64,000 bases of DNA from Candidatus Latescibacterota bacterium (GCA_965248435.1 OZ252100.1:160001-224000); one strand, 5' to 3'; numbered from the stretch's first letter, positions 1 through 64,000 are shown. A program made the numbers and translations. Notes: generated from the sequence alone by a model not told the origin.

Positions 1-1
1 A

Positions 2-1795
2 GGGGGAACAAAACGGGCAAGCAATATTTCTCAGCATTTTCAACACCGCCTGGGGGACGTAGAAAGAGGGTTTGGGCAGTCCGACGTGATCGTGGAGCGG
101 GAATTCGAGACCGGGATGGTACACCAGGGTTACATCGAGCCCCAGAATGCGACGGCCCTCTGGAACCCTGACGGCACGCTGACGGTCTGGACAAGCAATC
201 AGGGACACTTCGGAGTCAGGGATCAGCTTGCCCACATCCTGGACATGCCTGTTTCCAAAATCAAGGTGGTACCGGCCGAAATCGGCGGCGGTTTCGGAGG
301 GAAGATCAAGGTCTACCTGGAGCCGCTGGCTGCGTTGCTCTCCAAAGAGACGGGTAGTCCCGTGAAATTCGTGATGACCCGGACAGAAGTGATACAGGCG
401 ACCGGACCGACGTCAGGTTCCTACATTCGCGCAAAGGTGGGGGCAACCCGGGAGGGGAAATTGGTCGCGGCCTACGCCTACCTGGCATACGAGGCCGGTG
501 CGTTTCCGGGTTCGCCCGTCGGTGCAGGCGCACGGTGTATGTTTGCGCCATATCATATCGAAAACCAGCAGATCGATGCATTCGAGGCGGTCGTGAACAA
601 GCCGTCCACATCCGCGTATCGTGCTCCCGGGGCCTCAAACGCCGCATTCGCCTCTGAGACGGTCATCGATGAGATCTGTGAACAGCTGGAGTTGGACCCG
701 CTGGAATTCAGGCAGAAAAATACGGCCACTGAGGGCACGCGCATCGCCGACGGCGTCGTCCTTCCCAGGATCGGTCATGAAGAGGTTTTGAAGACGGCCC
801 TGGAGAGTGATCACTACAAAACGCCCCTGAAGGGCCCAAACCGGGGTCGTGGGGTAGCGACAGGTTTCTGGCATAACGGCGGCGGGATTTCGAGCGCGAC
901 GGCCGCCGTGAACTCCGACGGCACAGTCAGCCTTGTCGAGGGGTCCGTGGACATCGGCGGTACCCGGACCTCCTCTGCCATGCAGCTTGCAGAGGTCCTC
1001 GGCATTTCGGCCGAAGACGTGATCCCAACGGTGGGGGATACGACAGGAATCGGATTCACCCGGCAAACCGGGGGCAGTCGGACCACGTTCGCGACCGGGT
1101 GGGCCTCCTACAAGGCCGCGCTAGATGTCAAGTGGCAGTTGATCGAGCGGGCGGCGGCGACCTGGGAAATGCCTGAAGATGATATCGAATACACGGATGG
1201 ACAAATACGGTCGAAATCCGATCCTTCTAAAACGATGACCTTCAAGGAACTCGCCGCGAACCTGTTTCAGACGGGCGGTCCGGTGATCGGCAGGGCGACG
1301 GTGAACCTGCCTGGCGGCACGGGGCCGGCCTTTTCTCTGACCATCGTAGACGTAGAAGTGGATCCTGACACCGGGAAAGTGGAGATCCTGCGGTGTAGCA
1401 TGGTGCAGGACGTCGGGAAGGCGATTCATCCCAGCTACGTGGAGGGGCAGATGCAGGGAGGCATGGCGCAGGGCATTGGATGGGCCCTGAACGAAGAATA
1501 TATTTATAATGAAGAAGGTGAGCTCACGAATGCGAGCTTCCTCGACTACCGGATGCCGACCTGCCTGGACCTTCCTATGGTGGACGCGATTATCGTGGAG
1601 GTGCCAAACCTGCAACACCCATTCGGAGTGAGAGGTGTGGGGGAAGTCCCCATCGTTTCTCCCCCCCCTGCTGTCGCCAACGCGATTTTCCACGCGATCG
1701 GCGTTCGGATGGATGTCCTGCCGATGACCCCGGGGCGCATCCTCCAGGCCCTCTGGCACAGTGGAGATGGTAACGGGAGGATCGACAGTGTCTGA
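2..1795 (+). CDS. Xanthine dehydrogenase family molybdopterin-binding (large) subunit, 5' partial, paralog 1
   Basis: Frame is open from the window start (GGTKRASNISQHFQHRLGDVERGF...) and aligns with the full paralog at 7525-9825. Motifs HQGYIEP, GGGFGGK, AYRAPG, GQMQGG, GVGE. Confidence 0.93.
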   Translation, partial: GGTKRASNISQHFQHRLGDVERGFGQSDVIVEREFETGMVHQGYIEPQNATALWNPDGTLTVWTSNQGHFGVRDQLAHILDMPVSKIKVVPAEIGGGFGGKIKVYLEPLAALLSKETGSPVKFVMTRTEVIQATGPTSGSYIRAKVGATREGKLVAAYAYLAYEAGAFPGSPVGAGARCMFAPYHIENQQIDAFEAVVNKPSTSAYRAPGASNAAFASETVIDEICEQLELDPLEFRQKNTATEGTRIADGVVLPRIGHEEVLKTALESDHYKTPLKGPNRGRGVATGFWHNGGGISSATAAVNSDGTVSLVEGSVDIGGTRTSSAMQLAEVLGISAEDVIPTVGDTTGIGFTRQTGGSRTTFATGWASYKAALDVKWQLIERAAATWEMPEDDIEYTDGQIRSKSDPSKTMTFKELAANLFQTGGPVIGRATVNLPGGTGPAFSLTIVDVEVDPDTGKVEILRCSMVQDVGKAIHPSYVEGQMQGGMAQGIGWALNEEYIYNEEGELTNASFLDYRMPTCLDLPMVDAIIVEVPNLQHPFGVRGVGEVPIVSPPPAVANAIFHAIGVRMDVLPMTPGRILQALWHSGDGNGRIDSV

Positions 1796-2492
1796 AACGG
1801 AAGCGCTTGAGTTTCGCTATACGTTCTCTTTCCCGGACGGAACGGAGGAGCGGTTCGAGCTTATCCTGGACCCGGACAGTCTGGTCCCCATCGAGGATGA
1901 GCCGGAAGATCTGCCCCATTGGACCGATCTCGAATTCCACAAGTGTTCTCACTGTCCCTTGAGTACCGAAACGCATCCGCACTGCCCCCTCGCCGCGCGC
2001 CTCGCGAATCTGGTCGATCGGTTCGGCAGGATCGTTTCCTTCGAACAGCTCAAGGTCGAGGTCGTCACGCCGGAACGCACGGTTAGCAAAGAGACGACCG
2101 CGCAACAGGGCCTGAGCGCTCTGATGGGGCTGGTTATGGCCACGAGCGGCTGTCCCCAAACGGCCTACTTCAAGCCGATGGCACGGTTTCACGTGCCCCT
2201 GGCGACGGCTGAAGGGACCCTCTACCGGGCGGCTTCGATGTACCTGCTGGCGCAATATTTCGTGAACGAGGCCGGGGGCGAGCCGGATCTGAAATTCGAA
2301 GGCCTGACCAGGATCTATGAGAACCTCCAGACGTTGAACTCGGCGATGGCGGATCGAGTGCGTTCGACCATAGAGAAGGACGCGGCGGTGAACGCCATTG
2401 CGATCCTGGACGTCTTCGCGATGAGTGGTTCGTTCGACATTCAGGATCAGCTAAAGGATATTCAGCACTTCTTCGCAGCCTACTTTGAATGA
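1788..2492 (+). CDS. Conserved hypothetical Cys-containing protein (DUF6901-like)
   Basis: GTG at 1788 after a GGGAGG SD, overlapping the upstream stop. CxxCPL..HCP, SGCP and KPMARFHVPLAT motifs recalled from DUF6901-type proteins. Confidence 0.7.
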   Translation: MSETEALEFRYTFSFPDGTEERFELILDPDSLVPIEDEPEDLPHWTDLEFHKCSHCPLSTETHPHCPLAARLANLVDRFGRIVSFEQLKVEVVTPERTVSKETTAQQGLSALMGLVMATSGCPQTAYFKPMARFHVPLATAEGTLYRAASMYLLAQYFVNEAGGEPDLKFEGLTRIYENLQTLNSAMADRVRSTIEKDAAVNAIAILDVFAMSGSFDIQDQLKDIQHFFAAYFE

Positions 2493-2566
2493 CCGTATCT
2501 CGTATCTCGTGAAACGCACCTCGCAAAACCCTTAGCCTCGAGAATAAGAGATACAGTTTTAGGAAT

Positions 2567-2594
2567 TTGTAAAACCCTGCCTTTTTAGTATATT
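2567..2594 (+). promoter_or_regulatory. Putative sigma70 promoter for rhodanese gene
   Basis: TTGTAA-16nt-TATATT in an AT-rich gap upstream of 2654. Confidence 0.4.
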
Positions 2595-2653
2595 CGGACA
2601 CTCAGACGGGGTGATCCGCTAGATACAAACCTGATCTAGATCGGGAAAAGCGA

Positions 2654-3097
2654 ATGCCGATTCAGCAAATGAACTCTCCTGAAGCCAAAGCGGCCATGGA
2701 TGAAAATCCTGGAGCTGTGTATCTGGATGTGCGCACGGAGATGGAGTTCGAGCAGGGTCATCCCGAAGGCGCGATCAACGTGCCCGTGGCTTTCCCGCAA
2801 CCCGGAGGAGGCATGCAGCTGAACGCTGAGTTTCTTTCAGTGGTGGAAAAGGTCCTTCCTCACGACAAACAGATCGTCTGCGGCTGTCAGGCAGGGATGC
2901 GGTCTCAGAGGGCAGCCGAGATTATGGAGGGCGCTGGATACGAAAACCTGGTCAACGTAGATGGAGGCTTTGGAGGCAAGGTGGATCAGAGCGGCATGCT
3001 CGTCGTGCCGGGGTGGCGAGATTCGGATCTACCGGTTTCTGCGGAGGTGACCGACGATAACTCTTATCAGGGCCTCAAAAAGAAGGCCGGACTCTGA
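2654..3097 (+). CDS. Single-domain rhodanese-like sulfurtransferase
   Basis: YLDVRT..EF..GHPEGAINVP and active-loop CQAGMRS. Confidence 0.9.
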   Translation: MPIQQMNSPEAKAAMDENPGAVYLDVRTEMEFEQGHPEGAINVPVAFPQPGGGMQLNAEFLSVVEKVLPHDKQIVCGCQAGMRSQRAAEIMEGAGYENLVNVDGGFGGKVDQSGMLVVPGWRDSDLPVSAEVTDDNSYQGLKKKAGL

Positions 3098-3243
3098 GCG
3101 GCTCCTTCCTGTCAACGAGGATTGCGATCCATAATCTGAGGCGTAACCCCTTCAGGGAAAAGGCGTTTCCAGAATATGTTGATACTCACGGTCAAGTATA
3201 GATCAGGATAATTTCCTGGACCGAAAGAGGAGATGTCCCTGTC

Positions 3244-3273
3244 GGGGTGTGCCGCTGCGGCGCACCCCTTTTT
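3244..3273 (+). terminator. Intrinsic terminator / possible attenuator hairpin directly upstream of ABC transporter
   Basis: GGGGTGTGCCG-CTG-CGGCGCACCCC (11 bp stem, one G-U) followed by TTTTT. Confidence 0.65.
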
Positions 3274-3308
3274 CTATTCGAGCAAACTTTTTGTGGGAGA
3301 AGAGATCA

Positions 3309-4175
3309 GTGGAGGTCAATCACGATACCCCTGCCGTTTTCTGTAAAGAGCTCACTAAAATCTTCTGGTTGAGAGCAAAACCGAAGGAGCCGGGAAATGG
3401 GCTGCTGAGTAGACTTCGAAGGGTCCGAAAACCGATACATGCCGTAGATGACGTCAGCTTCGAAGTCCCCAGAGGAGAGATCTTCGGCATCCTGGGGCCG
3501 AATGGCTCCGGCAAGTCAACGCTGATCAGGATTCTTTCGACCCTCGTCTTTCCAGATTCAGGAGAGGCCAAAATCTTTGGACTTGACGTCGTGCGAGATG
3601 CGATGGAGGTCCAGCGCCGCATCACGCGTGTTTCAGTGGACGCGGCCTTCTTCAAGAAACTCTCGGCGTGGGAGAATCTGAGTTACGCGGCCCGTCTCTA
3701 TGGTGTGCCCGTGAAGGAAGCAAGACGACGAACCGAGCGGATCCTTGGGGAGATGGGGTTCGAGCCGGACCGAATGAACCAGCCCCTCGAGGACCTGTCT
3801 CGAGGGATGCAGCAGAAGATCGCCGTCGCCCGAGCCCTGTTCCCGTCTCCTTCGCTACTGCTCCTGGACGAACCGACGACCGGACTCGATCCTGTCTCGA
3901 AGCGGCAGGTGCAGGACTACGTGCTTCGCATCCGAAAACGCGACAACGTCACCGTATTGTTGACTACACACGACATGGATGAAGCGGAGCGGGTCTGCGA
4001 CCGGCTTTCCATCATTCATCACGGAAAATTCATCGCAATGGGCACCTTCGAACAAATCCAACAACAGGCCGGCTGCGTGGGTGGGTCGTTGGAAGAGATC
4101 TTCTTCCAGATGACGGGTACGGACCTTGCTCACGCCGATCTGGAGAGCGAATCGGGTCCAGGAGGTGGAGAATGA
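3309..4175 (+). CDS. ABC transporter ATP-binding protein (DrrA/ABC-2 exporter type)
   Basis: Walker A GPNGSGKS, signature LSRGMQQK, Walker B LLLLDEPT, H-loop TTH. GTG at 3309 follows GGGAGA. Confidence 0.93.
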   Translation: MEVNHDTPAVFCKELTKIFWLRAKPKEPGNGLLSRLRRVRKPIHAVDDVSFEVPRGEIFGILGPNGSGKSTLIRILSTLVFPDSGEAKIFGLDVVRDAMEVQRRITRVSVDAAFFKKLSAWENLSYAARLYGVPVKEARRRTERILGEMGFEPDRMNQPLEDLSRGMQQKIAVARALFPSPSLLLLDEPTTGLDPVSKRQVQDYVLRIRKRDNVTVLLTTHDMDEAERVCDRLSIIHHGKFIAMGTFEQIQQQAGCVGGSLEEIFFQMTGTDLAHADLESESGPGGGE

Positions 4176-4990
4176 ACTCGGTCATCGCGGAGGTGAAGGC
4201 CTCGGTGGCCTTCGTCGAACGCAACTTTAATCTGTCCAAACGGTATGCGGCGTGGGAAATAATCTTTCTGCTCTGGAACATCGTTCACGTCCTGACGATC
4301 GGCCTCATCGGGGTCTACATGGCGGAAGGTGACGCGGAGCGGGCCGCTCAGAACGTGATTTTCCTGATGGTCGGCGCGCTCCTCTGGAACTTCCTGAGAC
4401 TGCTGTTCTTTGAGGTGGCCGAGGCGATAGCGTGGGAACGCTGGGAGGGGACGATTGAATACACCTTCATGGCGCCAGTCCACCGGTTGACGCATCTGCT
4501 AGGGCAGTGCATCTTTGCGATCATCTATGGGTTTATCCGGGTGGGGATCGTGCTGACGATAGCGATCATGTTCTTCGGTTTGAGCATCGAGCACGGGAAT
4601 CTCCCGACGGCTGCCGTGGTTCTGGTGACAGCCAGCATTTCCTTCATCGGGCTGGGACTGATGGCGGCTGTTTTCCCGCTGCTGTCTCCAGAAAAAGGTG
4701 CCCGGGCCACGGACATATTCGGGACCCTACTGCTTCTGGTCTCCGGCGTTTATTATGAGGTGTCGGTCCTCCCAGACTGGCTGCGGCCTTTTTCTGTAAT
4801 CTCCCCGGGGACGTATGCCCTGCGTTCGATCCGAGCGGCCCTTCTGCACAACGCACCGCTGTCCGCAGTGCAGGGAGACCTGGTCATTCTGGGATTGACT
4901 GGCATTATCATGATCCCCCTTGGCCTCTTTGTTTTTCACGTCGCAGAAAACTATGCAAAACGAACGGGCAAACTCAAGCGGAGCGGCTGA
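4172..4990 (+). CDS. ABC-2 type transporter permease
   Basis: About six hydrophobic segments, WERWEGTIEY motif, ATGA overlap with the ATPase gene. Confidence 0.9.
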   Translation: MNSVIAEVKASVAFVERNFNLSKRYAAWEIIFLLWNIVHVLTIGLIGVYMAEGDAERAAQNVIFLMVGALLWNFLRLLFFEVAEAIAWERWEGTIEYTFMAPVHRLTHLLGQCIFAIIYGFIRVGIVLTIAIMFFGLSIEHGNLPTAAVVLVTASISFIGLGLMAAVFPLLSPEKGARATDIFGTLLLLVSGVYYEVSVLPDWLRPFSVISPGTYALRSIRAALLHNAPLSAVQGDLVILGLTGIIMIPLGLFVFHVAENYAKRTGKLKRSG

Positions 4991-4994
4991 TCCC

Positions 4995-6086
4995 GTGGGC
5001 ATTCGGAATCGACGCGCCACGGGACGTCAGGATGTTGGAAAGGCCCTGCTGCTCGAGCACGCTGCCGTAGAGCCTGGAGAGCGAATGCTCGATCTGGGTC
5101 GCGCAGGCGATCCCCTTGCCCTCAATTTCGCCGATCAGGCCGGCATCGTCTCGTTCGTCAGTCCCGACATTCGCGCCGTCCGAACGTGCCAGCGGGAGAT
5201 GGATCGACAGGGGACCAAGAACATCAACGCGATTCTGGATGACACCTTGCAAGAGGTTCCCGGTCGACCCTTCGATGTTGCCGTATACGAGCCCGTCAAA
5301 TGGGCGGCGAAGGGGTGGGTTTTCAAGCAGATCGATGAAACCTTCCGGATGCTTCGTGTTGGAGGGCGTTTTTGTATCTCCGGTCGAAAGGACCGGGGTG
5401 TAGAAAGCTATAAAGGCCGGTTGGAGGCCGTGTTCGGGAACGTGGACCTGATCTCCAAAAAGGGCGGAAATCGCTGCTACCGGGCCTTGAAGGAAAAGGA
5501 TCTACCCTGCGCGGAACCGGTAGAGACGCGTTTCACGACAGAGATTGCAGACCTTCCCGTGGGGCCCTACAGGCTGGAAGTTCGGGCCGGGGTGTTTTCC
5601 CGAGACGGCCTGGACGAAGGCACGCGATTCCTGATCGAGACGATGAAGGTCGGGGAGGCAGATCGCGTGCTGGACCTCGGGTGTGGTGCCGGGTCGATCG
5701 GTCTCGTCGCGGCTCGGATGGCCCACAATGGTGAGGTTACTTTGCTCGACGTGGACCTGAGGGCAGTGCGATGCGCGAGCCGGAATTTGGAACTGAATGC
5801 TGTTGAGAATGCGAGCGTCGCGTTGAGCGACGCATTCGAGGCTGTATCTGGACAGACATTCGACCTGATCCTGTCCAATCCCCCCTCACACGAAGGGGCG
5901 ACCACGGGCCGGGCCTTCGTTCGCGGGGCGGCCCGACATCTCGCATCGGACGGGCAATTCCTGGTGGTGTCAACCCGGGGAAATCCCTACCGCTTGCAGA
6001 TGGTGAAACAGTTCGAAAGGGTGGAGGAGATAGGGACTCGAGGCCCCTATTCCATCCTTCGTGCCAGACATCCGAAAAGGGCTTGA
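4995..6086 (+). CDS. Class I SAM-dependent methyltransferase, RsmC/RlmG-like two-domain
   Basis: GVFSRDGLDEGT, LDLGCGAG and SNPP motifs with a degenerate N-terminal MTase-like domain. Start placed at GTG 4995 after the permease stop (uncertain). Confidence 0.82.
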   Translation: MGIRNRRATGRQDVGKALLLEHAAVEPGERMLDLGRAGDPLALNFADQAGIVSFVSPDIRAVRTCQREMDRQGTKNINAILDDTLQEVPGRPFDVAVYEPVKWAAKGWVFKQIDETFRMLRVGGRFCISGRKDRGVESYKGRLEAVFGNVDLISKKGGNRCYRALKEKDLPCAEPVETRFTTEIADLPVGPYRLEVRAGVFSRDGLDEGTRFLIETMKVGEADRVLDLGCGAGSIGLVAARMAHNGEVTLLDVDLRAVRCASRNLELNAVENASVALSDAFEAVSGQTFDLILSNPPSHEGATTGRAFVRGAARHLASDGQFLVVSTRGNPYRLQMVKQFERVEEIGTRGPYSILRARHPKRA

Positions 6087-6111
6087 CAGTATGTTCGGGA
6101 AGGAGTATTCT
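6083..6111 (+). promoter_or_regulatory. Sigma70 promoter for XDH-family operon
   Basis: TTGACA-17nt-TATTCT upstream of an AGGAGG SD and TTG start at 6169. Confidence 0.65.
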
Positions 6112-6168
6112 GTATTCCGCTGCCGAAAACCTTCGGATTCGATCTCCCCAAGATAGGAGGAAGCCACT

Positions 6169-7038
6169 TTGTATGCATTCGACTATGCTGCTCCCCAAAG
6201 CGTCGACGAAGCGGTCTCGCTGCTTTCGGCAGATGGCGATCAGACACGCATCCTGGCCGGCGGAACAGACCTTATTCCGCAGTTGAAGGAAGGGCGAAGG
6301 CGGCTGAAGCTGTTGGTCGACGTCAAAGGAATTCCCGAAGCCAATGTGCTTTCTTACACATCGGGGGAGGGGCTCCGAATTGGGTCTGCGGTTCCTTGTT
6401 GCTCGATTTACGAGTATGATGCGGTCCCGACCAACTATCCCGCACTGGTGGATTCCACATCCCTGATCGGTTCGATCCAGATCCAGGGCCGGGCCACTGT
6501 CGGTGGCAACCTGTGCAATGCCTCGCCTGCGGCGGACAGCATCCCTGCGGTGATCGTCCTGGAAGGCGTGTGTGAAATCGCGGGGCCGAACGGCACGCGC
6601 GAAGTCCCCGCAGAGGCGTTCTGCACGGGACCCGGGCAGTCTGTACTGGAAAAGGGTGAACTTCTGGTCTCCGTCCGGTTCCCGACTCCGAAACCCAAGT
6701 CGGGGGCCTTTTTCCTCAGATTCATCCCGAGAAATGAGATGGATATCGCTGTAGTGAATGCTGCGGTCTCCGTCGTGCTTGATGGCAACTCGATTTCGTC
6801 AGCGCGAATCGCAGTGGGGGCCGTTGCGCCGACGCCGCTCTTCCTGACGGATGCGGCCCAGCTTCTCGAAGGTCAGGAGATATCGGACGATTTGATTGAA
6901 AAGGCGGCCGGAGTCGCGCGCGATGCGGCTCGACCGATTACAGATATGCGAGGAACGGTGGATCAGAGACGCCATCTCGCGGGCGTGTTGACCAAACGAG
7001 CGTTGAAGGGTGCCATCCAAAGATCAAAGGAGTCTTGA
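6169..7038 (+). CDS. Xanthine dehydrogenase family FAD-binding (CoxM-like) subunit
   Basis: LAGGTDLIP, ATVGGNLCNASPAAD, PITDMRG motifs. Confidence 0.93.
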   Translation: MYAFDYAAPQSVDEAVSLLSADGDQTRILAGGTDLIPQLKEGRRRLKLLVDVKGIPEANVLSYTSGEGLRIGSAVPCCSIYEYDAVPTNYPALVDSTSLIGSIQIQGRATVGGNLCNASPAADSIPAVIVLEGVCEIAGPNGTREVPAEAFCTGPGQSVLEKGELLVSVRFPTPKPKSGAFFLRFIPRNEMDIAVVNAAVSVVLDGNSISSARIAVGAVAPTPLFLTDAAQLLEGQEISDDLIEKAAGVARDAARPITDMRGTVDQRRHLAGVLTKRALKGAIQRSKES

Positions 7039-7042
7039 ACCG

Positions 7043-7525
7043 ATGCCTGGCAAAGTACACATAGAGACCAAGATTAACGGCGAGGACACTGAGTTCCTCT
7101 GCGAGCCCCGGCAGACGCTCCTTGAAGTGCTGAGAGATGAGCTGGGACTGACCGGCAGCAAAGAGGGTTGCAGCAATGGGAACTGTGGGGCCTGCAGCGT
7201 CATCGTGGACGGCCGTGTGGTAGACTCCTGTCTGGTGCTGGGCGTAGAGACCGCCGGAAAGGAGATCACGACCATCGAGGGAATCGCGACTGCTGAGGGA
7301 CTGCATCCGCTGCAGCAGAAGTTTCTTGAACACGCCGCGCTTCAGTGCGGTATCTGCACGCCTGGTTTCATCGTAGCGGCAAAGGCGCTCCTGGACCGGG
7401 AGTCGAGTCCTTCGGAGCATCGAATTCGTCTGTGGCTCGCGGGTAACCTCTGTCGCTGCACCGGTTACGACAAAATCGTCAGGGCGGTTATGGACGTTGC
7501 TGGCGTCTCGGAGGGCAAGAACTGA
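7043..7525 (+). CDS. (2Fe-2S)-binding (CoxS-like) subunit
   Basis: GCSNGNCGAC...SC, QCGICTPG, NLCRCTGY. Confidence 0.95.
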   Translation: MPGKVHIETKINGEDTEFLCEPRQTLLEVLRDELGLTGSKEGCSNGNCGACSVIVDGRVVDSCLVLGVETAGKEITTIEGIATAEGLHPLQQKFLEHAALQCGICTPGFIVAAKALLDRESSPSEHRIRLWLAGNLCRCTGYDKIVRAVMDVAGVSEGKN

Positions 7526-9825
7526 TGGCAAGTAAAACGGAAGAGTACCTGGGCCTGAAGGAATACAAAGTCATCGGTACCCGACCCATCCGTCACGACG
7601 GGGTCGACAAGGTCACGGGACGCGCGATTTATGGTGCGGATGTACAGCTGACGGGCCTGCTCCACGGAAAAGTATTACGCAGTCCGCACGCACACGCGCG
7701 CATCCGCTCGATCGACACGAGCCGTGCCGAGTCGCTGCCAGGTGTCAAAGCGGTGATTACGGCAAAAGATATCCCCGTACCGGAGGCGGGCGGCACCTCT
7801 CTCGGCAAGTCAGGGATGAACCTGAGCTACCTTCGAGAGAGTGTTCTGGCGGACAAGAAAGTGCTCTTCCACGGCCACCCCGTGGCGGCTGTGGCTTCGG
7901 CGAACCCCAACGTGGCAGAGGAGGCGCTGGATCTGATCGAGGTGGATTATGAGCTCCTACCTCCGGTGCTCGACGTGCGAGAAGCGATGAAGGGCGATGC
8001 CCCCCTCTTGTTAGAGGACCAGACCACGAAGGTGGGTGGCGAAGATACGGGCAAGAAGAGCAATGTCGCCACTCAGTTCCAGCACAAGCTGGGTGACGTA
8101 GAGAAAGGCTTCAAGGAGGCGGATGTCGTCATCGAGCGTGAGTTTCACACCGGGACGGTGCATCAGGGATATATCGAACCTCAAAACGCGACGGCGATGT
8201 GGAACGCGGACGGTCAACTGACGATATGGTGCAGCACCCAGGGGGCGTTCTGGGTGCGGGACCAGGTGGCTCCGCTTCTGCAGATACCGGTTTCCAAGGT
8301 CAAGATTGTCCCGACCGAGATCGGGGGCGGGTTTGGCGGCAAGATCCGAATCTACCTGGAACCGCTTGCCGCGATTCTTTCGAAGAAGACCGGCAAGCCG
8401 GTGAAGATGGTGATGAGCCGAACGGAGGTCATTCAAGCGACGGGTCCGACGCCCGGTTCGTATGTTCGTGCGAAGATGGGCGCCACGAAAGATGGAAAGC
8501 TAGTTGCCGGCGAGGCCTACTTGGCCTACGAATCAGGCACCCATCCGGGAGGATGGGCCGATTGCGGGGCCATGTGCATCTTCGCGCCTTACGACATACA
8601 GAACGTGCTGATCGACGGATTCAACGTGGTCGTGAACAAGACCCAGACGCAGGCCTACCGTGCGCCCGGCGCGACCAATGCGGCGTTTGCGTCGGAGACG
8701 ATCATCGACGAGATCTGTGAGAAGATAGGGATGGATCCCCTGGAGTTTCGACTTAAGAATTCGGCGAAAGAGGGCACAAGACGCGCAGACGGCCCGGTCT
8801 TTCCAAGGATCGGACACGAGCAGTGTGTAGAGGCCTCCAAGGCGAGTCCACACTATTCGGCCCCACTGGAGGGGCCGAATCGGGGCCGGGGCGTGGCATC
8901 CGGCTTCTGGTTCAACGTCGGGTTCATGTCGAGTGCGTGTGCGAGCGTGAACGATGATGGGACGGTCAGTCTTGTCGAAGGATCGACGGATATCGGTGGG
9001 TCTCGGACGTCCATCGCGATGCACCTTGCGGAGGCCCTGGGCATTTCCGCCGAGGAAGTGAAGCCGATGGTCGCCGATACCGATGCAGTCGGCTACACCG
9101 ACGTTACGGGCGGAAGCCGCACCACCTTCGCCACGGGTTGGGCGGCCTACGAGGCGGGGCAGGACATCAAACTTCAGATGGTTCAGCGCGCGGCCATCCA
9201 CTGGGAGATCTCAGAGGATGACGTGGAGTATGAGGACGGCACCTTGAAGTCCAAGTCTGATCCGTCCAAATCCATGACCTTCAAGGAGGTCGCCGAAAAA
9301 CTGGGCAGTACAGGTGGACCCATCGTTGGACGCGGGACGGTCGATCCTCAAGGGGTCGGTGGATCCTATGCACATATGCTCGTCGATGTGGAAGTTGACC
9401 CTGAGACTGGAAAGGTCGAGGTCTTACGTGCCACAATGATCCAGGACGCAGGAAAGGCCATTCATCCCAGCTACGTTGAAGGTCAGATGCAGGGCGGTAC
9501 GGTTCAGGGGATCGGTTGGGCATTGAACGAAGAATATTTCTATAACGAGAAGGGTCAACTGACGAACGCGAGTTTCCTCGACTACCGGATGCCGACATGT
9601 CTGGATGTTCCCATGGTCAACACTGTGATCGTCGAGGTGCCAAACCCAGGGCATCCATACGGGGTGAGAGGCGTGGGTGAAGCGAATATCGTTCCGCCTC
9701 CCGCGGCCGTTGCCAATGCGATCTATGACGCTGTAGGGGTGAGGATGAACGTGCTTCCAATGTCGCCCGGCAACATCTTGAAGGCGATTGCGGCAAAGGA
9801 GAATGGGGGGGACGGAAAGGCGTAA
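7525..9825 (+). CDS. Xanthine dehydrogenase family molybdopterin-binding (large) subunit, paralog 2
   Basis: KVTGRAIY, RSPHAHARI, GGGFGGK, AYRAPG, GVGE; TGATG coupling with the small subunit gene. Confidence 0.95.
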   Translation: MASKTEEYLGLKEYKVIGTRPIRHDGVDKVTGRAIYGADVQLTGLLHGKVLRSPHAHARIRSIDTSRAESLPGVKAVITAKDIPVPEAGGTSLGKSGMNLSYLRESVLADKKVLFHGHPVAAVASANPNVAEEALDLIEVDYELLPPVLDVREAMKGDAPLLLEDQTTKVGGEDTGKKSNVATQFQHKLGDVEKGFKEADVVIEREFHTGTVHQGYIEPQNATAMWNADGQLTIWCSTQGAFWVRDQVAPLLQIPVSKVKIVPTEIGGGFGGKIRIYLEPLAAILSKKTGKPVKMVMSRTEVIQATGPTPGSYVRAKMGATKDGKLVAGEAYLAYESGTHPGGWADCGAMCIFAPYDIQNVLIDGFNVVVNKTQTQAYRAPGATNAAFASETIIDEICEKIGMDPLEFRLKNSAKEGTRRADGPVFPRIGHEQCVEASKASPHYSAPLEGPNRGRGVASGFWFNVGFMSSACASVNDDGTVSLVEGSTDIGGSRTSIAMHLAEALGISAEEVKPMVADTDAVGYTDVTGGSRTTFATGWAAYEAGQDIKLQMVQRAAIHWEISEDDVEYEDGTLKSKSDPSKSMTFKEVAEKLGSTGGPIVGRGTVDPQGVGGSYAHMLVDVEVDPETGKVEVLRATMIQDAGKAIHPSYVEGQMQGGTVQGIGWALNEEYFYNEKGQLTNASFLDYRMPTCLDVPMVNTVIVEVPNPGHPYGVRGVGEANIVPPPAAVANAIYDAVGVRMNVLPMSPGNILKAIAAKENGGDGKA

Positions 9826-9828
9826 GCC

Positions 9829-10095
9829 ATGCCTGTGGTTTGGATCCCATCGCTGATGCAGAGCCTGACAGGCGGTAAAGATCAGGTGAATGTGGACGGA
9901 CAGACGATTCGTGAGGTTGTAGAAAACCTCGAGAAGACCTTTCCCGGCTTCAGAGATCGCGTTTGCGAAGAAGATCGAATCCGACCGGGATTGGCTGTTG
10001 CAGTTGACAGCGTGGTATCGAATGAAGGGTTGAGGCAGAAGGTGGACGCTGAAAGCGAGGTCCACTTTGTGACGGCAATTGGGGGTGGAAAATAA
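9829..10095 (+). CDS. MoaD/ThiS family ubiquitin-like sulfur carrier
   Basis: 88 aa beta-grasp pattern ending in AIGGGK, directly after the Mo subunit. Confidence 0.85.
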   Translation: MPVVWIPSLMQSLTGGKDQVNVDGQTIREVVENLEKTFPGFRDRVCEEDRIRPGLAVAVDSVVSNEGLRQKVDAESEVHFVTAIGGGK

Positions 10096-10120
10096 GAAAA
10101 ACTGACAAAATCACGAGTTT

Positions 10121-10163
10121 GGACGGCCAGCGGTTGCAGCGCTCAATCGCTGGCCGTTCTTTT
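10121..10163 (+). terminator. Intrinsic terminator of XDH operon
   Basis: GGACGGCCAGCGGTTG / CAATCGCTGGCCGTTC stem (with G-U pairs) followed by TTTT. Confidence 0.65.
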
Positions 10164-10181
10164 GGCTTACTCATTTGAAAC

Positions 10182-11273
10182 GTGTCTCTATTTATTGGAA
10201 TCATCGGCCTGCCTAACGTGGGGAAATCCACGCTTTTCAATGCCCTTACGGGCGGAAAGGCAGAGGCCTCCAACTACCCCTTCTGCACAGTAGATCCAAA
10301 CGTGGGTGTCGTCGAAGTGCCTGACGACAGGCTGCAGAGTCTCAACGATCTTCTTAAACCCAAAAGCTGCACACCAACCCACATCCGTTTTGTGGATATC
10401 GCGGGGCTCGTTCGAGGCGCGAGCAAGGGTGAGGGTTTGGGCAATCGATTTTTGAGCCACGTTCGAGAGGCGGATGCACTCCTCCACGTTGTGAGGTGCT
10501 TCGCAGACGACCAGACCGCTCATACTGAAGACACCCTGGATCCGCTGCGGGATGTAGAGACGGTTGAAACAGAGCTGATGCTGGCCGACCTGGAGACAGC
10601 CGAAGGGGTCAGAACACGCCTCGAAAAGGTGCTTCGATCCAATCCTCGCGCCCCCGAACATCTCGAATTCGAGACGGTGACAAAGATTGTGGAAGGTCTT
10701 CAGAAGGGGCAAACGGTTCGGGAGCTCGCCCTTTCAGTTGAGGAAGTGGATAAGATCAAGGGCTTTCAATTCCTGACCTCGAAACCGATATTGTACGTCG
10801 CGAATGCCGGAGAGGATGACGTCCCGGAAGGAGGTGAGCTCGCGAACCGGCTAAAGGAACGGGTTGGACCTGCCCAGGTTCTGATCATATCCGCTCGCAT
10901 CGAGTGGGAGATCTCGCAGCTCGGTCCTGAAGACCGCAAGGCGTTCGAATCGGAGCTTGGATTGGCTCATTCCAGGGTGAGTGAATTGATCCAAAAAGGC
11001 TATGGAATGTTAGACCTGATTTCCTTCTACACGGTCGCAAACGAAAAACTCCAGGCGTGGCAGCTCGAACGAGGTGGCACGGCACCTACCGCCGCCGGCA
11101 AGATTCACACAGATATGGAAGAAGGTTTTATTCGTGCGGAAGTGGCAAATTTTCAGGATATGATCACGGCCGGGAGCTTTGAAAGGCTTCAGTCGGGCGG
11201 AAAGTTGCGAACGGAAGGGAAGGATTACGTGGTCGAGGATGGCGATGTAATTCATTTTCTGTTCAGGACTTAG
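10182..11273 (+). CDS. ychF: Redox-regulated ATPase YchF
   Basis: GIIGLPNVGKSTLFNALT, NYPFCT, DIAGLVRGASKGEGLGN, C-terminal TGS domain EGKDYVVEDGD. Confidence 0.96.
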   Translation: MSLFIGIIGLPNVGKSTLFNALTGGKAEASNYPFCTVDPNVGVVEVPDDRLQSLNDLLKPKSCTPTHIRFVDIAGLVRGASKGEGLGNRFLSHVREADALLHVVRCFADDQTAHTEDTLDPLRDVETVETELMLADLETAEGVRTRLEKVLRSNPRAPEHLEFETVTKIVEGLQKGQTVRELALSVEEVDKIKGFQFLTSKPILYVANAGEDDVPEGGELANRLKERVGPAQVLIISARIEWEISQLGPEDRKAFESELGLAHSRVSELIQKGYGMLDLISFYTVANEKLQAWQLERGGTAPTAAGKIHTDMEEGFIRAEVANFQDMITAGSFERLQSGGKLRTEGKDYVVEDGDVIHFLFRT

Positions 11274-11292
11274 AGAAGACTAGACACAGGAA

Positions 11293-11321
11293 TTGACGCT
11301 GGCCAGAATTTCCGCTATATT
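11293..11321 (+). promoter_or_regulatory. Sigma70 promoter
   Basis: TTGACG-17nt-TATATT upstream of ATG 11369. Confidence 0.65.
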
Positions 11322-11368
11322 TGTCCCCTGCAGTTCAATCCCAACCCGTAACGCGAACGGAGTGCCTC

Positions 11369-11908
11369 ATGGGAAGCCCCAAAACCTTGATATGTTGTCT
11401 GGCCGGCCTGATCTTTCTCCTTTCTGAGCGAGATGCTGAAGCAATCGGGCTTTCAGGCATCGGCCTCAAGGTCGGGGTCGATCTGACTCAGGAGAAGGAA
11501 GTCGTCGTGATAGAGGGGGCATCGTTCGACACGGCCAGCTTGATGCTCGGTGGACACCTTGACCTGGGACAGCTTCTCCTGCCGAAGCTGCATTTTGTTC
11601 CGGGCGTTGATGTGGTTCTGCATAGTGAGCGCAAGGTATATTCTGTGAACAACGATTTTCGCTATTTTCTTGCGCGAAGTGGTAGAACGGCTGGCTATGC
11701 AGGTGTTGGAATCGGTGTTCATTTAGTACGAAGTGAGATTCAGGGCCAGGACGACACCAAGGGGAGCCTTAACATCCCGATTGGCTTTCAACAGAAGCTC
11801 AGTAGTGGTCTGCTCTGGTTCGGGGAACTCAAGGTGGTTATTGGAGAGCAATCCAACGACAGTTCGTTCAGGTTCAGCGTAGGCGTTGCTCTAGGAAAGT
11901 CCGACTAA
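11369..11908 (+). CDS. Small outer-membrane beta-barrel protein (putative)
   Basis: Signal-peptide-like N terminus ending AEA, alternating hydrophobic beta strands, YAGVGIG motif, terminal strand FRFSVGVAL. Confidence 0.65.
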   Translation: MGSPKTLICCLAGLIFLLSERDAEAIGLSGIGLKVGVDLTQEKEVVVIEGASFDTASLMLGGHLDLGQLLLPKLHFVPGVDVVLHSERKVYSVNNDFRYFLARSGRTAGYAGVGIGVHLVRSEIQGQDDTKGSLNIPIGFQQKLSSGLLWFGELKVVIGEQSNDSSFRFSVGVALGKSD

Positions 11909-11924
11909 CACAAGGCGAGGGTTT

Positions 11925-12026
11925 ATGGCAAGGGAACGTCAGAAGGAACTTCGTCGAAGGCGCCACAGGCAAAAGAAGAGGATAAAGGCGCATCGAAGGG
12001 ATGCAAAGCGAAACAAGAAGAAATAA
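11925..12026 (+). CDS. 33-aa highly basic small protein (MARERQKELRRRRHRQKKRIKAHRRDAKRNKKK)
   Basis: Missing from the ORF track. GAGG SD before ATG, fills the gap between the barrel gene and a terminator, 19/33 residues K or R. Confidence 0.7.
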   Translation: MARERQKELRRRRHRQKKRIKAHRRDAKRNKKK

Positions 12027-12060
12027 GAAAAAGCACGGCGTTGGCCGTGCTTTTTCTTTT
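12025..12060. terminator. Bidirectional intrinsic terminator
   Basis: AAGAAAAAGCACGGC-GTTG-GCCGTGCTTTTTCTT between convergent genes. Confidence 0.85.
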
Positions 12061-12074
12061 GGGCATCCAGCAGT

Positions 12075-13448
12075 TCAGCTGGAATCAGCTAAATATCGCG
12101 CTGAAAGTATCATCGCGCTGAAAGTATCGTTGACCTGAGTCCGGACCGTCGTTTCCACTTCCTTGAATATCGCGTTTAGTTGATCGCTATCCATTCCGAT
12201 CGCCTCCAGCACTCTTTCATCAATTGTGTGCTGTTGTGGTTTCTCAACAAAACTGAATCCGACCTGCCTTGCACAGATATCTGCGATGTAGATCAACCGC
12301 ACCATCTCCACGGACGAGTCGGCCAGGGCCGGCTTGTGATGCATGCCGATGACCTGTGATAAGATGTCCGGGAGCTGCCATTTAGAAGCTAATGCCTGGC
12401 CAATGTCAGAATGAGTGAGGCCCAGGACATCCATTTCTATATCCAGCATGGTGCTTGCCTTACCACGAATTTCCTCACCAACCATTTGAAACATCTCGTT
12501 GAAGAAGAAGCCTAAGACCTGCTTTCCGATATCGTGGACCATACCGGCCATAAACGGATCGTCTTCTCCGAGATCGAGTTTAATATCATCCCGCTCGTTG
12601 AGGAGCTTGGCGGTCACACCGCAGGCGATCGAGTGCTTCCAGAATTCCTGGAGGTCAAAGCCCTGTGCGCCCCCCTTGAAGGCCCCAACGACCGAAAGGG
12701 TGCGCACGAAATCGATTACGGTTTGAAGCCCCAGGAGGTTCACTGCGTCATTCACCGTGCTGATGCGCCTGGAAAATGAGAAGGCGGACGAGTTACAAAG
12801 CTTCAGCATCTGGGTCGTGATACCCGGATCCAGCTCGATGACCCCGCTGTACTGTTCCGTCGTAGAATTGGGATCTCTGGAGAGTTTTTCAATTTCATTG
12901 TAGACGGTCGGCATCGCAGGGAGGCCGGTAATCTTCTCGAGCTCGCCCATGATATGCGTGCGGGGATCCACTTTTTCAGCCGATTCGCTTATCTCGGCGA
13001 TTTCATCCACACCTTTCTTCATGCGGCCTTCAAGTTCTTCGAGATTCTGGAACGGCCTATCCAGACAGTCGATGATCCCGATCCGCTTCCCTTCTTCCAG
13101 GTCCTTTTCGGTCAGCTGGTTCGACATCAGGAAGACAGGAATGTGCTTGCAGTCCGGCTTGAATCGGATAAGCCTCGCGACGGTGAAGCCTCCGCCGGAT
13201 ATGTAGGCCTCGACAAGGACGCAGTTGATTTCATCATGATACTGTTTGAGCGCCCGCATCGCGTCGACGCCGGACTCTACCCAAATGATATCAAATCCCC
13301 ACTTCTGGAAGACTTTGAAACATTGACCGAGGTCACGCACATAAACCTGGTTCCGAGGAATCTTCAGATCCTCGGGCTTAAATTTTTTGTCGACAATGAG
13401 GCTCTTCGGCTTAGCGGCCGAAGACCCGCTGTTCTCCTCTTCGCTCAT
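12075..13448 (-). CDS. Receiver (atypical) + HDOD domain signalling protein
   Basis: REC-like N half with E at the phosphoacceptor position (VLVEAYI). HDOD motifs LPAMP, DPGIT..LKLCNS, FWKHS, HDIGK, IGMHH. Confidence 0.88.
   Translation of the reverse strand: MSEEENSGSSAAKPKSLIVDKKFKPEDLKIPRNQVYVRDLGQCFKVFQKWGFDIIWVESGVDAMRALKQYHDEINCVLVEAYISGGGFTVARLIRFKPDCKHIPVFLMSNQLTEKDLEEGKRIGIIDCLDRPFQNLEELEGRMKKGVDEIAEISESAEKVDPRTHIMGELEKITGLPAMPTVYNEIEKLSRDPNSTTEQYSGVIELDPGITTQMLKLCNSSAFSFSRRISTVNDAVNLLGLQTVIDFVRTLSVVGAFKGGAQGFDLQEFWKHSIACGVTAKLLNERDDIKLDLGEDDPFMAGMVHDIGKQVLGFFFNEMFQMVGEEIRGKASTMLDIEMDVLGLTHSDIGQALASKWQLPDILSQVIGMHHKPALADSSVEMVRLIYIADICARQVGFSFVEKPQQHTIDERVLEAIGMDSDQLNAIFKEVETTVRTQVNDTFSAMILSARYLADSS
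12095..12128. repeat. Exact 17-bp tandem duplication ATCGCGCTGAAAGTATC x2
   Basis: Copies at 12095-12111 and 12112-12128, inside the 3' end of the HDOD gene. Confidence 0.95.
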
Positions 13449-13461
13449 ACTTGAGCTCCCT

Positions 13462-14763
13462 TTAGCTCTTCAAGATGGACAAAATTGCTTTGTCCGCGTC
13501 CATCGCCTCCTGCATTTCCGGCTCCCACTCGGTCAGTTGCTCCGAAGTAATATTAAGACGCTTCAAAGCAAACGGTAAAGGTTCGGGAACAGTCGTGTCA
13601 CCGCCAGAACCTGCGCCGAGTTTGCGACTGATGGCGTCTCCGAGGTGGACAAGAGAAGCGATCTCCGGGTCCTTTTCTGCCCTTGCTGGGCGGTGGTGAA
13701 ACGCGATGGCTTCCGTAAGTTCCTGCGGGAGGTTCCAGGTTTCGGCCAACTCGCGGCCGATGAGACTGTGATTGAGCCCCATCACCTCTTCTTCGGCTGC
13801 ATAAAGAGAGATGTTCGCTTCCTCCACCCGCGAAAGCACCTCTCCATAGAAGTCGGCATAGAGGGCATCCAGGACGATCTTTCCCATATCGTGAACGATG
13901 CCTGCAGTGAACCCTTCCTCCCGATCCAGCTTCAGCTTCTTGGTGAGAAACCTGGTGGCCGAGCCAACAGCAGCCGAGTGGACCCAGAAATTATTCTTGT
14001 CCAGGCCCGCGCTGTTCTCAAGATCTTTGGTGGCCTCGAATATCGCGATGTTCAAGATCGTGTTCTTAACCGTCTGATTTCCCAGTAGCGATATCGCGTC
14101 TCGAACCGATTTGATGGTTCGCGTGAAGCCAAAGAAGGCAGAGTTGGAAAGGTTGAGCAACTTGAGCGTAATCGAAGGATCGGATTCGATCACATTGCTG
14201 AGTTCATCCGCACTGACATCCGGATTCTTGCAAAGCCGATCCACTTCCGCATACACGGTGGGGAGGGTCGGCAGGTTCTCGATGTTCTGGAGATCCCTTT
14301 TGTATTTCTCGGCAAAGTCTGACCCGTTTCCGGACTGCTGTCCATCATTCCCAAGAAGTTTCCAAATCTTGCCAAGAAAAATCGCGGGAGCGGTCGGTTT
14401 GATGACGAAGCCATCTGCCCCCCGCTTCGTACATTCTGGGAGTTTTGTCTGATCCTCACTGTAGACCGCGATCGGGACCTCGCGGCACGTCGAAGTCCGT
14501 CGTATGACCTCCAGTGCCCGGAGAAAATTACCCTTCTCCGCGGTATCCATCAGGATGAGATCAGGCCGCCTTTTTAGATTCTTGATCAAACCCATGCCGT
14601 CGGACGTTTCCAGAACCTCGTAGCCACCAATGACTTCGAGCAATTGGCGAACAAACAGACGATCCTGAGGATCAGAAAGGGCGGCAACGATCTTTTTGGG
14701 TCGGATTTCGCTCAGGACGGCGCTTTCTCCAAGAGGGACACGGATTTGTCCGAATTCAGTCAA
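13462..14763 (-). CDS. Receiver + HDOD domain signalling protein (start uncertain)
   Basis: PDLILMD, GADGFVIKP; HDOD motifs LPTLP, DPSITLKLLNLSNS, HDMGK, IAFHH. Confidence 0.88.
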   Translation of the reverse strand: MTEFGQIRVPLGESAVLSEIRPKKIVAALSDPQDRLFVRQLLEVIGGYEVLETSDGMGLIKNLKRRPDLILMDTAEKGNFLRALEVIRRTSTCREVPIAVYSEDQTKLPECTKRGADGFVIKPTAPAIFLGKIWKLLGNDGQQSGNGSDFAEKYKRDLQNIENLPTLPTVYAEVDRLCKNPDVSADELSNVIESDPSITLKLLNLSNSAFFGFTRTIKSVRDAISLLGNQTVKNTILNIAIFEATKDLENSAGLDKNNFWVHSAAVGSATRFLTKKLKLDREEGFTAGIVHDMGKIVLDALYADFYGEVLSRVEEANISLYAAEEEVMGLNHSLIGRELAETWNLPQELTEAIAFHHRPARAEKDPEIASLVHLGDAISRKLGAGSGGDTTVPEPLPFALKRLNITSEQLTEWEPEMQEAMDADKAILSILKS

Positions 14764-15036
14764 TCGCTATGATACCCCGAAACACCGGGTGCGTCAATAC
14801 AATTTTGTCACCGATACACCCACGGGACAAATCTTTTCGGCCCCCCATGCTGAGCCCTTTCGCAAGGTGAAATATATCTGTAAGCATTTTGCTTAGGAAG
14901 GGTTATTTGCTTCTATCGATTACGGCGTGGCCGATCTTCCATCTCCTTTGAGGTTGCGATATTCTCCGGGATGTTTATGTTTTGACGGAATCAGTCCTCG
15001 CGAGGTCCAACCCAGTCACTTCAAAGGGATACTCGA

Positions 15037-15612
15037 ATGGCAGAAGACAAAGTCGAGCGCATAGGCTACCACGTTTCTGAGATCATGAAGGTTCTGGATC
15101 TGGATCTGACCGACCCGAATCTGAGCGAAACGCCGCAACGATTCGCGCGCATGTACCTCGAGATCTTTCAGGGTCTGGACGGAGACAATGAACCCGAAAT
15201 GACGACCTTCCCGAACGTGGACGAATTCAAGGACATGGTCGCGATGACAGACATCACGTTTTATTCGATGTGCTGTCATCACCTGCTTCCGTTCTGGGGG
15301 CGCGCGCACGTCGCCTACATCCCCACGGATCGGATTGTGGGGCTCAGCAAGCTCGCCCGAATGGTTGCTTTTTACGCGCGCCGGCCCCAGATTCAGGAAC
15401 GCATGACAACAGAGATCGCCGCAGCACTGGAACGCGAAATTCACCCCGCAGGCGCCATGGTGGTCCTCGAGGCGCGTCACCTCTGCATGGAAATGAGAGG
15501 CGTAGAAAAACCGGGCGCCTGGACGACCACATCGGCCGTTCGCGGCGTTTTTACCTCAAGGACAACACGCGAAGAGTTTCTGGATCTGTTGGCCAGAAGG
15601 CGGGAGGCATGA
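15037..15612 (+). CDS. folE: GTP cyclohydrolase I
   Basis: ETPQRFARMY, SMCCHHLLPF, GLSKLAR, RPQIQER, HLCMEMRGV. Confidence 0.96.
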   Translation: MAEDKVERIGYHVSEIMKVLDLDLTDPNLSETPQRFARMYLEIFQGLDGDNEPEMTTFPNVDEFKDMVAMTDITFYSMCCHHLLPFWGRAHVAYIPTDRIVGLSKLARMVAFYARRPQIQERMTTEIAAALEREIHPAGAMVVLEARHLCMEMRGVEKPGAWTTTSAVRGVFTSRTTREEFLDLLARRREA

Positions 15613-15623
15613 ATAAGGTGCGT

Positions 15624-16076
15624 CTACTGCTCTGAAAGATTCTGATACATGTCCGAAATGTGAAGATCGAACGGTTCATGGGCAGAGTTCTTTTCCGCTT
15701 TTCGAAAGATCGTCTGACACGCATAGCACACGGTGACTTCTGGAAGCAGCCAGTAGAGCAGAAGGTCGATCAGCGCACCCGCCGCCAGGCTGTAGTAGAA
15801 GTAAAACGGCCGGTCCAACCCGACGAACACCAACCCGAGAAGCGCAAAAAAGAGCATGATGCCGATCCCCACTCTTTGGTTGAAGTCGCGTTGGACATAG
15901 AAGTCAACGTTTCCGCATCCCGGGCAGGCGTCGACCTTGTTTTCCTGGCGTATAGTCTCGGAAATCTTCAGTGAGATCTCTCGATCACATTCGTGACACG
16001 ACACAGCCTCCTGGACGTCATTCGAAGGGACGCTGATTTCGGTCTCGCAGTTTGGACAACGGAGTGAGATGATCAA
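15624..16076 (-). CDS. Hypothetical membrane protein with four CxxC pairs (zinc-ribbon-like)
   Basis: CPNC, CHEC, CPGC, CYAC around two TM helices; 2 nt from the upstream gene. Confidence 0.7.
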   Translation of the reverse strand: MIISLRCPNCETEISVPSNDVQEAVSCHECDREISLKISETIRQENKVDACPGCGNVDFYVQRDFNQRVGIGIMLFFALLGLVFVGLDRPFYFYYSLAAGALIDLLLYWLLPEVTVCYACQTIFRKAEKNSAHEPFDLHISDMYQNLSEQ

Positions 16077-16078
16077 GG

Positions 16079-16873
16079 CTAGACCGGGATTGAAGTGTAG
16101 TAGAAGATGAACCTGGAAAAGGCCTCACCGATAAGCACGAGGATTGTCGCCACGTAGAGCAGACCCGTTGCCGATTGGGTGGAGTGGATCTTCACGGTCT
16201 CCCAGGTCATAAAAATGATTACGAGGAGACCCACGATCCCGAAGAGAACTCGCGACCAGAAGAATATGCCCTGAAGCCCGAAGAAGGAGGCAAGAATCAG
16301 ACGGGGTTCGTCACCGGCAGCCGTCCAAAACAGGAAAAACGTGATGCCCAGAAGCAAAACTTTTGCAATGATCGTGACGACCATCAAGAGGGACATCGAG
16401 CGCAGCGGCCGTATCGCAAGCGTGGGCACGGTAAGGTAGTAGTGACCCAGAACCATGGCAAAGACAACGCTGCCCAGTAACAGTGAAGATAGCAGGAAGT
16501 GGAGGGCAGTGAGGAGCGGGGCCCAGGCGGGGAAATCTGCGGGTACCCTCTGGATTCCATCCAGCACGATCCCGAGGGACCCTGCCAGTCCGCTCGAGGC
16601 CAGGAGAGGTTTCTGCCAGCTCGAGCGTTCGATGATCACCGAAACCACAAAACCGAGATTCACCACCCATGCAAGGACGAGCAGAAGGAAGAATTTGGAC
16701 AGAAACGGGTCCGGCGTCGGTACTACAAGCAGTGCAAGGGCCAGCATCACCAGCGTCGTGAACCCGCAGAACCTGAAGAAGTCCCTTCCTGCCGCGGGCG
16801 GCACGAGCAGGATCGAGATGAGCCCCCCCACGGCGAGTTGACTGAAGATGAGATAAGTGATCGTAAGGAGCAT
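16079..16873 (-). CDS. Polytopic membrane protein of unknown function
   Basis: About 8 hydrophobic segments; LGHYYL and STQSATGLLYV motifs. Confidence 0.75.
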   Translation of the reverse strand: MLLTITYLIFSQLAVGGLISILLVPPAAGRDFFRFCGFTTLVMLALALLVVPTPDPFLSKFFLLLVLAWVVNLGFVVSVIIERSSWQKPLLASSGLAGSLGIVLDGIQRVPADFPAWAPLLTALHFLLSSLLLGSVVFAMVLGHYYLTVPTLAIRPLRSMSLLMVVTIIAKVLLLGITFFLFWTAAGDEPRLILASFFGLQGIFFWSRVLFGIVGLLVIIFMTWETVKIHSTQSATGLLYVATILVLIGEAFSRFIFYYTSIPV

Positions 16874-17000
16874 GGCGTAATCAAGGCTTCAGGAGTTGAA
16901 ACTCTGGGGCCTTAAATATAGTATGCCTGGTGCGCTGCCACAACTGATCCGAGGCTCGATTGAGGTGGGGTCCAGGCCGATCTTGGGTCCGAAAAAGGCG

Positions 17001-18458
17001 ATGTCCATTCCATCCGAAGTCAAGCGCGTGACCGACACGATCTGGGAAGTCCCTGTGTCTCACAAAGAGGGGATGCGGGTCCCGGCACGTATCTACGCAA
17101 CCGAGAAGCTGATGGGGCAGATGGACGCGGGTGTGATCGATCAGGTCACGAACGTGGCGACGCTGCCTGGTATCTTGAAGTACGCCTATTGTATGCCGGA
17201 TGCCCACTGGGGCTACGGTTTTCCGATCGGCGGCGTCGCGGCGACCGATGCAGGCGAAGGGGTGATCTCACCGGGGGGCGTCGGTTTCGACATCAACTGC
17301 GGCATGCGGCTCGTACGAACGAACCTGACACACGATGAAGTCAAACCGCATCTCAAGAAACTTGTCGATTCACTGTTTAAGCGTGTCCCGGCAGGCGTAG
17401 GCTGCAAGGGGTTCGTTCGCCTGTCGCACGACGAGTTCCGCACGGTCGTCGAACAGGGATCGGCCTGGTGTATCCAAAACGGATATGGTTGGGAAGAGGA
17501 CCTTGATCTGACGGAGGAAAGAGGGTGCATCAGCGGGTCCGATGCTGGAAAGATCAGTCAGAAGGCCGTCGAGCGGGGGTTCAATCAGATCGGGACGCTT
17601 GGATCCGGGAATCACTATCTGGAGATCCAGGTGGCCAGGCCGGAGTATGTTTACGACAAGGCGTTGGCGAAGGCGTTCGGCATCGAAATCCCGAATCAGG
17701 TCGTCGTGATGTTTCATTGCGGGAGCCGGGGGTTCGGCCATCAGGTCGCGACGGATTACCTGCGCATCTTTCTTAAGGTGATGCAGAGCAAGTACGGGAT
17801 TCAGGTGAGGGACAGGGAGCTGGCCTGTGCGCCGTTTCGGTCCCCCGAAGGTCAGGACTATTTCGCCGGGATGAATTGCGGGCTGAATATGTCCTTTGCG
17901 AACCGACAGGTGATTCTGCACCGAATCCGAGAGGTGTTTGCCGACGTGATGGGACGCAGTCCGGAGGAAATGGACATGCACATGATCTATGACGTGTCTC
18001 ACAACACGGCAAAGCTGGAGCAACACCTCGTGAATGGAGAAGCGCGCGAAGTGGTCGTCCATCGAAAGGGGGCGACGCGGTCATTCGCGTCCGGCATGCC
18101 GGACGTACCCGAGCGCTACGCGGAGATCGGACAGCCGGTGATCATCGGGGGCAGTATGGAGACGGGGTCCTATCTCCTCGTCGGGGTCCCCGGCAGCGCC
18201 GAGACGTTCTACTCGACTGCCCACGGAAGCGGGCGCGCCATGAGTCGAACGCGCGCGCGAAAGCAGTTCAGAGGACGGGACCTGCAGCGGGATATGGAGG
18301 AGCGGGGGATCTACGTCAAGGCCGCTTCGTTCAGGGGGCTCGCGGAAGAGGCGGGCGGGGCCTATAAGGACATAGATGAGGTGGTCGAAGCAACGACTCA
18401 ATCCGACATCAGCAGGCCGGTGGCTCGGTTCGTCCCTATCGGGAATGTCAAAGGATGA
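17001..18458 (+). CDS. rtcB: RNA ligase RtcB (archaeal/eukaryotic-like, archease-associated type)
   Basis: MPDAHWGYGFPIGG, GFDINCG, GSGNHYLE, HCGSRG, DVSHN, HRKGAT, STAHGSGR, EEA..AYK. Confidence 0.96.
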   Translation: MSIPSEVKRVTDTIWEVPVSHKEGMRVPARIYATEKLMGQMDAGVIDQVTNVATLPGILKYAYCMPDAHWGYGFPIGGVAATDAGEGVISPGGVGFDINCGMRLVRTNLTHDEVKPHLKKLVDSLFKRVPAGVGCKGFVRLSHDEFRTVVEQGSAWCIQNGYGWEEDLDLTEERGCISGSDAGKISQKAVERGFNQIGTLGSGNHYLEIQVARPEYVYDKALAKAFGIEIPNQVVVMFHCGSRGFGHQVATDYLRIFLKVMQSKYGIQVRDRELACAPFRSPEGQDYFAGMNCGLNMSFANRQVILHRIREVFADVMGRSPEEMDMHMIYDVSHNTAKLEQHLVNGEAREVVVHRKGATRSFASGMPDVPERYAEIGQPVIIGGSMETGSYLLVGVPGSAETFYSTAHGSGRAMSRTRARKQFRGRDLQRDMEERGIYVKAASFRGLAEEAGGAYKDIDEVVEATTQSDISRPVARFVPIGNVKG

Positions 18459-18461
18459 CCG

Positions 18462-19352
18462 ATGAAGACACCGATGATCCTCATCGCGGGTCCACTCGGC
18501 AGCGGAAAGACGACGCTGCTCCGCAGACTGATCGATTCCACAGATCTGAAAACCGCGGTGTTGATGAACGAATTCGGAGAGATCGCGGTCGACAGCCGCG
18601 TGATAAAGGGAAAACATATCGAAGTCGTGGAGCTCTTGGGGGGCTGTGTCTGCTGTTCGTTGATCGGGGCGTTCGAGGCCGCCGTGGAGGAAATCATGTC
18701 CACCCATAACCCCGATCTCCTCATCGCGGAGACCTCCGGCGTGGCCGAGCCGGATTCGGTCGTCTTCGGTGTGGAGGAAGGACTGCCTGACGTTCGGCTG
18801 GACAGTGTCGTTGCGGTCGCGGATGTGGATGGGATGGTCAGGTTTCCCGACCTTGGTTTTGCGACCCGGTTGCAGTTCGAGACGGCTGATCTCATCCTGG
18901 TCAACAAGATCGACCTTGCGACCGATGCGGACACAACGCAAGTCGAGAGCCGCCTGGATGAAATCAACTCGATCGCCCAGAAGTTCAGAACGGTTCGCTG
19001 CGAGATCGATCCCAGGCTTCTCCTGGGAACGGAAGAAGGGCACAGGTCGAGAACGAGGAAAGTGGTCAAGGCCCACGATCGGGTTTCAGAAGTGCAGTCC
19101 TTTTCCTATACGTCGGCAGGTCGCGTAGACCTGGAGAAATTCGAGGCCGTCGTCGACGGGCTTCTTCCGGACATCTACAGGGCGAAAGGATTCCTCCGCT
19201 GCCAGAATCGGGGTCTCATGTTCAACTTTGTCGCTGGACGCTGGGAACTCGAGCCGTTTCCCGCGGAGCGGACCGAGCTGGTGTTCATCGGCCGCAATGC
19301 GGACCAGGTCCAGGCGTCCGTCCAGCGCGAGATCCGCGCGTGTGAGATTTGA
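18462..19352 (+). CDS. COG0523/CobW-family G3E metal-binding GTPase
   Basis: GPLGSGKTT, NEFGE, GCVCC (CxCC), ETSGVAEP, NKID and a CobW C-terminal domain (RAKG...LVFIG). Confidence 0.92.
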   Translation: MKTPMILIAGPLGSGKTTLLRRLIDSTDLKTAVLMNEFGEIAVDSRVIKGKHIEVVELLGGCVCCSLIGAFEAAVEEIMSTHNPDLLIAETSGVAEPDSVVFGVEEGLPDVRLDSVVAVADVDGMVRFPDLGFATRLQFETADLILVNKIDLATDADTTQVESRLDEINSIAQKFRTVRCEIDPRLLLGTEEGHRSRTRKVVKAHDRVSEVQSFSYTSAGRVDLEKFEAVVDGLLPDIYRAKGFLRCQNRGLMFNFVAGRWELEPFPAERTELVFIGRNADQVQASVQREIRACEI

Positions 19353-19372
19353 CGATTTTGGACCGGGTAGAG

Positions 19373-19813
19373 ATGTCTAAATCCTCCTACAAATTCCTGG
19401 ATGATATCGCGATTGCCGATGCGGCCTTCGAGGCGCGGGGTGATACGCCGGAGGCCCTTTTCGTGGCCGCGGCGGATGCAACGCTCAACGTGATGGTGGA
19501 AAATCTGGATGCGGTCGCGGCTCAGACAAAACGGCCGTTCCGGTTCCAGTCCAAAGATCTCGACCTCCTCCTGTTCGACCTGCTGCAGGAGGTGATCTTT
19601 TTCAAGGACGCCGAGCGGCTCCTGCTCAGGGTAGGTCACATCCAGATCGAGCAGGGCAAGGATGTCAGCACGGCATCGGGTGACCTCGTAGGCGAAGTGA
19701 TGGATCCAGAGAGACACGACCTCGTCGTAGACGTCAAGGCGGTCACCCTCCACGAGTTCCGCGTTGCAAGAGACAAGCGCGGGTGGAACGCATTCGTGAT
19801 TCTGGACATCTGA
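19373..19813 (+). CDS. Archease
   Basis: YKFLDDIAIADAAFEARG..EALF, VKAVTLH, terminal ILDI. An alternative TTG start at 19349 overlaps the upstream stop. Confidence 0.92.
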   Translation: MSKSSYKFLDDIAIADAAFEARGDTPEALFVAAADATLNVMVENLDAVAAQTKRPFRFQSKDLDLLLFDLLQEVIFFKDAERLLLRVGHIQIEQGKDVSTASGDLVGEVMDPERHDLVVDVKAVTLHEFRVARDKRGWNAFVILDI

Positions 19814-20427
19814 TGCGGATCGGCGGCGTTGTGCTCTGCGGAGGAGAGAGTCGTCGAATGGGACGCCCGAAGGCGTGGCTCCCTTTCGGGAACGAGGTGA
19901 TGCTTCAGCGGGTCGTGCGAGTCCTCGCAGGGGTCGTGGATCCCGTCCTCGTGGTCTCGGGTGTGGGGCAGGACCTGCCCGACCTGCCCGGCGGGGTGGA
20001 AGTGGCGCAGGACGAAGTGCCCGACAAGGGTCCCCTTCAAGCGTTGGCAAACGGGCTAAAACTGTTTTCGGGGCGCGTCGAGGCCGTCTACGCCACCTCG
20101 TGCGACGTCCCGCTCCTGGAGCCGGAATTCGTCTCCCATCTGGCAGCATTGCTCGATAATTTCGAAGCGGTGGCGCCCGAGGAAGGCGACAGGGCACATC
20201 CTCTTGCTGCCGTCTACCGCGTTTCGGTTTTGTCGAAGGCTGAGGAACTGCTCGGAGACGGGCACCTCCGGCTGAGCATGCTGTTGGATCGCTGCCGGAC
20301 TCGGCGGGTTCAGGTTCAAGATCTGCAGGGGGTAGATTCGACCCTTCAGTCTCTGCGAAACGTGAACACGCCGGAGGACTACGCCTCCCTGCTGGAGCAG
20401 GCCGGACTCACGCCTCCGGAGGGTTGA
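19813..20427 (+). CDS. mobA: Molybdenum cofactor guanylyltransferase
   Basis: VLCGGESRRMGRPKA, GPLQAL, SCDVP, HPLAAVY, NVNTPED; TGATG overlap with archease. Confidence 0.88.
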   Translation: MRIGGVVLCGGESRRMGRPKAWLPFGNEVMLQRVVRVLAGVVDPVLVVSGVGQDLPDLPGGVEVAQDEVPDKGPLQALANGLKLFSGRVEAVYATSCDVPLLEPEFVSHLAALLDNFEAVAPEEGDRAHPLAAVYRVSVLSKAEELLGDGHLRLSMLLDRCRTRRVQVQDLQGVDSTLQSLRNVNTPEDYASLLEQAGLTPPEG

Positions 20428-20505
20428 TAGGGTTAAATTTCGTATGTATATTGGCATCTATTGTTGCCGTAGGAAATTCATTGTGATGTAAGAGAGGAGA
20501 TCGAG

Positions 20506-20811
20506 ATGCCCAAAGAGGACAAGACGCTCGTTAGCGATGAAGAGATTCAGACCGCGGTCGCAGACCTTGCGGGTTGGGAGTATGATGCATCCAGGAAGGA
20601 GTTGAGGCGTGTCTGGAAGTTTGAGAAATTCGTTCCCACGATGGTTTTTGTGAGGAAACTGACCGAGATCATGGACAGCAACAACCACCACTCAGATCTT
20701 CACCTGGACAGTCGGAGCAAGACCCTGACGGTGACGGTGACGACCCACAGCGAAAACGCCGTGACGCGCGCTGATCTGGATTTCGCGGGTGCTGTGAATG
20801 CTGAAGCGTAG
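20506..20811 (+). CDS. Pterin-4-alpha-carbinolamine dehydratase
   Basis: LAGW, NNHHSDL, TTHS..VT.ADL motifs; AGGAG SD. Confidence 0.85.
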   Translation: MPKEDKTLVSDEEIQTAVADLAGWEYDASRKELRRVWKFEKFVPTMVFVRKLTEIMDSNNHHSDLHLDSRSKTLTVTVTTHSENAVTRADLDFAGAVNAEA

Positions 20812-20837
20812 CGGGTGGGTTTTGGCGGGTGGGTTTT
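20811..20837 (+). repeat. Tandem repeat GCGGGTGGGTTTT x2 forming a G-quadruplex motif
   Basis: Copies at 20811-20823 and 20825-20837; G3-N1-G3-N7-G3-N1-G3 at 20813-20833. Confidence 0.8.
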
Positions 20838-20838
20838 T

Positions 20839-20877
20839 CGGCCTCTGAGAGTGTGTCTCACAGAGGCCGTTTTTTTG
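20839..20877 (+). terminator. Intrinsic terminator
   Basis: CGGCCTCTG...CAGAGGCCG stem followed by a T run. Confidence 0.85.
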
Positions 20878-20891
20878 TCTTGAAGGAGCGC

Positions 20892-22865
20892 TCAGGCGCT
20901 CGGGTCTAGACTGCGTATTGTTTGCTCGACCCGATCTCGGGTACTCGGGTCAGAGTCCCAATATTTGAGAAAGGCCTGGTAGTGCTGAATGGCCAACGCC
21001 GCGTCCCCTTCGGAACGCAGGAGATTGGCGATATGATAATGCGCGATCGCCAGGTCGGGCTTGAGCCGAAGCGCAGTTTCGAACGCTTTGCGGGCCTCCG
21101 CGTTGCGTCCTTCCTGGGCGTAGACCGCACCCAGGTTGCAGAAGACGCCGGGGTGCCTGTAGTTCCCTGAGATGGCCCTTTCGTAGGCCGCGTGTGCGCC
21201 TCGCAGATCCCCACGACGCTGGTAGATCACGCCGAGGGTGTTGTGGAGTTGGGCGAGGTTCGGGGAGAGGCTTAGCGCGGTCTTGAACGCCTCTTCAGCC
21301 TCCTCGGGCTTGCCCACGCCCATGTAGGCTTCACCCAGTGCGGTCCAGGCCTCCACGAATGTCGGCTTCAACCTCACGGCCTTGAGGTAGTAGCTAAGGG
21401 CCTTTTGCGGTTCCTGAAGTCTCCAGTAGGCATCTGCGAGACGGTAGTGGACGATGGGATAGTCGGCCTTGATGCTCAGTATCGAATGATACTCGAACAC
21501 GGCGAGGAGCCAATCCCCGCGGTTCTCGAATACAGACGCCAGGTTCAAATGGGCGCGAACGGACCGTGGAGATTCCGCTACAGCGCTTCTAAACAGCGTT
21601 TCGTCGTCGAGCCAGTCTCTGTTCCTGAGGAGGGTTCGCCAGGTGCCCGCAGCTAAGAGCAGGACGGCAAGGCTAACCGCGATCTTTCGTCCCATCGGCG
21701 TTCCCATCCAGGAGGGCCGAAGACGGAGAGCCGCAAGTCCCAAAACCAGGCAGAATCCCGCCGAAGGAAAATAGAGATAGCGCTCCGAGAGAATGCTCCC
21801 CGATGGGAAAAGAGGGTTCAGACTCACGGCCAGCGGGAATACGAGCAATGCGGCGCCAAACATCCCGATGCGACAGCGCCGCCAACCTCTCACGATGACA
21901 AATCCGACCAGGACAAACAACCCGGCGGCAAGGAGAAAGCTGCCGTGAAGGGGTGTTGTGATGACCGATATCTGATTGAATCCATAATCCACAGAGAGCG
22001 TCCCTGGAACGGTAAGGAGTCGCGCGTAGTGCAGGGCGATCACTGGAAGCGTCATCACGCGAACCGCCAAATCTTCCCCTACAAGTGGATTGTCCATCGG
22101 GGAGGGCGGTACGGGACGCAGGTTCCCGACGGCGACCATCCTGAGAATCAGGAAGAGCCCGAGGGAGGTGAGGACCCAGACGTGGTGGGACCTCATTCGG
22201 CGCCAGAGGAAAGAGATCATCCCCCGTGAGGCCGCCGGCCTCCAGATCAGGTCACAGAAAAGGAGAAGGCCGGGCAGTACGAGGGCCGTTTCTTTTGCGC
22301 AAAGGGAGAAAAGGACCGCCAGGGCCGTCCCGAATCGAGAGACCCATCCCTTCTGGACGAACAGCAACAGGGCCGTCAGTCCGAACACGCTGAACAGGAG
22401 ATCGGAACGCCCTGAAATGTGCGCGACCGCCTCGGTGTGAACGGGGTGTACTGCAAACAGGAGTGCGGCGAACAGGGCAGGCACTGCGCGGCGAAGCAGC
22501 CTCCGGCAAAGCAGGAAGACCAGCAGAGTAGTGAGCCCGTGCAGGAAGACGTTCGTCAGATGATAGCCGAAGGGATTGTCTGCCCAGACGGCATAATCCA
22601 GCGCCAGGCTGAGGACCGTGAGGGGACGATAGTAGGTACCGCTCCCATCCTGGGCGAACCCCTTCCAATATTCAGCCCCGAAGATCCCGAACAGATCAAC
22701 CTGCTTGACCGCCTCGTTTTGAAGCAGGACGAAGTGGTCGTCATACACGAATCCGTTGCCCAGGCTGTTGATGTAGACGAACCCGGCGACGAAGACGGCT
22801 ATGAGTCCAGGCAGGACGTGGCTTGTGACCAGGCGGTGGTGAGCCAGACTTCGCAAAACCTGCAT
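20892..22865 (-). CDS. TMTC-like GT-C membrane glycosyltransferase with C-terminal TPR repeats
   Basis: FVYDD, YYRPL, HPVHTEAV..ISGRSD, KET, SERYLY membrane domain, then multiple TPRs. Confidence 0.88.
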   Translation of the reverse strand: MQVLRSLAHHRLVTSHVLPGLIAVFVAGFVYINSLGNGFVYDDHFVLLQNEAVKQVDLFGIFGAEYWKGFAQDGSGTYYRPLTVLSLALDYAVWADNPFGYHLTNVFLHGLTTLLVFLLCRRLLRRAVPALFAALLFAVHPVHTEAVAHISGRSDLLFSVFGLTALLLFVQKGWVSRFGTALAVLFSLCAKETALVLPGLLLFCDLIWRPAASRGMISFLWRRMRSHHVWVLTSLGLFLILRMVAVGNLRPVPPSPMDNPLVGEDLAVRVMTLPVIALHYARLLTVPGTLSVDYGFNQISVITTPLHGSFLLAAGLFVLVGFVIVRGWRRCRIGMFGAALLVFPLAVSLNPLFPSGSILSERYLYFPSAGFCLVLGLAALRLRPSWMGTPMGRKIAVSLAVLLLAAGTWRTLLRNRDWLDDETLFRSAVAESPRSVRAHLNLASVFENRGDWLLAVFEYHSILSIKADYPIVHYRLADAYWRLQEPQKALSYYLKAVRLKPTFVEAWTALGEAYMGVGKPEEAEEAFKTALSLSPNLAQLHNTLGVIYQRRGDLRGAHAAYERAISGNYRHPGVFCNLGAVYAQEGRNAEARKAFETALRLKPDLAIAHYHIANLLRSEGDAALAIQHYQAFLKYWDSDPSTRDRVEQTIRSLDPSA

Positions 22866-22935
22866 CTGAATCTCCTGTAACGGTTTCAGGCGCAGGCAAT
22901 GTGCTCGGCTCGGTGTGTTGTACTTCCCCTAACTA

Positions 22936-22962
22936 TTATCGATAGGGTGTGAAAAAACTTTA
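22936..22962 (-). promoter_or_regulatory. Putative sigma28 (FliA)-type promoter
   Basis: Minus strand TAAAGTTT-N11-ATCGATAA versus consensus TAAAGTTT-N11-GCCGATAA; about 70 nt upstream of ATG 22865. Confidence 0.5.
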
Positions 22963-23078
22963 GGCGAAATGGACGGGTATAATGTCTAGTCGTTCATAAA
23001 AGATCCCAGGCATTAGATTATATAATCGATGTAACCTGCTCAAGCGCAAATGATTATATAAATCACTTATACCGTTCG

Positions 23079-23107
23079 TTGACTTCTATCAGCGGGCTTC
23101 TTACATT
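23079..23107 (+). promoter_or_regulatory. Sigma70 promoter for yitJ-like gene
   Basis: TTGACT-17nt-TACATT. Confidence 0.6.
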
Positions 23108-23157
23108 TCATCAGCGGGCGGATTCTGGATGCTCAGCGTGAAGAAAGGGACCTTTTG

Positions 23158-25053
23158 ATGGGTGCCAAGCGGGGACAAGACCTCCTTCAGCAGTTGGAGC
23201 ACGAGGTCTTTGTAGCAGACGGTGCGATGGGCACGGTGCTCTGCGCCCGCGGCATCCCCTGGAATGCCTGCCTGGAAGGGGTCAACCTCACTCGGCCGGA
23301 CCTGGTGAAGGCCATTCACCTGGAGTATGTCGAGGCCGGCAGCGGTCTGGTTGAGAGCAACACGTTTGGGGCCAATCGAAACAAGCTCGCCGCTGCCGAC
23401 ATGGCGGACAAGGCCGGTGAGATCAATGCCGCTGGGGTCCGACTGGCCCGGTCGGCCATTCCCGAAGAGGTCTATCTCGCCGGGTCTGTCGGGCCCTTCG
23501 GCCGAATCGAATCGAACGAGGAAGTCAGCGACGAAACACGGTATGAAACGTTTCGGTCGCAGATCGAGGTCCTGCTCGAAGAGGGGGTGGACGTCATCCT
23601 CTTGGAGACCTTTTCTCAGGTTCAGGAGCTAAAACTGGCCCTTCAGGCCGTCAAGGACCTGGATTCGGAGATCCCTGTGATCTGCCAGATGGCGTTCACA
23701 GACGTGCTCAGATCCGAGGGCGGCGCCGACACCGTGCGTGCGCTCCTTGATTTCGAGCGTCTCGGGGCCTCGGTGATCGGGGGCAACTGCGGAGCCGGGC
23801 CTCTAGGGCTTATCCGGGTCGTGGAAGGGATCGCCCCACTCACCCGCGCGAAGCTCTCAGCGCAACCGAACGCCGGTTACCCGCAATATGTGAACGGACG
23901 GTCCATCTATCTGTCCGACCCGAGCTATTTCGCGGAAAGTGCAGAAAGGCTTGTGAATGCGGGCGCAAATCTGGTCGGGGGGTGCTGCGGGACGACGCCG
24001 GATCACATCCGGGGAGTCGTCGAGCGGGTTGGGGGACGGCCTCCGGCCGGAAGGCGCGTCGGAAGGGCCCCGGGGCCACCCACCAGACCCCGGCGCAGGC
24101 CAAGCCGGCAAAGCCGGCCGAGCCTGCCGAGGCGCCCCGGGATCTACAGCCCGATAGACCGAGTTGGAACGACCAAGGTCGTGATCGTAGAGGTCAAGCC
24201 TCCGCGAGGGATGGCGATGGGTGCGGTGCGGAGGGCGGCGAAGCGCCTGAAAGAAGCCGGCGTCGATGCATACAGTCTGGTTGAGAGTTCATTGGCCCAG
24301 GTCCGCATGAATCCCTTCGCCGTCGGCCACCTCCTCCAGGAAGAGTTCGGGATTGCGGCCGTCGTGCACTGCACCTGCAGAGACCGAAACCTTATGGGGC
24401 AGCAGTCTGAACTTACAGGGGCGGTGCCTCTCGGGATTCGCACCGTGTTGGCCCTGACCGGAGATCCGGCCTCGATGGGGGATGCGTCAGGTTCAAGCTC
24501 GGTCTACGATACGAATTCCCTGGGTTTGATCGAACTGACCGCCAACCTGAACCGCAGCGTCAATGTGGCGGGGAATCCGATCAGCGGGTCGGCTAACTTC
24601 GTCATCGGCGCAGGTTTTGACCCGAATGTCTCCCGTCTGGATCCAGCGATCAAAAGACTGGAAAAGAAGGTCCAGATCGGGGCCCGGTTTGCCATGACGC
24701 AGCCAGTGTTCGATCCCCGGCGCGCCACCGAGATCTACGACGCCACGGCCCACCTCAACATCCCGATCTTTCTGGGCGTGATGCCGCTTATCTCCCACCG
24801 GAATGCCATCTTTCTGCACAATGAGGTCCCTGGGATACGGATTCCGCCCGAGACGCTCACGCGGATGGCGTCGGCCGGAGAGGATGCCGCCGCAGAGGAA
24901 GGATTCGCAGTTGCCAGGGAAATCATCGATGCGGCTCTGGATTCTGCCCCTGGATTCTACATCATGCCTCAATTGGAAAACTATCAAACCGCGGCCAGAC
25001 TCGTCCGGTACGTCAAACAGGGCTCCGAGAAGCTGAAATTACAGGACGTCTAG
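23158..25053 (+). CDS. Bifunctional homocysteine S-methyltransferase / methylenetetrahydrofolate reductase (YitJ-like)
   Basis: DGAMGT, GGNCGAG, QPNAG, GGCCGTTPDHI; MTHFR half with HCTCRDRN, LALTGD, MTQPVFD, NEVPGI. Confidence 0.92.
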   Translation: MGAKRGQDLLQQLEHEVFVADGAMGTVLCARGIPWNACLEGVNLTRPDLVKAIHLEYVEAGSGLVESNTFGANRNKLAAADMADKAGEINAAGVRLARSAIPEEVYLAGSVGPFGRIESNEEVSDETRYETFRSQIEVLLEEGVDVILLETFSQVQELKLALQAVKDLDSEIPVICQMAFTDVLRSEGGADTVRALLDFERLGASVIGGNCGAGPLGLIRVVEGIAPLTRAKLSAQPNAGYPQYVNGRSIYLSDPSYFAESAERLVNAGANLVGGCCGTTPDHIRGVVERVGGRPPAGRRVGRAPGPPTRPRRRPSRQSRPSLPRRPGIYSPIDRVGTTKVVIVEVKPPRGMAMGAVRRAAKRLKEAGVDAYSLVESSLAQVRMNPFAVGHLLQEEFGIAAVVHCTCRDRNLMGQQSELTGAVPLGIRTVLALTGDPASMGDASGSSSVYDTNSLGLIELTANLNRSVNVAGNPISGSANFVIGAGFDPNVSRLDPAIKRLEKKVQIGARFAMTQPVFDPRRATEIYDATAHLNIPIFLGVMPLISHRNAIFLHNEVPGIRIPPETLTRMASAGEDAAAEEGFAVAREIIDAALDSAPGFYIMPQLENYQTAARLVRYVKQGSEKLKLQDV

Positions 25054-25172
25054 CAGAACCCTGATGATCTTGTTGAAGATTTGGGGGTTGCCAGATCTGG
25101 AAATTTGCTTATTTTCGTATTTCATTAGTAAAGACATGTTTCCGCTCAATTGACCATCAAAGGAGGAAAGGA

Positions 25173-25520
25173 ATGGGAGAATCCAACCACCAGGTCACTG
25201 CCTATCTAAAGCCACAGTGCGGATGGAGCCGAGGCGTCCGCGCTGTCCTCGCGAAATACGGACTCGAGTTTGAAGACAAGGACGTCATAAACGACCCCGA
25301 GAATTATGAAGAGATGGTGCGAAAGACGGGCCAGCCCATGCAGCCGTGCGTGGAGATCGATGGCGAGATGCTCATAGACGTCAGCGGTGAGGAGCTTGAG
25401 GCCCATCTGGTGAAGGAAGGGTTCAAGCCCAAGGGCCCCGAACCGGAGGTCCCGACGGATGCCGCGTGTGAGGATCACCAGACCCCTTCCGCGCCTATCT
25501 TTTTCGACCCGAGTTCCTGA
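25173..25520 (+). CDS. Glutaredoxin-like protein (monothiol CGWS)
   Basis: KPQCGWS, TGQ..QPCVEIDG; AAGGAGG SD. Confidence 0.85.
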   Translation: MGESNHQVTAYLKPQCGWSRGVRAVLAKYGLEFEDKDVINDPENYEEMVRKTGQPMQPCVEIDGEMLIDVSGEELEAHLVKEGFKPKGPEPEVPTDAACEDHQTPSAPIFFDPSS

Positions 25521-25614
25521 CTTTTATCTTTCGATCAACGAAGCTAGCAAAAAGAGGCGGTTCCCGGATCAGGGAATCGCCTCTCTCGTATAAATCTCCT
25601 GCAAAAGTCATGAC

Positions 25615-26325
25615 GTGACGAATCAAACCTCTCGGGGTCGGGACTGTTCTCTCCTACCCAGAAAAATCTCCAGCTGCACGCGCTGTCCCAGGCTCGTTGC
25701 CTACCGTGCAACCTTCGACCTTCTTGAGAATCGCAAATTCCCTCGTATCCCCTACTGGGCAAAACCGGTCGCCGGGTTTGGAGATCCGGAGGCCGAGCTG
25801 TTGATCGTCGGACTCGCTCCGGGCGCACACGGGGCGAACCGTACGGGGCGACCGTTTACGGGAGATGCGGCAGGGGAGGTGCTCTACGGGGCTCTCTATG
25901 AGCACGGCTTATGTAACATGCCGACCGTTTTGGGCAGAAAAGACGGCTTGAAACTCAAAAATGCCTATATTACAAATGCGGTTAAGTGCGTACCGCCTGG
26001 AAACCGTCCCACCGGGTCGGAGAAACAGGCCTGTTTGGACTGGTTTCGCGCGGAAGTGTTGAGATTGAAGCAGGTTAGGCTCTTTTTAACGCTCGGGAAA
26101 GACGCGTTCGAGGCCTGCCTGAGGCTGCAGCGGGAAATGGGGGGCGTGAATCGCCTGAAAGACTACCGATTCGCGCACGGAGGGGTCTTCCGCTTCAGGG
26201 AGGATTCGAGGATTCTACTGTCGAGTTACCACTTCAGCCGATATAACATGAATACGGGGGTGTTGACGCTCGAGATGGTTGACAGCATTTTCTCCAAAGT
26301 CAAAACATTGCTGTCCGAGAGGTAG
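25615..26325 (+). CDS. Uracil-DNA glycosylase family 5 (UdgB-like, Fe-S)
   Basis: CTRCPRL, GLAPGAHGANRTGRPFTGD, KCVPPGNRP, SYHFSRYN. Confidence 0.9.
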   Translation: MTNQTSRGRDCSLLPRKISSCTRCPRLVAYRATFDLLENRKFPRIPYWAKPVAGFGDPEAELLIVGLAPGAHGANRTGRPFTGDAAGEVLYGALYEHGLCNMPTVLGRKDGLKLKNAYITNAVKCVPPGNRPTGSEKQACLDWFRAEVLRLKQVRLFLTLGKDAFEACLRLQREMGGVNRLKDYRFAHGGVFRFREDSRILLSSYHFSRYNMNTGVLTLEMVDSIFSKVKTLLSER

Positions 26326-26329
26326 CCTT

Positions 26330-28162
26330 ATGTGTGGCATTGTCGGATGGATCGGCAGAAAACCAGCCGTGGATGTACTTCTCGCGGGACTTCAGCGGCT
26401 TGAATATCGCGGATACGATTCTGCCGGGATAGCCGTCATCGACGAGGGTGAGATTCAACTCGAAAGGTCAGTCGGAAGGGTGGCCGAGCTCGTTCGTAAG
26501 GTGAACCAACGTCCGCCCAAAGGGATGACGGGCATCGCCCATACGCGGTGGATGACCCACGGTGAGGTCAGCGAACGAAACGCCCACCCTCACCTCGATG
26601 CGAGCGGAAAAATCGCGCTCGCACACAACGGCATCATAGAAAACCACGCTGCCATCCGTTCTTTACTGGGGAAGGAAGGAGTCACCTTCAGGACGGAGAC
26701 CGATACGGAATCGCTTGTCCAGCTCATCGGCTACCTTTATGAAAAGAGTGATGATCTACTTGGCTCGGTAAGGCAGGCGCTGCGAGACGTGCAGGGAACC
26801 TTCGGTGTGGTGATCATCTGTGAAGATGAGCCCGAAACACTCATTGCGGCTCGAAGAGGAAGTCCTCTCATCGTTGGGATGGGAAACCAGGAATACATCG
26901 TGGCCTCGGACGGGAGCGCCATCGTGGAGCACACCGACCAGGTCGTCTACCTGGAAGACAACGAAGTCGTGAAGCTGGGCCCCGAAGGCCTCCAGGCAAC
27001 GACCATCGACGCTGAGCCGTTGGAGAAGGAAGTGGATACACTGGAGGTGTCGCTCGAAGAGATAGAGCTGGGTGCCTACGAATATTACATGCTCAAGGAG
27101 ATTTACGAACAACCGCAAAGCATGCGGGACGTCATGCGCGGTCGGATAGACGTGAGAGGTCGTCAGGTTACGCTTGGGGGACTGAAGACTCTGGAGCGGG
27201 AACTCGCCGGGTATCACCGCGTACTGTTGACGGCGTGCGGTACTGCGTGGCACGCAGGGTTAATCGGAGAGTTCCTCTTCGAAGAGCTGGCTCGGGTCCC
27301 CACCGAGGTCGAGTATGCGAGCGAATTGCGGTATCGGAACCCGATTATCGAAGAGAATACACTGGCCATTGCCATCAGCCAGTCAGGGGAAACGGCCGAT
27401 ACTCTAGCCGCGCTGCGCGAGGTCCAGACGAAAGGGGCAACGGCGTTCGGGGTTGTGAACGTCGTTGGATCGTCGATCGCGCGAGAGACCGACGCGGGCG
27501 TCTATCTCCACGTCGGGCCAGAGATCGGGGTGGCCAGCACAAAGGCATTCACGGCCCAGATTGCAGTCCTCGCAATGATCGCCACGAACATGGGCCGGAG
27601 GCGTCATCTCTCCCCTGAGGAAACGTTTCGGGTTCTGGACGAACTCCGTCAGATTCCAGACAAAGTGGAGCAAGTGCTCGAGTTGGATTCGCAGATCCAA
27701 GCCCTGGCGGCTCGACTGTCGGCTTACGACAACTGGCTCTATCTGGGCCGTGGGGTCAACTACCCGGTTGCGCTCGAGGGCGCGCTAAAACTGAAAGAGC
27801 TCAGCTACATCCACGCAGAGGGCATGCCTGCGGCAGAAATGAAACACGGTCCCATCGCTTTGATCGATGATGGTATGCCCGTGGTCGTCCTCGCCGCGAG
27901 AGATCACACATACGACAAGGTCCTCGCAAACATCGAGGAGGTCCGCGGGAGAGGGGGCTGCGTGATCGCCGTGGCAAATGAGCAGGATTCCGAGCTGGAC
28001 CGGCTCGCCGATGAAGTCCTCACCGTACCCAAAACCCTCTCCATCCTTTCCCCTCTGGTTACGACAATCCCACTCCAGCTTCTGGCCTTCCACGCTGCCG
28101 TGATTCGGGGAAAGGACGTCGACAAACCCCGCAACCTGGCAAAGAGCGTTACCGTCGAATAA
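26330..28162 (+). CDS. glmS: Glutamine-fructose-6-phosphate transaminase
   Basis: MCGIVG start, EYRGYDSAG, AHTRW, SQSGETADT, KPRNLAKSVTVE end. Confidence 0.97.
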   Translation: MCGIVGWIGRKPAVDVLLAGLQRLEYRGYDSAGIAVIDEGEIQLERSVGRVAELVRKVNQRPPKGMTGIAHTRWMTHGEVSERNAHPHLDASGKIALAHNGIIENHAAIRSLLGKEGVTFRTETDTESLVQLIGYLYEKSDDLLGSVRQALRDVQGTFGVVIICEDEPETLIAARRGSPLIVGMGNQEYIVASDGSAIVEHTDQVVYLEDNEVVKLGPEGLQATTIDAEPLEKEVDTLEVSLEEIELGAYEYYMLKEIYEQPQSMRDVMRGRIDVRGRQVTLGGLKTLERELAGYHRVLLTACGTAWHAGLIGEFLFEELARVPTEVEYASELRYRNPIIEENTLAIAISQSGETADTLAALREVQTKGATAFGVVNVVGSSIARETDAGVYLHVGPEIGVASTKAFTAQIAVLAMIATNMGRRRHLSPEETFRVLDELRQIPDKVEQVLELDSQIQALAARLSAYDNWLYLGRGVNYPVALEGALKLKELSYIHAEGMPAAEMKHGPIALIDDGMPVVVLAARDHTYDKVLANIEEVRGRGGCVIAVANEQDSELDRLADEVLTVPKTLSILSPLVTTIPLQLLAFHAAVIRGKDVDKPRNLAKSVTVE

Positions 28163-28175
28163 ACCCCATCCAACC

Positions 28176-29444
28176 ATGCCGATCCGTCTCGCGGTCTACG
28201 AAGATGCTGGCTGGCGTTCCCTGCTTCCCCTCGTCTACGTGCGGGCGGTCTTCCAGCTCATCTGCGGGGCGAACGACCTCCTTTCCAGAATTCGACGCCT
28301 GACCGTCGAGGCGGATTCTTTCAGGGGTCACCCAGATCCCGACCTCTGGTGCAGATCGGAAATCGAAGAGATCGTTGAGGAAGAGACGAATCTCCGAGTC
28401 AACGCACCACTGGACGGTGCGACGCTCCTCCTGAACGGCCGGGGTGTCTGGACTGCGCTGCCTGAGTTATCAGAGGAGAACGCCTCCTGGGTGGGAACCG
28501 CTGACAGTCAGATGGCCTGTATCTTCGCCGCGGCCGATCTGGCACAGGGGCTTTCTTCCAGCGCACTACTCGAATCCGGTGAAGTACCGAAAGGGCTGGA
28601 AAACCTTCCCAGGCGTGATGTGAGTCACTGCGTCGACCTGATTCGCTGGCCGTGGGAGCTGGTCTCAGCGAATGGAGTCTCCCTCGAGGAGGACTGGAGG
28701 GCCTGCTCCAGCAAGGGTGTCATCGATGGTGGTGTGGACGAGGGCGCCCATATTCTCGGAGGCGACTCTGTGACCATCGGCTCCGGAAGCCGGATTATGC
28801 CTGGCGCCGTGATCGACGCGGAAACCGGCCCCGTTTGGATCGGGAGCGACGTGAAGGTCATGCCTCACGCCTACATCAAGGGTCCGACCTGGATCGGTGA
28901 CGGTTGTCGGCTGAACCCGGGCGTGGTCATCCGGGAAGACACCACGATCGGTCCATTCTCCAGGGTCGGTGGGGAGATTGTGGCCAGCATCGTCCACGGA
29001 CACGCGAACAAGCAGCATTACGGGTTCCTGGGTAACAGTTATATTTGCCCGTGGGCGAATCTTGCGGCCGGCTGCACGAACAGTAATGTGAAAAACACAT
29101 ACGGCAGAGTAAGGGTGCCTATCAACGGTGAGGAAGTGAATACTGGAGAGGCGTTCGTCGGCACCTTTGTCGGAGATCACAGCAAGGCCGGTATCAACCT
29201 CGCGATTCCGACCGGGGCCGTCGTGGGATTCTGCTGCAGTGTCTTTGCACCCAAAAGCCCCAGATTCGTCCGGAGTTTCAGTTGGGTCGACGGGGATCGG
29301 ATCGAGGGGTATGACGAGGAACGCGGGCTCGCGGTAGCAAAAAAGGTGATGGAGCGGAGGGGATTAGCGATGAGTCCCGCGATGGAGCGGGCCTTCCTCG
29401 CCGTCAGGCAGATTGCCGAGGAGATCGAATCTCGGAGTGACTGA
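28176..29444 (+). CDS. GlmU-related putative sugar nucleotidyl/acetyltransferase with left-handed beta-helix
   Basis: LLPLVYVRAVF N-terminus, hexapeptide repeats, NKQHYGFLGNS, GDHSK; follows glmS. Confidence 0.8.
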   Translation: MPIRLAVYEDAGWRSLLPLVYVRAVFQLICGANDLLSRIRRLTVEADSFRGHPDPDLWCRSEIEEIVEEETNLRVNAPLDGATLLLNGRGVWTALPELSEENASWVGTADSQMACIFAAADLAQGLSSSALLESGEVPKGLENLPRRDVSHCVDLIRWPWELVSANGVSLEEDWRACSSKGVIDGGVDEGAHILGGDSVTIGSGSRIMPGAVIDAETGPVWIGSDVKVMPHAYIKGPTWIGDGCRLNPGVVIREDTTIGPFSRVGGEIVASIVHGHANKQHYGFLGNSYICPWANLAAGCTNSNVKNTYGRVRVPINGEEVNTGEAFVGTFVGDHSKAGINLAIPTGAVVGFCCSVFAPKSPRFVRSFSWVDGDRIEGYDEERGLAVAKKVMERRGLAMSPAMERAFLAVRQIAEEIESRSD

Positions 29445-29537
29445 TCAGCGAAGTCCCTGCTGCCAAATCGTGGTCTGAAACGACAAAATCCCAGGTGTTG
29501 CCTGGGATTTCGTGTTTGTAGGGGTCTACAGACAGGC

Positions 29538-29566
29538 TTGCACTCGAGGGACTGGATGCCTATATT
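29538..29566 (+). promoter_or_regulatory. Orphan sigma70-like promoter
   Basis: TTGCAC-17nt-TATATT with no + strand gene until 30088. Confidence 0.45.
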
Positions 29567-29665
29567 CTCTGCAGCTTTTCGAGCCAGCGCTGATCTGTAA
29601 AAGGTCAACGGGTGGATCAGATACTTTTTGTATCTTGTTATGGTAGAAATATATACACGGAATAT

Positions 29666-30010
29666 CTATACAAAGATGTCCAGGAGCGACTGCATCAGGC
29701 GGTCCTGGGTCCGCAGGGTGCGGGCGTTGCTCTTGAACGCCTCGCGCGCCTCGATCTGTTCTACGGCCTCTGAGGCCAGATCGACATTGTTCTGAGGCCC
29801 CTTTACGGCGCGCGCGATTTCCTTACCCTGCTCTGAAAGCTCAACGACGTCCGAGCGTGTGTCGACCCCACCCGAGGGACGTTCCTGAGCAGAAACGCGA
29901 TGGCGTGAGAATTCATCCGTGCTCACGTTGGCCACGTTGTGGGCAGAGGTGTTCATCCGTCTCTGGTTTGCGCGCAACCCGCTCAGAGGGATCTCTTCAG
30001 GCATCTGCAT
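29666..30010 (-). CDS. Small flagellar basal-body rod-like protein (FlgC/FlgG N- and C-terminal motifs only)
   Basis: SGLRANQRRMNTSAHNVANVST and NNVDLASEAVEQI...NARTL...LLDI; GAGGAG SD (alternative ATG at 30004). Confidence 0.8.
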   Translation of the reverse strand: MQMPEEIPLSGLRANQRRMNTSAHNVANVSTDEFSRHRVSAQERPSGGVDTRSDVVELSEQGKEIARAVKGPQNNVDLASEAVEQIEAREAFKSNARTLRTQDRLMQSLLDIFV

Positions 30011-30087
30011 TCTCCTCGAATTGATGATCCGCCAATAAGATACAGCATTTTACGACCGGTAGCAAGCCCTGTGGGGTAACCTTCCTC

Positions 30088-32136
30088 GTGAGACTCCTGA
30101 GCCGAAAACGCATCGATGATCTACGACATCGCTCTCGGGCGAACGCCTTTCATCCTGCATACCAGAAACTGAAGGATGAATCCGATGCTTTTCTGGCACT
30201 GAAGATGTGCCCACCCGAATCTCCAGCGGGGCTCTATCACGACTACTTTTGCCCTGACCACGGGGTAGAGCTTCTGTTCGACCCGACATCGCCCGATCGC
30301 CACCGATGCCCCCTGGGTAACGAAGTCTTCACCGGGGAGCCGTACGATTCGGCCAGCGCCTGGTTCGTCAACAATCGGCTTTCCGCGATGGCCTTCAAGC
30401 TTGCCCTCCTCTGGCAGATCGATGCCGAGGAACACACCTTTCTCGGGGTTGAAGAGATCCTGCTCGGTTACGCCGACCGCTACACAGGATATCCGCCGAG
30501 CGACCGCCCTTCAGGTAATGGTAAGGCCACATATCAAGCCCTCGATGAGGCTGTCTGGCTGATCCCTCTGGTGCAGGGATATGACTTGATCCGGGGCCAG
30601 ATCTCTGACGATGCGCGGAACAAGGTTGAAAACGACCTTATCCGACCGGCAGCCGAGCACATTCTGGGGCAGAAAATGCATCAGATCCATAACATCGAAT
30701 GCTGGTTGAATGCCGGGCTGGGGACCGTCGGGATCTGTCTGGACGACGAGACGCTCGTTCGCATCGCCGTAGAAGACGAGTTTGGGTTTCGACACCAGCT
30801 TGCAGAGGGGGTTCGGCAGGACGGTCTCTGGTGGGAGGGGTCATCGAGCTATCACTTTTACGCCTTGGCCGCATTGATGACCCACGCGCAGAATGCTTTG
30901 ACGAGCGACGACACTCTCTGGAAGTCCGACAGGCTCAAGGAGATGTTTCGGGCTCCCGTGGCCCTGGCCTATCCGGATCTCACACTTCCCGCCACGAACG
31001 ACTGCTGGTTCTTTACCTCTCTCGTGGGTGATGTCTGCCACGGCGTGCCCGAGGCCTCAGGGTTCTATGAGGTCGCATACGCCTGGTACGAAGACCCGAT
31101 TTTCGCCTGGGTCCTGAGCCTGAATTATGAAGTCCACCAGAGAGAGAGCCTGGAAGCCCTCGTTTACGGGCACGAGCTGCCCGATACCCGGGTTCGGATT
31201 CGCCCGGGCGGAACCCATTTCGAGGAATCGGGTTTTGCAGTCCTGCGATCCGCAGACCCGCCTGAAAGGCAGTCCAGTCTTCTGCTCAAATATGGCCCTG
31301 TCGGAGGGGGCCACGGACATCCAGATAAATTGGGCATCTCATTCTATCTGTCCGGATTTCCGGTCTCCCTGGACCTGGGCACACCGGGCTATGGGATCGA
31401 TCTGCACCGGTCCTGGTACAGGCAAAGCCTCAGCCACAATACCGTCGTCGTGGACGGGCACTCTCAGCCGCCAGCGGATGGGGAGTGCGTGAGGTTCGAC
31501 AGCGGTGTGCGGTCCGATTATGGCGTGGCCGACGCCAGGGTTTCCTGGGAAGAGGGGCCCTACGAGGGGATCTCGATGCGTCGATCCGTGCTCTGGATGG
31601 AGGAATACTTTATCGACCTCTTTGAGGTTCAGGGCACTCAAACGCATCAGTTCGATTGGGTCTGCCGATTTCGAGGTCAGTTCTCCTCTGCTTCGGGTCT
31701 TTCAGACGAGGGTCCAGTCGCACTTGAGGGGGACGGCTACGGCCACGTCGCCGAGCCGAAAGCGGCCATCCCAGACCGTTCTGTCAGCCTGGCGTGGGGA
31801 CTCCCGGGGGGCGGTTTTACGCTCCATCTCCCTCGGGAGGCTGGAGGCAGGCTCATCCGTGGAAAGGCACCCTCCAATCCCGCGTCTTCGTCCTGCGATC
31901 TGCTGATCCGTCGCCGAAATTGTGCCGCGACGACCTTCGTGACGCTTGTGCATCCCTGGACGGAATGCCCGAACATCTCCGAGGTGAGCACGATCGACAC
32001 GCACGAGGATGTGGTGGCCCTTTCCGTCGTTTGCTCTGGAAATCGCCATCTCTGGATCATTTCAAAAGAGGGAAATGAGGAGGCGCGTGCCCTCTCTCGA
32101 AAGGGTGAGGACCGGGTTCTGACATACGCTCTTTGA
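30088..32136 (+). CDS. Heparinase II/III-family / oligo-alginate lyase-like polysaccharide lyase
   Basis: HNIECW.NA, WWEGSSSYHFY, GHGHPDKL, DLGTPGYG, SHNTVVVDG; no signal peptide. Confidence 0.82.
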   Translation: MRLLSRKRIDDLRHRSRANAFHPAYQKLKDESDAFLALKMCPPESPAGLYHDYFCPDHGVELLFDPTSPDRHRCPLGNEVFTGEPYDSASAWFVNNRLSAMAFKLALLWQIDAEEHTFLGVEEILLGYADRYTGYPPSDRPSGNGKATYQALDEAVWLIPLVQGYDLIRGQISDDARNKVENDLIRPAAEHILGQKMHQIHNIECWLNAGLGTVGICLDDETLVRIAVEDEFGFRHQLAEGVRQDGLWWEGSSSYHFYALAALMTHAQNALTSDDTLWKSDRLKEMFRAPVALAYPDLTLPATNDCWFFTSLVGDVCHGVPEASGFYEVAYAWYEDPIFAWVLSLNYEVHQRESLEALVYGHELPDTRVRIRPGGTHFEESGFAVLRSADPPERQSSLLLKYGPVGGGHGHPDKLGISFYLSGFPVSLDLGTPGYGIDLHRSWYRQSLSHNTVVVDGHSQPPADGECVRFDSGVRSDYGVADARVSWEEGPYEGISMRRSVLWMEEYFIDLFEVQGTQTHQFDWVCRFRGQFSSASGLSDEGPVALEGDGYGHVAEPKAAIPDRSVSLAWGLPGGGFTLHLPREAGGRLIRGKAPSNPASSSCDLLIRRRNCAATTFVTLVHPWTECPNISEVSTIDTHEDVVALSVVCSGNRHLWIISKEGNEEARALSRKGEDRVLTYAL

Positions 32137-32223
32137 GTCTACAATCCTTTTGATTTCAGACATCAATTGATTATATTCGTTGCACCGTTTTTGCCATTCT
32201 AACCCAGGATCGAAAGGGTCCGT

Positions 32224-33603
32224 GTGTCCCAGACCCTCCAGAACATAGGCACCGAATATCGCGATGTCCTGGCCGGTTCGGCAGACCTTTATGAACGCGC
32301 CTGCGAGGTCTTTCCGAGCGGAGTGACCCACGACAACCGATTCAGACGTCCTTTTCCCGTCTACGCGGTTCGGGCCGAGGCGGGTCGCAAATGGGACGTG
32401 GACGGCAGGGAATACGTCGACTTCTGGATGGGTCACGGCGCGCTGATACTGGGCCATTCGCATCCCACTCTGGTAAACGCAGTCACCGAGCAGATTCGGC
32501 GCGGCACGCATTACGGATCGTGTCACGAGCTGGAGGTTGAGTGGGGGGAATGGGTGAAACGGCTGGTTCCTTCCGCGGAACGGGTTCGTTTCACGAGCTC
32601 CGGGACCGAGGCCACACTGATGGCCCTCAGGTTGGCCCGCACCTTTTCAGACCGAAAGAAAGTGCTCAAGTTTCAAGGCCATTTCCACGGCTGGCACGAT
32701 AACCTGATCTCTGGGCATAAACCGCCATATGACCGGCCGCCTCCAGCCGGGGTCCTTCCGGCCGTGGCGGATACTGTGCATCTATGTGCACCGAATGACA
32801 TCGATGCCGTTGAGGACACTCTCAAGCGTGACAATGACGTCGCCTGTGTGATCATCGAGCCGACGGGCGGCGCGTTCGGGATGACCCCTACTCGAAAGGG
32901 GTTTTTGACTGAATTGCGTGAAGTGACTTCGCGCTATGGCGTTCTCTTGATCTTTGACGAGGTCGTCACCGGTTTTCGTTGTGCGCCTGGTGGGGCACAG
33001 GCCTATTTTGGGGTCACACCTGACCTGACGACCATGGCGAAGATTCTGTCCGGCGGGCTGCCGGGCGGGTGCCTGGCGGGGCGGGAAGATATCATGAAGC
33101 TTCTGGCATTCCAGGGGGAGCCCGAGTGGGATTTGTTCCGGAAGATGCCGCATCAGGGGACTTTCAACGCAAACCCGCTTTCAGCGGCAGCCGGAATTGC
33201 CATGCTGAGCAAGATTGCGAACGGTGAGGAGATCGAAAAGGCGAATCGAATCGCGGATTCCTTGCGATCCCGCTTGAACGAGGTTGCCGCCTCACACCGG
33301 GCAGATTGGGTCGTCTACGGAGACTTTTCCCGGATTGCTTTCCTTGCCGGATGTGATTCACCGGCGGAAGATCTGCAGGCGATCCAGGAGGGGGCTTACG
33401 ACCATCGAAGGCTCAGGTCGGTGGATCCGGATCTGGACGGTCCTTTTCAGCAGGCGATGCTCCTTGAAGGGATTGATTTTACGGGGTGGATGGGGTTGAC
33501 GGCCTCGACGCACACCGAAGAAGATGTCGACCGAACCGCACAGGCGTTCGATCGAGCCCTTGACCGACTGAAGGCAGAAGGGCTTGTCAGGACGGCAGGT
33601 TGA
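32224..33603 (+). CDS. Class III PLP aminotransferase (glutamate-1-semialdehyde aminomutase-like)
   Basis: WDVDG.EYVD, SSGTEAT, GHFHGWHD, IFDEVVTGFR, AKILSGGLP, GTFNANP. Confidence 0.9.
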   Translation: MSQTLQNIGTEYRDVLAGSADLYERACEVFPSGVTHDNRFRRPFPVYAVRAEAGRKWDVDGREYVDFWMGHGALILGHSHPTLVNAVTEQIRRGTHYGSCHELEVEWGEWVKRLVPSAERVRFTSSGTEATLMALRLARTFSDRKKVLKFQGHFHGWHDNLISGHKPPYDRPPPAGVLPAVADTVHLCAPNDIDAVEDTLKRDNDVACVIIEPTGGAFGMTPTRKGFLTELREVTSRYGVLLIFDEVVTGFRCAPGGAQAYFGVTPDLTTMAKILSGGLPGGCLAGREDIMKLLAFQGEPEWDLFRKMPHQGTFNANPLSAAAGIAMLSKIANGEEIEKANRIADSLRSRLNEVAASHRADWVVYGDFSRIAFLAGCDSPAEDLQAIQEGAYDHRRLRSVDPDLDGPFQQAMLLEGIDFTGWMGLTASTHTEEDVDRTAQAFDRALDRLKAEGLVRTAG

Positions 33604-33620
33604 TCTAGGAAGTAAAACCC

Positions 33621-34964
33621 ATGTCCGAAGACACGCGAGTGCTCATCGTAGATCACGGCAGATTTTCCTCGCTCATCTCGAAGATGCTGGTGGGAAAGTT
33701 TGCGACCGAGACGGCCGAGGATGGCCTGCAGGCCATCAAGGCCCTTAGGACCACCCCTCCGAATATCCTTATTGTGGACCAGGATATTCCGGGAAACGGC
33801 ATCAGGCTGGCAGAACTGGTTGGCATGAGCCCCAAATATAAAGACGTTTCAGTTGTCTTGACATCGGGAAAACCGTCTCCCGACACGATCATCCGGGCGA
33901 AAAACGCAGGTGTGAGCTCTTACCTGGCAAAGCCCTTCCGGCCCAGCGAGCTCGTGAATCGAATCGAGGGGGCGCTACTCAATCAAGCAGCTGCCACAGC
34001 GGCGGCCACCTCCGAATCTGCTTCTGGTGAAGATGGCAAAGAGGATGCTGCTGCTTCAGCCGCGGGAGGCGAGGGCGCAGAGGACGACGAAGGCGAAGAA
34101 GAGAGCGGATCCGCGGGTGACATCCGGAGCAAGGTGAAGAATATCGACGGACTGCCTCAATTCCCGGCCACTCACGCGGAAATCATGAAGCTGTCCAAGA
34201 GCGACGAATCTTCGAGCGAAGACCTGGCAGAGAAGATTCAGCTGGACCCCGGTTTTCTGGCGACCGTCCTCAAGCTGGCCAATTCCTCCTACTACGGGTT
34301 TAGCAAGAAGACCGATTCCCTTCAGCTGGCCGTCACCCGGTTGGGGATGGAGGAGATCGGCAATCTCGTGATGGCCGCCCAGGTATTCGAAAAACTGGGT
34401 GGCAATGATGAGGGCAGTGCTCTCGACATGGCAGGGCTTTGGAAACATTCCGTGGGCACGGCCTTCATCGCTCGCGCGGTCTCCAAAAAGCTTCAAACCG
34501 AAGTGGATGCTTCCTTCCTGGGCGGCATGCTGCACGACCTGGGCAAGATCGTACTGGATCGATTTTTCGCCGACTACTACGGGGCGGTGGTCGACACCGT
34601 CAAGTCGGAAAGCATGTCCCTGTATCAGGCCGAGATGGAAATCCTCGGGGTCAGCCACGCCGAAGTGGGTGGCCTGCTCGCAGAGTCGTGGGCCTTCTCG
34701 AAGAACTTCCAGAACTGCATGACGCACCATCATCTACCCAGGGGGACGCGCCGTCATCAGCGATTGGTGTGTGTCATCCATCTGGCGGACGTCTTATGTC
34801 ATCAACTCGAGTTCGGGTCGGGTGGGGACGAGCAGGTTCCAGACGTGGACGAGAGCGCATTGGACCGCTTCTCGATTGGCGACCGTGGGCTGACGACCTT
34901 GAAGGAGGTGGCCGAGACCGATCTCGGAGACGCCGAATCTTTCCTTAGCGGCCTGGCGAAATAA
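33621..34964 (+). CDS. Receiver + HDOD domain signalling protein with acidic linker
   Basis: ILIVDQD, YLAKPF; HDOD motifs LPQFP, DPGFLATVLKLANS, WKHS, HDLGK. Confidence 0.9.
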   Translation: MSEDTRVLIVDHGRFSSLISKMLVGKFATETAEDGLQAIKALRTTPPNILIVDQDIPGNGIRLAELVGMSPKYKDVSVVLTSGKPSPDTIIRAKNAGVSSYLAKPFRPSELVNRIEGALLNQAAATAAATSESASGEDGKEDAAASAAGGEGAEDDEGEEESGSAGDIRSKVKNIDGLPQFPATHAEIMKLSKSDESSSEDLAEKIQLDPGFLATVLKLANSSYYGFSKKTDSLQLAVTRLGMEEIGNLVMAAQVFEKLGGNDEGSALDMAGLWKHSVGTAFIARAVSKKLQTEVDASFLGGMLHDLGKIVLDRFFADYYGAVVDTVKSESMSLYQAEMEILGVSHAEVGGLLAESWAFSKNFQNCMTHHHLPRGTRRHQRLVCVIHLADVLCHQLEFGSGGDEQVPDVDESALDRFSIGDRGLTTLKEVAETDLGDAESFLSGLAK

Positions 34965-35280
34965 AAGACCGTCGTTCGTAGATCGTCGTTCGTCTCAATC
35001 GTTCCGCTAGTTTAAGACCCGCTCCCCCCTAAAGTTCCAACCCTAATTCAATCGTCAATAGCCCTTCTTTGCAATCCTAAGTCCGTTCGAGTTCGGATTC
35101 AATAAACAGCATTCGCTTCATCCTGCCATTATCTCCTCCTAGCAGGTGCACCTAACCTAGATTTTCAAGCTCTCCCTCAGGGTTCCTCCAGCCGAGTCCG
35201 TCGTTTCGTAGCCAACCACATCTATAGCGACACGCGGGTTTGTGTCCCTTACCCGGCCACTTTAAGAAGGATTCTATAGA

Positions 35281-37146
35281 ATGCCCAATCGAATCCGCAT
35301 TCTCCCGGATGAAACCGCGAACCGGATTGCGGCCGGGGAGGTCGTAGAGCGGCCCGCCTCTGTCGTTAAAGAGCTTGTCGAAAACGCCATCGACGCTGAC
35401 GCGGACAGGGTTGTGGTTGAGATAAAGGCCGGCGGGAAAGAGCAGATTCGCGTGAGCGACAATGGCGTAGGGATGTCGCAAGATGATGCGCTCCTTTCGC
35501 TGGAGCGGCACGCGACCAGCAAGATCTCTGACCTGTCCGACCTGCGAGGCCTGCGAACGCTTGGTTTCCGTGGGGAGGCACTTCCCAGCATGGCTGCCGT
35601 GTCAAGAATGGTCCTGGAAACCTGTCTTCGGGATGAGACAGAAGGAACGCGGATCGTCGTTGAAGGGGGGCGAATAAGAGATGTGTCTCCGGTCGGACGC
35701 GGCGCCGGGACAACAGTGTCGGCCGACGGGATTTTCTTCAATGTGCCGGCCAGGCGCAAGTTCCTCAAGGGGACCGAAACCGAAATGCGGCACGTCGTCA
35801 ACTCGGTTACCGGTCTGGCGATCGCCTATCCGGAGATCGCCTTCACCCTCTCACACAATGGCCGAGAGGTCCACAACCTGCAGCGATCGGACCGCAAGCA
35901 AAGGATCGAAACCATCTTCGACCTCGCGGCCGATAGAAATGCGATCTACGTTGAAAAATTGACGCAAGGCATCGGCGTGCACGGGTTCGTCGGGCTTCCG
36001 GAATCGGCCCGTAAGTCGGGGGCTCGGCAGGCCTTGATCGTAAACGGGCGCTGGGTGTTTCACAAGGGGATCTCGTATGCGATCTTCGACGGCTACGGGG
36101 GCCTGCTGCCGCGCGGCCTCTACCCGACCTTCTGCATCTTTCTGGAGGTGGACCCGAGCCGGATCGATGTGAACGTCCATCCATCGAAACGGGAGGTCCG
36201 CTTCACTGACGAGCGGGCGATTTACCGGGTGATTGCAGATGCCGTGCGCGAGTCTCTGACGATCGCGAACGTGATCCCGGAATTCTCTCAACCTCCCTTC
36301 GCGCGACCGTCTTCAGGCCTGCCGGAGGAGGCCAGCGATGACTTTGGCGAGCCGGCATCGCTCCCACCGCCCGCGAGTATCGTTGCGGATCGACCGGGCG
36401 GAGGCCCGCGCGGGGCCTACCTTCCTGGACATCTGACGCTCGAGGCTGAGCGCCAGATGACCCTCTCGCTGACCCGTGCTCAGCCGGGAGCTGATCCAAT
36501 GGAAGGGACTGGGCAACAGGACGATACAGAGCTCTTTGAAGATGATACATCGGAGATCGCAGCGTGGCAGCTTCATCGGCGCTATATCCTCGCCCACATC
36601 AAGCAGGGCGTCGTGATCATCGATCAGCACGTGGCTCACGAGCGGGTGCGTTACGAGGCGGCATTGGACCAATTTCAGGCAACCTCGGGAACCGGCCAAG
36701 GCCTGCTCTTCCCGCTGACGCTTGATTTCAGCCTGCCGGAGAAGGAGATCCTGAACGAAGCCATCCCGCTGTTGGACAGGATGGGGTTCAGCATCCGAGA
36801 CTTCGGGGGGAACAGTATGGTTGTGGATGCGATTCCGGTAGACCTGGAGATCTGGCAGGATGGCAAACTCCTGCGCGAAATCGTGGATGACCTGATTGAC
36901 GACGAACAGCGCCTGGATACCCCTCCATCACAGCAGGATCCCAAGGTCACGCCCCTCGAGCACCACCTCGCGGCTTCCTACGCTTGCCATACATCGATCC
37001 GATCGGGAGATGCACTCTCGACTCAGGAGATGCGCGGCCTCATAGATAAGCTTTTCGCCACACGCGAGCCCTTCGTCTGTCCCCACGGTCGGCCGATCGT
37101 GGTCAAGGTCCCCCTGCAGGAAATCGACCGTCGTTTCGGGCGTTAG
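35281..37146 (+). CDS. mutL: DNA mismatch repair endonuclease MutL
   Basis: IAAGEVVERPASVVKELVEN, GFRGEAL, DQHVAHER, CPHGRP. Confidence 0.97.
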   Translation: MPNRIRILPDETANRIAAGEVVERPASVVKELVENAIDADADRVVVEIKAGGKEQIRVSDNGVGMSQDDALLSLERHATSKISDLSDLRGLRTLGFRGEALPSMAAVSRMVLETCLRDETEGTRIVVEGGRIRDVSPVGRGAGTTVSADGIFFNVPARRKFLKGTETEMRHVVNSVTGLAIAYPEIAFTLSHNGREVHNLQRSDRKQRIETIFDLAADRNAIYVEKLTQGIGVHGFVGLPESARKSGARQALIVNGRWVFHKGISYAIFDGYGGLLPRGLYPTFCIFLEVDPSRIDVNVHPSKREVRFTDERAIYRVIADAVRESLTIANVIPEFSQPPFARPSSGLPEEASDDFGEPASLPPPASIVADRPGGGPRGAYLPGHLTLEAERQMTLSLTRAQPGADPMEGTGQQDDTELFEDDTSEIAAWQLHRRYILAHIKQGVVIIDQHVAHERVRYEAALDQFQATSGTGQGLLFPLTLDFSLPEKEILNEAIPLLDRMGFSIRDFGGNSMVVDAIPVDLEIWQDGKLLREIVDDLIDDEQRLDTPPSQQDPKVTPLEHHLAASYACHTSIRSGDALSTQEMRGLIDKLFATREPFVCPHGRPIVVKVPLQEIDRRFGR

Positions 37147-37151
37147 ACGCC

Positions 37152-38072
37152 GTGTCTGAGCTACCCCTTCTGCTCGTCCTCGCTGGACCGACAGCGACCG
37201 GCAAGACCAGAACCGGTATCGGCCTCGCCGAAGCATTGGATGGGGAGATCATCTCGGCGGATGCCCGGCAGATCTATCGCCACATGGATATCGGCACTGC
37301 CAAGCCGAATAAGGAGGAACGGGCGGACGCGTCTCACCATGTTATCGACGTGGCGAACCCGGATGAGACCTATAGCGCTGGACGCTACGCGAGAGAGGCT
37401 GCGGCCGCGATCGACGATGTGATCAAAAGGGGGCGATCTCCGATCGTAGTGGGGGGGTCGGGGTTTTATCTGGAAGCGCTGCTCAAAGGGTTCTCGCCGA
37501 TCCCCGAGGTTCCACCAGATATGAGGGCCGCCCTGCAGGAGCAGGCGAGGGCTGATCTGGAGGGTCTGTATCGTCGACTGATGGGGGTGGATCCCGAAAC
37601 GGCATCGCGCCTGAATGCGAACGATGCGCAGAGGATCGTGAGGGGGCTGGAAGTGTATGAAGCGACCGGCGAGAAGCTGTCGGACCTTCAAGCCCTTCCT
37701 CGAGCGCAATACGGATCCTGGAACGTCAAATCGTTCGGCCTGACGATGGATCGGGAAGCGCTCTATCGCAGGATCGAGGACCGAGTGGGGAGAATGATCG
37801 AAGCGGGGCTGATCGAAGAAGTGAAGGGCCTCCGAGAGATGGGATATGGTCCGGAACTGAACGCGCTGAATACGTTCGGTTACCGGGAGACGTTTTCTTA
37901 CCTGGATGGGCGGATGAGATTGGATGATGCGGTGGAGGAGATGAAGATGGAGACGCGGCGCTACGCCAAACGCCAGATGACCTGGTTCAGGCGGGATCGC
38001 GAGATCGCCTGGATTGATCCCACCACGCAGGACGCCCCTTCTGAGATCCTTCGCGTGCTGGAAAGGGGTTGA
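37152..38072 (+). CDS. miaA: tRNA dimethylallyltransferase
   Basis: GPTATGKT, DARQIYRHMDIGTAKP, VGGSGFY, TRRYAKRQMTWF. Confidence 0.96.
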   Translation: MSELPLLLVLAGPTATGKTRTGIGLAEALDGEIISADARQIYRHMDIGTAKPNKEERADASHHVIDVANPDETYSAGRYAREAAAAIDDVIKRGRSPIVVGGSGFYLEALLKGFSPIPEVPPDMRAALQEQARADLEGLYRRLMGVDPETASRLNANDAQRIVRGLEVYEATGEKLSDLQALPRAQYGSWNVKSFGLTMDREALYRRIEDRVGRMIEAGLIEEVKGLREMGYGPELNALNTFGYRETFSYLDGRMRLDDAVEEMKMETRRYAKRQMTWFRRDREIAWIDPTTQDAPSEILRVLERG

Positions 38073-38097
38073 CAGACCTGTAGGGACTGGCTAGATT
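38069..38097 (+). promoter_or_regulatory. Sigma70 promoter of tRNA-Gly
   Basis: TTGACA-17nt-TAGATT, 13 nt before the tRNA. Confidence 0.75.
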
Positions 38098-38110
38098 CGG
38101 GAATACCGGG

Positions 38111-38185
38111 GCGGGAGTAGTTCAGCGGTAGAACGCAAGCTTCCCAAGCTTGATGTCGCGGGTTCGATCCCCGTCTCCCGCTCCA
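38111..38185 (+). tRNA. tRNA-Gly (anticodon CCC)
   Basis: GCGGGAG/CTCCCGC acceptor stem, D arm, CAAGC-TTCCCAA-GCTTG anticodon arm, GGTTCGAT T-loop, encoded CCA. Confidence 0.97.
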
Positions 38186-38253
38186 AATAATCTATTGAAC
38201 AACAATAACTTACGGGCAGCTGGCCAGTCAGCCAACTGCCCATTCTTCTGTCC

Positions 38254-38272
38254 TGCTAACAGCGTGCTAACA
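38254..38272 (+). repeat. Left arm-type repeat TGCTAACAGCGTGCTAACA
   Basis: Two TGCTAAC heptamers with 11-bp periodicity; near-identical copy at 41241-41259. Confidence 0.75.
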
Positions 38273-38416
38273 AAAGACTGATTTCTGCCGCTTTGTCAGT
38301 GGACAGGTCATTTCCAAAAGGCACTATCGGTAACAAATTGCGTGGAACGGGATTTGGTTATACCTTGCATGGTCGTCCGCGTAGTCTCCACTAATGTCCA
38401 ACAGCATCGAGGCGCT

Positions 38417-41119
38417 ATGACAACCGAACACGCCTGGACCCACCGTGGTTTCGAATCCTTTTCTGAAGGCCGCTTTGAAGATGGTGGCACCAACCTCTAC
38501 GTCAACGCTAAGGGCATCATTGAGACCATCCATCGCACGGACGTCGACAACGACGGCTATGTCGACATCGTCTTGCCGAACGCACAGGGCTACAACGAAC
38601 GCGGACCGACCTGGATCTACAAGCCCGGTCCCGGCGACGGTGCGACGTGGGAACGGCGTGAGTTGCCGACCGACAGCGGCGACTCGTGCCGCATCGTGGA
38701 CCTGGACGGCGACGGGCATCAGGATCTGATCATCATTAATTCGTCGAACGGCGTGTCGTGCGAATTGCTCTGCCACATCTACTGGGGCGGGCCGAACGGG
38801 CTGACCGGTGAGAGGACCGATCTGCGGACGGTCGGGGCCTACGACGTTGCCGTCTTCGACGTAAACGGGGACGGGCGTCTGGACCTGGTTTTTCCGTCGG
38901 CGTGGGTCGATCATCACAACCCGGGGAGACCCCTTCCGCTGCACGTTTACCTGCAGGGAGACGACCGACAGTTCAAAGACCGGGGCGAGGAGTACGGTCT
39001 CACCGGGATCGGCGCCCGGTCTGTGGCGGTGGCGGACCTGAACGGGGACGGTCATCTCGACCTGGTGGTGGCCAACTACCGCCACGAGTTCGAATACAAA
39101 ATCGATTCTTACATCTACTGGGGCACGAAGGACGGTTTCGACACGACGCCCCAGGGTCTTCCGACGGACACGGCGACCAAGGTGTTCCTCGCCGATTTCA
39201 ACGGGAACGGCCGGCCTGATATCATGTTCTGCGGCAACAACAAGGTCCAAGTCTACTGGAACGACGAGGGTCGCTTCAGTCCCGACAATGGTCTGGTCGT
39301 CGAGACGGAGGGGCTTCAAGGCGAATTTCACTTCGGCAAACTCTACGCTACGGCGGCCGACGTGGACGGCGACGGGCGGGACGAGCTGCTGGTCGCGACA
39401 CAGCGCGGGGTGGAGATCCGGTCCGCCGACGATCTGACCGAGGTGAAGCAGTTCCTGCCGCTGACATATGCCTACTGCGTCCACACCGCAGACCTGGACG
39501 GCGACGGACGTCCGGAGCTGATCGTCAGCAAGTATCAAGAGACGGAGACCTTCAACACGCAATCGGCGATCTACTGGAATGGTCCGGATGGATATTCGAC
39601 CGAACGCTGCGCCCGCGTGCCGACGATGGGGGCCGAGGGGGTGACCGCGGGCGACCTCGACGGCGACGGCAAGCCGGTTGTGGTCTTCTGCAATACCATG
39701 ACCGGACACGCCAAGACCAGCCCGACGCTGCCCTCCTACATCTACTTCGGAGGGCCTGAGGCGGACTACGGCGTGCACCGCCGCCAGGAATTGCCGGTGG
39801 GCGGCGAATGTTCTGAATGCGCGGTCACCGATCTGGACCTCGACGGGTGGAACGATCTCGTGTTCGGCAATATGGAAGGCCTGCGCATCTTTCAGGGAGG
39901 TCCCGACGGCTTCCATCCGGACCGTTATGAGGATCTGCCCTGTTTCATGCCGGGCGTGCAGGTGGCGGACTTCAACAGAGACGGGTATCTGGACATCTTG
40001 GCGCTCAGTCACACCTACAACGACAAGCCGGAGACGTTCGCGAATTCCTCGCGCATTTTCTGGGGCTCCGCCGAGGGATTCAGTCCCGATCGCTTCGACA
40101 TCTTTCCGACATTCACCGGCTCCCACGCCCATCTGGCCGACTTTACTCGAAACGGAACCCTGGATGTGCTGGTTGGGGACAAGCGCGGTTACATCCTGAT
40201 CTATCTGGGTGGCCCGGGGGGGTATTCCCTCGACCGCACGCAGCGCATCCCGATGTACAAGGACTGGCTCGGCAACGTCAACACGGCCGCCGACCTGAAC
40301 GGCAACGGTTGGCTTGACCTGGTGGTTTCCAGCGCCGGCCACTACCTCCGCAGGCCGGATACGCTGACGATCTTCTATGGCGGCCCGGACGGCTACAGCT
40401 GGGACAACACGCAGCACTATGAGGGCGGCTTCTCGCCTGGACAGATGACCGTCGCGGACCTGAACAACAACGGCCTGCTGGACCTGATCGTGCCGGCGTA
40501 CTCGACCGAACTGACGCGGGTCGTGCCGGTGCAGATCTTCTGGAACCAGGGGGACCGCTTCGACCTGGAACACCCGCTCGTGCTGCACGCGGATGCCGGC
40601 TTCGAGGCGCTCCCGATCGATCTCAACCGAAACGGCTACATCGACCTGTTCCTTGCGTGCCATCGCAACGACGTCGGCCACGTTGTGGACTCCCATATCT
40701 TCTGGAACGGCCCGGAAGGAATATCGAACGACCGCACGACGCCGCTGCCCGGCATGGGGCCTCACAGGCTGAATGCCCGCATGCCCGGGAACGCCTACAC
40801 GCGAGAGCCGATCGAACGCTACACCTCGCCGGCACACGAGACGGGTGATCGTCGGCCGTGCCGGATCAGCTGGGAGGCCGAGGTACCCGAGACGACGACT
40901 TTGCAGTTCGAGTTGCGCTGTGCGGAGAACGAAACGGCGCTGGAGCAGATGCCGTGGATGGGACCGGAAGGGGGGGGGTCGATGTTCGAGAATACGGGGG
41001 TGTCGATTCCGGAGCTGTGGCCGTCGACCCGCTTTGTGCAGTATCGCGCGACATTCACATCGCTATACGGCTGCCGTTCGCCACGGCTGCGCCAGGTCCG
41101 TATCGATTTCCGAAGCTGA
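38417..41119 (+). CDS. FG-GAP/VCBS repeat (beta-propeller) protein, about 900 aa
   Basis: Many DxNGDGxxDL repeats each followed by IYWGG-type strands. ATG 38417 after GAGG; no signal peptide. Confidence 0.9.
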   Translation: MTTEHAWTHRGFESFSEGRFEDGGTNLYVNAKGIIETIHRTDVDNDGYVDIVLPNAQGYNERGPTWIYKPGPGDGATWERRELPTDSGDSCRIVDLDGDGHQDLIIINSSNGVSCELLCHIYWGGPNGLTGERTDLRTVGAYDVAVFDVNGDGRLDLVFPSAWVDHHNPGRPLPLHVYLQGDDRQFKDRGEEYGLTGIGARSVAVADLNGDGHLDLVVANYRHEFEYKIDSYIYWGTKDGFDTTPQGLPTDTATKVFLADFNGNGRPDIMFCGNNKVQVYWNDEGRFSPDNGLVVETEGLQGEFHFGKLYATAADVDGDGRDELLVATQRGVEIRSADDLTEVKQFLPLTYAYCVHTADLDGDGRPELIVSKYQETETFNTQSAIYWNGPDGYSTERCARVPTMGAEGVTAGDLDGDGKPVVVFCNTMTGHAKTSPTLPSYIYFGGPEADYGVHRRQELPVGGECSECAVTDLDLDGWNDLVFGNMEGLRIFQGGPDGFHPDRYEDLPCFMPGVQVADFNRDGYLDILALSHTYNDKPETFANSSRIFWGSAEGFSPDRFDIFPTFTGSHAHLADFTRNGTLDVLVGDKRGYILIYLGGPGGYSLDRTQRIPMYKDWLGNVNTAADLNGNGWLDLVVSSAGHYLRRPDTLTIFYGGPDGYSWDNTQHYEGGFSPGQMTVADLNNNGLLDLIVPAYSTELTRVVPVQIFWNQGDRFDLEHPLVLHADAGFEALPIDLNRNGYIDLFLACHRNDVGHVVDSHIFWNGPEGISNDRTTPLPGMGPHRLNARMPGNAYTREPIERYTSPAHETGDRRPCRISWEAEVPETTTLQFELRCAENETALEQMPWMGPEGGGSMFENTGVSIPELWPSTRFVQYRATFTSLYGCRSPRLRQVRIDFRS

Positions 41120-41240
41120 AGACGAGAGGACCCTGCCAAGCTACCGGATCGAGGCTTGGAAGGGACCTGCCGATGAGAAAGATCTGGTTTGTGAAGTAAC
41201 GCAGAGATCGCCGTGACAGGTAATGATGTGCCACTATTCG

Positions 41241-41259
41241 TACTAACAGCCTGCTAACC
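41241..41259 (+). repeat. Right arm-type repeat TACTAACAGCCTGCTAACC
   Basis: 16/19 identical to the left repeat, same orientation, about 45 bp from the att core. Confidence 0.75.
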
Positions 41260-41304
41260 GGACCGACCGAAACGGGCCGAAACAGCCGAGATGCCAAATA
41301 ATGA

Positions 41305-41352
41305 CTTCCCAAGCTTGATGTCGCGGGTTCGATAAGCCCCGTCTTCGCTCCA
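41305..41352 (+). repeat. attR: displaced 3' half of tRNA-Gly
   Basis: CTTCCCAAGCTTGATGTCGCGGGTTCGAT + AAG insertion + CCCCGTCTTCGCTCCA. Confidence 0.92.
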
Positions 41353-41374
41353 GAATCTCCTCTTGAATATCTTT

Positions 41375-41405
41375 GGAGGATCGCTTTTTGCGATCCTCCG
41401 TTTTT
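41375..41405 (+). terminator. Intrinsic terminator (probably the original tRNA terminator)
   Basis: GGAGGATCGC-TTTTT-GCGATCCTCC then GTTTTT, 22 nt after the displaced tRNA end. Confidence 0.8.
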
Positions 41406-41424
41406 GTAGATGCCACGGATGCAC

Positions 41425-41463
41425 AAAGAAAGGGCCCCGTTCGCGAACTGCGAGCGGGGCCTT
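41425..41463 (-). terminator. Intrinsic terminator for minus-strand gene
   Basis: GGCCCCGTTCGC / GCGAGCGGGGCC stem preceded by an A-rich run on + (U tract on -). Confidence 0.6.
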
Positions 41464-41525
41464 CTCAGTCTAGCGCTTCCCTCAATACGGATGATTTTAG
41501 ATGTTTGGTTCCTCAAGAAACCTGT

Positions 41526-42455
41526 TCAACGGGCTACGAAGTTGATCTGTCCAGGTTGAAAGGTCAGCTCGGAAAATAGCGGCCCTGGCTTAGTCCCAGG
41601 CGGGGGCTGCACCGGCTGGAAAGAAACAATCGTCAGAGCGTGCAGCTCGATAGAAAATCTCCTTGTTTGTCCTCTGTCCAGGAGATGAAATGCGATCTGA
41701 CCCCGCAGCGGGACACCCATGCTGGCCTTCTTCACCAGGTCAGAAACGGCCGCTGTACCATCTTTGTCCGAGTTTAGACTCAATTGAACCGGTGAGATCT
41801 GGAGCCGACCCCCTTCGTTCCGACAGGTCACCGGGCTGGCGGCGTGGACTTGCACGTTCCCGGGCAGGCCGATGCTGTTTTCCATGATGAAATATGCCTC
41901 TTTAGCCAGAATATTTGGATCTATGCGCGGAGCAGATCCCCCACCTGAGCCTGACTTGAGGGGGATGGTGCTGGGGATGATCTGGACCGACATCGTGGCA
42001 AAAGAGCTGCTCTCGGGGTTTAACGTGGGGAAGGTAACCTGCGAGATGGCATAGTTGCTGTAGTTTTGGCGGCCCACTTCGCGCCCGGTCTTATCAAAAG
42101 TTTGGACTTCGACAGGCCTCGTACTGGGGGCTCCTCTTATCGCATCAAGAATCCAACTGGATAATGCTGGAGGCATCGATTGCGGATGAAAGCTGAAATC
42201 GATCGGCCCTCCCTGTGTTTTTCCTGTGGTGGTGACCTGGTATCTATCTCCCCCGGTGGTGCTGGTTGCCATCTGCGTGACCGGGTCAGCCACATTGAAA
42301 TGGATTACGTTTACAAGACCGCCCCCGATCAACACTGCTACTCTATGCGCTTGGGCCATGTCTGTTTTCACATCTGCAGCCTTGGCTGGTAGAGAAACAA
42401 TGAGTAAGAGCAGAACTACATGGGTTAGGACCCAAGGTAATTTATGGGCTCGCAC
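41526..42455 (-). CDS. Putative secreted protein with T4 gp19/tail-tube-like similarity
   Basis: GGGAGG SD then GTG at 42455; signal peptide (VVLLLLIVSLPAKA|AD). The segment LSSWI..DKTGREVGRQNY..AISQVTFPTL...MSVQIIP resembles tail-tube proteins as recalled. Confidence 0.55.
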   Translation of the reverse strand: MRAHKLPWVLTHVVLLLLIVSLPAKAADVKTDMAQAHRVAVLIGGGLVNVIHFNVADPVTQMATSTTGGDRYQVTTTGKTQGGPIDFSFHPQSMPPALSSWILDAIRGAPSTRPVEVQTFDKTGREVGRQNYSNYAISQVTFPTLNPESSSFATMSVQIIPSTIPLKSGSGGGSAPRIDPNILAKEAYFIMENSIGLPGNVQVHAASPVTCRNEGGRLQISPVQLSLNSDKDGTAAVSDLVKKASMGVPLRGQIAFHLLDRGQTRRFSIELHALTIVSFQPVQPPPGTKPGPLFSELTFQPGQINFVAR

Positions 42456-42747
42456 GGCTTGTACCTCCCTTTCTAAAGGTTTCCTGCGGACTGGTGAGCG
42501 GATACAATGGACAATATAAGCACTTGGAAGAGAAAAACTCGTGACAATGGTCACCAAGATAGGGCGCAGTAATTGGTTCAACAATGAGAAAATGATTCTA
42601 CGACCCCTATGGGACCAAACATGATGTCGCGTTGGACATCGGGAGGTTTCTCGCTGAATTGCCTTGACCCCCAAACCCTTTTCGTTTATCTTCAGTATTA
42701 AGTAATTCCGTAGAATTTCCCCACACCGCATTGTGTGACAACCAGAT

Positions 42748-44169
42748 ATGAGCGATCCAATTCCCGTCGAAGGTCGCCCCATGGTGACCGAGCTGCAGAT
42801 CGGCGTCGAGGTCACAGGGGTGATTCCGCGCGGCCTCGGGGAAGAGGCTGGAATTCTCCCGGGGGATGTAATCGAGCGGATAAACGGGGAAGCGGTCCGG
42901 GATCCGATCGATTACCGGTTCCACATCGGCGAGGACCTGGTCGAACTGGAGGTTCTACGCGGGGAGGAGAGGGTTGTCTTCGACATCGAAAAGGATCCGG
43001 ATGATGATCTCGGACTGGAACTCGAAGACCTTTCGATCCTCAAGTGCAACAACAAATGTGTCTTCTGTTTTCTGCATCAAATGCCGAAGGGGATGCGCAA
43101 GACCCTCTACTATCAGGACGATGATTACCGCCTTTCTTTTGCACACGGGGCCTATGTAACGCTCACGAACCTTTCGGAAGCCGATTTTCAGAGGATCGTG
43201 GATCAGCGGTTGAGCCCTGTCTACATCTCCGTTCACGCGACCGATCCGAAATTGAGGGGAAGCCTTTTGGGGCGCGAAAAGGCGGTCGACGTGGACGTGA
43301 TGGAAAGGATTCGCTTCCTGAGCGAAAACGGGATCGAGATGCACACGCAGGTCGTCCTCTGCCCCGGACTGAACGATGACCTCCATCTGAAACGAACCGT
43401 CTTCGACCTCGCAGCCTGTTATCCAGACGTGGCGTCCCTTGGTATCGTCCCTCTGGGGTTGACGCGATTCCGAAAGAACCTTCCAGAACTCGATCCAGTC
43501 ACCCCCGAAATTGCAGATAGGACGATCGAGCAGGTAACGCCGTGGCAGTCCAGTTTGAAGAAGAAGCTCGGGCACAATTTCGTCTACCTCGGGGACGAAT
43601 TCTACCTGCAGGCCGACCGAGACATTCCGTCCGCATCCGCCTATGATGGATTTCCACTCCTGGAGAATGGGGTGGGGATGGTGCGCCGGTTCTGTGACGC
43701 CTTTGAAAGCGGAGTTGACCGCCTTCGGAGCGTCCCCGAGCCGCGACGCATCCTGCTGGTGACGAGCCGGCTTGGCGAAAGATTCGTGCGGGGGATGGTA
43801 GATCGTCTGAACGGTCTGGGATGCCTAGAGGTCGAACTCGTGGAGGTCCGGAATCGATTCTTCGGGGATGGGATCACGGTCACCGGTCTGCTGACCGGGG
43901 CGGACATGCTGGATGCGTTGAAAAGCGAATGGAAATCGCCCCAGGTTGTGGTCCTTCCTCCCAATTGCGTCAGCCACGCCGGGCTGTTTCTGGATGATCT
44001 CACACCGTCGGATCTTGCCGATGCCCTCGGGGCGGAGGTCGTGGTTGGGAGCTACGACCTCGTGCAGACGATAGAGCGGATTACCAGCGGCCGGAAAATG
44101 GAGAAGGGTGTCGGTGGTGACCCGCCGTGGGCGCATCCTTACATCTCTTCGCGCCAGATGGCATCCTGA
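42748..44169 (+). CDS. PDZ + DUF512 putative Fe-S oxidoreductase (radical SAM-like)
   Basis: N-terminal PDZ, CNNKCVFCF, DDDYRLSF, ENGVG, VTGLLTG; coupled to der. Confidence 0.88.
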   Translation: MSDPIPVEGRPMVTELQIGVEVTGVIPRGLGEEAGILPGDVIERINGEAVRDPIDYRFHIGEDLVELEVLRGEERVVFDIEKDPDDDLGLELEDLSILKCNNKCVFCFLHQMPKGMRKTLYYQDDDYRLSFAHGAYVTLTNLSEADFQRIVDQRLSPVYISVHATDPKLRGSLLGREKAVDVDVMERIRFLSENGIEMHTQVVLCPGLNDDLHLKRTVFDLAACYPDVASLGIVPLGLTRFRKNLPELDPVTPEIADRTIEQVTPWQSSLKKKLGHNFVYLGDEFYLQADRDIPSASAYDGFPLLENGVGMVRRFCDAFESGVDRLRSVPEPRRILLVTSRLGERFVRGMVDRLNGLGCLEVELVEVRNRFFGDGITVTGLLTGADMLDALKSEWKSPQVVVLPPNCVSHAGLFLDDLTPSDLADALGAEVVVGSYDLVQTIERITSGRKMEKGVGGDPPWAHPYISSRQMAS

Positions 44170-45485
44170 TGGGCCAGAGACTACCAGTCGTCGCCATCGT
44201 CGGGCGCCCAAACGTCGGAAAGTCCACATTGTTCAACCGGTTTCTGGGTAAACGTCGGGCCGTCGTGGACGATCTGCCCGGGGTGACACGAGACCGGAAT
44301 TATGCAGAAGTCGCCTGGAACCGTCGCGTGTTCACATTAGTCGATACAGGCGGCTACGTGCCTCGTTCGGATGAACAGATCCTTGAGTCGATCGCCAGCC
44401 AGATCGAGAGGGCGATGGGCGAGGCGGACCTGATCCTGATGGTGGGGGACGCGAAGACAGGCCCGACCGATTACGATGATGAGATGGCACGCCTTGTTCG
44501 TGCTTGCGGAAAGCCCTATCTCCTGGTTGTGAACAAGGTCGATTCCGAATGGGACGAGCCTGAGGCGACGCGCTTTTACAGCCTGGGGTTGGGAGAACCG
44601 ACTCCAGTTTCGGCACTGGGCGGACGTCTCGTTGGGGACCTGATGGATCTGGCGATCGACCAGCTTCCACCAGGAGAGGAAGAGGAGGAGAAGAAGCTCT
44701 GTCCTAAGATCGCGATTGTCGGCCGGCCAAATGTGGGAAAATCAACCTTTGCGAATAAGCTCATCGGAGAGGACCGCGTCGTGGTCAGCCCGATCCCCGG
44801 AACGACTCGGGATTCGATCGACCTTCCGATGCGGCGGAACGGAAGAGACTATCTGCTGATCGATACGGCTGGACTCCGTCGCCGCACGCGGATTCGGGAG
44901 CAGGTGGAGTACTACAGTGCCTTGCGAACCGCTGAAAGCCTGGAGCGAAGCGATGTCGTGACCGTCCTGGTGGATGCCGTTGAGGGGTGTACGACTCAGG
45001 ACATGAAGATCCTGAATCAGGCCGTGGATCTTGGAAAAGGGGCGGTCCTGGTCGTGAACAAGTGGGACCTCGTGGAAAAAGACCACAATACCTCTGCGGA
45101 GTACACCCGTGAGGTACAGAAACGGTTTCCCTCGCTGCGGGCATATCCGATCCTGTTCACCTCCGCCCTCACCGGACAGCGAACCTGGCGGGCCATCGAC
45201 TTCGCCCTCGCTGTCTACGACCGCCGCGCTTCAAGAATCCCGACATCTGAGATCAACCGGTTCCTGGTAGAGCTTAATGCGGTGTCCCCCCCGCCCTCAA
45301 AAGGGCGGCGCCTGAGCCGAATGGTCTATGCCGTGCAGCCTCGAACCGAGCCGCCGACGATCGTGTTTTTCACTTCGAGACCCGACGACGTACCTGAGCA
45401 CTACCGGCGATTTCTTGAGCGGAAGCTGAGAGAACGGTTCGACTTTCTGGGCACGCCGGTTCGCGTCGCGTTCAGAAAAAAGTAA
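44169..45485 (+). CDS. der: Ribosome biogenesis GTPase Der
   Basis: Two GRPNVGKS domains, GVTRD/GTTRD, DTGG/DTAG, KH-like C terminus. Confidence 0.97.
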   Translation: MGQRLPVVAIVGRPNVGKSTLFNRFLGKRRAVVDDLPGVTRDRNYAEVAWNRRVFTLVDTGGYVPRSDEQILESIASQIERAMGEADLILMVGDAKTGPTDYDDEMARLVRACGKPYLLVVNKVDSEWDEPEATRFYSLGLGEPTPVSALGGRLVGDLMDLAIDQLPPGEEEEEKKLCPKIAIVGRPNVGKSTFANKLIGEDRVVVSPIPGTTRDSIDLPMRRNGRDYLLIDTAGLRRRTRIREQVEYYSALRTAESLERSDVVTVLVDAVEGCTTQDMKILNQAVDLGKGAVLVVNKWDLVEKDHNTSAEYTREVQKRFPSLRAYPILFTSALTGQRTWRAIDFALAVYDRRASRIPTSEINRFLVELNAVSPPPSKGRRLSRMVYAVQPRTEPPTIVFFTSRPDDVPEHYRRFLERKLRERFDFLGTPVRVAFRKK

Positions 45486-45532
45486 TTAGAAGCATCTCGC
45501 GATTCCTTCGAACCCAAAACTGATCAAGAGCC

Positions 45533-45907
45533 ATGAAAGAGACCGACGGAACCAAACTCTATTACTCGATCCGCGAAGTTTCCGAACTGACACGGGTGCA
45601 GCCTCACGTGCTCCGATTCTGGGAAAAGGAGTTCTCGATGCTTCGGCCAAAGCGGGGACGATCCGGGAATCGGTCTTACAGGGCGCGGGACGTGAAGGTC
45701 GTCCTGGCCATCCAGGACTTGCTTTACAACCAGAAATACACGATCAAAGGCGCCGTAGAGCGCCTCAAGACAGATCGCTCGCTTTGGGAAGACCGCGAGT
45801 TGGAGGCGGCGCCCCCGTCGACCGAGGGCTCGGAGAGGGATGAGGTGTTGGTGGACATCAGACAGATGCTTATGGATCTCAAGAACTTGATTAATGGCGA
45901 TAAATGA
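45533..45907 (+). CDS. MerR family transcriptional regulator
   Basis: YYSIREVSELT.V.PHVLRFWEKEF...GNRSY. Confidence 0.9.
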   Translation: MKETDGTKLYYSIREVSELTRVQPHVLRFWEKEFSMLRPKRGRSGNRSYRARDVKVVLAIQDLLYNQKYTIKGAVERLKTDRSLWEDRELEAAPPSTEGSERDEVLVDIRQMLMDLKNLINGDK

Positions 45908-45929
45908 AGGAGATACGCGGCATTTCTGC

Positions 45930-45958
45930 TTGCGCGAACTTTCCAAATGTCCTATATT
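45930..45958 (+). promoter_or_regulatory. Sigma70 promoter of phyH-rimP-nusA-infB operon
   Basis: TTGCGC-17nt-TATATT. Confidence 0.55.
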
Positions 45959-45973
45959 TTTAAACTCCCCTCG

Positions 45974-45997
45974 AGAGTGGGCCATGCCCACTCTTTT
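45974..45997 (+). promoter_or_regulatory. rimP-leader-like attenuator hairpin
   Basis: AGAGTGGGC-CAT-GCCCACTCT-TTT; GAGTGGG/CCCACTC hairpins are recalled upstream of rimP in many bacteria. Confidence 0.6.
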
Positions 45998-46046
45998 GAG
46001 TAGGGGGCAGTTTTTACCCCTCTAAACCATTTTATCCTGAAATCAG

Positions 46047-47069
46047 TTGATAACGAAGCCATTTTTAGATTCTTCATCGGTCGTCGAAGACGGCGCTGAA
46101 CTGGGCAGACGCGTCGAGCGTGACGGGTATCTCTACCTCCGGGGGCTCATTCCACCACAGGTCCTGGAAAACCTCAGGATTCAGATCCTTCGTATCGCCA
46201 GGGAGGCGGGCTGGATCCAACGAGGTACGTCGCTAGAGCAGGGCATCGCCAATCTCGACAGCTTTTGCGTCGAGCCCCAACCGGAATACTTTGAGGTCTA
46301 TCACCGCTTCTACAGGCTGCCTGATTTTCACGCCATGCAGCACCATCCGAATCTCATCGGCCTGTTCGAGCGGTTCCTTGGTGAGGAGGTCCTTCCGCAC
46401 CCACGAATCATCGGAAGGATCATCTTTCCTCAGCGGGAGGCATTTACAACGCCGGCCCATCAGGATTTTATTCCGATCCAGGGTACGCCCGATACCTACA
46501 CGGCCTGGTTTCCCCTGAGCGACCTGCCGCCCGAGATGGGTGGCCTCCAGATTTCGTCCGGGTCGCACAGAAAGGGCGTCTACGATTTCCGGCCGGCGCT
46601 CGGCGCGGGCGGTATGGAGGTGACGGACAACCTCGAGGGAACGTGGGTCTACAACCCCTTCCAACAGGGGGATGTCCTGATCTTTCACAGCATGGCCGTT
46701 CACAAGGGTGTGGCGTGCACATCCGACAAGCTCAGGCTTTCAATAGATGCCCGGTTCCAGAAGGCGAGCGAGCCGGTTTCTCCGGGTACGCTAGAACCGC
46801 ACGGGGGGATTCCCTGGGCGGAGGTCTACGAAGGCTGGTCCACGGACGACCTCAAGTATTACTGGAAGAAGTGGAATCTGGAGGTCGAACCCTACGACCG
46901 GCAGTACTTCGAAAAACGGGATCGACTGGCATTCGAAATGGCCGAATCGGGGGACGAGCTGGCACGTTCGACGCTCCAGCGGATCATCGCTCGCGATCCT
47001 GACGCCGCCAAGAGGGAGAAGGCGGAGGACCTTCTGGAGAAGCTGGATGCTTTTGAGCGAGTCTCTTGA
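46047..47069 (+). CDS. Phytanoyl-CoA dioxygenase (PhyH) family Fe/2OG oxygenase
   Basis: DGYLYLRG, AHQD (HxD), WFPL, GSH, GDVLIFHS..VH, RLSID. Confidence 0.88.
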   Translation: MITKPFLDSSSVVEDGAELGRRVERDGYLYLRGLIPPQVLENLRIQILRIAREAGWIQRGTSLEQGIANLDSFCVEPQPEYFEVYHRFYRLPDFHAMQHHPNLIGLFERFLGEEVLPHPRIIGRIIFPQREAFTTPAHQDFIPIQGTPDTYTAWFPLSDLPPEMGGLQISSGSHRKGVYDFRPALGAGGMEVTDNLEGTWVYNPFQQGDVLIFHSMAVHKGVACTSDKLRLSIDARFQKASEPVSPGTLEPHGGIPWAEVYEGWSTDDLKYYWKKWNLEVEPYDRQYFEKRDRLAFEMAESGDELARSTLQRIIARDPDAAKREKAEDLLEKLDAFERVS

Positions 47070-47560
47070 TGGACGTAAAGAACAGAACCGACCTCTCGCT
47101 GAATGGTCCTGTCGGGGAATCTGATCTTCAAGAATACCTTGAACGCCTGACGAGCCAACACCTGGAGGAAAACGGGACGGAGCTTGTAGAGCTCCAGCTG
47201 GCCGGAAACCGTAGTCGGAGAATGATCCGCATTTACGTGGATCGACCAGGCGGGATCTCGATCGACCAGTGCGCGAAGCTGAGCCGCGGCATTGCGGACC
47301 TTCTGGATACCCACGAACCCGTCTATGGGACCTACACACTGGAGGTCTCATCCCCTGGCCTGAATCGTCCGATCAAGTCCGACAGTGACTACAAACGGGC
47401 TGTTCAGAACCAGGTTCGTCTGGTTGTTCAGGGTCGAGGCGAGTGCATTGGAACCCTGATGTCCTTCAGCGAGAAAGAATTACTGGTCAAGGTCAACGGA
47501 GAAGTCCAAAACATCTCCCGTGAGCATGTGGCTAAAGCGAATCTCCATTTTGAGATTTAG
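47069..47560 (+). CDS. rimP: Ribosome maturation factor RimP
   Basis: RIYVD..GGISIDQC, YTLEVSSPGLNRP. Confidence 0.94.
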   Translation: MDVKNRTDLSLNGPVGESDLQEYLERLTSQHLEENGTELVELQLAGNRSRRMIRIYVDRPGGISIDQCAKLSRGIADLLDTHEPVYGTYTLEVSSPGLNRPIKSDSDYKRAVQNQVRLVVQGRGECIGTLMSFSEKELLVKVNGEVQNISREHVAKANLHFEI

Positions 47561-47578
47561 GCATAGAAGTTCAGGAGG

Positions 47579-49327
47579 GTGATTTCATTGAATTACGAAG
47601 TGCTTGAAGCCCTGGGTCAGATCGCGCAGGAAAAGAGCGTCAAGAAAGAGCTCGTCATCGAGACCTTGGAGATCGGGCTGCTGTCGGCGGCGAAGAAGCG
47701 CTACGGCACATCCGACAACATCGAGGTCAAGATCGACGAGGCTTCGGGCGGCATCTCCCTTGTTGCGACAAAGCAGGTCGTGGATGACGACGCGCTGGAG
47801 GATCCCGGCCTGGAGATCGGTCTTTCAGCGGCCAAGGAGATCGACTCCAAAGCCAAAGTCGGGGAAACAGTGACGGAAGAGCTGAATTTCGCAGACTTCG
47901 GGAGAAATGCGATTCAGACGGCCAAGCAGATTCTCATTCAGCGGGTCAGAGAGGCCGAGCGGGAGAGAATATTCGAGGATTACCAAGGCCGAATCGGTGA
48001 AATCGTCAGTGGGACCGTCCAGCAGATCAGTCGAGGGGATATCCTGGTCAACCTTGGGCGAACAGAGGCAGTGATTCCGCTCAAAGAGCAAATCCGCAAG
48101 GAGAGATATCGCCAGGGAGATCCCATTCGTGCGTACATCGTCAACGTGCTGCGGACCTCAAAGGGGCCGCAGGTGCTGCTTTCACGTACGCACCCCAGCT
48201 TCCTGATGCGGCTCTTCCAGTTCGAAGTCCCGGAGATCTACGAGGGGATCATCGAGGTCAAGGGTGTGGCGCGCGAGCCTGGAGAAAGGGCAAAAATCGC
48301 AGTCTTTTCTCACGATGCGCGCATCGATCCTGTCGGAGCGTGTGTCGGCATGAAGGGCTCACGCGTTCAGGCCGTAGTGCGGGAACTCAGCAACGAACGG
48401 ATCGACATCGTCCCCTGGAGCGAAGACGCGGCCATCTTCCTTTCCCGATCCCTCGGCCCGGCCGTCGTCAAGCGCGTGGTCGTGGAGAGGATCGACAAGC
48501 GGATGACGGCAGTCGTGGAAGATGATCAGCTTTCACTCGCGATCGGGAAATCAGGACAGAACGCGCGTCTGGCCTCACAACTTACAAGCTGGAAAGTAGA
48601 CATCATCACGGAGACGCGATTTGACGAGATGCAGACCGAGAAGTCGGAGACCTTCATTTCTCTGGCCAGCGTGCCTGGCATCGGCAAAGTGATGCGTGAG
48701 CATCTGGAGACGGCAGGTATCGCCTCGGCGAACGAGGTTGCAGGTTCCTCCCTCTCGCGTCTTATGGATGTCCCTGGGATCGGGGAGGCCACTGCCGAGA
48801 AGATCAAGGTCGCAGCCGATGAGCTTGTCTCTGTGAAGGTGTCCGAATACCGAGAGGAGCTCGAAAAACGGAAGGCTGCCGAGGAAGTAGAGCGGGCCGC
48901 GAGGGAGGCGGAGGAAGCAGAACGCGCAGCAAAGGAGGCGGAGGAAGCGGCCAAGGAGGCGGAAGAAGCAGCCAAGGAGGCGGAAGAAGCAGCCAAGGCG
49001 GCCGCGGAGGCCGAAGGGGCAGCTGTGGAAGATGAGGCGAGCGATGGTGAGGCGGGGGATGCCGCAGAAGCGGATGGTGAGGCGGAGGACGGGGGTCCTG
49101 AAGCCGCCGCCGAGACAGAGCGGGGCGAAGATGCTGGGGAAGGTCCAGGTCTTGAAGAAGGAACAGAAGGGGAAGAAGCCGTTTCCGATCTAGGGGACGA
49201 TGCGCTTGATGCAGGTGAACAGGAACCCGATGCCGTAGCGGAAGTCGCGTCCGCTGCGGAGGAGTCCGAAGGAGGGGAGGAAGGTCTTGGCGGAAGAGAC
49301 GAAGCGGTCCGCAGCGAAGAAGAGTAA
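47579..49327 (+). CDS. nusA: Transcription termination factor NusA with long acidic C-terminal extension
   Basis: FGRNAIQTAKQ, S1 and KH domains (DPVGACVGMKGSR, AIGKSGQNARLA), HhH repeats, then an Ala/Glu-rich tail. Confidence 0.96.
   Translation: MISLNYEVLEALGQIAQEKSVKKELVIETLEIGLLSAAKKRYGTSDNIEVKIDEASGGISLVATKQVVDDDALEDPGLEIGLSAAKEIDSKAKVGETVTEELNFADFGRNAIQTAKQILIQRVREAERERIFEDYQGRIGEIVSGTVQQISRGDILVNLGRTEAVIPLKEQIRKERYRQGDPIRAYIVNVLRTSKGPQVLLSRTHPSFLMRLFQFEVPEIYEGIIEVKGVAREPGERAKIAVFSHDARIDPVGACVGMKGSRVQAVVRELSNERIDIVPWSEDAAIFLSRSLGPAVVKRVVVERIDKRMTAVVEDDQLSLAIGKSGQNARLASQLTSWKVDIITETRFDEMQTEKSETFISLASVPGIGKVMREHLETAGIASANEVAGSSLSRLMDVPGIGEATAEKIKVAADELVSVKVSEYREELEKRKAAEEVERAAREAEEAERAAKEAEEAAKEAEEAAKEAEEAAKAAAEAEGAAVEDEASDGEAGDAAEADGEAEDGGPEAAAETERGEDAGEGPGLEEGTEGEEAVSDLGDDALDAGEQEPDAVAEVASAAEESEGGEEGLGGRDEAVRSEEE
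48929..48998 (+). repeat. 21-bp coding tandem repeat (AKEAEEA) x~3.3 in nusA
   Basis: GCCAAGGAGGCGGAAGAAGCA exact at 48950-48970 and 48971-48991, variant at 48929-48949. Confidence 0.85.
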
Positions 49328-51719
49328 GGCGAAGAAGGCAAAAAAGGCCGAAGCTGCATCGACCGCCGACAAGAAGAAGCGGATCTACGAGGTCGCGAGA
49401 GAGTTCAACCTCTCAAGTGTTGCGATGGTTGAAGTGATTCGAGGGCTGGGGTATGATGCCAAGAACCACATGGCCGTCTGCACCGCAGAGATGCTCGAGA
49501 GCATCCAGAAGAAGTTTGAAGAGGAGCGGAAGGCCTCGAGGCAGGAAATCAAGCGCAAGGACACCCAACAGCGAGAACGAGAAGAAAAGGAACAAGAGGT
49601 CGCTGCCCAAAAGAGGACTGCCCGGGCGAAGAAGGAACCTGCATCTGTGGAGACCAAGCAGGATAAGCAGGACCGTCCTCGTCGCAGGCGTCCGAGCAGG
49701 TCCCAGGAAAACATCCCGAGAATCGAGGACGCTTCCGGGAGGGTGATCACGCCGACGACCTCTACAGCCCGGCCAACCACATCTTTTGTCGGCTCTATGC
49801 ACCGCGGCGGAGGTAAGAAACGGAGACGGCGTCGAGGTCGGCCGACTGTGGATCAGCGAGAAGTCGAGGAGTCTGTCCGTCGGACGATGGCCGAGATGGA
49901 GGCCGGCGCTCGCCAGAGGAGGAGGCGAAGACGAGAAGATGGAGCCACGGAAGAGGAGATCCAAGAGAGCCTGATCAAAATCAATGAGTTTACGACGGTT
50001 GGTGAACTCGCGGGGCTAATGGATACTCCGATTGCCGAGGTAATCAAACAGTGTCTCCAGATGGGAATGATGGTCACGATCAATCAGCGTCTGGATATGG
50101 AGACAATTACGCTCGTTGCAGACGAGTTTGGATTCGACGTTGAGGAACAGGAAGAGTTCTCGGAAGCTGTGCTTGAAGACGAGGACGAGGAAGAGGAAGG
50201 GGAACTGAGGCCCAGGCCGCCTGTTGTGACCATTATGGGTCACGTCGATCATGGCAAGACTTCACTTCTAGATTACATCCGCAGAACGAACGTGGTGGCC
50301 GGTGAAGCCGGGGGTATCACCCAGCATATCGGCGCCTATCACGTGGAGTTGGAAAATGGCCGGGTGGTAACGTTTCTGGACACCCCTGGTCACGAAGCGT
50401 TTACGGCCATGCGCGCCCGCGGGGCCCAGGTGACCGACGTGGTCGTGCTTGTCGTGGCCGCAGATGACAGCGTGATGCCCCAGACGCTCGAGGCCATCGA
50501 CCACGCGCGTGCTGCGGAAGTACCCATCGCCCTGGCGATCAATAAGATCGATTTGCCGGCCGCGAATCCAGACCGGATCAAACGTCAGCTGATGGAGAAC
50601 AATATCGTCGTGGAGGACTTTGGCGGCAAAGTGCAGTGTTGCCAAGTCTCTGCTTCAACGGGTGAACACGTGAACGAACTTCTGGATCTACTGGCTCTGG
50701 AAACCGACCTCCTTGAACTGAAGGCAAACCCGGAAGCGCGCGCCAAGGGAACTATCGTCGAAGCCCGTCTGGATCGAGGCCGCGGAAACGTGGCCACCGT
50801 GCTTGTTCAATCCGGGACCCTTCGCATTGGTGACCCGTTTGTGACCGGGTTGCATAGCGGACGCGTTCGGGCCTTGCTGGATGAGAGAAGCAATCCCGTC
50901 GAGGCCGCGGGGCCCTCGGTACCCGTACAGGTCCTGGGGCTGGATGGGCTGCCGCAGGCAGGGGACTCGTTCCACGTCGCACAGAACGAGCGTCAGGCGC
51001 GGGAGTTGAGTCAAAGACGGCAGCAGCTCCGACGCGAACAGGACTTCCATCGAGGCAAGCGTACCAGCCTTGTCGACATCCGTGATCAGATCCAGGCAGG
51101 CAAAATTCAAGAACTCAGATTGATCTTGAAGGCAGATGTGGATGGTTCAGTCGAAGCCCTGCACGATGCACTTTCTCAGATCGCCAGCGAAGAGGTCCGA
51201 CTCAACGTCATCCACCGCGGCGTCGGGGCGATCTCTGAATCTGATGTCCTTCTGGCTTCGGCTTCGGACGCGGTCATCATTGGATTCAACATCAGGCCGG
51301 ACGCTCGCGGCCGGGAAGTTGCCGCACAAGAACGGGTGGACATATGGCTTTATCGAGTGATCTACGAAGCCGTAGAGGACATCAAGGCTGCGCTCTCCGG
51401 GCTTCTGGCACCGAAAGTTGACGAACAGATTTTGGGTTCGGTCGCGATTCGTGAAACGTTTCAGGTATCTCGGTTCGGTACGATAGCAGGATGTTATGTG
51501 GAAAACGGAACCATCGGGCGAGAGTCACTCGTGCGTGTCCTCCGGGATAGTGTCGTGATCTTCGAAGGCCAGCTCGCATCCCTCAAGCGGTTTAAGGATG
51601 ACGTTCGTGAAGTGCAATCTGGCTTTGAGTGTGGCATGCGGGTGGAGAATTTCAATGACATCAAGATCGGTGATACGATCGAAGCTTATGAAATGGTCGA
51701 AACTGCGCGAAGCTTGTAG
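49287..51719 (+). CDS. infB: Translation initiation factor IF-2
   Basis: [43 protein letters not shown]. Confidence 0.97.
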
Positions 51720-51721
51720 GT

Positions 51722-52003
51722 ATGACGATTGGGCTCTGTCGACTCGTGCTTTACCTTCCTGAAAGTGGTTCCCTCAAGAACAAGCGCAACCTGCTTCAGA
51801 GCATCGTCACGCGAATTCGAAACAAGTTCAATGTCTCCATTTCCGAGTTGGATGACAATGAACTGTGGCAAAAAGCAACTCTCGGTGTAGTAATCGTGTC
51901 GAACGAATCGCGCTATGCAAATCGTGTCCTATCCAAAGTCGTTGACGTGGTGAAGGCTGACATTAGAGTTGAACTCCTCGACTATTCGCTTGAGATGATA
52001 TGA
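51722..52003 (+). CDS. DUF503 (YlxP) family protein
   Basis: SLKNKR...IRNKFNVSISE..WQ motif, between infB and rbfA. Confidence 0.88.
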   Translation: MTIGLCRLVLYLPESGSLKNKRNLLQSIVTRIRNKFNVSISELDDNELWQKATLGVVIVSNESRYANRVLSKVVDVVKADIRVELLDYSLEMI

Positions 52004-52004
52004 T

Positions 52005-52346
52005 ATGCCTTCGTGGCGTCCCGAAAGCGTTGGACGACAGATTCAGGAAATCATCAGTGAGATCATCCACAGGCGTCTCAAGGATCCACGGCTTGGATTT
52101 GTAACCGTTACTGGAGTGAAGGTGACTCGAGACCTCAAGACCGCGAAAGTCTACGTGAGCGTGATGGGAGATGATGAATCGAAAGACAAGTCGCTTGAAA
52201 CTCTTTCTCACGCGCTTCCTTTCGTAAGGAAGGAACTCGGCAGACGAGTTCGTCTGCGACATACGCCTGAGGTCTTGTTCGAACACGATGATTCGATTCA
52301 GCGTGGCAGCAGGATCGATCGACTGCTTGAAGACCTGAAACCATAA
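52005..52346 (+). CDS. rbfA: Ribosome-binding factor A
   Basis: KDPRLGFVTVT.V..TRDLKTAKVY, LRHTPE..F..D. Confidence 0.95.
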   Translation: MPSWRPESVGRQIQEIISEIIHRRLKDPRLGFVTVTGVKVTRDLKTAKVYVSVMGDDESKDKSLETLSHALPFVRKELGRRVRLRHTPEVLFEHDDSIQRGSRIDRLLEDLKP

Positions 52347-52356
52347 AGGGCGTAAG

Positions 52357-53259
52357 GTGGACGGTTTCCTGGCGGTCGACAAGCCGCGCGGATGGACGTC
52401 GCACGATGTTGTGGACAGAGTTCGCAGCATACTAAGCATAAAGAAGGTGGGCCACACCGGGACGCTCGATCCCATGGCTACAGGTGTTCTCGTGCTCTGC
52501 CTCGGACGGCTGACTCGGTTGAGTTCCTTCCTGACCGTCCAGGATAAAGGCTATCTTGCGAGGATCTGGCTTGGCGTAAGCACAAACACCTTAGACTCGG
52601 AAGGGCGTGTGACCGCACGGTCAGATTGTGTTCCTGGAGATCCCGAGGAAATCCGGAAGGCGATCGAGGGGTTTGTTGGACAAAACAGGCAAACTCCGCC
52701 GATGTTCTCTGCGAGAAAGATTTCCGGAAGGCGACTCTACCGCTGGGCGAGGGAAGATAAGGAAATCGCACGGCCATCTCAGATCGTAAATATTTATTCG
52801 ATTCAGATTGCCCAATTCGATCCACCATTCCTTGACCTTGATGTTTCCTGTTCCAAGGGTACCTACATACGAGTCCTGGCCGAGGACATCGGACGCGAAC
52901 TGCGGTGCGGAGGGCATCTCTCAGGGCTCAGGCGGACAGGGGTGGGGAGCATCGGACTCGATCAGTGCATTGCAATGGACAAAATTGGTGAGGAGGGGTG
53001 GGAACATCACCTCATCGATCCCAATCGGGCCCTTGGACATTTACCACTCCTTCGCCTGGCCCCTGAAGAGGCTCGGAGATTCACGCACGGAAATCCTATT
53101 TCGGGACTAAGGCCAGACATGGAACTGGACGCGGAGGGGTCGATTCGGGTTGTCGACGTGGAAGGGCGCCTTTTGGGAATCGGAAACTGGCAGATGGAGG
53201 ACCTCGTCTTGAAGCCGATTCGAGTCCTCCGACCGTATAAACCGGAAATGGCTGTGTGA
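52357..53259 (+). CDS. truB: tRNA pseudouridine(55) synthase
   Basis: DKPRGWTSHDVV, GHTGTLDPMATG, CSKGTYIR. Confidence 0.96.
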   Translation: MDGFLAVDKPRGWTSHDVVDRVRSILSIKKVGHTGTLDPMATGVLVLCLGRLTRLSSFLTVQDKGYLARIWLGVSTNTLDSEGRVTARSDCVPGDPEEIRKAIEGFVGQNRQTPPMFSARKISGRRLYRWAREDKEIARPSQIVNIYSIQIAQFDPPFLDLDVSCSKGTYIRVLAEDIGRELRCGGHLSGLRRTGVGSIGLDQCIAMDKIGEEGWEHHLIDPNRALGHLPLLRLAPEEARRFTHGNPISGLRPDMELDAEGSIRVVDVEGRLLGIGNWQMEDLVLKPIRVLRPYKPEMAV

Positions 53260-54203
53260 TGCGAACAGCCAGCCTCGACTCACCCATCAACCTGCCAGGG
53301 CCGGTCGTAACGGTCGGGACCTTCGATGGCGTGCACCTGGGCCACCGCGCGGTGCTGGAAGCCGTGCAGGAAAATGCCCGTACCCGGGGTGGGACGAGCG
53401 TGGTCGTCACATTCGACCCCCACCCCCGCGCTGTCATAGACCCGAGTCATTCCCCAGACATCCTGACGACGATGCGTGAAAAGGAATGGAGAATAGGTGA
53501 ATCAGGGATAGATCAGCTGCTCGTCGTCAAATTTACACCCTCTCTGATGACATTGCGTCCTGAGGCGTTCGTGCGGGAGTATCTGGTCCGCAGGCTTCAG
53601 GCAAGCGTTATCGTGCTCGGCCACGATCACGGATTCGGGAAAGATCGTGGTGGAAATTCGGAAACGATGAAAACGTTAGGGCGATCTTTGAACTTCGACG
53701 TAATTTCTATGCCTCCGGTCCTTATCGGAGGGGCGCCCGTAAGCAGCACTCGACTCCGGAGGCAGATTGCTGAGGGCGACCTGGAGGAGGCCGGCAGGCT
53801 ACTTGGCAGCGGGTATTTCATCGAGGGTTGCATCGTGCGAGGAGAAGGTCGCGGCCGACAGATGGGATATCCCACAGCAAACCTGGCTCTGGAAGACGAG
53901 TCAAAACTGCTTCCCCCCGATGGCGTCTATGCGGCCTGGGTCCATCTCCCCGATCCACACGCCGCCGTCGTGAACCTGGGTTTCCGACCGACCTTCAACG
54001 GGAAGTTTCGCTGCCTCGAGGCCCACATTCTGGATTTTGAAGAAGACCTTTACGGCGAGAGGGTAGGGATAGAGGTGACTCAATGTATTCGCGGCGAACG
54101 CAAGTTCGAAAACAGCACTGCCCTCGTTGAGCAGATCAGAAACGATCGACAGGTCGCCCGGGCGCTGCTCTGTGAAATGGACGAAACACCGGTTAGGAGG
54201 TAG
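53256..54203 (+). CDS. ribF: Bifunctional riboflavin kinase/FAD synthetase
   Basis: [27 protein letters not shown]. Confidence 0.95.
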
Positions 54204-54207
54204 ACAC

Positions 54208-54477
54208 TTGAGCTTGACGAAAGAGAGAAAGGCTGAACTGTTCGACACCTTTGGCAGGACAGGAGGAGATACAGGTTCGCCCGAGGCACAGATTGCGCTT
54301 CTGACCGAGCGCATTAAGACGCTAACGAGCCACTTCCAGATACACAAGAGAGACCATCATTCACGCCGAGGCCTGCTCAAGCTCGTTGGGAGCCGACGCA
54401 GGCTGATGAGGTATCTGCGTCGTAGGAATCTACCCGTTTACCGAGAGCTTGTGGGAAAACTCGGCATTCGCGGATAG
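54208..54477 (+). CDS. rpsO: 30S ribosomal protein S15
   Basis: TTG after AGGAGG; [29 protein letters not shown]. Confidence 0.97.
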
Positions 54478-54478
54478 T

Positions 54479-54503
54479 TCGTCGCTTCGCTGCGAAGCGA
54501 CGA
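54479..54503 (+). promoter_or_regulatory. Perfect hairpin in rpsO-pnp intergenic region
   Basis: TCGTCGCTTCGC-T-GCGAAGCGACGA, no U tract. Confidence 0.6.
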
Positions 54504-54584
54504 CTCTACACTCCCCTCTAGTCGTAGATCTCCGCGTCATTACAAACCAAAGCTGATCGCAACTTCTCAATGGAGGTAAGTTGG

Positions 54585-56729
54585 ATGAGTGAGAAAGTAT
54601 CTCTGGATTTAGAGGGGCGTGAGTTTTCCCTTGAAACGGGACGGGTCGCGAAGCAGGCGCACGGGGCTGTTTGGGTGCGCTATGGTGATACCATCGTGCT
54701 GGTGGCCACCGTTGCAGATACGAGAGAAGCAACAACCGACTTTTTCCCTCTCATGGTGGATTACCGTGAGCGGTTCTACGCGGGTGGTCGGATTCCTGGA
54801 AACTTTTTCAAACGGGAGGCTGCGCCCTCGACGACCGAGAAGCTGAACGCCAGGTTAATCGACCACCAGATCCGTCCACTTTTTCCAAAGTCATTTCGAT
54901 ACGAGACCCAGGTGCTGGTCTCCGTGCTCTCGTTTGACCAGGAAAACGATCCGGCCATTTTGGCCATGGCCGGGGCCTCAGCCGCTCTGGGGATCTCCGA
55001 CATTCCGTTTGATGGACCGATCGGGGCGGTTCACGTGGGGCGTGTGGATGGAGCCTACATCGTGAACCCCACGTATGCCCAGGTGGAAGAGAGCGACATG
55101 AATGTGATCGTCTCCGGCAGTCGCGAATCGGTTATCTCCGTGGAGGGACAGATCAGCGAAATGCCGGAGGACGAAGTCCTCGAAGGTCTCAAAGTGGCCC
55201 ACAAGGGGATCGTGCGGCTCATCGATCTTCAGGAAGACTTGATCGCCCGGTGCGGCAAGCAGAAGCGGGAAGTCATCGAACCCGAAGTTGACGAGGCGCT
55301 CGTCTCTGCCGTTCGGGAATTGTCAGAGGAGAAGGTCAAGTCGGCCAACCGGTTGCCGGCCAAGGAAAATCGGGAGGGCGTGCTGAGTCAATTGAGAACA
55401 GAGGTGCAGGAGGCGCTTGCGGAGCAATTCCCGGAATCAGAAGGGGCAGTATCCGACGAGTTGGGGGCCATTGAAAAGGCCGACATGCGGGAGATGATCC
55501 TGAACGAGAACCGCCGGATAGACGGTCGAGGATTGGACGAGGTGCGTCCAATCACGATCGAATTGGGCTCCCTTACCCGGGCGCACGGCTCTGCAATTTT
55601 TACGCGCGGTCAGACGCAGGCGCTGTGCGTGGCCACCTTAGGCAGCAAACTCGACACCAGGATGGTCGACGACCTGGAAGGTAAATCCTTCAAGTCGTTC
55701 ATGCTTGATTACAACTTTCCGTCCTACAGCGTAGGAGAAACCCGGCGGATCGGTCCTCCGGGACGGCGCGAAATCGGACATGGTGCCCTGGCCGAAAAGG
55801 CACTGGATCCTGTCATTCCCACAGAGGACCATTTTCCCTATACCATTCGGATGGTCTCTGAGATTCTGGAGTCTAACAGCTCGTCATCCATGGCCACAGT
55901 CTGCGGAGCGACCCTGGCCTTGATGGACGCCGGCGTTCCAATAAAGACCCCTGTCGCCGGGGCCGGCGTTGGGCTGGTCATAGAAGACGGTAAATGGGTC
56001 GTACTGACGGATATCCTGGGCGCAGAGGATCATCTGGGAGATATGGACCTGAAGATCACGGGCACCAAGGATGGGATGACCGCCATCCAGCTCGATATCA
56101 AGATCGCCGGTATTCCCTTCGAGATTATGCAGGAGGCGTTCAAGCGGGCTCGCCAGGCCCTGGATCACGTCCTCGGGGTCATGAACGATGCGATCTCCGA
56201 GCCTCGCGTTGAGCTCTCCCAGTATGCACCCAGAATCCTTTCGATCCGGATCGACCCCTCGAAAATCGGGCTTGTAATCGGTCCGGGCGGCAAGACGATC
56301 CGAAGCATCGAGGAGAATGGTGCGACCGTTGCAGTCGAGGATGACGGAATGATTACGGTGAGCTCGACAAAGCCTGAGGCCGGCGAGGCGGCCCTGGCGA
56401 TGATCAGTGCCTTGGTAGAAGACGCTGAAGTCGGCCGCGTCTACGAAGGGACGGTCAAGCGCCTAATGGATTTCGGGGCGTTTATTGAGATCCTGCCCGG
56501 GAAGGAAGGCCTTTGCCATATTTCGGAACTCGAGTACAGCCGTGTCCGTAAGGTGGAAGATGTCCTGGAAGAAGGGGATAAGACGAAGGTGAAGGTGATC
56601 GGAGTCGATGATCAGGGCAAGATTCGCCTCAGCCGAAAGGCGACGATGGAACCGCCAGCCGGGTATGATCCCAAGGCGGAGGAAAGACGACCGAGGCCCG
56701 ACAGGGGTCGAAGGCCCACAAGAAGGTAA
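54585..56729 (+). CDS. pnp: Polyribonucleotide nucleotidyltransferase
   Basis: FFPLMVDY, RIDGR, RREIGHG, EDHLGDMD, KH (IGPGGKTI) and S1 domains. Confidence 0.97.
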   Translation: MSEKVSLDLEGREFSLETGRVAKQAHGAVWVRYGDTIVLVATVADTREATTDFFPLMVDYRERFYAGGRIPGNFFKREAAPSTTEKLNARLIDHQIRPLFPKSFRYETQVLVSVLSFDQENDPAILAMAGASAALGISDIPFDGPIGAVHVGRVDGAYIVNPTYAQVEESDMNVIVSGSRESVISVEGQISEMPEDEVLEGLKVAHKGIVRLIDLQEDLIARCGKQKREVIEPEVDEALVSAVRELSEEKVKSANRLPAKENREGVLSQLRTEVQEALAEQFPESEGAVSDELGAIEKADMREMILNENRRIDGRGLDEVRPITIELGSLTRAHGSAIFTRGQTQALCVATLGSKLDTRMVDDLEGKSFKSFMLDYNFPSYSVGETRRIGPPGRREIGHGALAEKALDPVIPTEDHFPYTIRMVSEILESNSSSSMATVCGATLALMDAGVPIKTPVAGAGVGLVIEDGKWVVLTDILGAEDHLGDMDLKITGTKDGMTAIQLDIKIAGIPFEIMQEAFKRARQALDHVLGVMNDAISEPRVELSQYAPRILSIRIDPSKIGLVIGPGGKTIRSIEENGATVAVEDDGMITVSSTKPEAGEAALAMISALVEDAEVGRVYEGTVKRLMDFGAFIEILPGKEGLCHISELEYSRVRKVEDVLEEGDKTKVKVIGVDDQGKIRLSRKATMEPPAGYDPKAEERRPRPDRGRRPTRR

Positions 56730-56826
56730 ACTTCATCTTTCGGATTGACAAAGCGAGAAGGCGATCGGAAACTTTCCTGGTCGTCTTTTTCGATTTAGGT
56801 CCTTTGAGCGTGTGGGGGCAGGTTTC

Positions 56827-58062
56827 ATGATGCCGAACGGTGATTTTCGAAAGACACGACTCGAGAATGGCATGCGAGTAGTGACCGAACACGTCCCGCA
56901 CGTTCGGTCCGTCTCTTTGGGCATATGGGTTCGTGTCGGATCACGGGACGAACGAACTGACGAGCACGGTATTTCTCACTTCCTAGAGCACATGGTCTTC
57001 AAAGGCACCCATAAGCGAGATGCATTCGAGATCGTCTACAGTCTGGAGTCTCTTGGCGGCAGCATCGATGCCTTCTCTTACCGGGATTCAACCTGTTTCT
57101 ATGCTAGATGCCTGGATGAACACTTCGAGGAGGCCCTGGACGTCCTGGGAGACATCCTTCAGAATGCTCAGCTAGACCCAAAGGAAATAGAGAAGGAGAA
57201 GCGCGTTGTTCTGGAAGAGATCCAAAGCGTGGAAGACACACCCGAAGACCTTGTGCACGACTTGTTTGCGAAGTCGGTCTGGGGGCGCCATCCCGTGGGG
57301 GAACCGATTCTGGGCACGAGAGAGTCCGTATCCGCCTTCACTCCCGAGTTGTTGCGCGATTTTATGCATAGACACTATCAACCCGGCCGCATGATCTTTT
57401 GTGCGGCCGGGAATCTGGATCACGATCGATTTGTCGACAAGCTCTCGGAAATCTTCGGGACAGCAGTCCCCGATTTCTCGACCCTTGAACGCGCGCGCCC
57501 AGAGCTTGCTCACGGACACGAACAGCACCATTCGCGTGACATCGGACAGACTCACATCTGTCTTGGTGCGGTCGGCTACGCCTACACGCATCCCCGGACC
57601 CACGAACTCCTCGTGGCCAATACAGCGCTCGGAGGGGGGATGAGTTCGCGACTGTTTCAGGAGATCCGAGAACGGCTGGGACTGGCCTACGCAGTCTACT
57701 CCTACCTCGAGATGCTGGAAGACACGGGCCTGTTCGGAACCTATATTGCCTGCGATCAGGCACGTGTGGAACAGGTCGTTGAAATCGTCCGGGCCGAACT
57801 CGATCGGTTCAGGACGGAAGGCATTTCCGAGAAGGAACTCGAAAGCTCGAAGGCACAGCTCCGTGGGGAGCTCATTTTGGGGTTTGAAAGCATGGACAGG
57901 CGAATGAGCAGAATGGCCAGAGACGAGCTCTATGAGGGAAAATTGCGGACCGCCGAGGAGGTCCTGGCTAGAATCGACGGGGTGAGCCAGGAAAGCATGG
58001 TTAAAGCTTGCAAGGAGCTGGCGGAGGAAGAACACCTTCACTTGGTCACCGTAGGCCCTTAG
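56827..58062 (+). CDS. M16 family zinc metallopeptidase
   Basis: GSRDE, HFLEH (HxxEH), GGGMSSRLFQEIRE; typical position after pnp. Confidence 0.93.
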   Translation: MMPNGDFRKTRLENGMRVVTEHVPHVRSVSLGIWVRVGSRDERTDEHGISHFLEHMVFKGTHKRDAFEIVYSLESLGGSIDAFSYRDSTCFYARCLDEHFEEALDVLGDILQNAQLDPKEIEKEKRVVLEEIQSVEDTPEDLVHDLFAKSVWGRHPVGEPILGTRESVSAFTPELLRDFMHRHYQPGRMIFCAAGNLDHDRFVDKLSEIFGTAVPDFSTLERARPELAHGHEQHHSRDIGQTHICLGAVGYAYTHPRTHELLVANTALGGGMSSRLFQEIRERLGLAYAVYSYLEMLEDTGLFGTYIACDQARVEQVVEIVRAELDRFRTEGISEKELESSKAQLRGELILGFESMDRRMSRMARDELYEGKLRTAEEVLARIDGVSQESMVKACKELAEEEHLHLVTVGP

Positions 58063-58089
58063 TCTGGCACGACGTTCGGGAGAATTTGC

Positions 58090-59208
58090 GTGATCGTAAG
58101 CGTCGTCAAAGAGAACAAGGTCGACGAAAACAGGGTCGGGCTGCTACCGGTTGGTGTGGAAGCGCTTGTTGAGAACGGGCACCGTGTCCTGGTCCAGTCA
58201 GGCGCGGGGGTCGCTAGTGGCTTCCTGGACTCGGATTACAAGGACGCGGGAGCGGAAATCTCCGAAGACCTGAAAGAGATCTACGGGCTGGCAGAACTCG
58301 TCGTCAGGGTAAAAGAACCACAGAAGAAAGATATATCGTTGCTCAGGCCCGGCCAGATGGTCTTCTGCTATTTTCATTTCGCTGCGAGCCGTGAACTCAC
58401 CCTCGCGGTTCAGGATTCGGGGATCGTGGCGCTCGCCTACGAGACCGTAGAGTTGCCCAATGGTGAACTTCCCCTGCTCGTGCCCATGAGCGAGGTGGCG
58501 GGACGCATGGCGCTGCAGGAGGGGGCCAAATATCTGGAAAGCCCTCAGGGCGGGCGCGGGATACTCCTTGCGGGCGTCCCCGGCGTTGCGCCTGCCGACG
58601 TCGTGATCCTCGGAGGTGGGGTCGTCGGGGCCAACGCAGCGCGCATTGCTGCAGGACTGGGCGCCAATGTCTTCGTCCTGGACATCAATCTGGCGCGCCT
58701 TCGCTATCTGGCGGATGTCATGCCTCCGAATGTCATCACCTTGATGTCGAACCGATACAATTTGAACAAGCTGGTCTCCTCCGCAGACCTTGTGATTGGC
58801 GCGGTCCTCAAAACAGGGGCGAGGGCCCCGCGGCTCGTCACGCGCGAAATGGTTTCGAAGATGAAGGAGGGGGCTGTCATTGTCGACGTATCGGTCGATC
58901 AGGGAGGCTGCGTGGAGACGTGCCGTCCCACGACGCATTCTCAACCCACTTACAAGGTCGGTGAGGTCATCCACTACTGTGTCACCAATATCCCCGGTGC
59001 AGTGCCAAGAACGTCCACTTTTGCCCTCACGAACGCAACACTGCCTTATATTATGGAGATCGCAGATAAGGGGTGGCGAGAAGCGTCGCGCACTTCGACT
59101 GAATTGGCGGCCGGTCTGAACATCGTTGAAGGTCGCGTCACCCACACAGGTGTTGCGGAGGCCTGGGATCTGCCGCTTGAGACGCTTTCGGAGGTCCTCG
59201 GGCACTGA
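58090..59208 (+). CDS. ald: Alanine dehydrogenase
   Basis: ENRVGL, VKEP, PMSEVAGR, GGGVVG, DQGGCVET, HYCVTNIPGAV. Confidence 0.95.
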   Translation: MIVSVVKENKVDENRVGLLPVGVEALVENGHRVLVQSGAGVASGFLDSDYKDAGAEISEDLKEIYGLAELVVRVKEPQKKDISLLRPGQMVFCYFHFAASRELTLAVQDSGIVALAYETVELPNGELPLLVPMSEVAGRMALQEGAKYLESPQGGRGILLAGVPGVAPADVVILGGGVVGANAARIAAGLGANVFVLDINLARLRYLADVMPPNVITLMSNRYNLNKLVSSADLVIGAVLKTGARAPRLVTREMVSKMKEGAVIVDVSVDQGGCVETCRPTTHSQPTYKVGEVIHYCVTNIPGAVPRTSTFALTNATLPYIMEIADKGWREASRTSTELAAGLNIVEGRVTHTGVAEAWDLPLETLSEVLGH

Positions 59209-59249
59209 TCTGACTTGGTCATCTTCAGATTAACTCTGGGAAATAGAGA

Positions 59250-60545
59250 ATGGCAGTTCGAATATCGATTTCAGGTGTTGGCGAACACGAAGGCAAAGAG
59301 GTCGTCCTGGAAGGATGGCTTTACAACAAACGCTCCAGCGGGAAACTTTTCTTTCTTCAAGTACGAGATGGGTCAGGCGTGATTCAATGCGTGGTCTTCA
59401 AGGGTGAAGTAGCCGACGTCGTTTTCGAACGATCCGAGGAGGTCACGCAGGAGTCTTCGCTCCGTGTCCGCGGCGTTGTCCGCGCGGACGAACGGTCTCC
59501 GATCGGGTACGAGATCGGGGTGACGGATCTGGAAATCGTGCAGGTTGCGGAGCCATATCCCATCTCGCCGAAGGAGCACGGCACCGCGTTCTTGATGGAC
59601 AACCGCCACCTCTGGCTCCGGTCTTCCAGGCAGCACGCCATTTTGCGTATTCGGAGCGCCATTGTAAGTGCCTGCCGTGACTATTTCGATAACAACGGTT
59701 TTGTGCTTGTCGACGCGCCGATCCTAACGCCTTCGTCGTGCGAGGGCACGACGACCCTGTTTGAAATCGACTACTTCGATTCCAAGGCTTATCTCACTCA
59801 GAGTGGACAGCTTTACATGGAATCTGCCGCCATGGCTTTCGGGAAGGTTTACTGCTTTGGTCCTACATTCCGCGCCGAGAAGTCGAAGACCCGTCGGCAC
59901 CTGACCGAATTCTGGATGCTGGAGCCCGAGGTGGCGTTCATGGATCTCGCCGGGGACATGGATCTTGCCGAAGACCTCCTCGTTGAAGTTGTCAAGCGGG
60001 TGGTGAAGAAAAACAGGAAGGAGCTGGAATTTCTCGAGCGGGATCTACGGCCTTTGGACCGGGTGGAGAAACCTTTTTCCAGGATCTCGTACGATGAGGC
60101 CGTCGATCTTCTGAAGAGAGAGGGGATGGAACATCAGTGGGGAGACGATTTTGGTGGGGATGAGGAGACCCTCCTGGCCAAGGCGTTCGACCGTCCCGTC
60201 ATTGTCCATAGATTTCCTGCTTCCTGCAAAGCCTTTTACATGAAACAGGATCCTGAAGATGCCCGACTGGCACTCTGTATGGACGTACTGGCTCCGGAAG
60301 GTTACGGCGAGCTCGTGGGGGGGGGCCAGCGAGAGGACGATCCAACATTACTTCAGGAGAAGATCGCTGAACACGGCCTGGATGAAGACCCTCTGCGCTG
60401 GTATGTGGACCTCAGGCAGTACGGCTCGGTTCCGCACGCCGGCTTTGGATTGGGTATAGAGCGGACGGTCGCGTGGATCTGCGGACTGCCCCACGTTCGA
60501 GAAACCATCCCTTTTCCGCGGATGCTGCAGCGGTTGTATCCATAA
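59250..60545 (+). CDS. asnS: Asparagine-tRNA ligase
   Basis: OB fold [48 protein letters not shown]. Confidence 0.95.
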
Positions 60546-60600
60546 GACACAATGGTTTGGCTTTTGGCGGGACCCCGTAGAAGGCCAGGAGAAAGATCGT

Positions 60601-63489
60601 ATGGAGCAAGGGGAGTATAACTTCCAGCAGATCGAAAAACGGTGGCGAGAACACTGGCTGAAGGAAAAGACTTTTCGCACTCCCGAGCCAGGCGATCCGG
60701 ATTTCGATCCTGAAAGGCCCAAGTTTTACGTGCTGGACATGTTTCCATATACGAGCGGGTCCGGTCTACACATCGGGCACCCCAAAGGATACATTGCTAC
60801 GGATATCTACAGCCGTTTTAAGCGGATGCACGGCTACAACGTCTTGCATCCAATGGGCTTTGACAGCTTTGGACTTCCGGCGGAGCAGTACGCCATCCGG
60901 CACAACGTGCACCCTGCCGTAATTACGGAAGAAAGCATCAAGACGATGCGCCAACAGTTCGAGTTCCTGGGGATGTGTTATGACTGGGGTCGTGAACTCG
61001 CAACGTCCAGGGCGGATTACTATCAATGGACGCAATGGATATTCCTGCAATTGTTTGACAGCTGGTTCGATCCCGTAAGGGAGTGGGTCGATGCGGCAGG
61101 ACGGGAAGTAAAAGGAAAAGCTGTTTCCATTTCAGAGCTTACTGCTCAGTTCGAATCCGGAAAACGCACTTTAAGCGAAGAAGAAGCGACCGCCGCCAAT
61201 GCAGGCCAATACACCGAATGGAAGGAATTGGCCTCTGAGCAGAAGCAAGCTGTCCTGAACTGTCACCGACTTGCATACCAGAAAGAGGCCGTCGTTAATT
61301 GGTGTCCAGGACTAGGCACGGTCCTTGCCAACGAGGAAGTTACCAGTGAGGGATTGAGTGAATTAGGTGATTTCCCTGTCTATCAGCGACCCCTCAGGCA
61401 GTGGATCATGAGAATTACAGTTTTCGCAGACCGATTGTTGGAGGACCTGGATGCACCAAGCCTTCCTGACGGCAGGGGAGCCACCTATTCCCTGGACTGG
61501 CCCGAAGCAGTAAAACTAATGCAGCGGAACTGGATCGGGAGGAGCGAAGGGGCTGACGTGACTTTCGAAGTCCTAAAACCCGGTACGGAAACGGTGGCGA
61601 GTTCATTGAACGTATTTACGACGCGTCCCGATACATTGTTCGGCGCGACCTTTATGGTAGTCGCTCCTCAACATCCACTCGTAGATCCAAAGTCGTCGGA
61701 AAGTCTCGTACCCGAGGATTGGTCTGATGAGGTTCCTCAATCGTGGAAGGGGCCGGAGCCCAGTATGAACATTCGGGATGCCATCTCCGCTTACATCAGG
61801 GTCGCAGAGGCGCAGGCGACCAACCGCGACGAGGAAAAAGGGAAGACGGGTCTATTTGTGGGGATTTACGCAAGAAATCCGGTGAGCGGCAGGAAGCTGC
61901 CCGTTTTTGTGTCAGATTACGTCAGTATGGAATACGGCTCAGGGGCCATTATGGCCGTGCCGGCGCACGACGCAAGAGACTTTGAGTTTGCGACCCAATA
62001 TGGACTCGAAATTGTGCAGGTGGTCGAGCCCCCCGGGGATCAGCAAGAACAATGTTTCACAGGGGACGGATCAAGTATCCACTCTCCTCTCGATGACGAC
62101 GGGGCAAACCCGTTTTCCATCAACGGACTCGTGACTTCCCAGGCCAAACGGACGATTACCGAAGCGTTGGAAAAAACGGGACGAGGAAAATCTTCGGTGA
62201 ATTACCGGTTGAGAGACTGGATTTTTTCTCGACAGCGCTACTGGGGAGAGCCCTTTCCTTTGGCTTCATCTGCTGAAGGCGAAGTTATTCCGGTTTCACC
62301 TCCTGTGTTACTTCCGGAGCTGGAGGACTTCAAACCCGAAACATCAGACGATCCGCATGCCCCGATCAAGCTGCCCTTGGCTCGAGCTGACGATAGTTGG
62401 CGAAGGGTCAAGATCGACGGCAAAGAGTACGAGCGGGAGACGAATGTGATGCCCCAATGGGCTGGGTCATGCTGGTATTATCTGAGGTTTATCGACCCAA
62501 ACAACTCCGAAGCTTTTTGCGATACCGAGAAAGAGAAACACTTCATGCCGGTGGATCTCTACGTTGGAGGAGCAGAACACGCGGTTTTGCATCTTCTCTA
62601 TTCTCGGTTCTGGCATAAGGCGCTCTATGATCTGGACCACGTTTCATCTCCAGAGCCCTTCAAGCGTTTATTCAATCAGGGGATGATTACCGCCGATGCG
62701 TTCACGGACGATCGTGGTGCGTACGTCGATATTAGGGAAGTCGAGATCCGAGACGGTGAGGGCTACCACAAGGAGACAGGGGGAAAATTACAGAAGTTCT
62801 CGGGAAAGATGGGTAAGCGGTTTAAGAACGGACTCCCTCCCGAGGAAGTCGGGGAGGAGTTTGGTGTCGATTCTCTCCGTCTGTATGAGTCTTACATGGG
62901 TCCACTGAACGCCAGCACGCCGTGGAGCATGAACGGAATTCGCGGAATGCAGCGGTTCTTGCAGAGAGTCTGGCGGAACTTCATCACACCGGAGCGAAGT
63001 GCAAACATCGAGGGCGAACTGACTTCGGAACTTGAAAGGCTGATGCACAAGACGATCATCCGCGTTTCAGAGGATATCGAAGCGCTCCGTCTAAATACTG
63101 CGATCGCAGCATTAATCGAGTTGAACAATCGACTTGTAGGCCTCGGATCCGTCCCGGAGCCCCTCGCTCGCACGTTCCTTCTGTTGCTTTCACCCTTCGC
63201 GCCCCACTTGGCTGAAGAGGTGTGGAAAATTGCAGGGTTCGGCGATAATGGAATAGCAGGAGAGGACTGGCCGATAGGGGATGAAGGGCTTGCTGCGGAG
63301 GAGACGATCGAAATCCCTGTCCAGATCAACGGCAAGGTTCGTGCACGATTCGAGGTAGAAGTGGACGGCCCACAGGAGACCGTTGAACGGCTTGCCCTGG
63401 AGCAGGCGAATGTCCAGGCTCACCTGAAGGGGCAGGCACCCAGGAAGATCATTGTCATCCCGAATCGGCTGGTTAACATTGTGGTATAG
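60601..63489 (+). CDS. leuS: Leucine-tRNA ligase
   Basis: DMFPY, HIGH, FTTRPDTLFG, SRQRYWGEP, GGAEHA, KMGKR, VQINGKVR. Confidence 0.96.
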   Translation: MEQGEYNFQQIEKRWREHWLKEKTFRTPEPGDPDFDPERPKFYVLDMFPYTSGSGLHIGHPKGYIATDIYSRFKRMHGYNVLHPMGFDSFGLPAEQYAIRHNVHPAVITEESIKTMRQQFEFLGMCYDWGRELATSRADYYQWTQWIFLQLFDSWFDPVREWVDAAGREVKGKAVSISELTAQFESGKRTLSEEEATAANAGQYTEWKELASEQKQAVLNCHRLAYQKEAVVNWCPGLGTVLANEEVTSEGLSELGDFPVYQRPLRQWIMRITVFADRLLEDLDAPSLPDGRGATYSLDWPEAVKLMQRNWIGRSEGADVTFEVLKPGTETVASSLNVFTTRPDTLFGATFMVVAPQHPLVDPKSSESLVPEDWSDEVPQSWKGPEPSMNIRDAISAYIRVAEAQATNRDEEKGKTGLFVGIYARNPVSGRKLPVFVSDYVSMEYGSGAIMAVPAHDARDFEFATQYGLEIVQVVEPPGDQQEQCFTGDGSSIHSPLDDDGANPFSINGLVTSQAKRTITEALEKTGRGKSSVNYRLRDWIFSRQRYWGEPFPLASSAEGEVIPVSPPVLLPELEDFKPETSDDPHAPIKLPLARADDSWRRVKIDGKEYERETNVMPQWAGSCWYYLRFIDPNNSEAFCDTEKEKHFMPVDLYVGGAEHAVLHLLYSRFWHKALYDLDHVSSPEPFKRLFNQGMITADAFTDDRGAYVDIREVEIRDGEGYHKETGGKLQKFSGKMGKRFKNGLPPEEVGEEFGVDSLRLYESYMGPLNASTPWSMNGIRGMQRFLQRVWRNFITPERSANIEGELTSELERLMHKTIIRVSEDIEALRLNTAIAALIELNNRLVGLGSVPEPLARTFLLLLSPFAPHLAEEVWKIAGFGDNGIAGEDWPIGDEGLAAEETIEIPVQINGKVRARFEVEVDGPQETVERLALEQANVQAHLKGQAPRKIIVIPNRLVNIVV

Positions 63490-63528
63490 AAAAAACTGTA
63501 TCTTGTTGTTCGAGACACCGAGAAACTA

Positions 63529-63566
63529 AAAAACAGGGAGCCGAGGTTGAAAGGCTCCCTGTTTTT
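63529..63566. terminator. Bidirectional terminator between leuS and gcvT
   Basis: AAAAACAGGGAGCC...GGCTCCCTGTTTTT. Confidence 0.85.
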
Positions 63567-63596
63567 CGTTCTGTAGGACATCGATGCGGCAGATGA

Positions 63597-64000
63597 TTAC
63601 CGTTTGGGGCGCTTGTAGAAGGGCCTCCGCACCACCAGGGCCTCGCAAGGGCGATCCCGAATCAAGACGCGAAGGGACTGACTGACTTTCGTATACTGGG
63701 GAGAGACATAGGCCATTGCGATCCCTTTGTTGAGCCACGGCCCAAATGTTCCGCTGGTCACACGACCGATCGACTCACCCGAGTCGGTTTGCACTTCGTA
63801 ATCCTGTCGCGGAATTCCCCGCTCGCGCATCTCCAGCATAACCAATTTCCTCCGAAGGCCCTCGTCACGCTGCCTGCGCATCACATCGGATCCTATATAA
63901 CCATCCGACTTCGCCACAAACACTCCAAGCCCTGCCTCGAGTGGGGAAGTATCCTCATCCAGCTCGTGACCATAAAGCGCGAGTGAGGCCTCCAGCCTGA
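63597..64000 (-). CDS. gcvT: Glycine cleavage system aminomethyltransferase T, 5' partial
   Basis: Frame is open to the window end: RLEASLALYGHEL..TSPLEAGL, GRVTSGTFGP, IAMAYV, PFY. Confidence 0.9.
   Translation of the reverse strand, partial: RLEASLALYGHELDEDTSPLEAGLGVFVAKSDGYIGSDVMRRQRDEGLRRKLVMLEMRERGIPRQDYEVQTDSGESIGRVTSGTFGPWLNKGIAMAYVSPQYTKVSQSLRVLIRDRPCEALVVRRPFYKRPKR

Follow-up and report, generated by a model that had tools for sequence, protein, structure and literature searches.

Genomic islands inserted in tRNA genes were reportedly divided into sublocation classes by Williams in 2002. In attachment sites of the lambda type, attP consists of a core together with arm-type sites and sites for accessory proteins, with IHF bending the DNA, and the Xis sites of lambda itself lie in the P arm. 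In Table 1 of the Islander study, 2083 of 3919 islands are anticodon-centred, and its search requires an integrase gene in each island (PMC4383910). Another point of reference is the CIME, which a further study defines for derivatives of streptococcal ICEs and IMEs, that is, of conjugative or mobilizable elements (PMC5704250). Here, a 3.2-kb unit at a tRNA-Gly(CCC) gene was analysed in a window of 64,000 nucleotides, the whole stretch of DNA under study (Candidatus Latescibacterota bacterium, GCA_965248435.1 OZ252100.1:160001-224000, one strand), and all positions are counted from its first letter unless a contig is named. Because Islander requires an integrase in each island, it would filter this unit out. 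We consider that the unit is, with a probability of about 0.7, a CIME-like relic of a decayed tyrosine-integrase island and not an active cassette.

The integration target, tRNA-Gly(CCC), is intact at 38111-38185 on the plus strand (ARAGORN; Rfam RF00005, 69.3 bits). It is the sole tRNA that ARAGORN reports in the window and the only Rfam match between 37900 and 42800. On the same strand, a promoter-like site, TTGACA-17-TAGATT, precedes the gene at 38069-38097, a pattern match only, in which 10 of 12 consensus positions agree. A repeat search placed the attL core, the proximal copy of an exact 29-bp repeat, within the tRNA gene at 38140-38168 (plus strand) and the distal copy at 41305-41333, the two being 100% identical with starts 3165 bp apart. 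These coordinates and this distance are as given in an earlier note on this DNA, which had the repeat start exactly at the anticodon loop; the correct start, 38140, is the last base of the 5′ strand of the anticodon stem, one base before the 7-nt loop. The identity block begins at the same base in the 3.2-kb unit, in an island at tRNA-Gly(CCC) of another genome of the order (G038) and in the units at tRNA-Pro(CGG). The distal partial copy with the attR core (41305-41352, plus strand) aligns with the full 46-nt 3′ half of the tRNA, on the same strand as the tRNA gene, and after the 29 exact bases its last 17 nt contain a 3-nt insertion, a 1-nt deletion and one mismatch. Behind it, at 41374-41405 on the plus strand, stands a terminator hairpin with a T-run (11 pairs, 7 of them G-C, tail TTTTTGT), of which the hairpin itself spans 41374-41400, in agreement with the earlier note, which describes a terminator after a decayed tRNA 3′ end. 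The insert is bounded, as in islands of the anticodon-loop class, by an intact tRNA and a displaced 3′ fragment in direct orientation. Taken together, the exact 29-nt repeat, the decayed 46-nt copy, its direct orientation and an empty site in a genome of the same genus (G001) support an integrase-type insertion at the anticodon-loop sublocation of tRNA-Gly(CCC). According to the standard attL model, the tRNA part from the anticodon loop onwards would have been supplied by the island.

Directly 3′ of the tRNA, a hairpin of 14 pairs at 38212-38243, listed on the minus strand by the hairpin scan, is island-borne and is the counterpart of the terminator hairpin in the left arms of the family. It is followed by a double heptamer, TGCTAAC-AGCG-TGCTAAC (38254-38271, plus strand), which a pattern scan located 68 bp after the CCA end of the tRNA as a candidate arm-type integrase site. 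The order of tRNA end, hairpin and pair recurs in all seven left arms examined, with distances from CCA to pair of 68, 73, 70, 68, 68, 47 and 68 bp; because one of the seven is spaced at 47 bp, the other six lying at 68-73 bp, the arm geometry of this CTAAC-arm family is not rigid. The pair and about 27 bp beyond it form a block (38249-38298, plus strand) that is shared with the sister element at tRNA-Pro(CGG) of the same genome (C1:140727-140776; BLAST, 86% identity over 50 nt, E 3e-8) and more weakly with the left arm at tRNA-Pro(GGG) in genome G004 (77%, E 3.4e-6). At the other end, the pattern scan gave a second candidate arm-type site, the double heptamer TACTAAC-AGCC-TGCTAAC (41241-41258, plus strand), at 46 bp from the core, compared to 119, 151, 129, 162, 119 and 118 bp in six other right arms; alignment of the right arms (A1) indicates that a core-proximal block of about 70-115 bp is absent here. 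A run of CCGA and CCGAAAC motifs (41263-41290, plus strand, with copies at 41267-41273 and 41277-41283), read from the sequences and partly aligned in A1, is confined to right arms, where it is kept after the pair; an accessory protein, for example an excisionase, may bind there.

The four heptamers of the two pairs are near-perfect, differing by one G-to-A change. TRCTAAC-N4-TRCTAAC occurs four times in the 5,673,632-bp genome, always on the tRNA strand and always at the ends of tRNA-bounded units, and the same-orientation double heptamers that the earlier note had recognized inside both ends are thus far from a chance occurrence. The IHF-like site that it had placed at 38200-38212 is, by comparison, attributable to chance: the site has two mismatches to WATCAANNNNTTR, the window holds 248 such sites versus 265 expected from shuffles, and no such site stands at the equivalent position of the sister element.

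The only cargo is an intact gene for an FG-GAP repeat protein of 900 aa (38417-41119, plus strand), whose stop-free translation matches Pfam FG-GAP_3 in 10 stretches (1.4e-63) and which is the sole long ORF with a family match inside the unit. Homologues of 78-80% identity are found in G001 (two copies) and G038, with the similarity confined to the coding region. The 11-20 kb around each copy contain neither a tRNA nor a heptamer pair, and the idea that this gene travels together with the arms was rejected on these grounds. A scan of metagenome contigs for the protein gave 31 pattern matches, of which 0 were confirmed, and no further contexts. The 16 PF00589 matches of the genome all fall outside 38186-41304, so both this search and the Pfam search bear out what had been noted earlier, namely that the FG-GAP gene is the sole cargo and that a recombinase is absent. 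An integrase remnant was likewise not found by tblastn with three family integrases in the non-coding ends of the unit and the 1.3 kb behind it (best E 0.02). That no integrase trace is left in these parts counts against the relic reading, and deletion of the integrase gene would be proposed by analogy, not from traces in the sequence.

The other two TRCTAAC pairs of the genome flank the sister unit, which measures 4433 bp and lies at tRNA-Pro(CGG), 57 kb upstream. Its repeat likewise begins at the anticodon loop, and its ends are like those of the 3.2-kb unit while its cargo differs. Of its integrase, only the last ~80 codons remain, frameshifted, with 60% and 54% identity in two frames to the integrase of G047:C59; the sister unit shows integrase decay in progress. 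At the tRNA-Gly(CCC) site itself, 208 bp separate the tRNA from the radical-SAM gene region in G001, compared to 4463 bp here, and no pair is present. In another genome of the same taxonomic family, the alignment through miaA and the tRNA breaks off a few bases from the end of the tRNA at most. The site is occupied in G038, where miaA, tRNA-Gly(CCC), a hairpin, a pair, 38.4 kb of cargo, a gene for a 412-aa integrase, a second pair, a 119-bp spacer and attR follow one another. This attR begins with the base that also opens the attR of the 3.2-kb unit, and 45 of 46 positions match. The G038 heptamers read ATCTAAT and GTCTAAT, and the cargo, which includes a resolvase, transposases and metabolic or envelope genes, is unrelated to that of the 3.2-kb unit. 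No match to a relaxase, a coupling protein or type IV secretion was obtained among the 19 ORFs scanned in this one island.

The motif was searched in 53 genomes of the order and in 168 species genomes of the phylum, with the reversed motif as a control. TRCTAAC-N4-TRCTAAC pairs are present in 5 of the 53 order genomes (0 for the reversed control), and across the phylum there are 14 occurrences in 8 of 168 genomes versus 2 control matches; in these 8 genomes the pairs stand at island ends beside tRNA halves. The more general form NNCTAAY-N4-NNCTAAY is found in all seven left and all seven right arms examined and adjoins family integrases in G047, G038 and G091. A looser pattern, CTAAY-N6-CTAAY, gives 10 matches in the source genome versus 27 for its reversed control, a count that is uninformative; six of the ten sit at island ends at tRNA-Pro, -Gly and -Thr. 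Intact integrase genes of one family end 20-40 bp from a pair in several genomes. In G047:C59, 28 bp separate the stop codon of a 382-aa integrase from the pair that adjoins tRNA-Pro(TGG), the integrase matches in G091:C36 and C141 end ~40 bp from the pair, and the order in G047:C58 and G038 is integrase, CTAAY-variant pair and attR. The exact TGCTAAC pair adjoins an integrase only in G047:C59, G091:C36 and G091:C141, most elements of relatives being without a nearby integrase, and this scarcity fits frequent decay but also a class of non-autonomous elements.

On account of the fixed distance to the tRNA end across genomes and the adjoining integrase genes, the double heptamers behave as conserved arm sites of this integrase family, and the integrases would be expected to bind them. 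The integrases have ~70 residues before the SAM-like domain. Pfam searches with three of these N-termini gave no significant match, PF14657 reaching E 0.26 in one of the three, and the NCBIfam integron-integrase model scored 26.9 and 40.9 bits on family integrases against a cut-off of 265. The source genome has no intact cognate integrase: the best other matches are 26-30% identical, and the G047:C58 query returned none at E 1e-30. Tandem arrays with several core copies are common at these tRNA sites in the source genome and in relatives. Since all four pairs of the genome stand at tRNA-bounded ends and the arms are conserved across genomes, the unit is one of a family of elements and not a one-off. 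Much of what the earlier note had envisaged is encountered in practice: the same ends with different cargo, at another tRNA, tRNA-Pro(CGG); an empty attB at tRNA-Gly(CCC), in G001; and integrases beside TRCTAAC pairs, of one family, in G047 and G091. It had also considered that relatives might carry a larger island with an integrase from which the unit arose by simple deletion; a 38-kb integrase island does exist at the same tRNA in G038, but it is not the direct ancestor of the 3.2-kb unit, a point against the relic reading.

The left junction recurs in a seawater population that is ~93% identical. A seawater-metagenome contig covers 38159-38566, comprising the 3′ part of the tRNA, the arm and the start of the FG-GAP gene, with 27 differences and 1 gap in 407 nt. 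This would fit vertical inheritance of the junction, not recent movement. Excision products were sought in the assembled contigs of four public runs, and such contigs cannot show rare circles or empty sites. In the source-like run X19, none of the 15 joints listed out of 75 jumps over the 3165 bases between 38140 and 41305, contigs being blind to rare forms. In X1, X3 and X23, parts of the stretch lack cover. Two long skips, of 4859 and 5146 bases, start from 38185/38186; the shorter side of each is 27-28 letters long, and such joints often come from other organisms.

Behind the unit, an ORF of ~309 aa on the minus strand (41526-42455) has a signal-peptide-like N-terminus in translation and no Pfam or NCBIfam match. 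It is missing at the equivalent site of G001 and has a paralogue, with 71% DNA identity, at C1:5165192-5165646, inside the tRNA-Leu(GAG) island array of the same genome; it is probably cargo of an older neighbouring island remnant. Local alignment further gave a weak match to what may be a third copy of the tRNA-Gly 3′ half, in strong decay (42615-42631, plus strand, 15 of 17 bases), whose score is equalled by 1.7% of 300 random 1.4-kb windows of the genome. It lies 24 bp before the point at which similarity to the empty site of G001 resumes (42656).

These data can be accommodated in a mechanism that starts from the build of the family, whose attachment site brings along a tRNA 3′ half with a terminator hairpin. 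A pair of NNCTAAY heptamers, 11 bp apart (TGCTAAC here), follows ~68 bp past the tRNA end, and the other arm holds a second pair, then CCGAAA-type repeats and, normally, a spacer of ~120-160 bp before the core. Integration would have rebuilt a working tRNA at the left end and displaced a 3′ half to the right end, where it has degenerated since. Deletion would subsequently have removed the integrase gene together with any further cargo and the 70-115 bp of the right arm next to the core. Two core copies, two heptamer pairs and one intact FG-GAP gene would then remain, and this gene would now behave as an ordinary inherited chromosomal gene. With no intact cognate-family integrase in the genome, the unit is most likely no longer mobile and presumably unable to excise. 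A long residence in the chromosome is suggested by the contig of ~93% identity over the junction and by the three mutational events in the distal copy. On the other side, the near-perfect pairs and the 29 identical core bases would also fit cis sites under selection, which counts against a relic.

Two readings had been left side by side in the earlier note, an island reduced to its cis sites and a cassette that can be excised in trans. The former is favoured here because of the G038 island, the integrase decay in the sister unit, the missing cognate integrase, the short right arm and the junction shared at ~93%, and the latter is less supported. Were the unit a working non-autonomous cassette, a CTAAC-arm integrase entering the cell, for instance with a tandem island by accretion, could excise and re-integrate it in trans. 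Such a cassette should have intact pairs, an identical core and its accessory repeats, all of which are kept, and like arms do hold other cargo at tRNA-Pro(CGG). Accretion itself occurs, as the tandem arrays at single tRNAs here and in relatives indicate, arm-bearing units without an integrase outnumber those with one, and both the CIME concept and CIME-ICE tandem transfer are established in Firmicutes (PMC5704250). We nevertheless regard it as unlikely, given that the source genome offers no cognate integrase, that the missing core-proximal 70-115 bp are present in 6 of 6 other right arms, that the tRNA end at attR is decayed, that the left junction is common to the ~93% identical population as under vertical inheritance, and that FG-GAP homologues elsewhere are without these arms. 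The joints listed in X19, 15 of 75, add no 3165-base skip, within what contigs blind to rare forms can reveal. A broader version, in which some of the CTAAC-arm islands are genuinely non-autonomous units with one gene or a few, each with little besides a tRNA half and terminator, two arm-site pairs and a cargo gene, shuttled among tRNA-Gly, -Pro, -Val, -Arg and -Thr by the integrases of other islands, seems improbable. If it were true, this would be a tRNA-targeted cassette system, and the tandem arrays would be exchangeable gene stores and not graveyards.

A further possibility is that the two arms stem from two tandem tRNA-Gly islands, and that one deletion removed the middle core and both interiors and left the FG-GAP gene of one of them. 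These sites typically hold tandem arrays with several core copies, an older remnant with a possible third core copy lies behind the unit, and the right-arm heptamers differ slightly, TACTAAC versus TGCTAAC. However, the sequence bears no junction mark, and in the sister unit at tRNA-Pro(CGG) the left and right pairs are as alike as those here, so a fusion appears quite improbable; it is in any case a form of the relic explanation and leads to an identical state today. An origin of the partial tRNA copy and the heptamers in local duplication or coincidence, independently of any mobile element, is scarcely credible. Nothing speaks for it except that no recombinase gene is inside the unit, and it would have to account for only four pairs in 5.67 Mb, all at tRNA-bounded unit ends, for 0 reversed-control matches in 53 genomes, for an arm layout kept across genera and adjoining integrase genes, and for an empty site in a genome of the same genus.

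As a relic, the unit alone would be an ordinary outcome of island decay, an acquired gene fixed in the chromosome with the scars of its arrival still readable; under the minority reading, small units of this sort would represent a new type of gene cassette mobilized in trans. More is to be gained from the family, a set of islands of a small marine phylum that target the anticodon loop of several tRNAs and have a sharply defined, easily searchable arm motif, NNCTAAY-N4-NNCTAAY, ~68 bp from the tRNA end. With this motif islands can be delimited, among them units without an integrase, which integrase-based finders drop. Compared to integron cassettes, to which the earlier note's cassette analogy leads, the unit has the single, promoter-less-looking gene between recombination sites. 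It differs in that an attC-like imperfect inverted repeat, an integron integrase and attI are absent, a tRNA core with lambda-like arms standing in their place; the repeat search detected no inverted-repeat recombination site at the unit ends. As in a CIME, the recombination genes have been lost and the two cores and two arm-site pairs persist. CIMEs, in contrast, derive from conjugative or mobilizable elements, genes of which were not seen among the 19 ORFs scanned in the G038 island, and the present unit has a right arm shortened by 70-115 bp relative to six relatives, a mobilization that is only putative and a host in a small, little-studied phylum (168 species genomes). The arms of the family resemble lambda attP in their direct short repeats, which are spaced by roughly one helical turn and keep conserved distances to the core, and in a CCGAAA repeat confined to one arm, as Xis sites are to the P arm. 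Unlike those of lambda, the binding sites of the family are putative, PF14657 was matched at E 0.26 in one of three integrases, and the IHF-like match is at chance level. Among islands of Islander class A, the unit is set apart by its one cargo gene and lack of an integrase; it agrees with that class in that it restores the split tRNA, its displaced 3′ fragment marks the far end, and the identity runs from the anticodon loop.

The sole tRNA gene of the window is a tRNA-Gly(CCC), which was located by ARAGORN at 38111–38185 and on which Rfam concurs, with no other match in 37900–42800. It lies in a core-gene setting, with mutL and miaA upstream and a radical-SAM/DUF512 gene and der downstream. 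The two copies of a 29-nt direct repeat (38140–38168 and 41305–41333) are identical, on the same strand, and 3165 bp apart; the repeat starts at the last base of the 5′ anticodon-stem strand, which is one base ahead of the loop rather than exactly at it, as an earlier note made from the sequence without database searches had proposed. When aligned with the full 46-nt tRNA-Gly 3′ half, the distal copy reaches 41352 and differs from it by an insertion of 3 nt, a deletion of 1 nt, and one mismatch, and a strong terminator-like hairpin is located 3′ of it at 41374–41400, in agreement with the description of a decayed tRNA 3′ end followed by a terminator. A single long ORF with a family match is found between the copies, encoding a 900-aa FG-GAP repeat protein (38417–41119), and none of the 16 tyrosine-recombinase domain matches of the genome falls there, so that the cargo is one FG-GAP gene without a recombinase, as had been noticed.

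Inside both ends lies a double heptamer, TRCTAAC-N4-TRCTAAC, at 38254–38271 in the left arm and at 41241–41258 in the right arm. Five TRCTAAC heptamers are observed in the window compared to 3.6 expected, four of which make up these two pairs. The genome (5,673,632 bp in two contigs, with the window at C1:160001–224000) contains 184 single heptamers and four pairs with the 4-nt spacer, all on the + strand, at the two sites of the unit and at C1:140732 and C1:144909. Across 53 genomes of the order, the pair gives 10 matches in five genomes and a reversed control pattern gives none; in the phylum (168 genomes), there are 14 matches to the exact TGCTAAC pair, spread over eight genomes, and two to the control. 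The heptamer pairs claimed for both ends are thus real and are not due to chance. The same did not hold for the IHF-like 13-mer proposed at 38200–38212, which has two mismatches to the consensus; sites of equal quality number 248 in the window versus 265 expected, nothing similar is present at the corresponding place of a sister element in this genome, and the 13-mer was rejected as a specific site.

All 10 pair sites of the order, four in this genome and six in relatives, were inspected, and each of them adjoins a tRNA 3′ half or ends a unit bounded by one. The integrases flanked by such repeats, for which a search had been suggested, are present in two other genomes of the phylum. In one of these, an intact 382-aa integrase gene ends 28 bp from a pair located 68 bp behind tRNA-Pro(TGG) (G047:C59); in the other, G091, two of three pairs stand about 40 bp past the end of a match to the same integrase family, and the third is 48 bp behind tRNA-Val(GAC). 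In addition, contig G047:C58 carries an intact 410-aa integrase, then a pair of variant form (ATCTAAT/ATCTAAC) and, after a further 162 bp, a tRNA-Pro(CGG) half beginning from the anticodon loop. In seven left arms, the pair follows the CCA end after 68, 73, 70, 68, 68, 47, and 68 bp. Common to the right arms is the succession of a pair, CCGAAA-like repeats, and a longer spacer; the CCGAAA(C)-like motifs, spaced at about 10 bp, occur behind the pair in right arms only (41263–41290 in the window, and loci L011, L042, L043, L044, and L047) and could be the sites of an accessory recombination protein. The pairs look as arm-type sites of one integrase family would, and we infer that the integrase binds them; an arm-binding domain was not confidently detected by Pfam in the family integrases. 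The FG-GAP unit is a single-gene, integrase-less stretch whose two att ends belong to a real integrase family.

Two further observations concern tRNA-Pro targets in other genomes of the phylum. The elements at L042 and L043 (G044 contigs C190 and C1) occupy different tRNA-Pro isoacceptors, and in both the right-arm pair is directly preceded by a histidine-kinase C-terminus, so that related cargo is present at two targets. At L038 (G004:C1, 9380–9640), a 1.8-kb unit at tRNA-Pro(TGG) has GTGGTTGCAA as a different arm motif, present in three copies before the same core, indicating that unrelated island families share one tRNA target in tandem.

The other two pairs of the genome bound a unit at tRNA-Pro(CGG), 57 kb upstream of the tRNA-Gly unit (locus L011). 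The 3′ half of this tRNA, again from the anticodon loop, is present in three copies, giving tandem units of 4433 bp and 1156 bp (C1:140582–146247; L011 2083–7756). The layout is that seen at tRNA-Gly, with tRNA end, hairpin, pair at 73 bp, cargo, second pair, and core; over 50 nt, the left arm at tRNA-Pro(CGG) shares 86% identity with that at tRNA-Gly (E 3e-8). The cargo differs from FG-GAP, consisting of an 863-aa AAA_13/AAA_21-type ATPase in the larger unit, which could be a defence gene, and small ORFs without a family match; the same ends with other cargo are thus found within this genome at another tRNA, where the earlier note had proposed looking for them at tRNA-Gly(CCC). Moreover, the larger unit retains the last ~80 codons of an integrase, with a frameshift just ahead of the catalytic tyrosine motif. 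This remnant is 60% identical to the G047:C59 enzyme, and all other integrases of the genome are 26–30% identical to that enzyme.

In a genome of the same genus (G001), the miaA–tRNA stretch aligns at 80% up to the end of tRNA-Gly, and similarity resumes in the radical-SAM gene region after 208 bp, compared to 4463 bp in this genome. No heptamer is present at the G001 site, which is empty. In a genome from another family of the order (G038), tRNA-Gly(CCC) likewise follows miaA. A hairpin and, at 68 bp, a pair come next, and behind them stretch 38.4 kb of mixed cargo, including a resolvase, an NHL protein, Mutator-type transposases, an MMPL transporter, a TonB-dependent receptor, and a restriction-modification remnant. 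The far end consists of a 412-aa family integrase, a second pair, a 119 bp spacer, and a tRNA-Gly half that has the same start base as the distal copy of this genome and matches at 45 of 46 positions. A full-size, integrase-bearing island therefore exists for exactly this target. A larger island of which the unit is a simple deletion had been named as evidence against a cassette; this one shares the target, but it is not the direct parent because its heptamers (ATCTAAT/GTCTAAT) and cargo differ.

FG-GAP homologues with 78–80% identity are found twice in G001 and also in G038, at places with neither a tRNA nor a pair. The similarity is limited to the coding region, and the cargo is not tied to the arms, which speaks for a decayed island. 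The gene at 38441–41106 is 80% identical to G038:C1:8035887–8038564, across families of the order, which is on par with the two same-genus G001 copies (78–79%), whereas for miaA the other genera of the family to which this genome belongs reach only 64–68%. This difference suggests that the FG-GAP gene has been transferred horizontally by some other route.

A 309-aa ORF lies on the − strand in the 1.3 kb that separate the distal copy from the resumed G001 similarity (42656); it has a signal-peptide-like start, no family match in Pfam or NCBIfam, and a 71% DNA paralogue within the tRNA-Leu(GAG) island array of this genome. At 42615–42631, 24 bp before the similarity returns, the tRNA-Gly half is matched at 15 of 17 bases; random windows of this genome score as high in just 1.7% of cases. 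This weak but well-placed match might be a third, older core copy, and hence an older unit would lie behind the FG-GAP unit; if so, the middle copy and its terminator may represent the left end of that older unit and not the original chromosomal tRNA end. The surroundings of the unit look like an array of remnants.

Island scars are numerous in this genome. Among its 48 tRNA genes, at least six (Pro-CGG, Gly-CCC, Pro-TGG, Val-TAC, Thr-TGT, and Leu-GAG) have a displaced 3′ fragment from near the anticodon loop within 26 kb, and several orphan tRNA fragments lie elsewhere. Two tandem islands at tRNA-Thr(TGT) (C1:4624031–4625395 and 4649821–4651162) have integrases beginning right behind the tRNA copy, one intact (370 aa) and one with a stop codon, and their arm arrangement is different, with a TTCTAAC-N4-TTCTAAC pair and CCGAAA-like repeats on the opposite strand ~1.3 kb from the core. 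Six 314-aa tyrosine-recombinase ORFs, in two groups of three with identical scores (C1:1448697, 3850323, 4651755, 2072009, 4843473, and 5171870), look like a multi-copy mobile element using a tyrosine recombinase.

The earlier note had left open whether the unit is a cassette excisable in trans or an island reduced to its cis sites. The integrase-less, single-gene unit with both att ends stands, so that the interpretation given in the note is supported in part, and its best reading is a decayed island fixed in the chromosome, to which we assign a probability of about 0.7. An intact cognate integrase is absent from this genome. The right arm has only 46 bp from pair to core, compared to 118–162 bp in six other right arms; in the alignment its core-proximal block is gone, whereas the ~32 nt next to the pair can still be aligned with those of the sister element, whose right arm has its full length, and the distal tRNA copy has undergone three mutational events. 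A seawater-metagenome contig spanning 38159–38566 has 27 differences from the window in 407 nt, and one gap; next to it, another contig spans 37854–38156 with 17 differences, so the tRNA/arm/FG-GAP junction is common to a population that is ~93–94% identical; such a shared left junction points to long-time inheritance rather than recent movement. A 4650-nt contig from a public sequencing run (X23) is 98.7% identical over the FG-GAP gene and joins 41141 to 42655 via 444 nt unlike the window, so the right arm, the distal copy, and the secreted-ORF segment vary among close relatives.

Several points nevertheless speak against a decayed island: no integrase trace is left in the unit by tblastn, its four heptamers hardly deviate from the motif, in other genomes too most units with these arms lack a nearby integrase, and rare excision is undetectable in contigs. 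A cassette still mobilizable in trans is an unlikely, less favoured explanation.

Insertion at the anticodon loop, with the island restoring the tRNA, is reported as the commonest class of tRNA islands (2083 of 3919 in Islander; PMC4383910). CIMEs are described as elements that keep attL and attR and have lost the integration genes; they are commonly in tandem with others and can move once a related element integrates alongside (PMC5704250). With attL and attR retained and the integrase gone, the unit has the structure of a CIME, for which a conjugative ancestry and mobilization would be hypothetical here, and it differs from a complete tRNA island in having no integrase. Because it fits the structural definition of the former and lacks the integrase of the latter, it is a further example of an already known kind of element.
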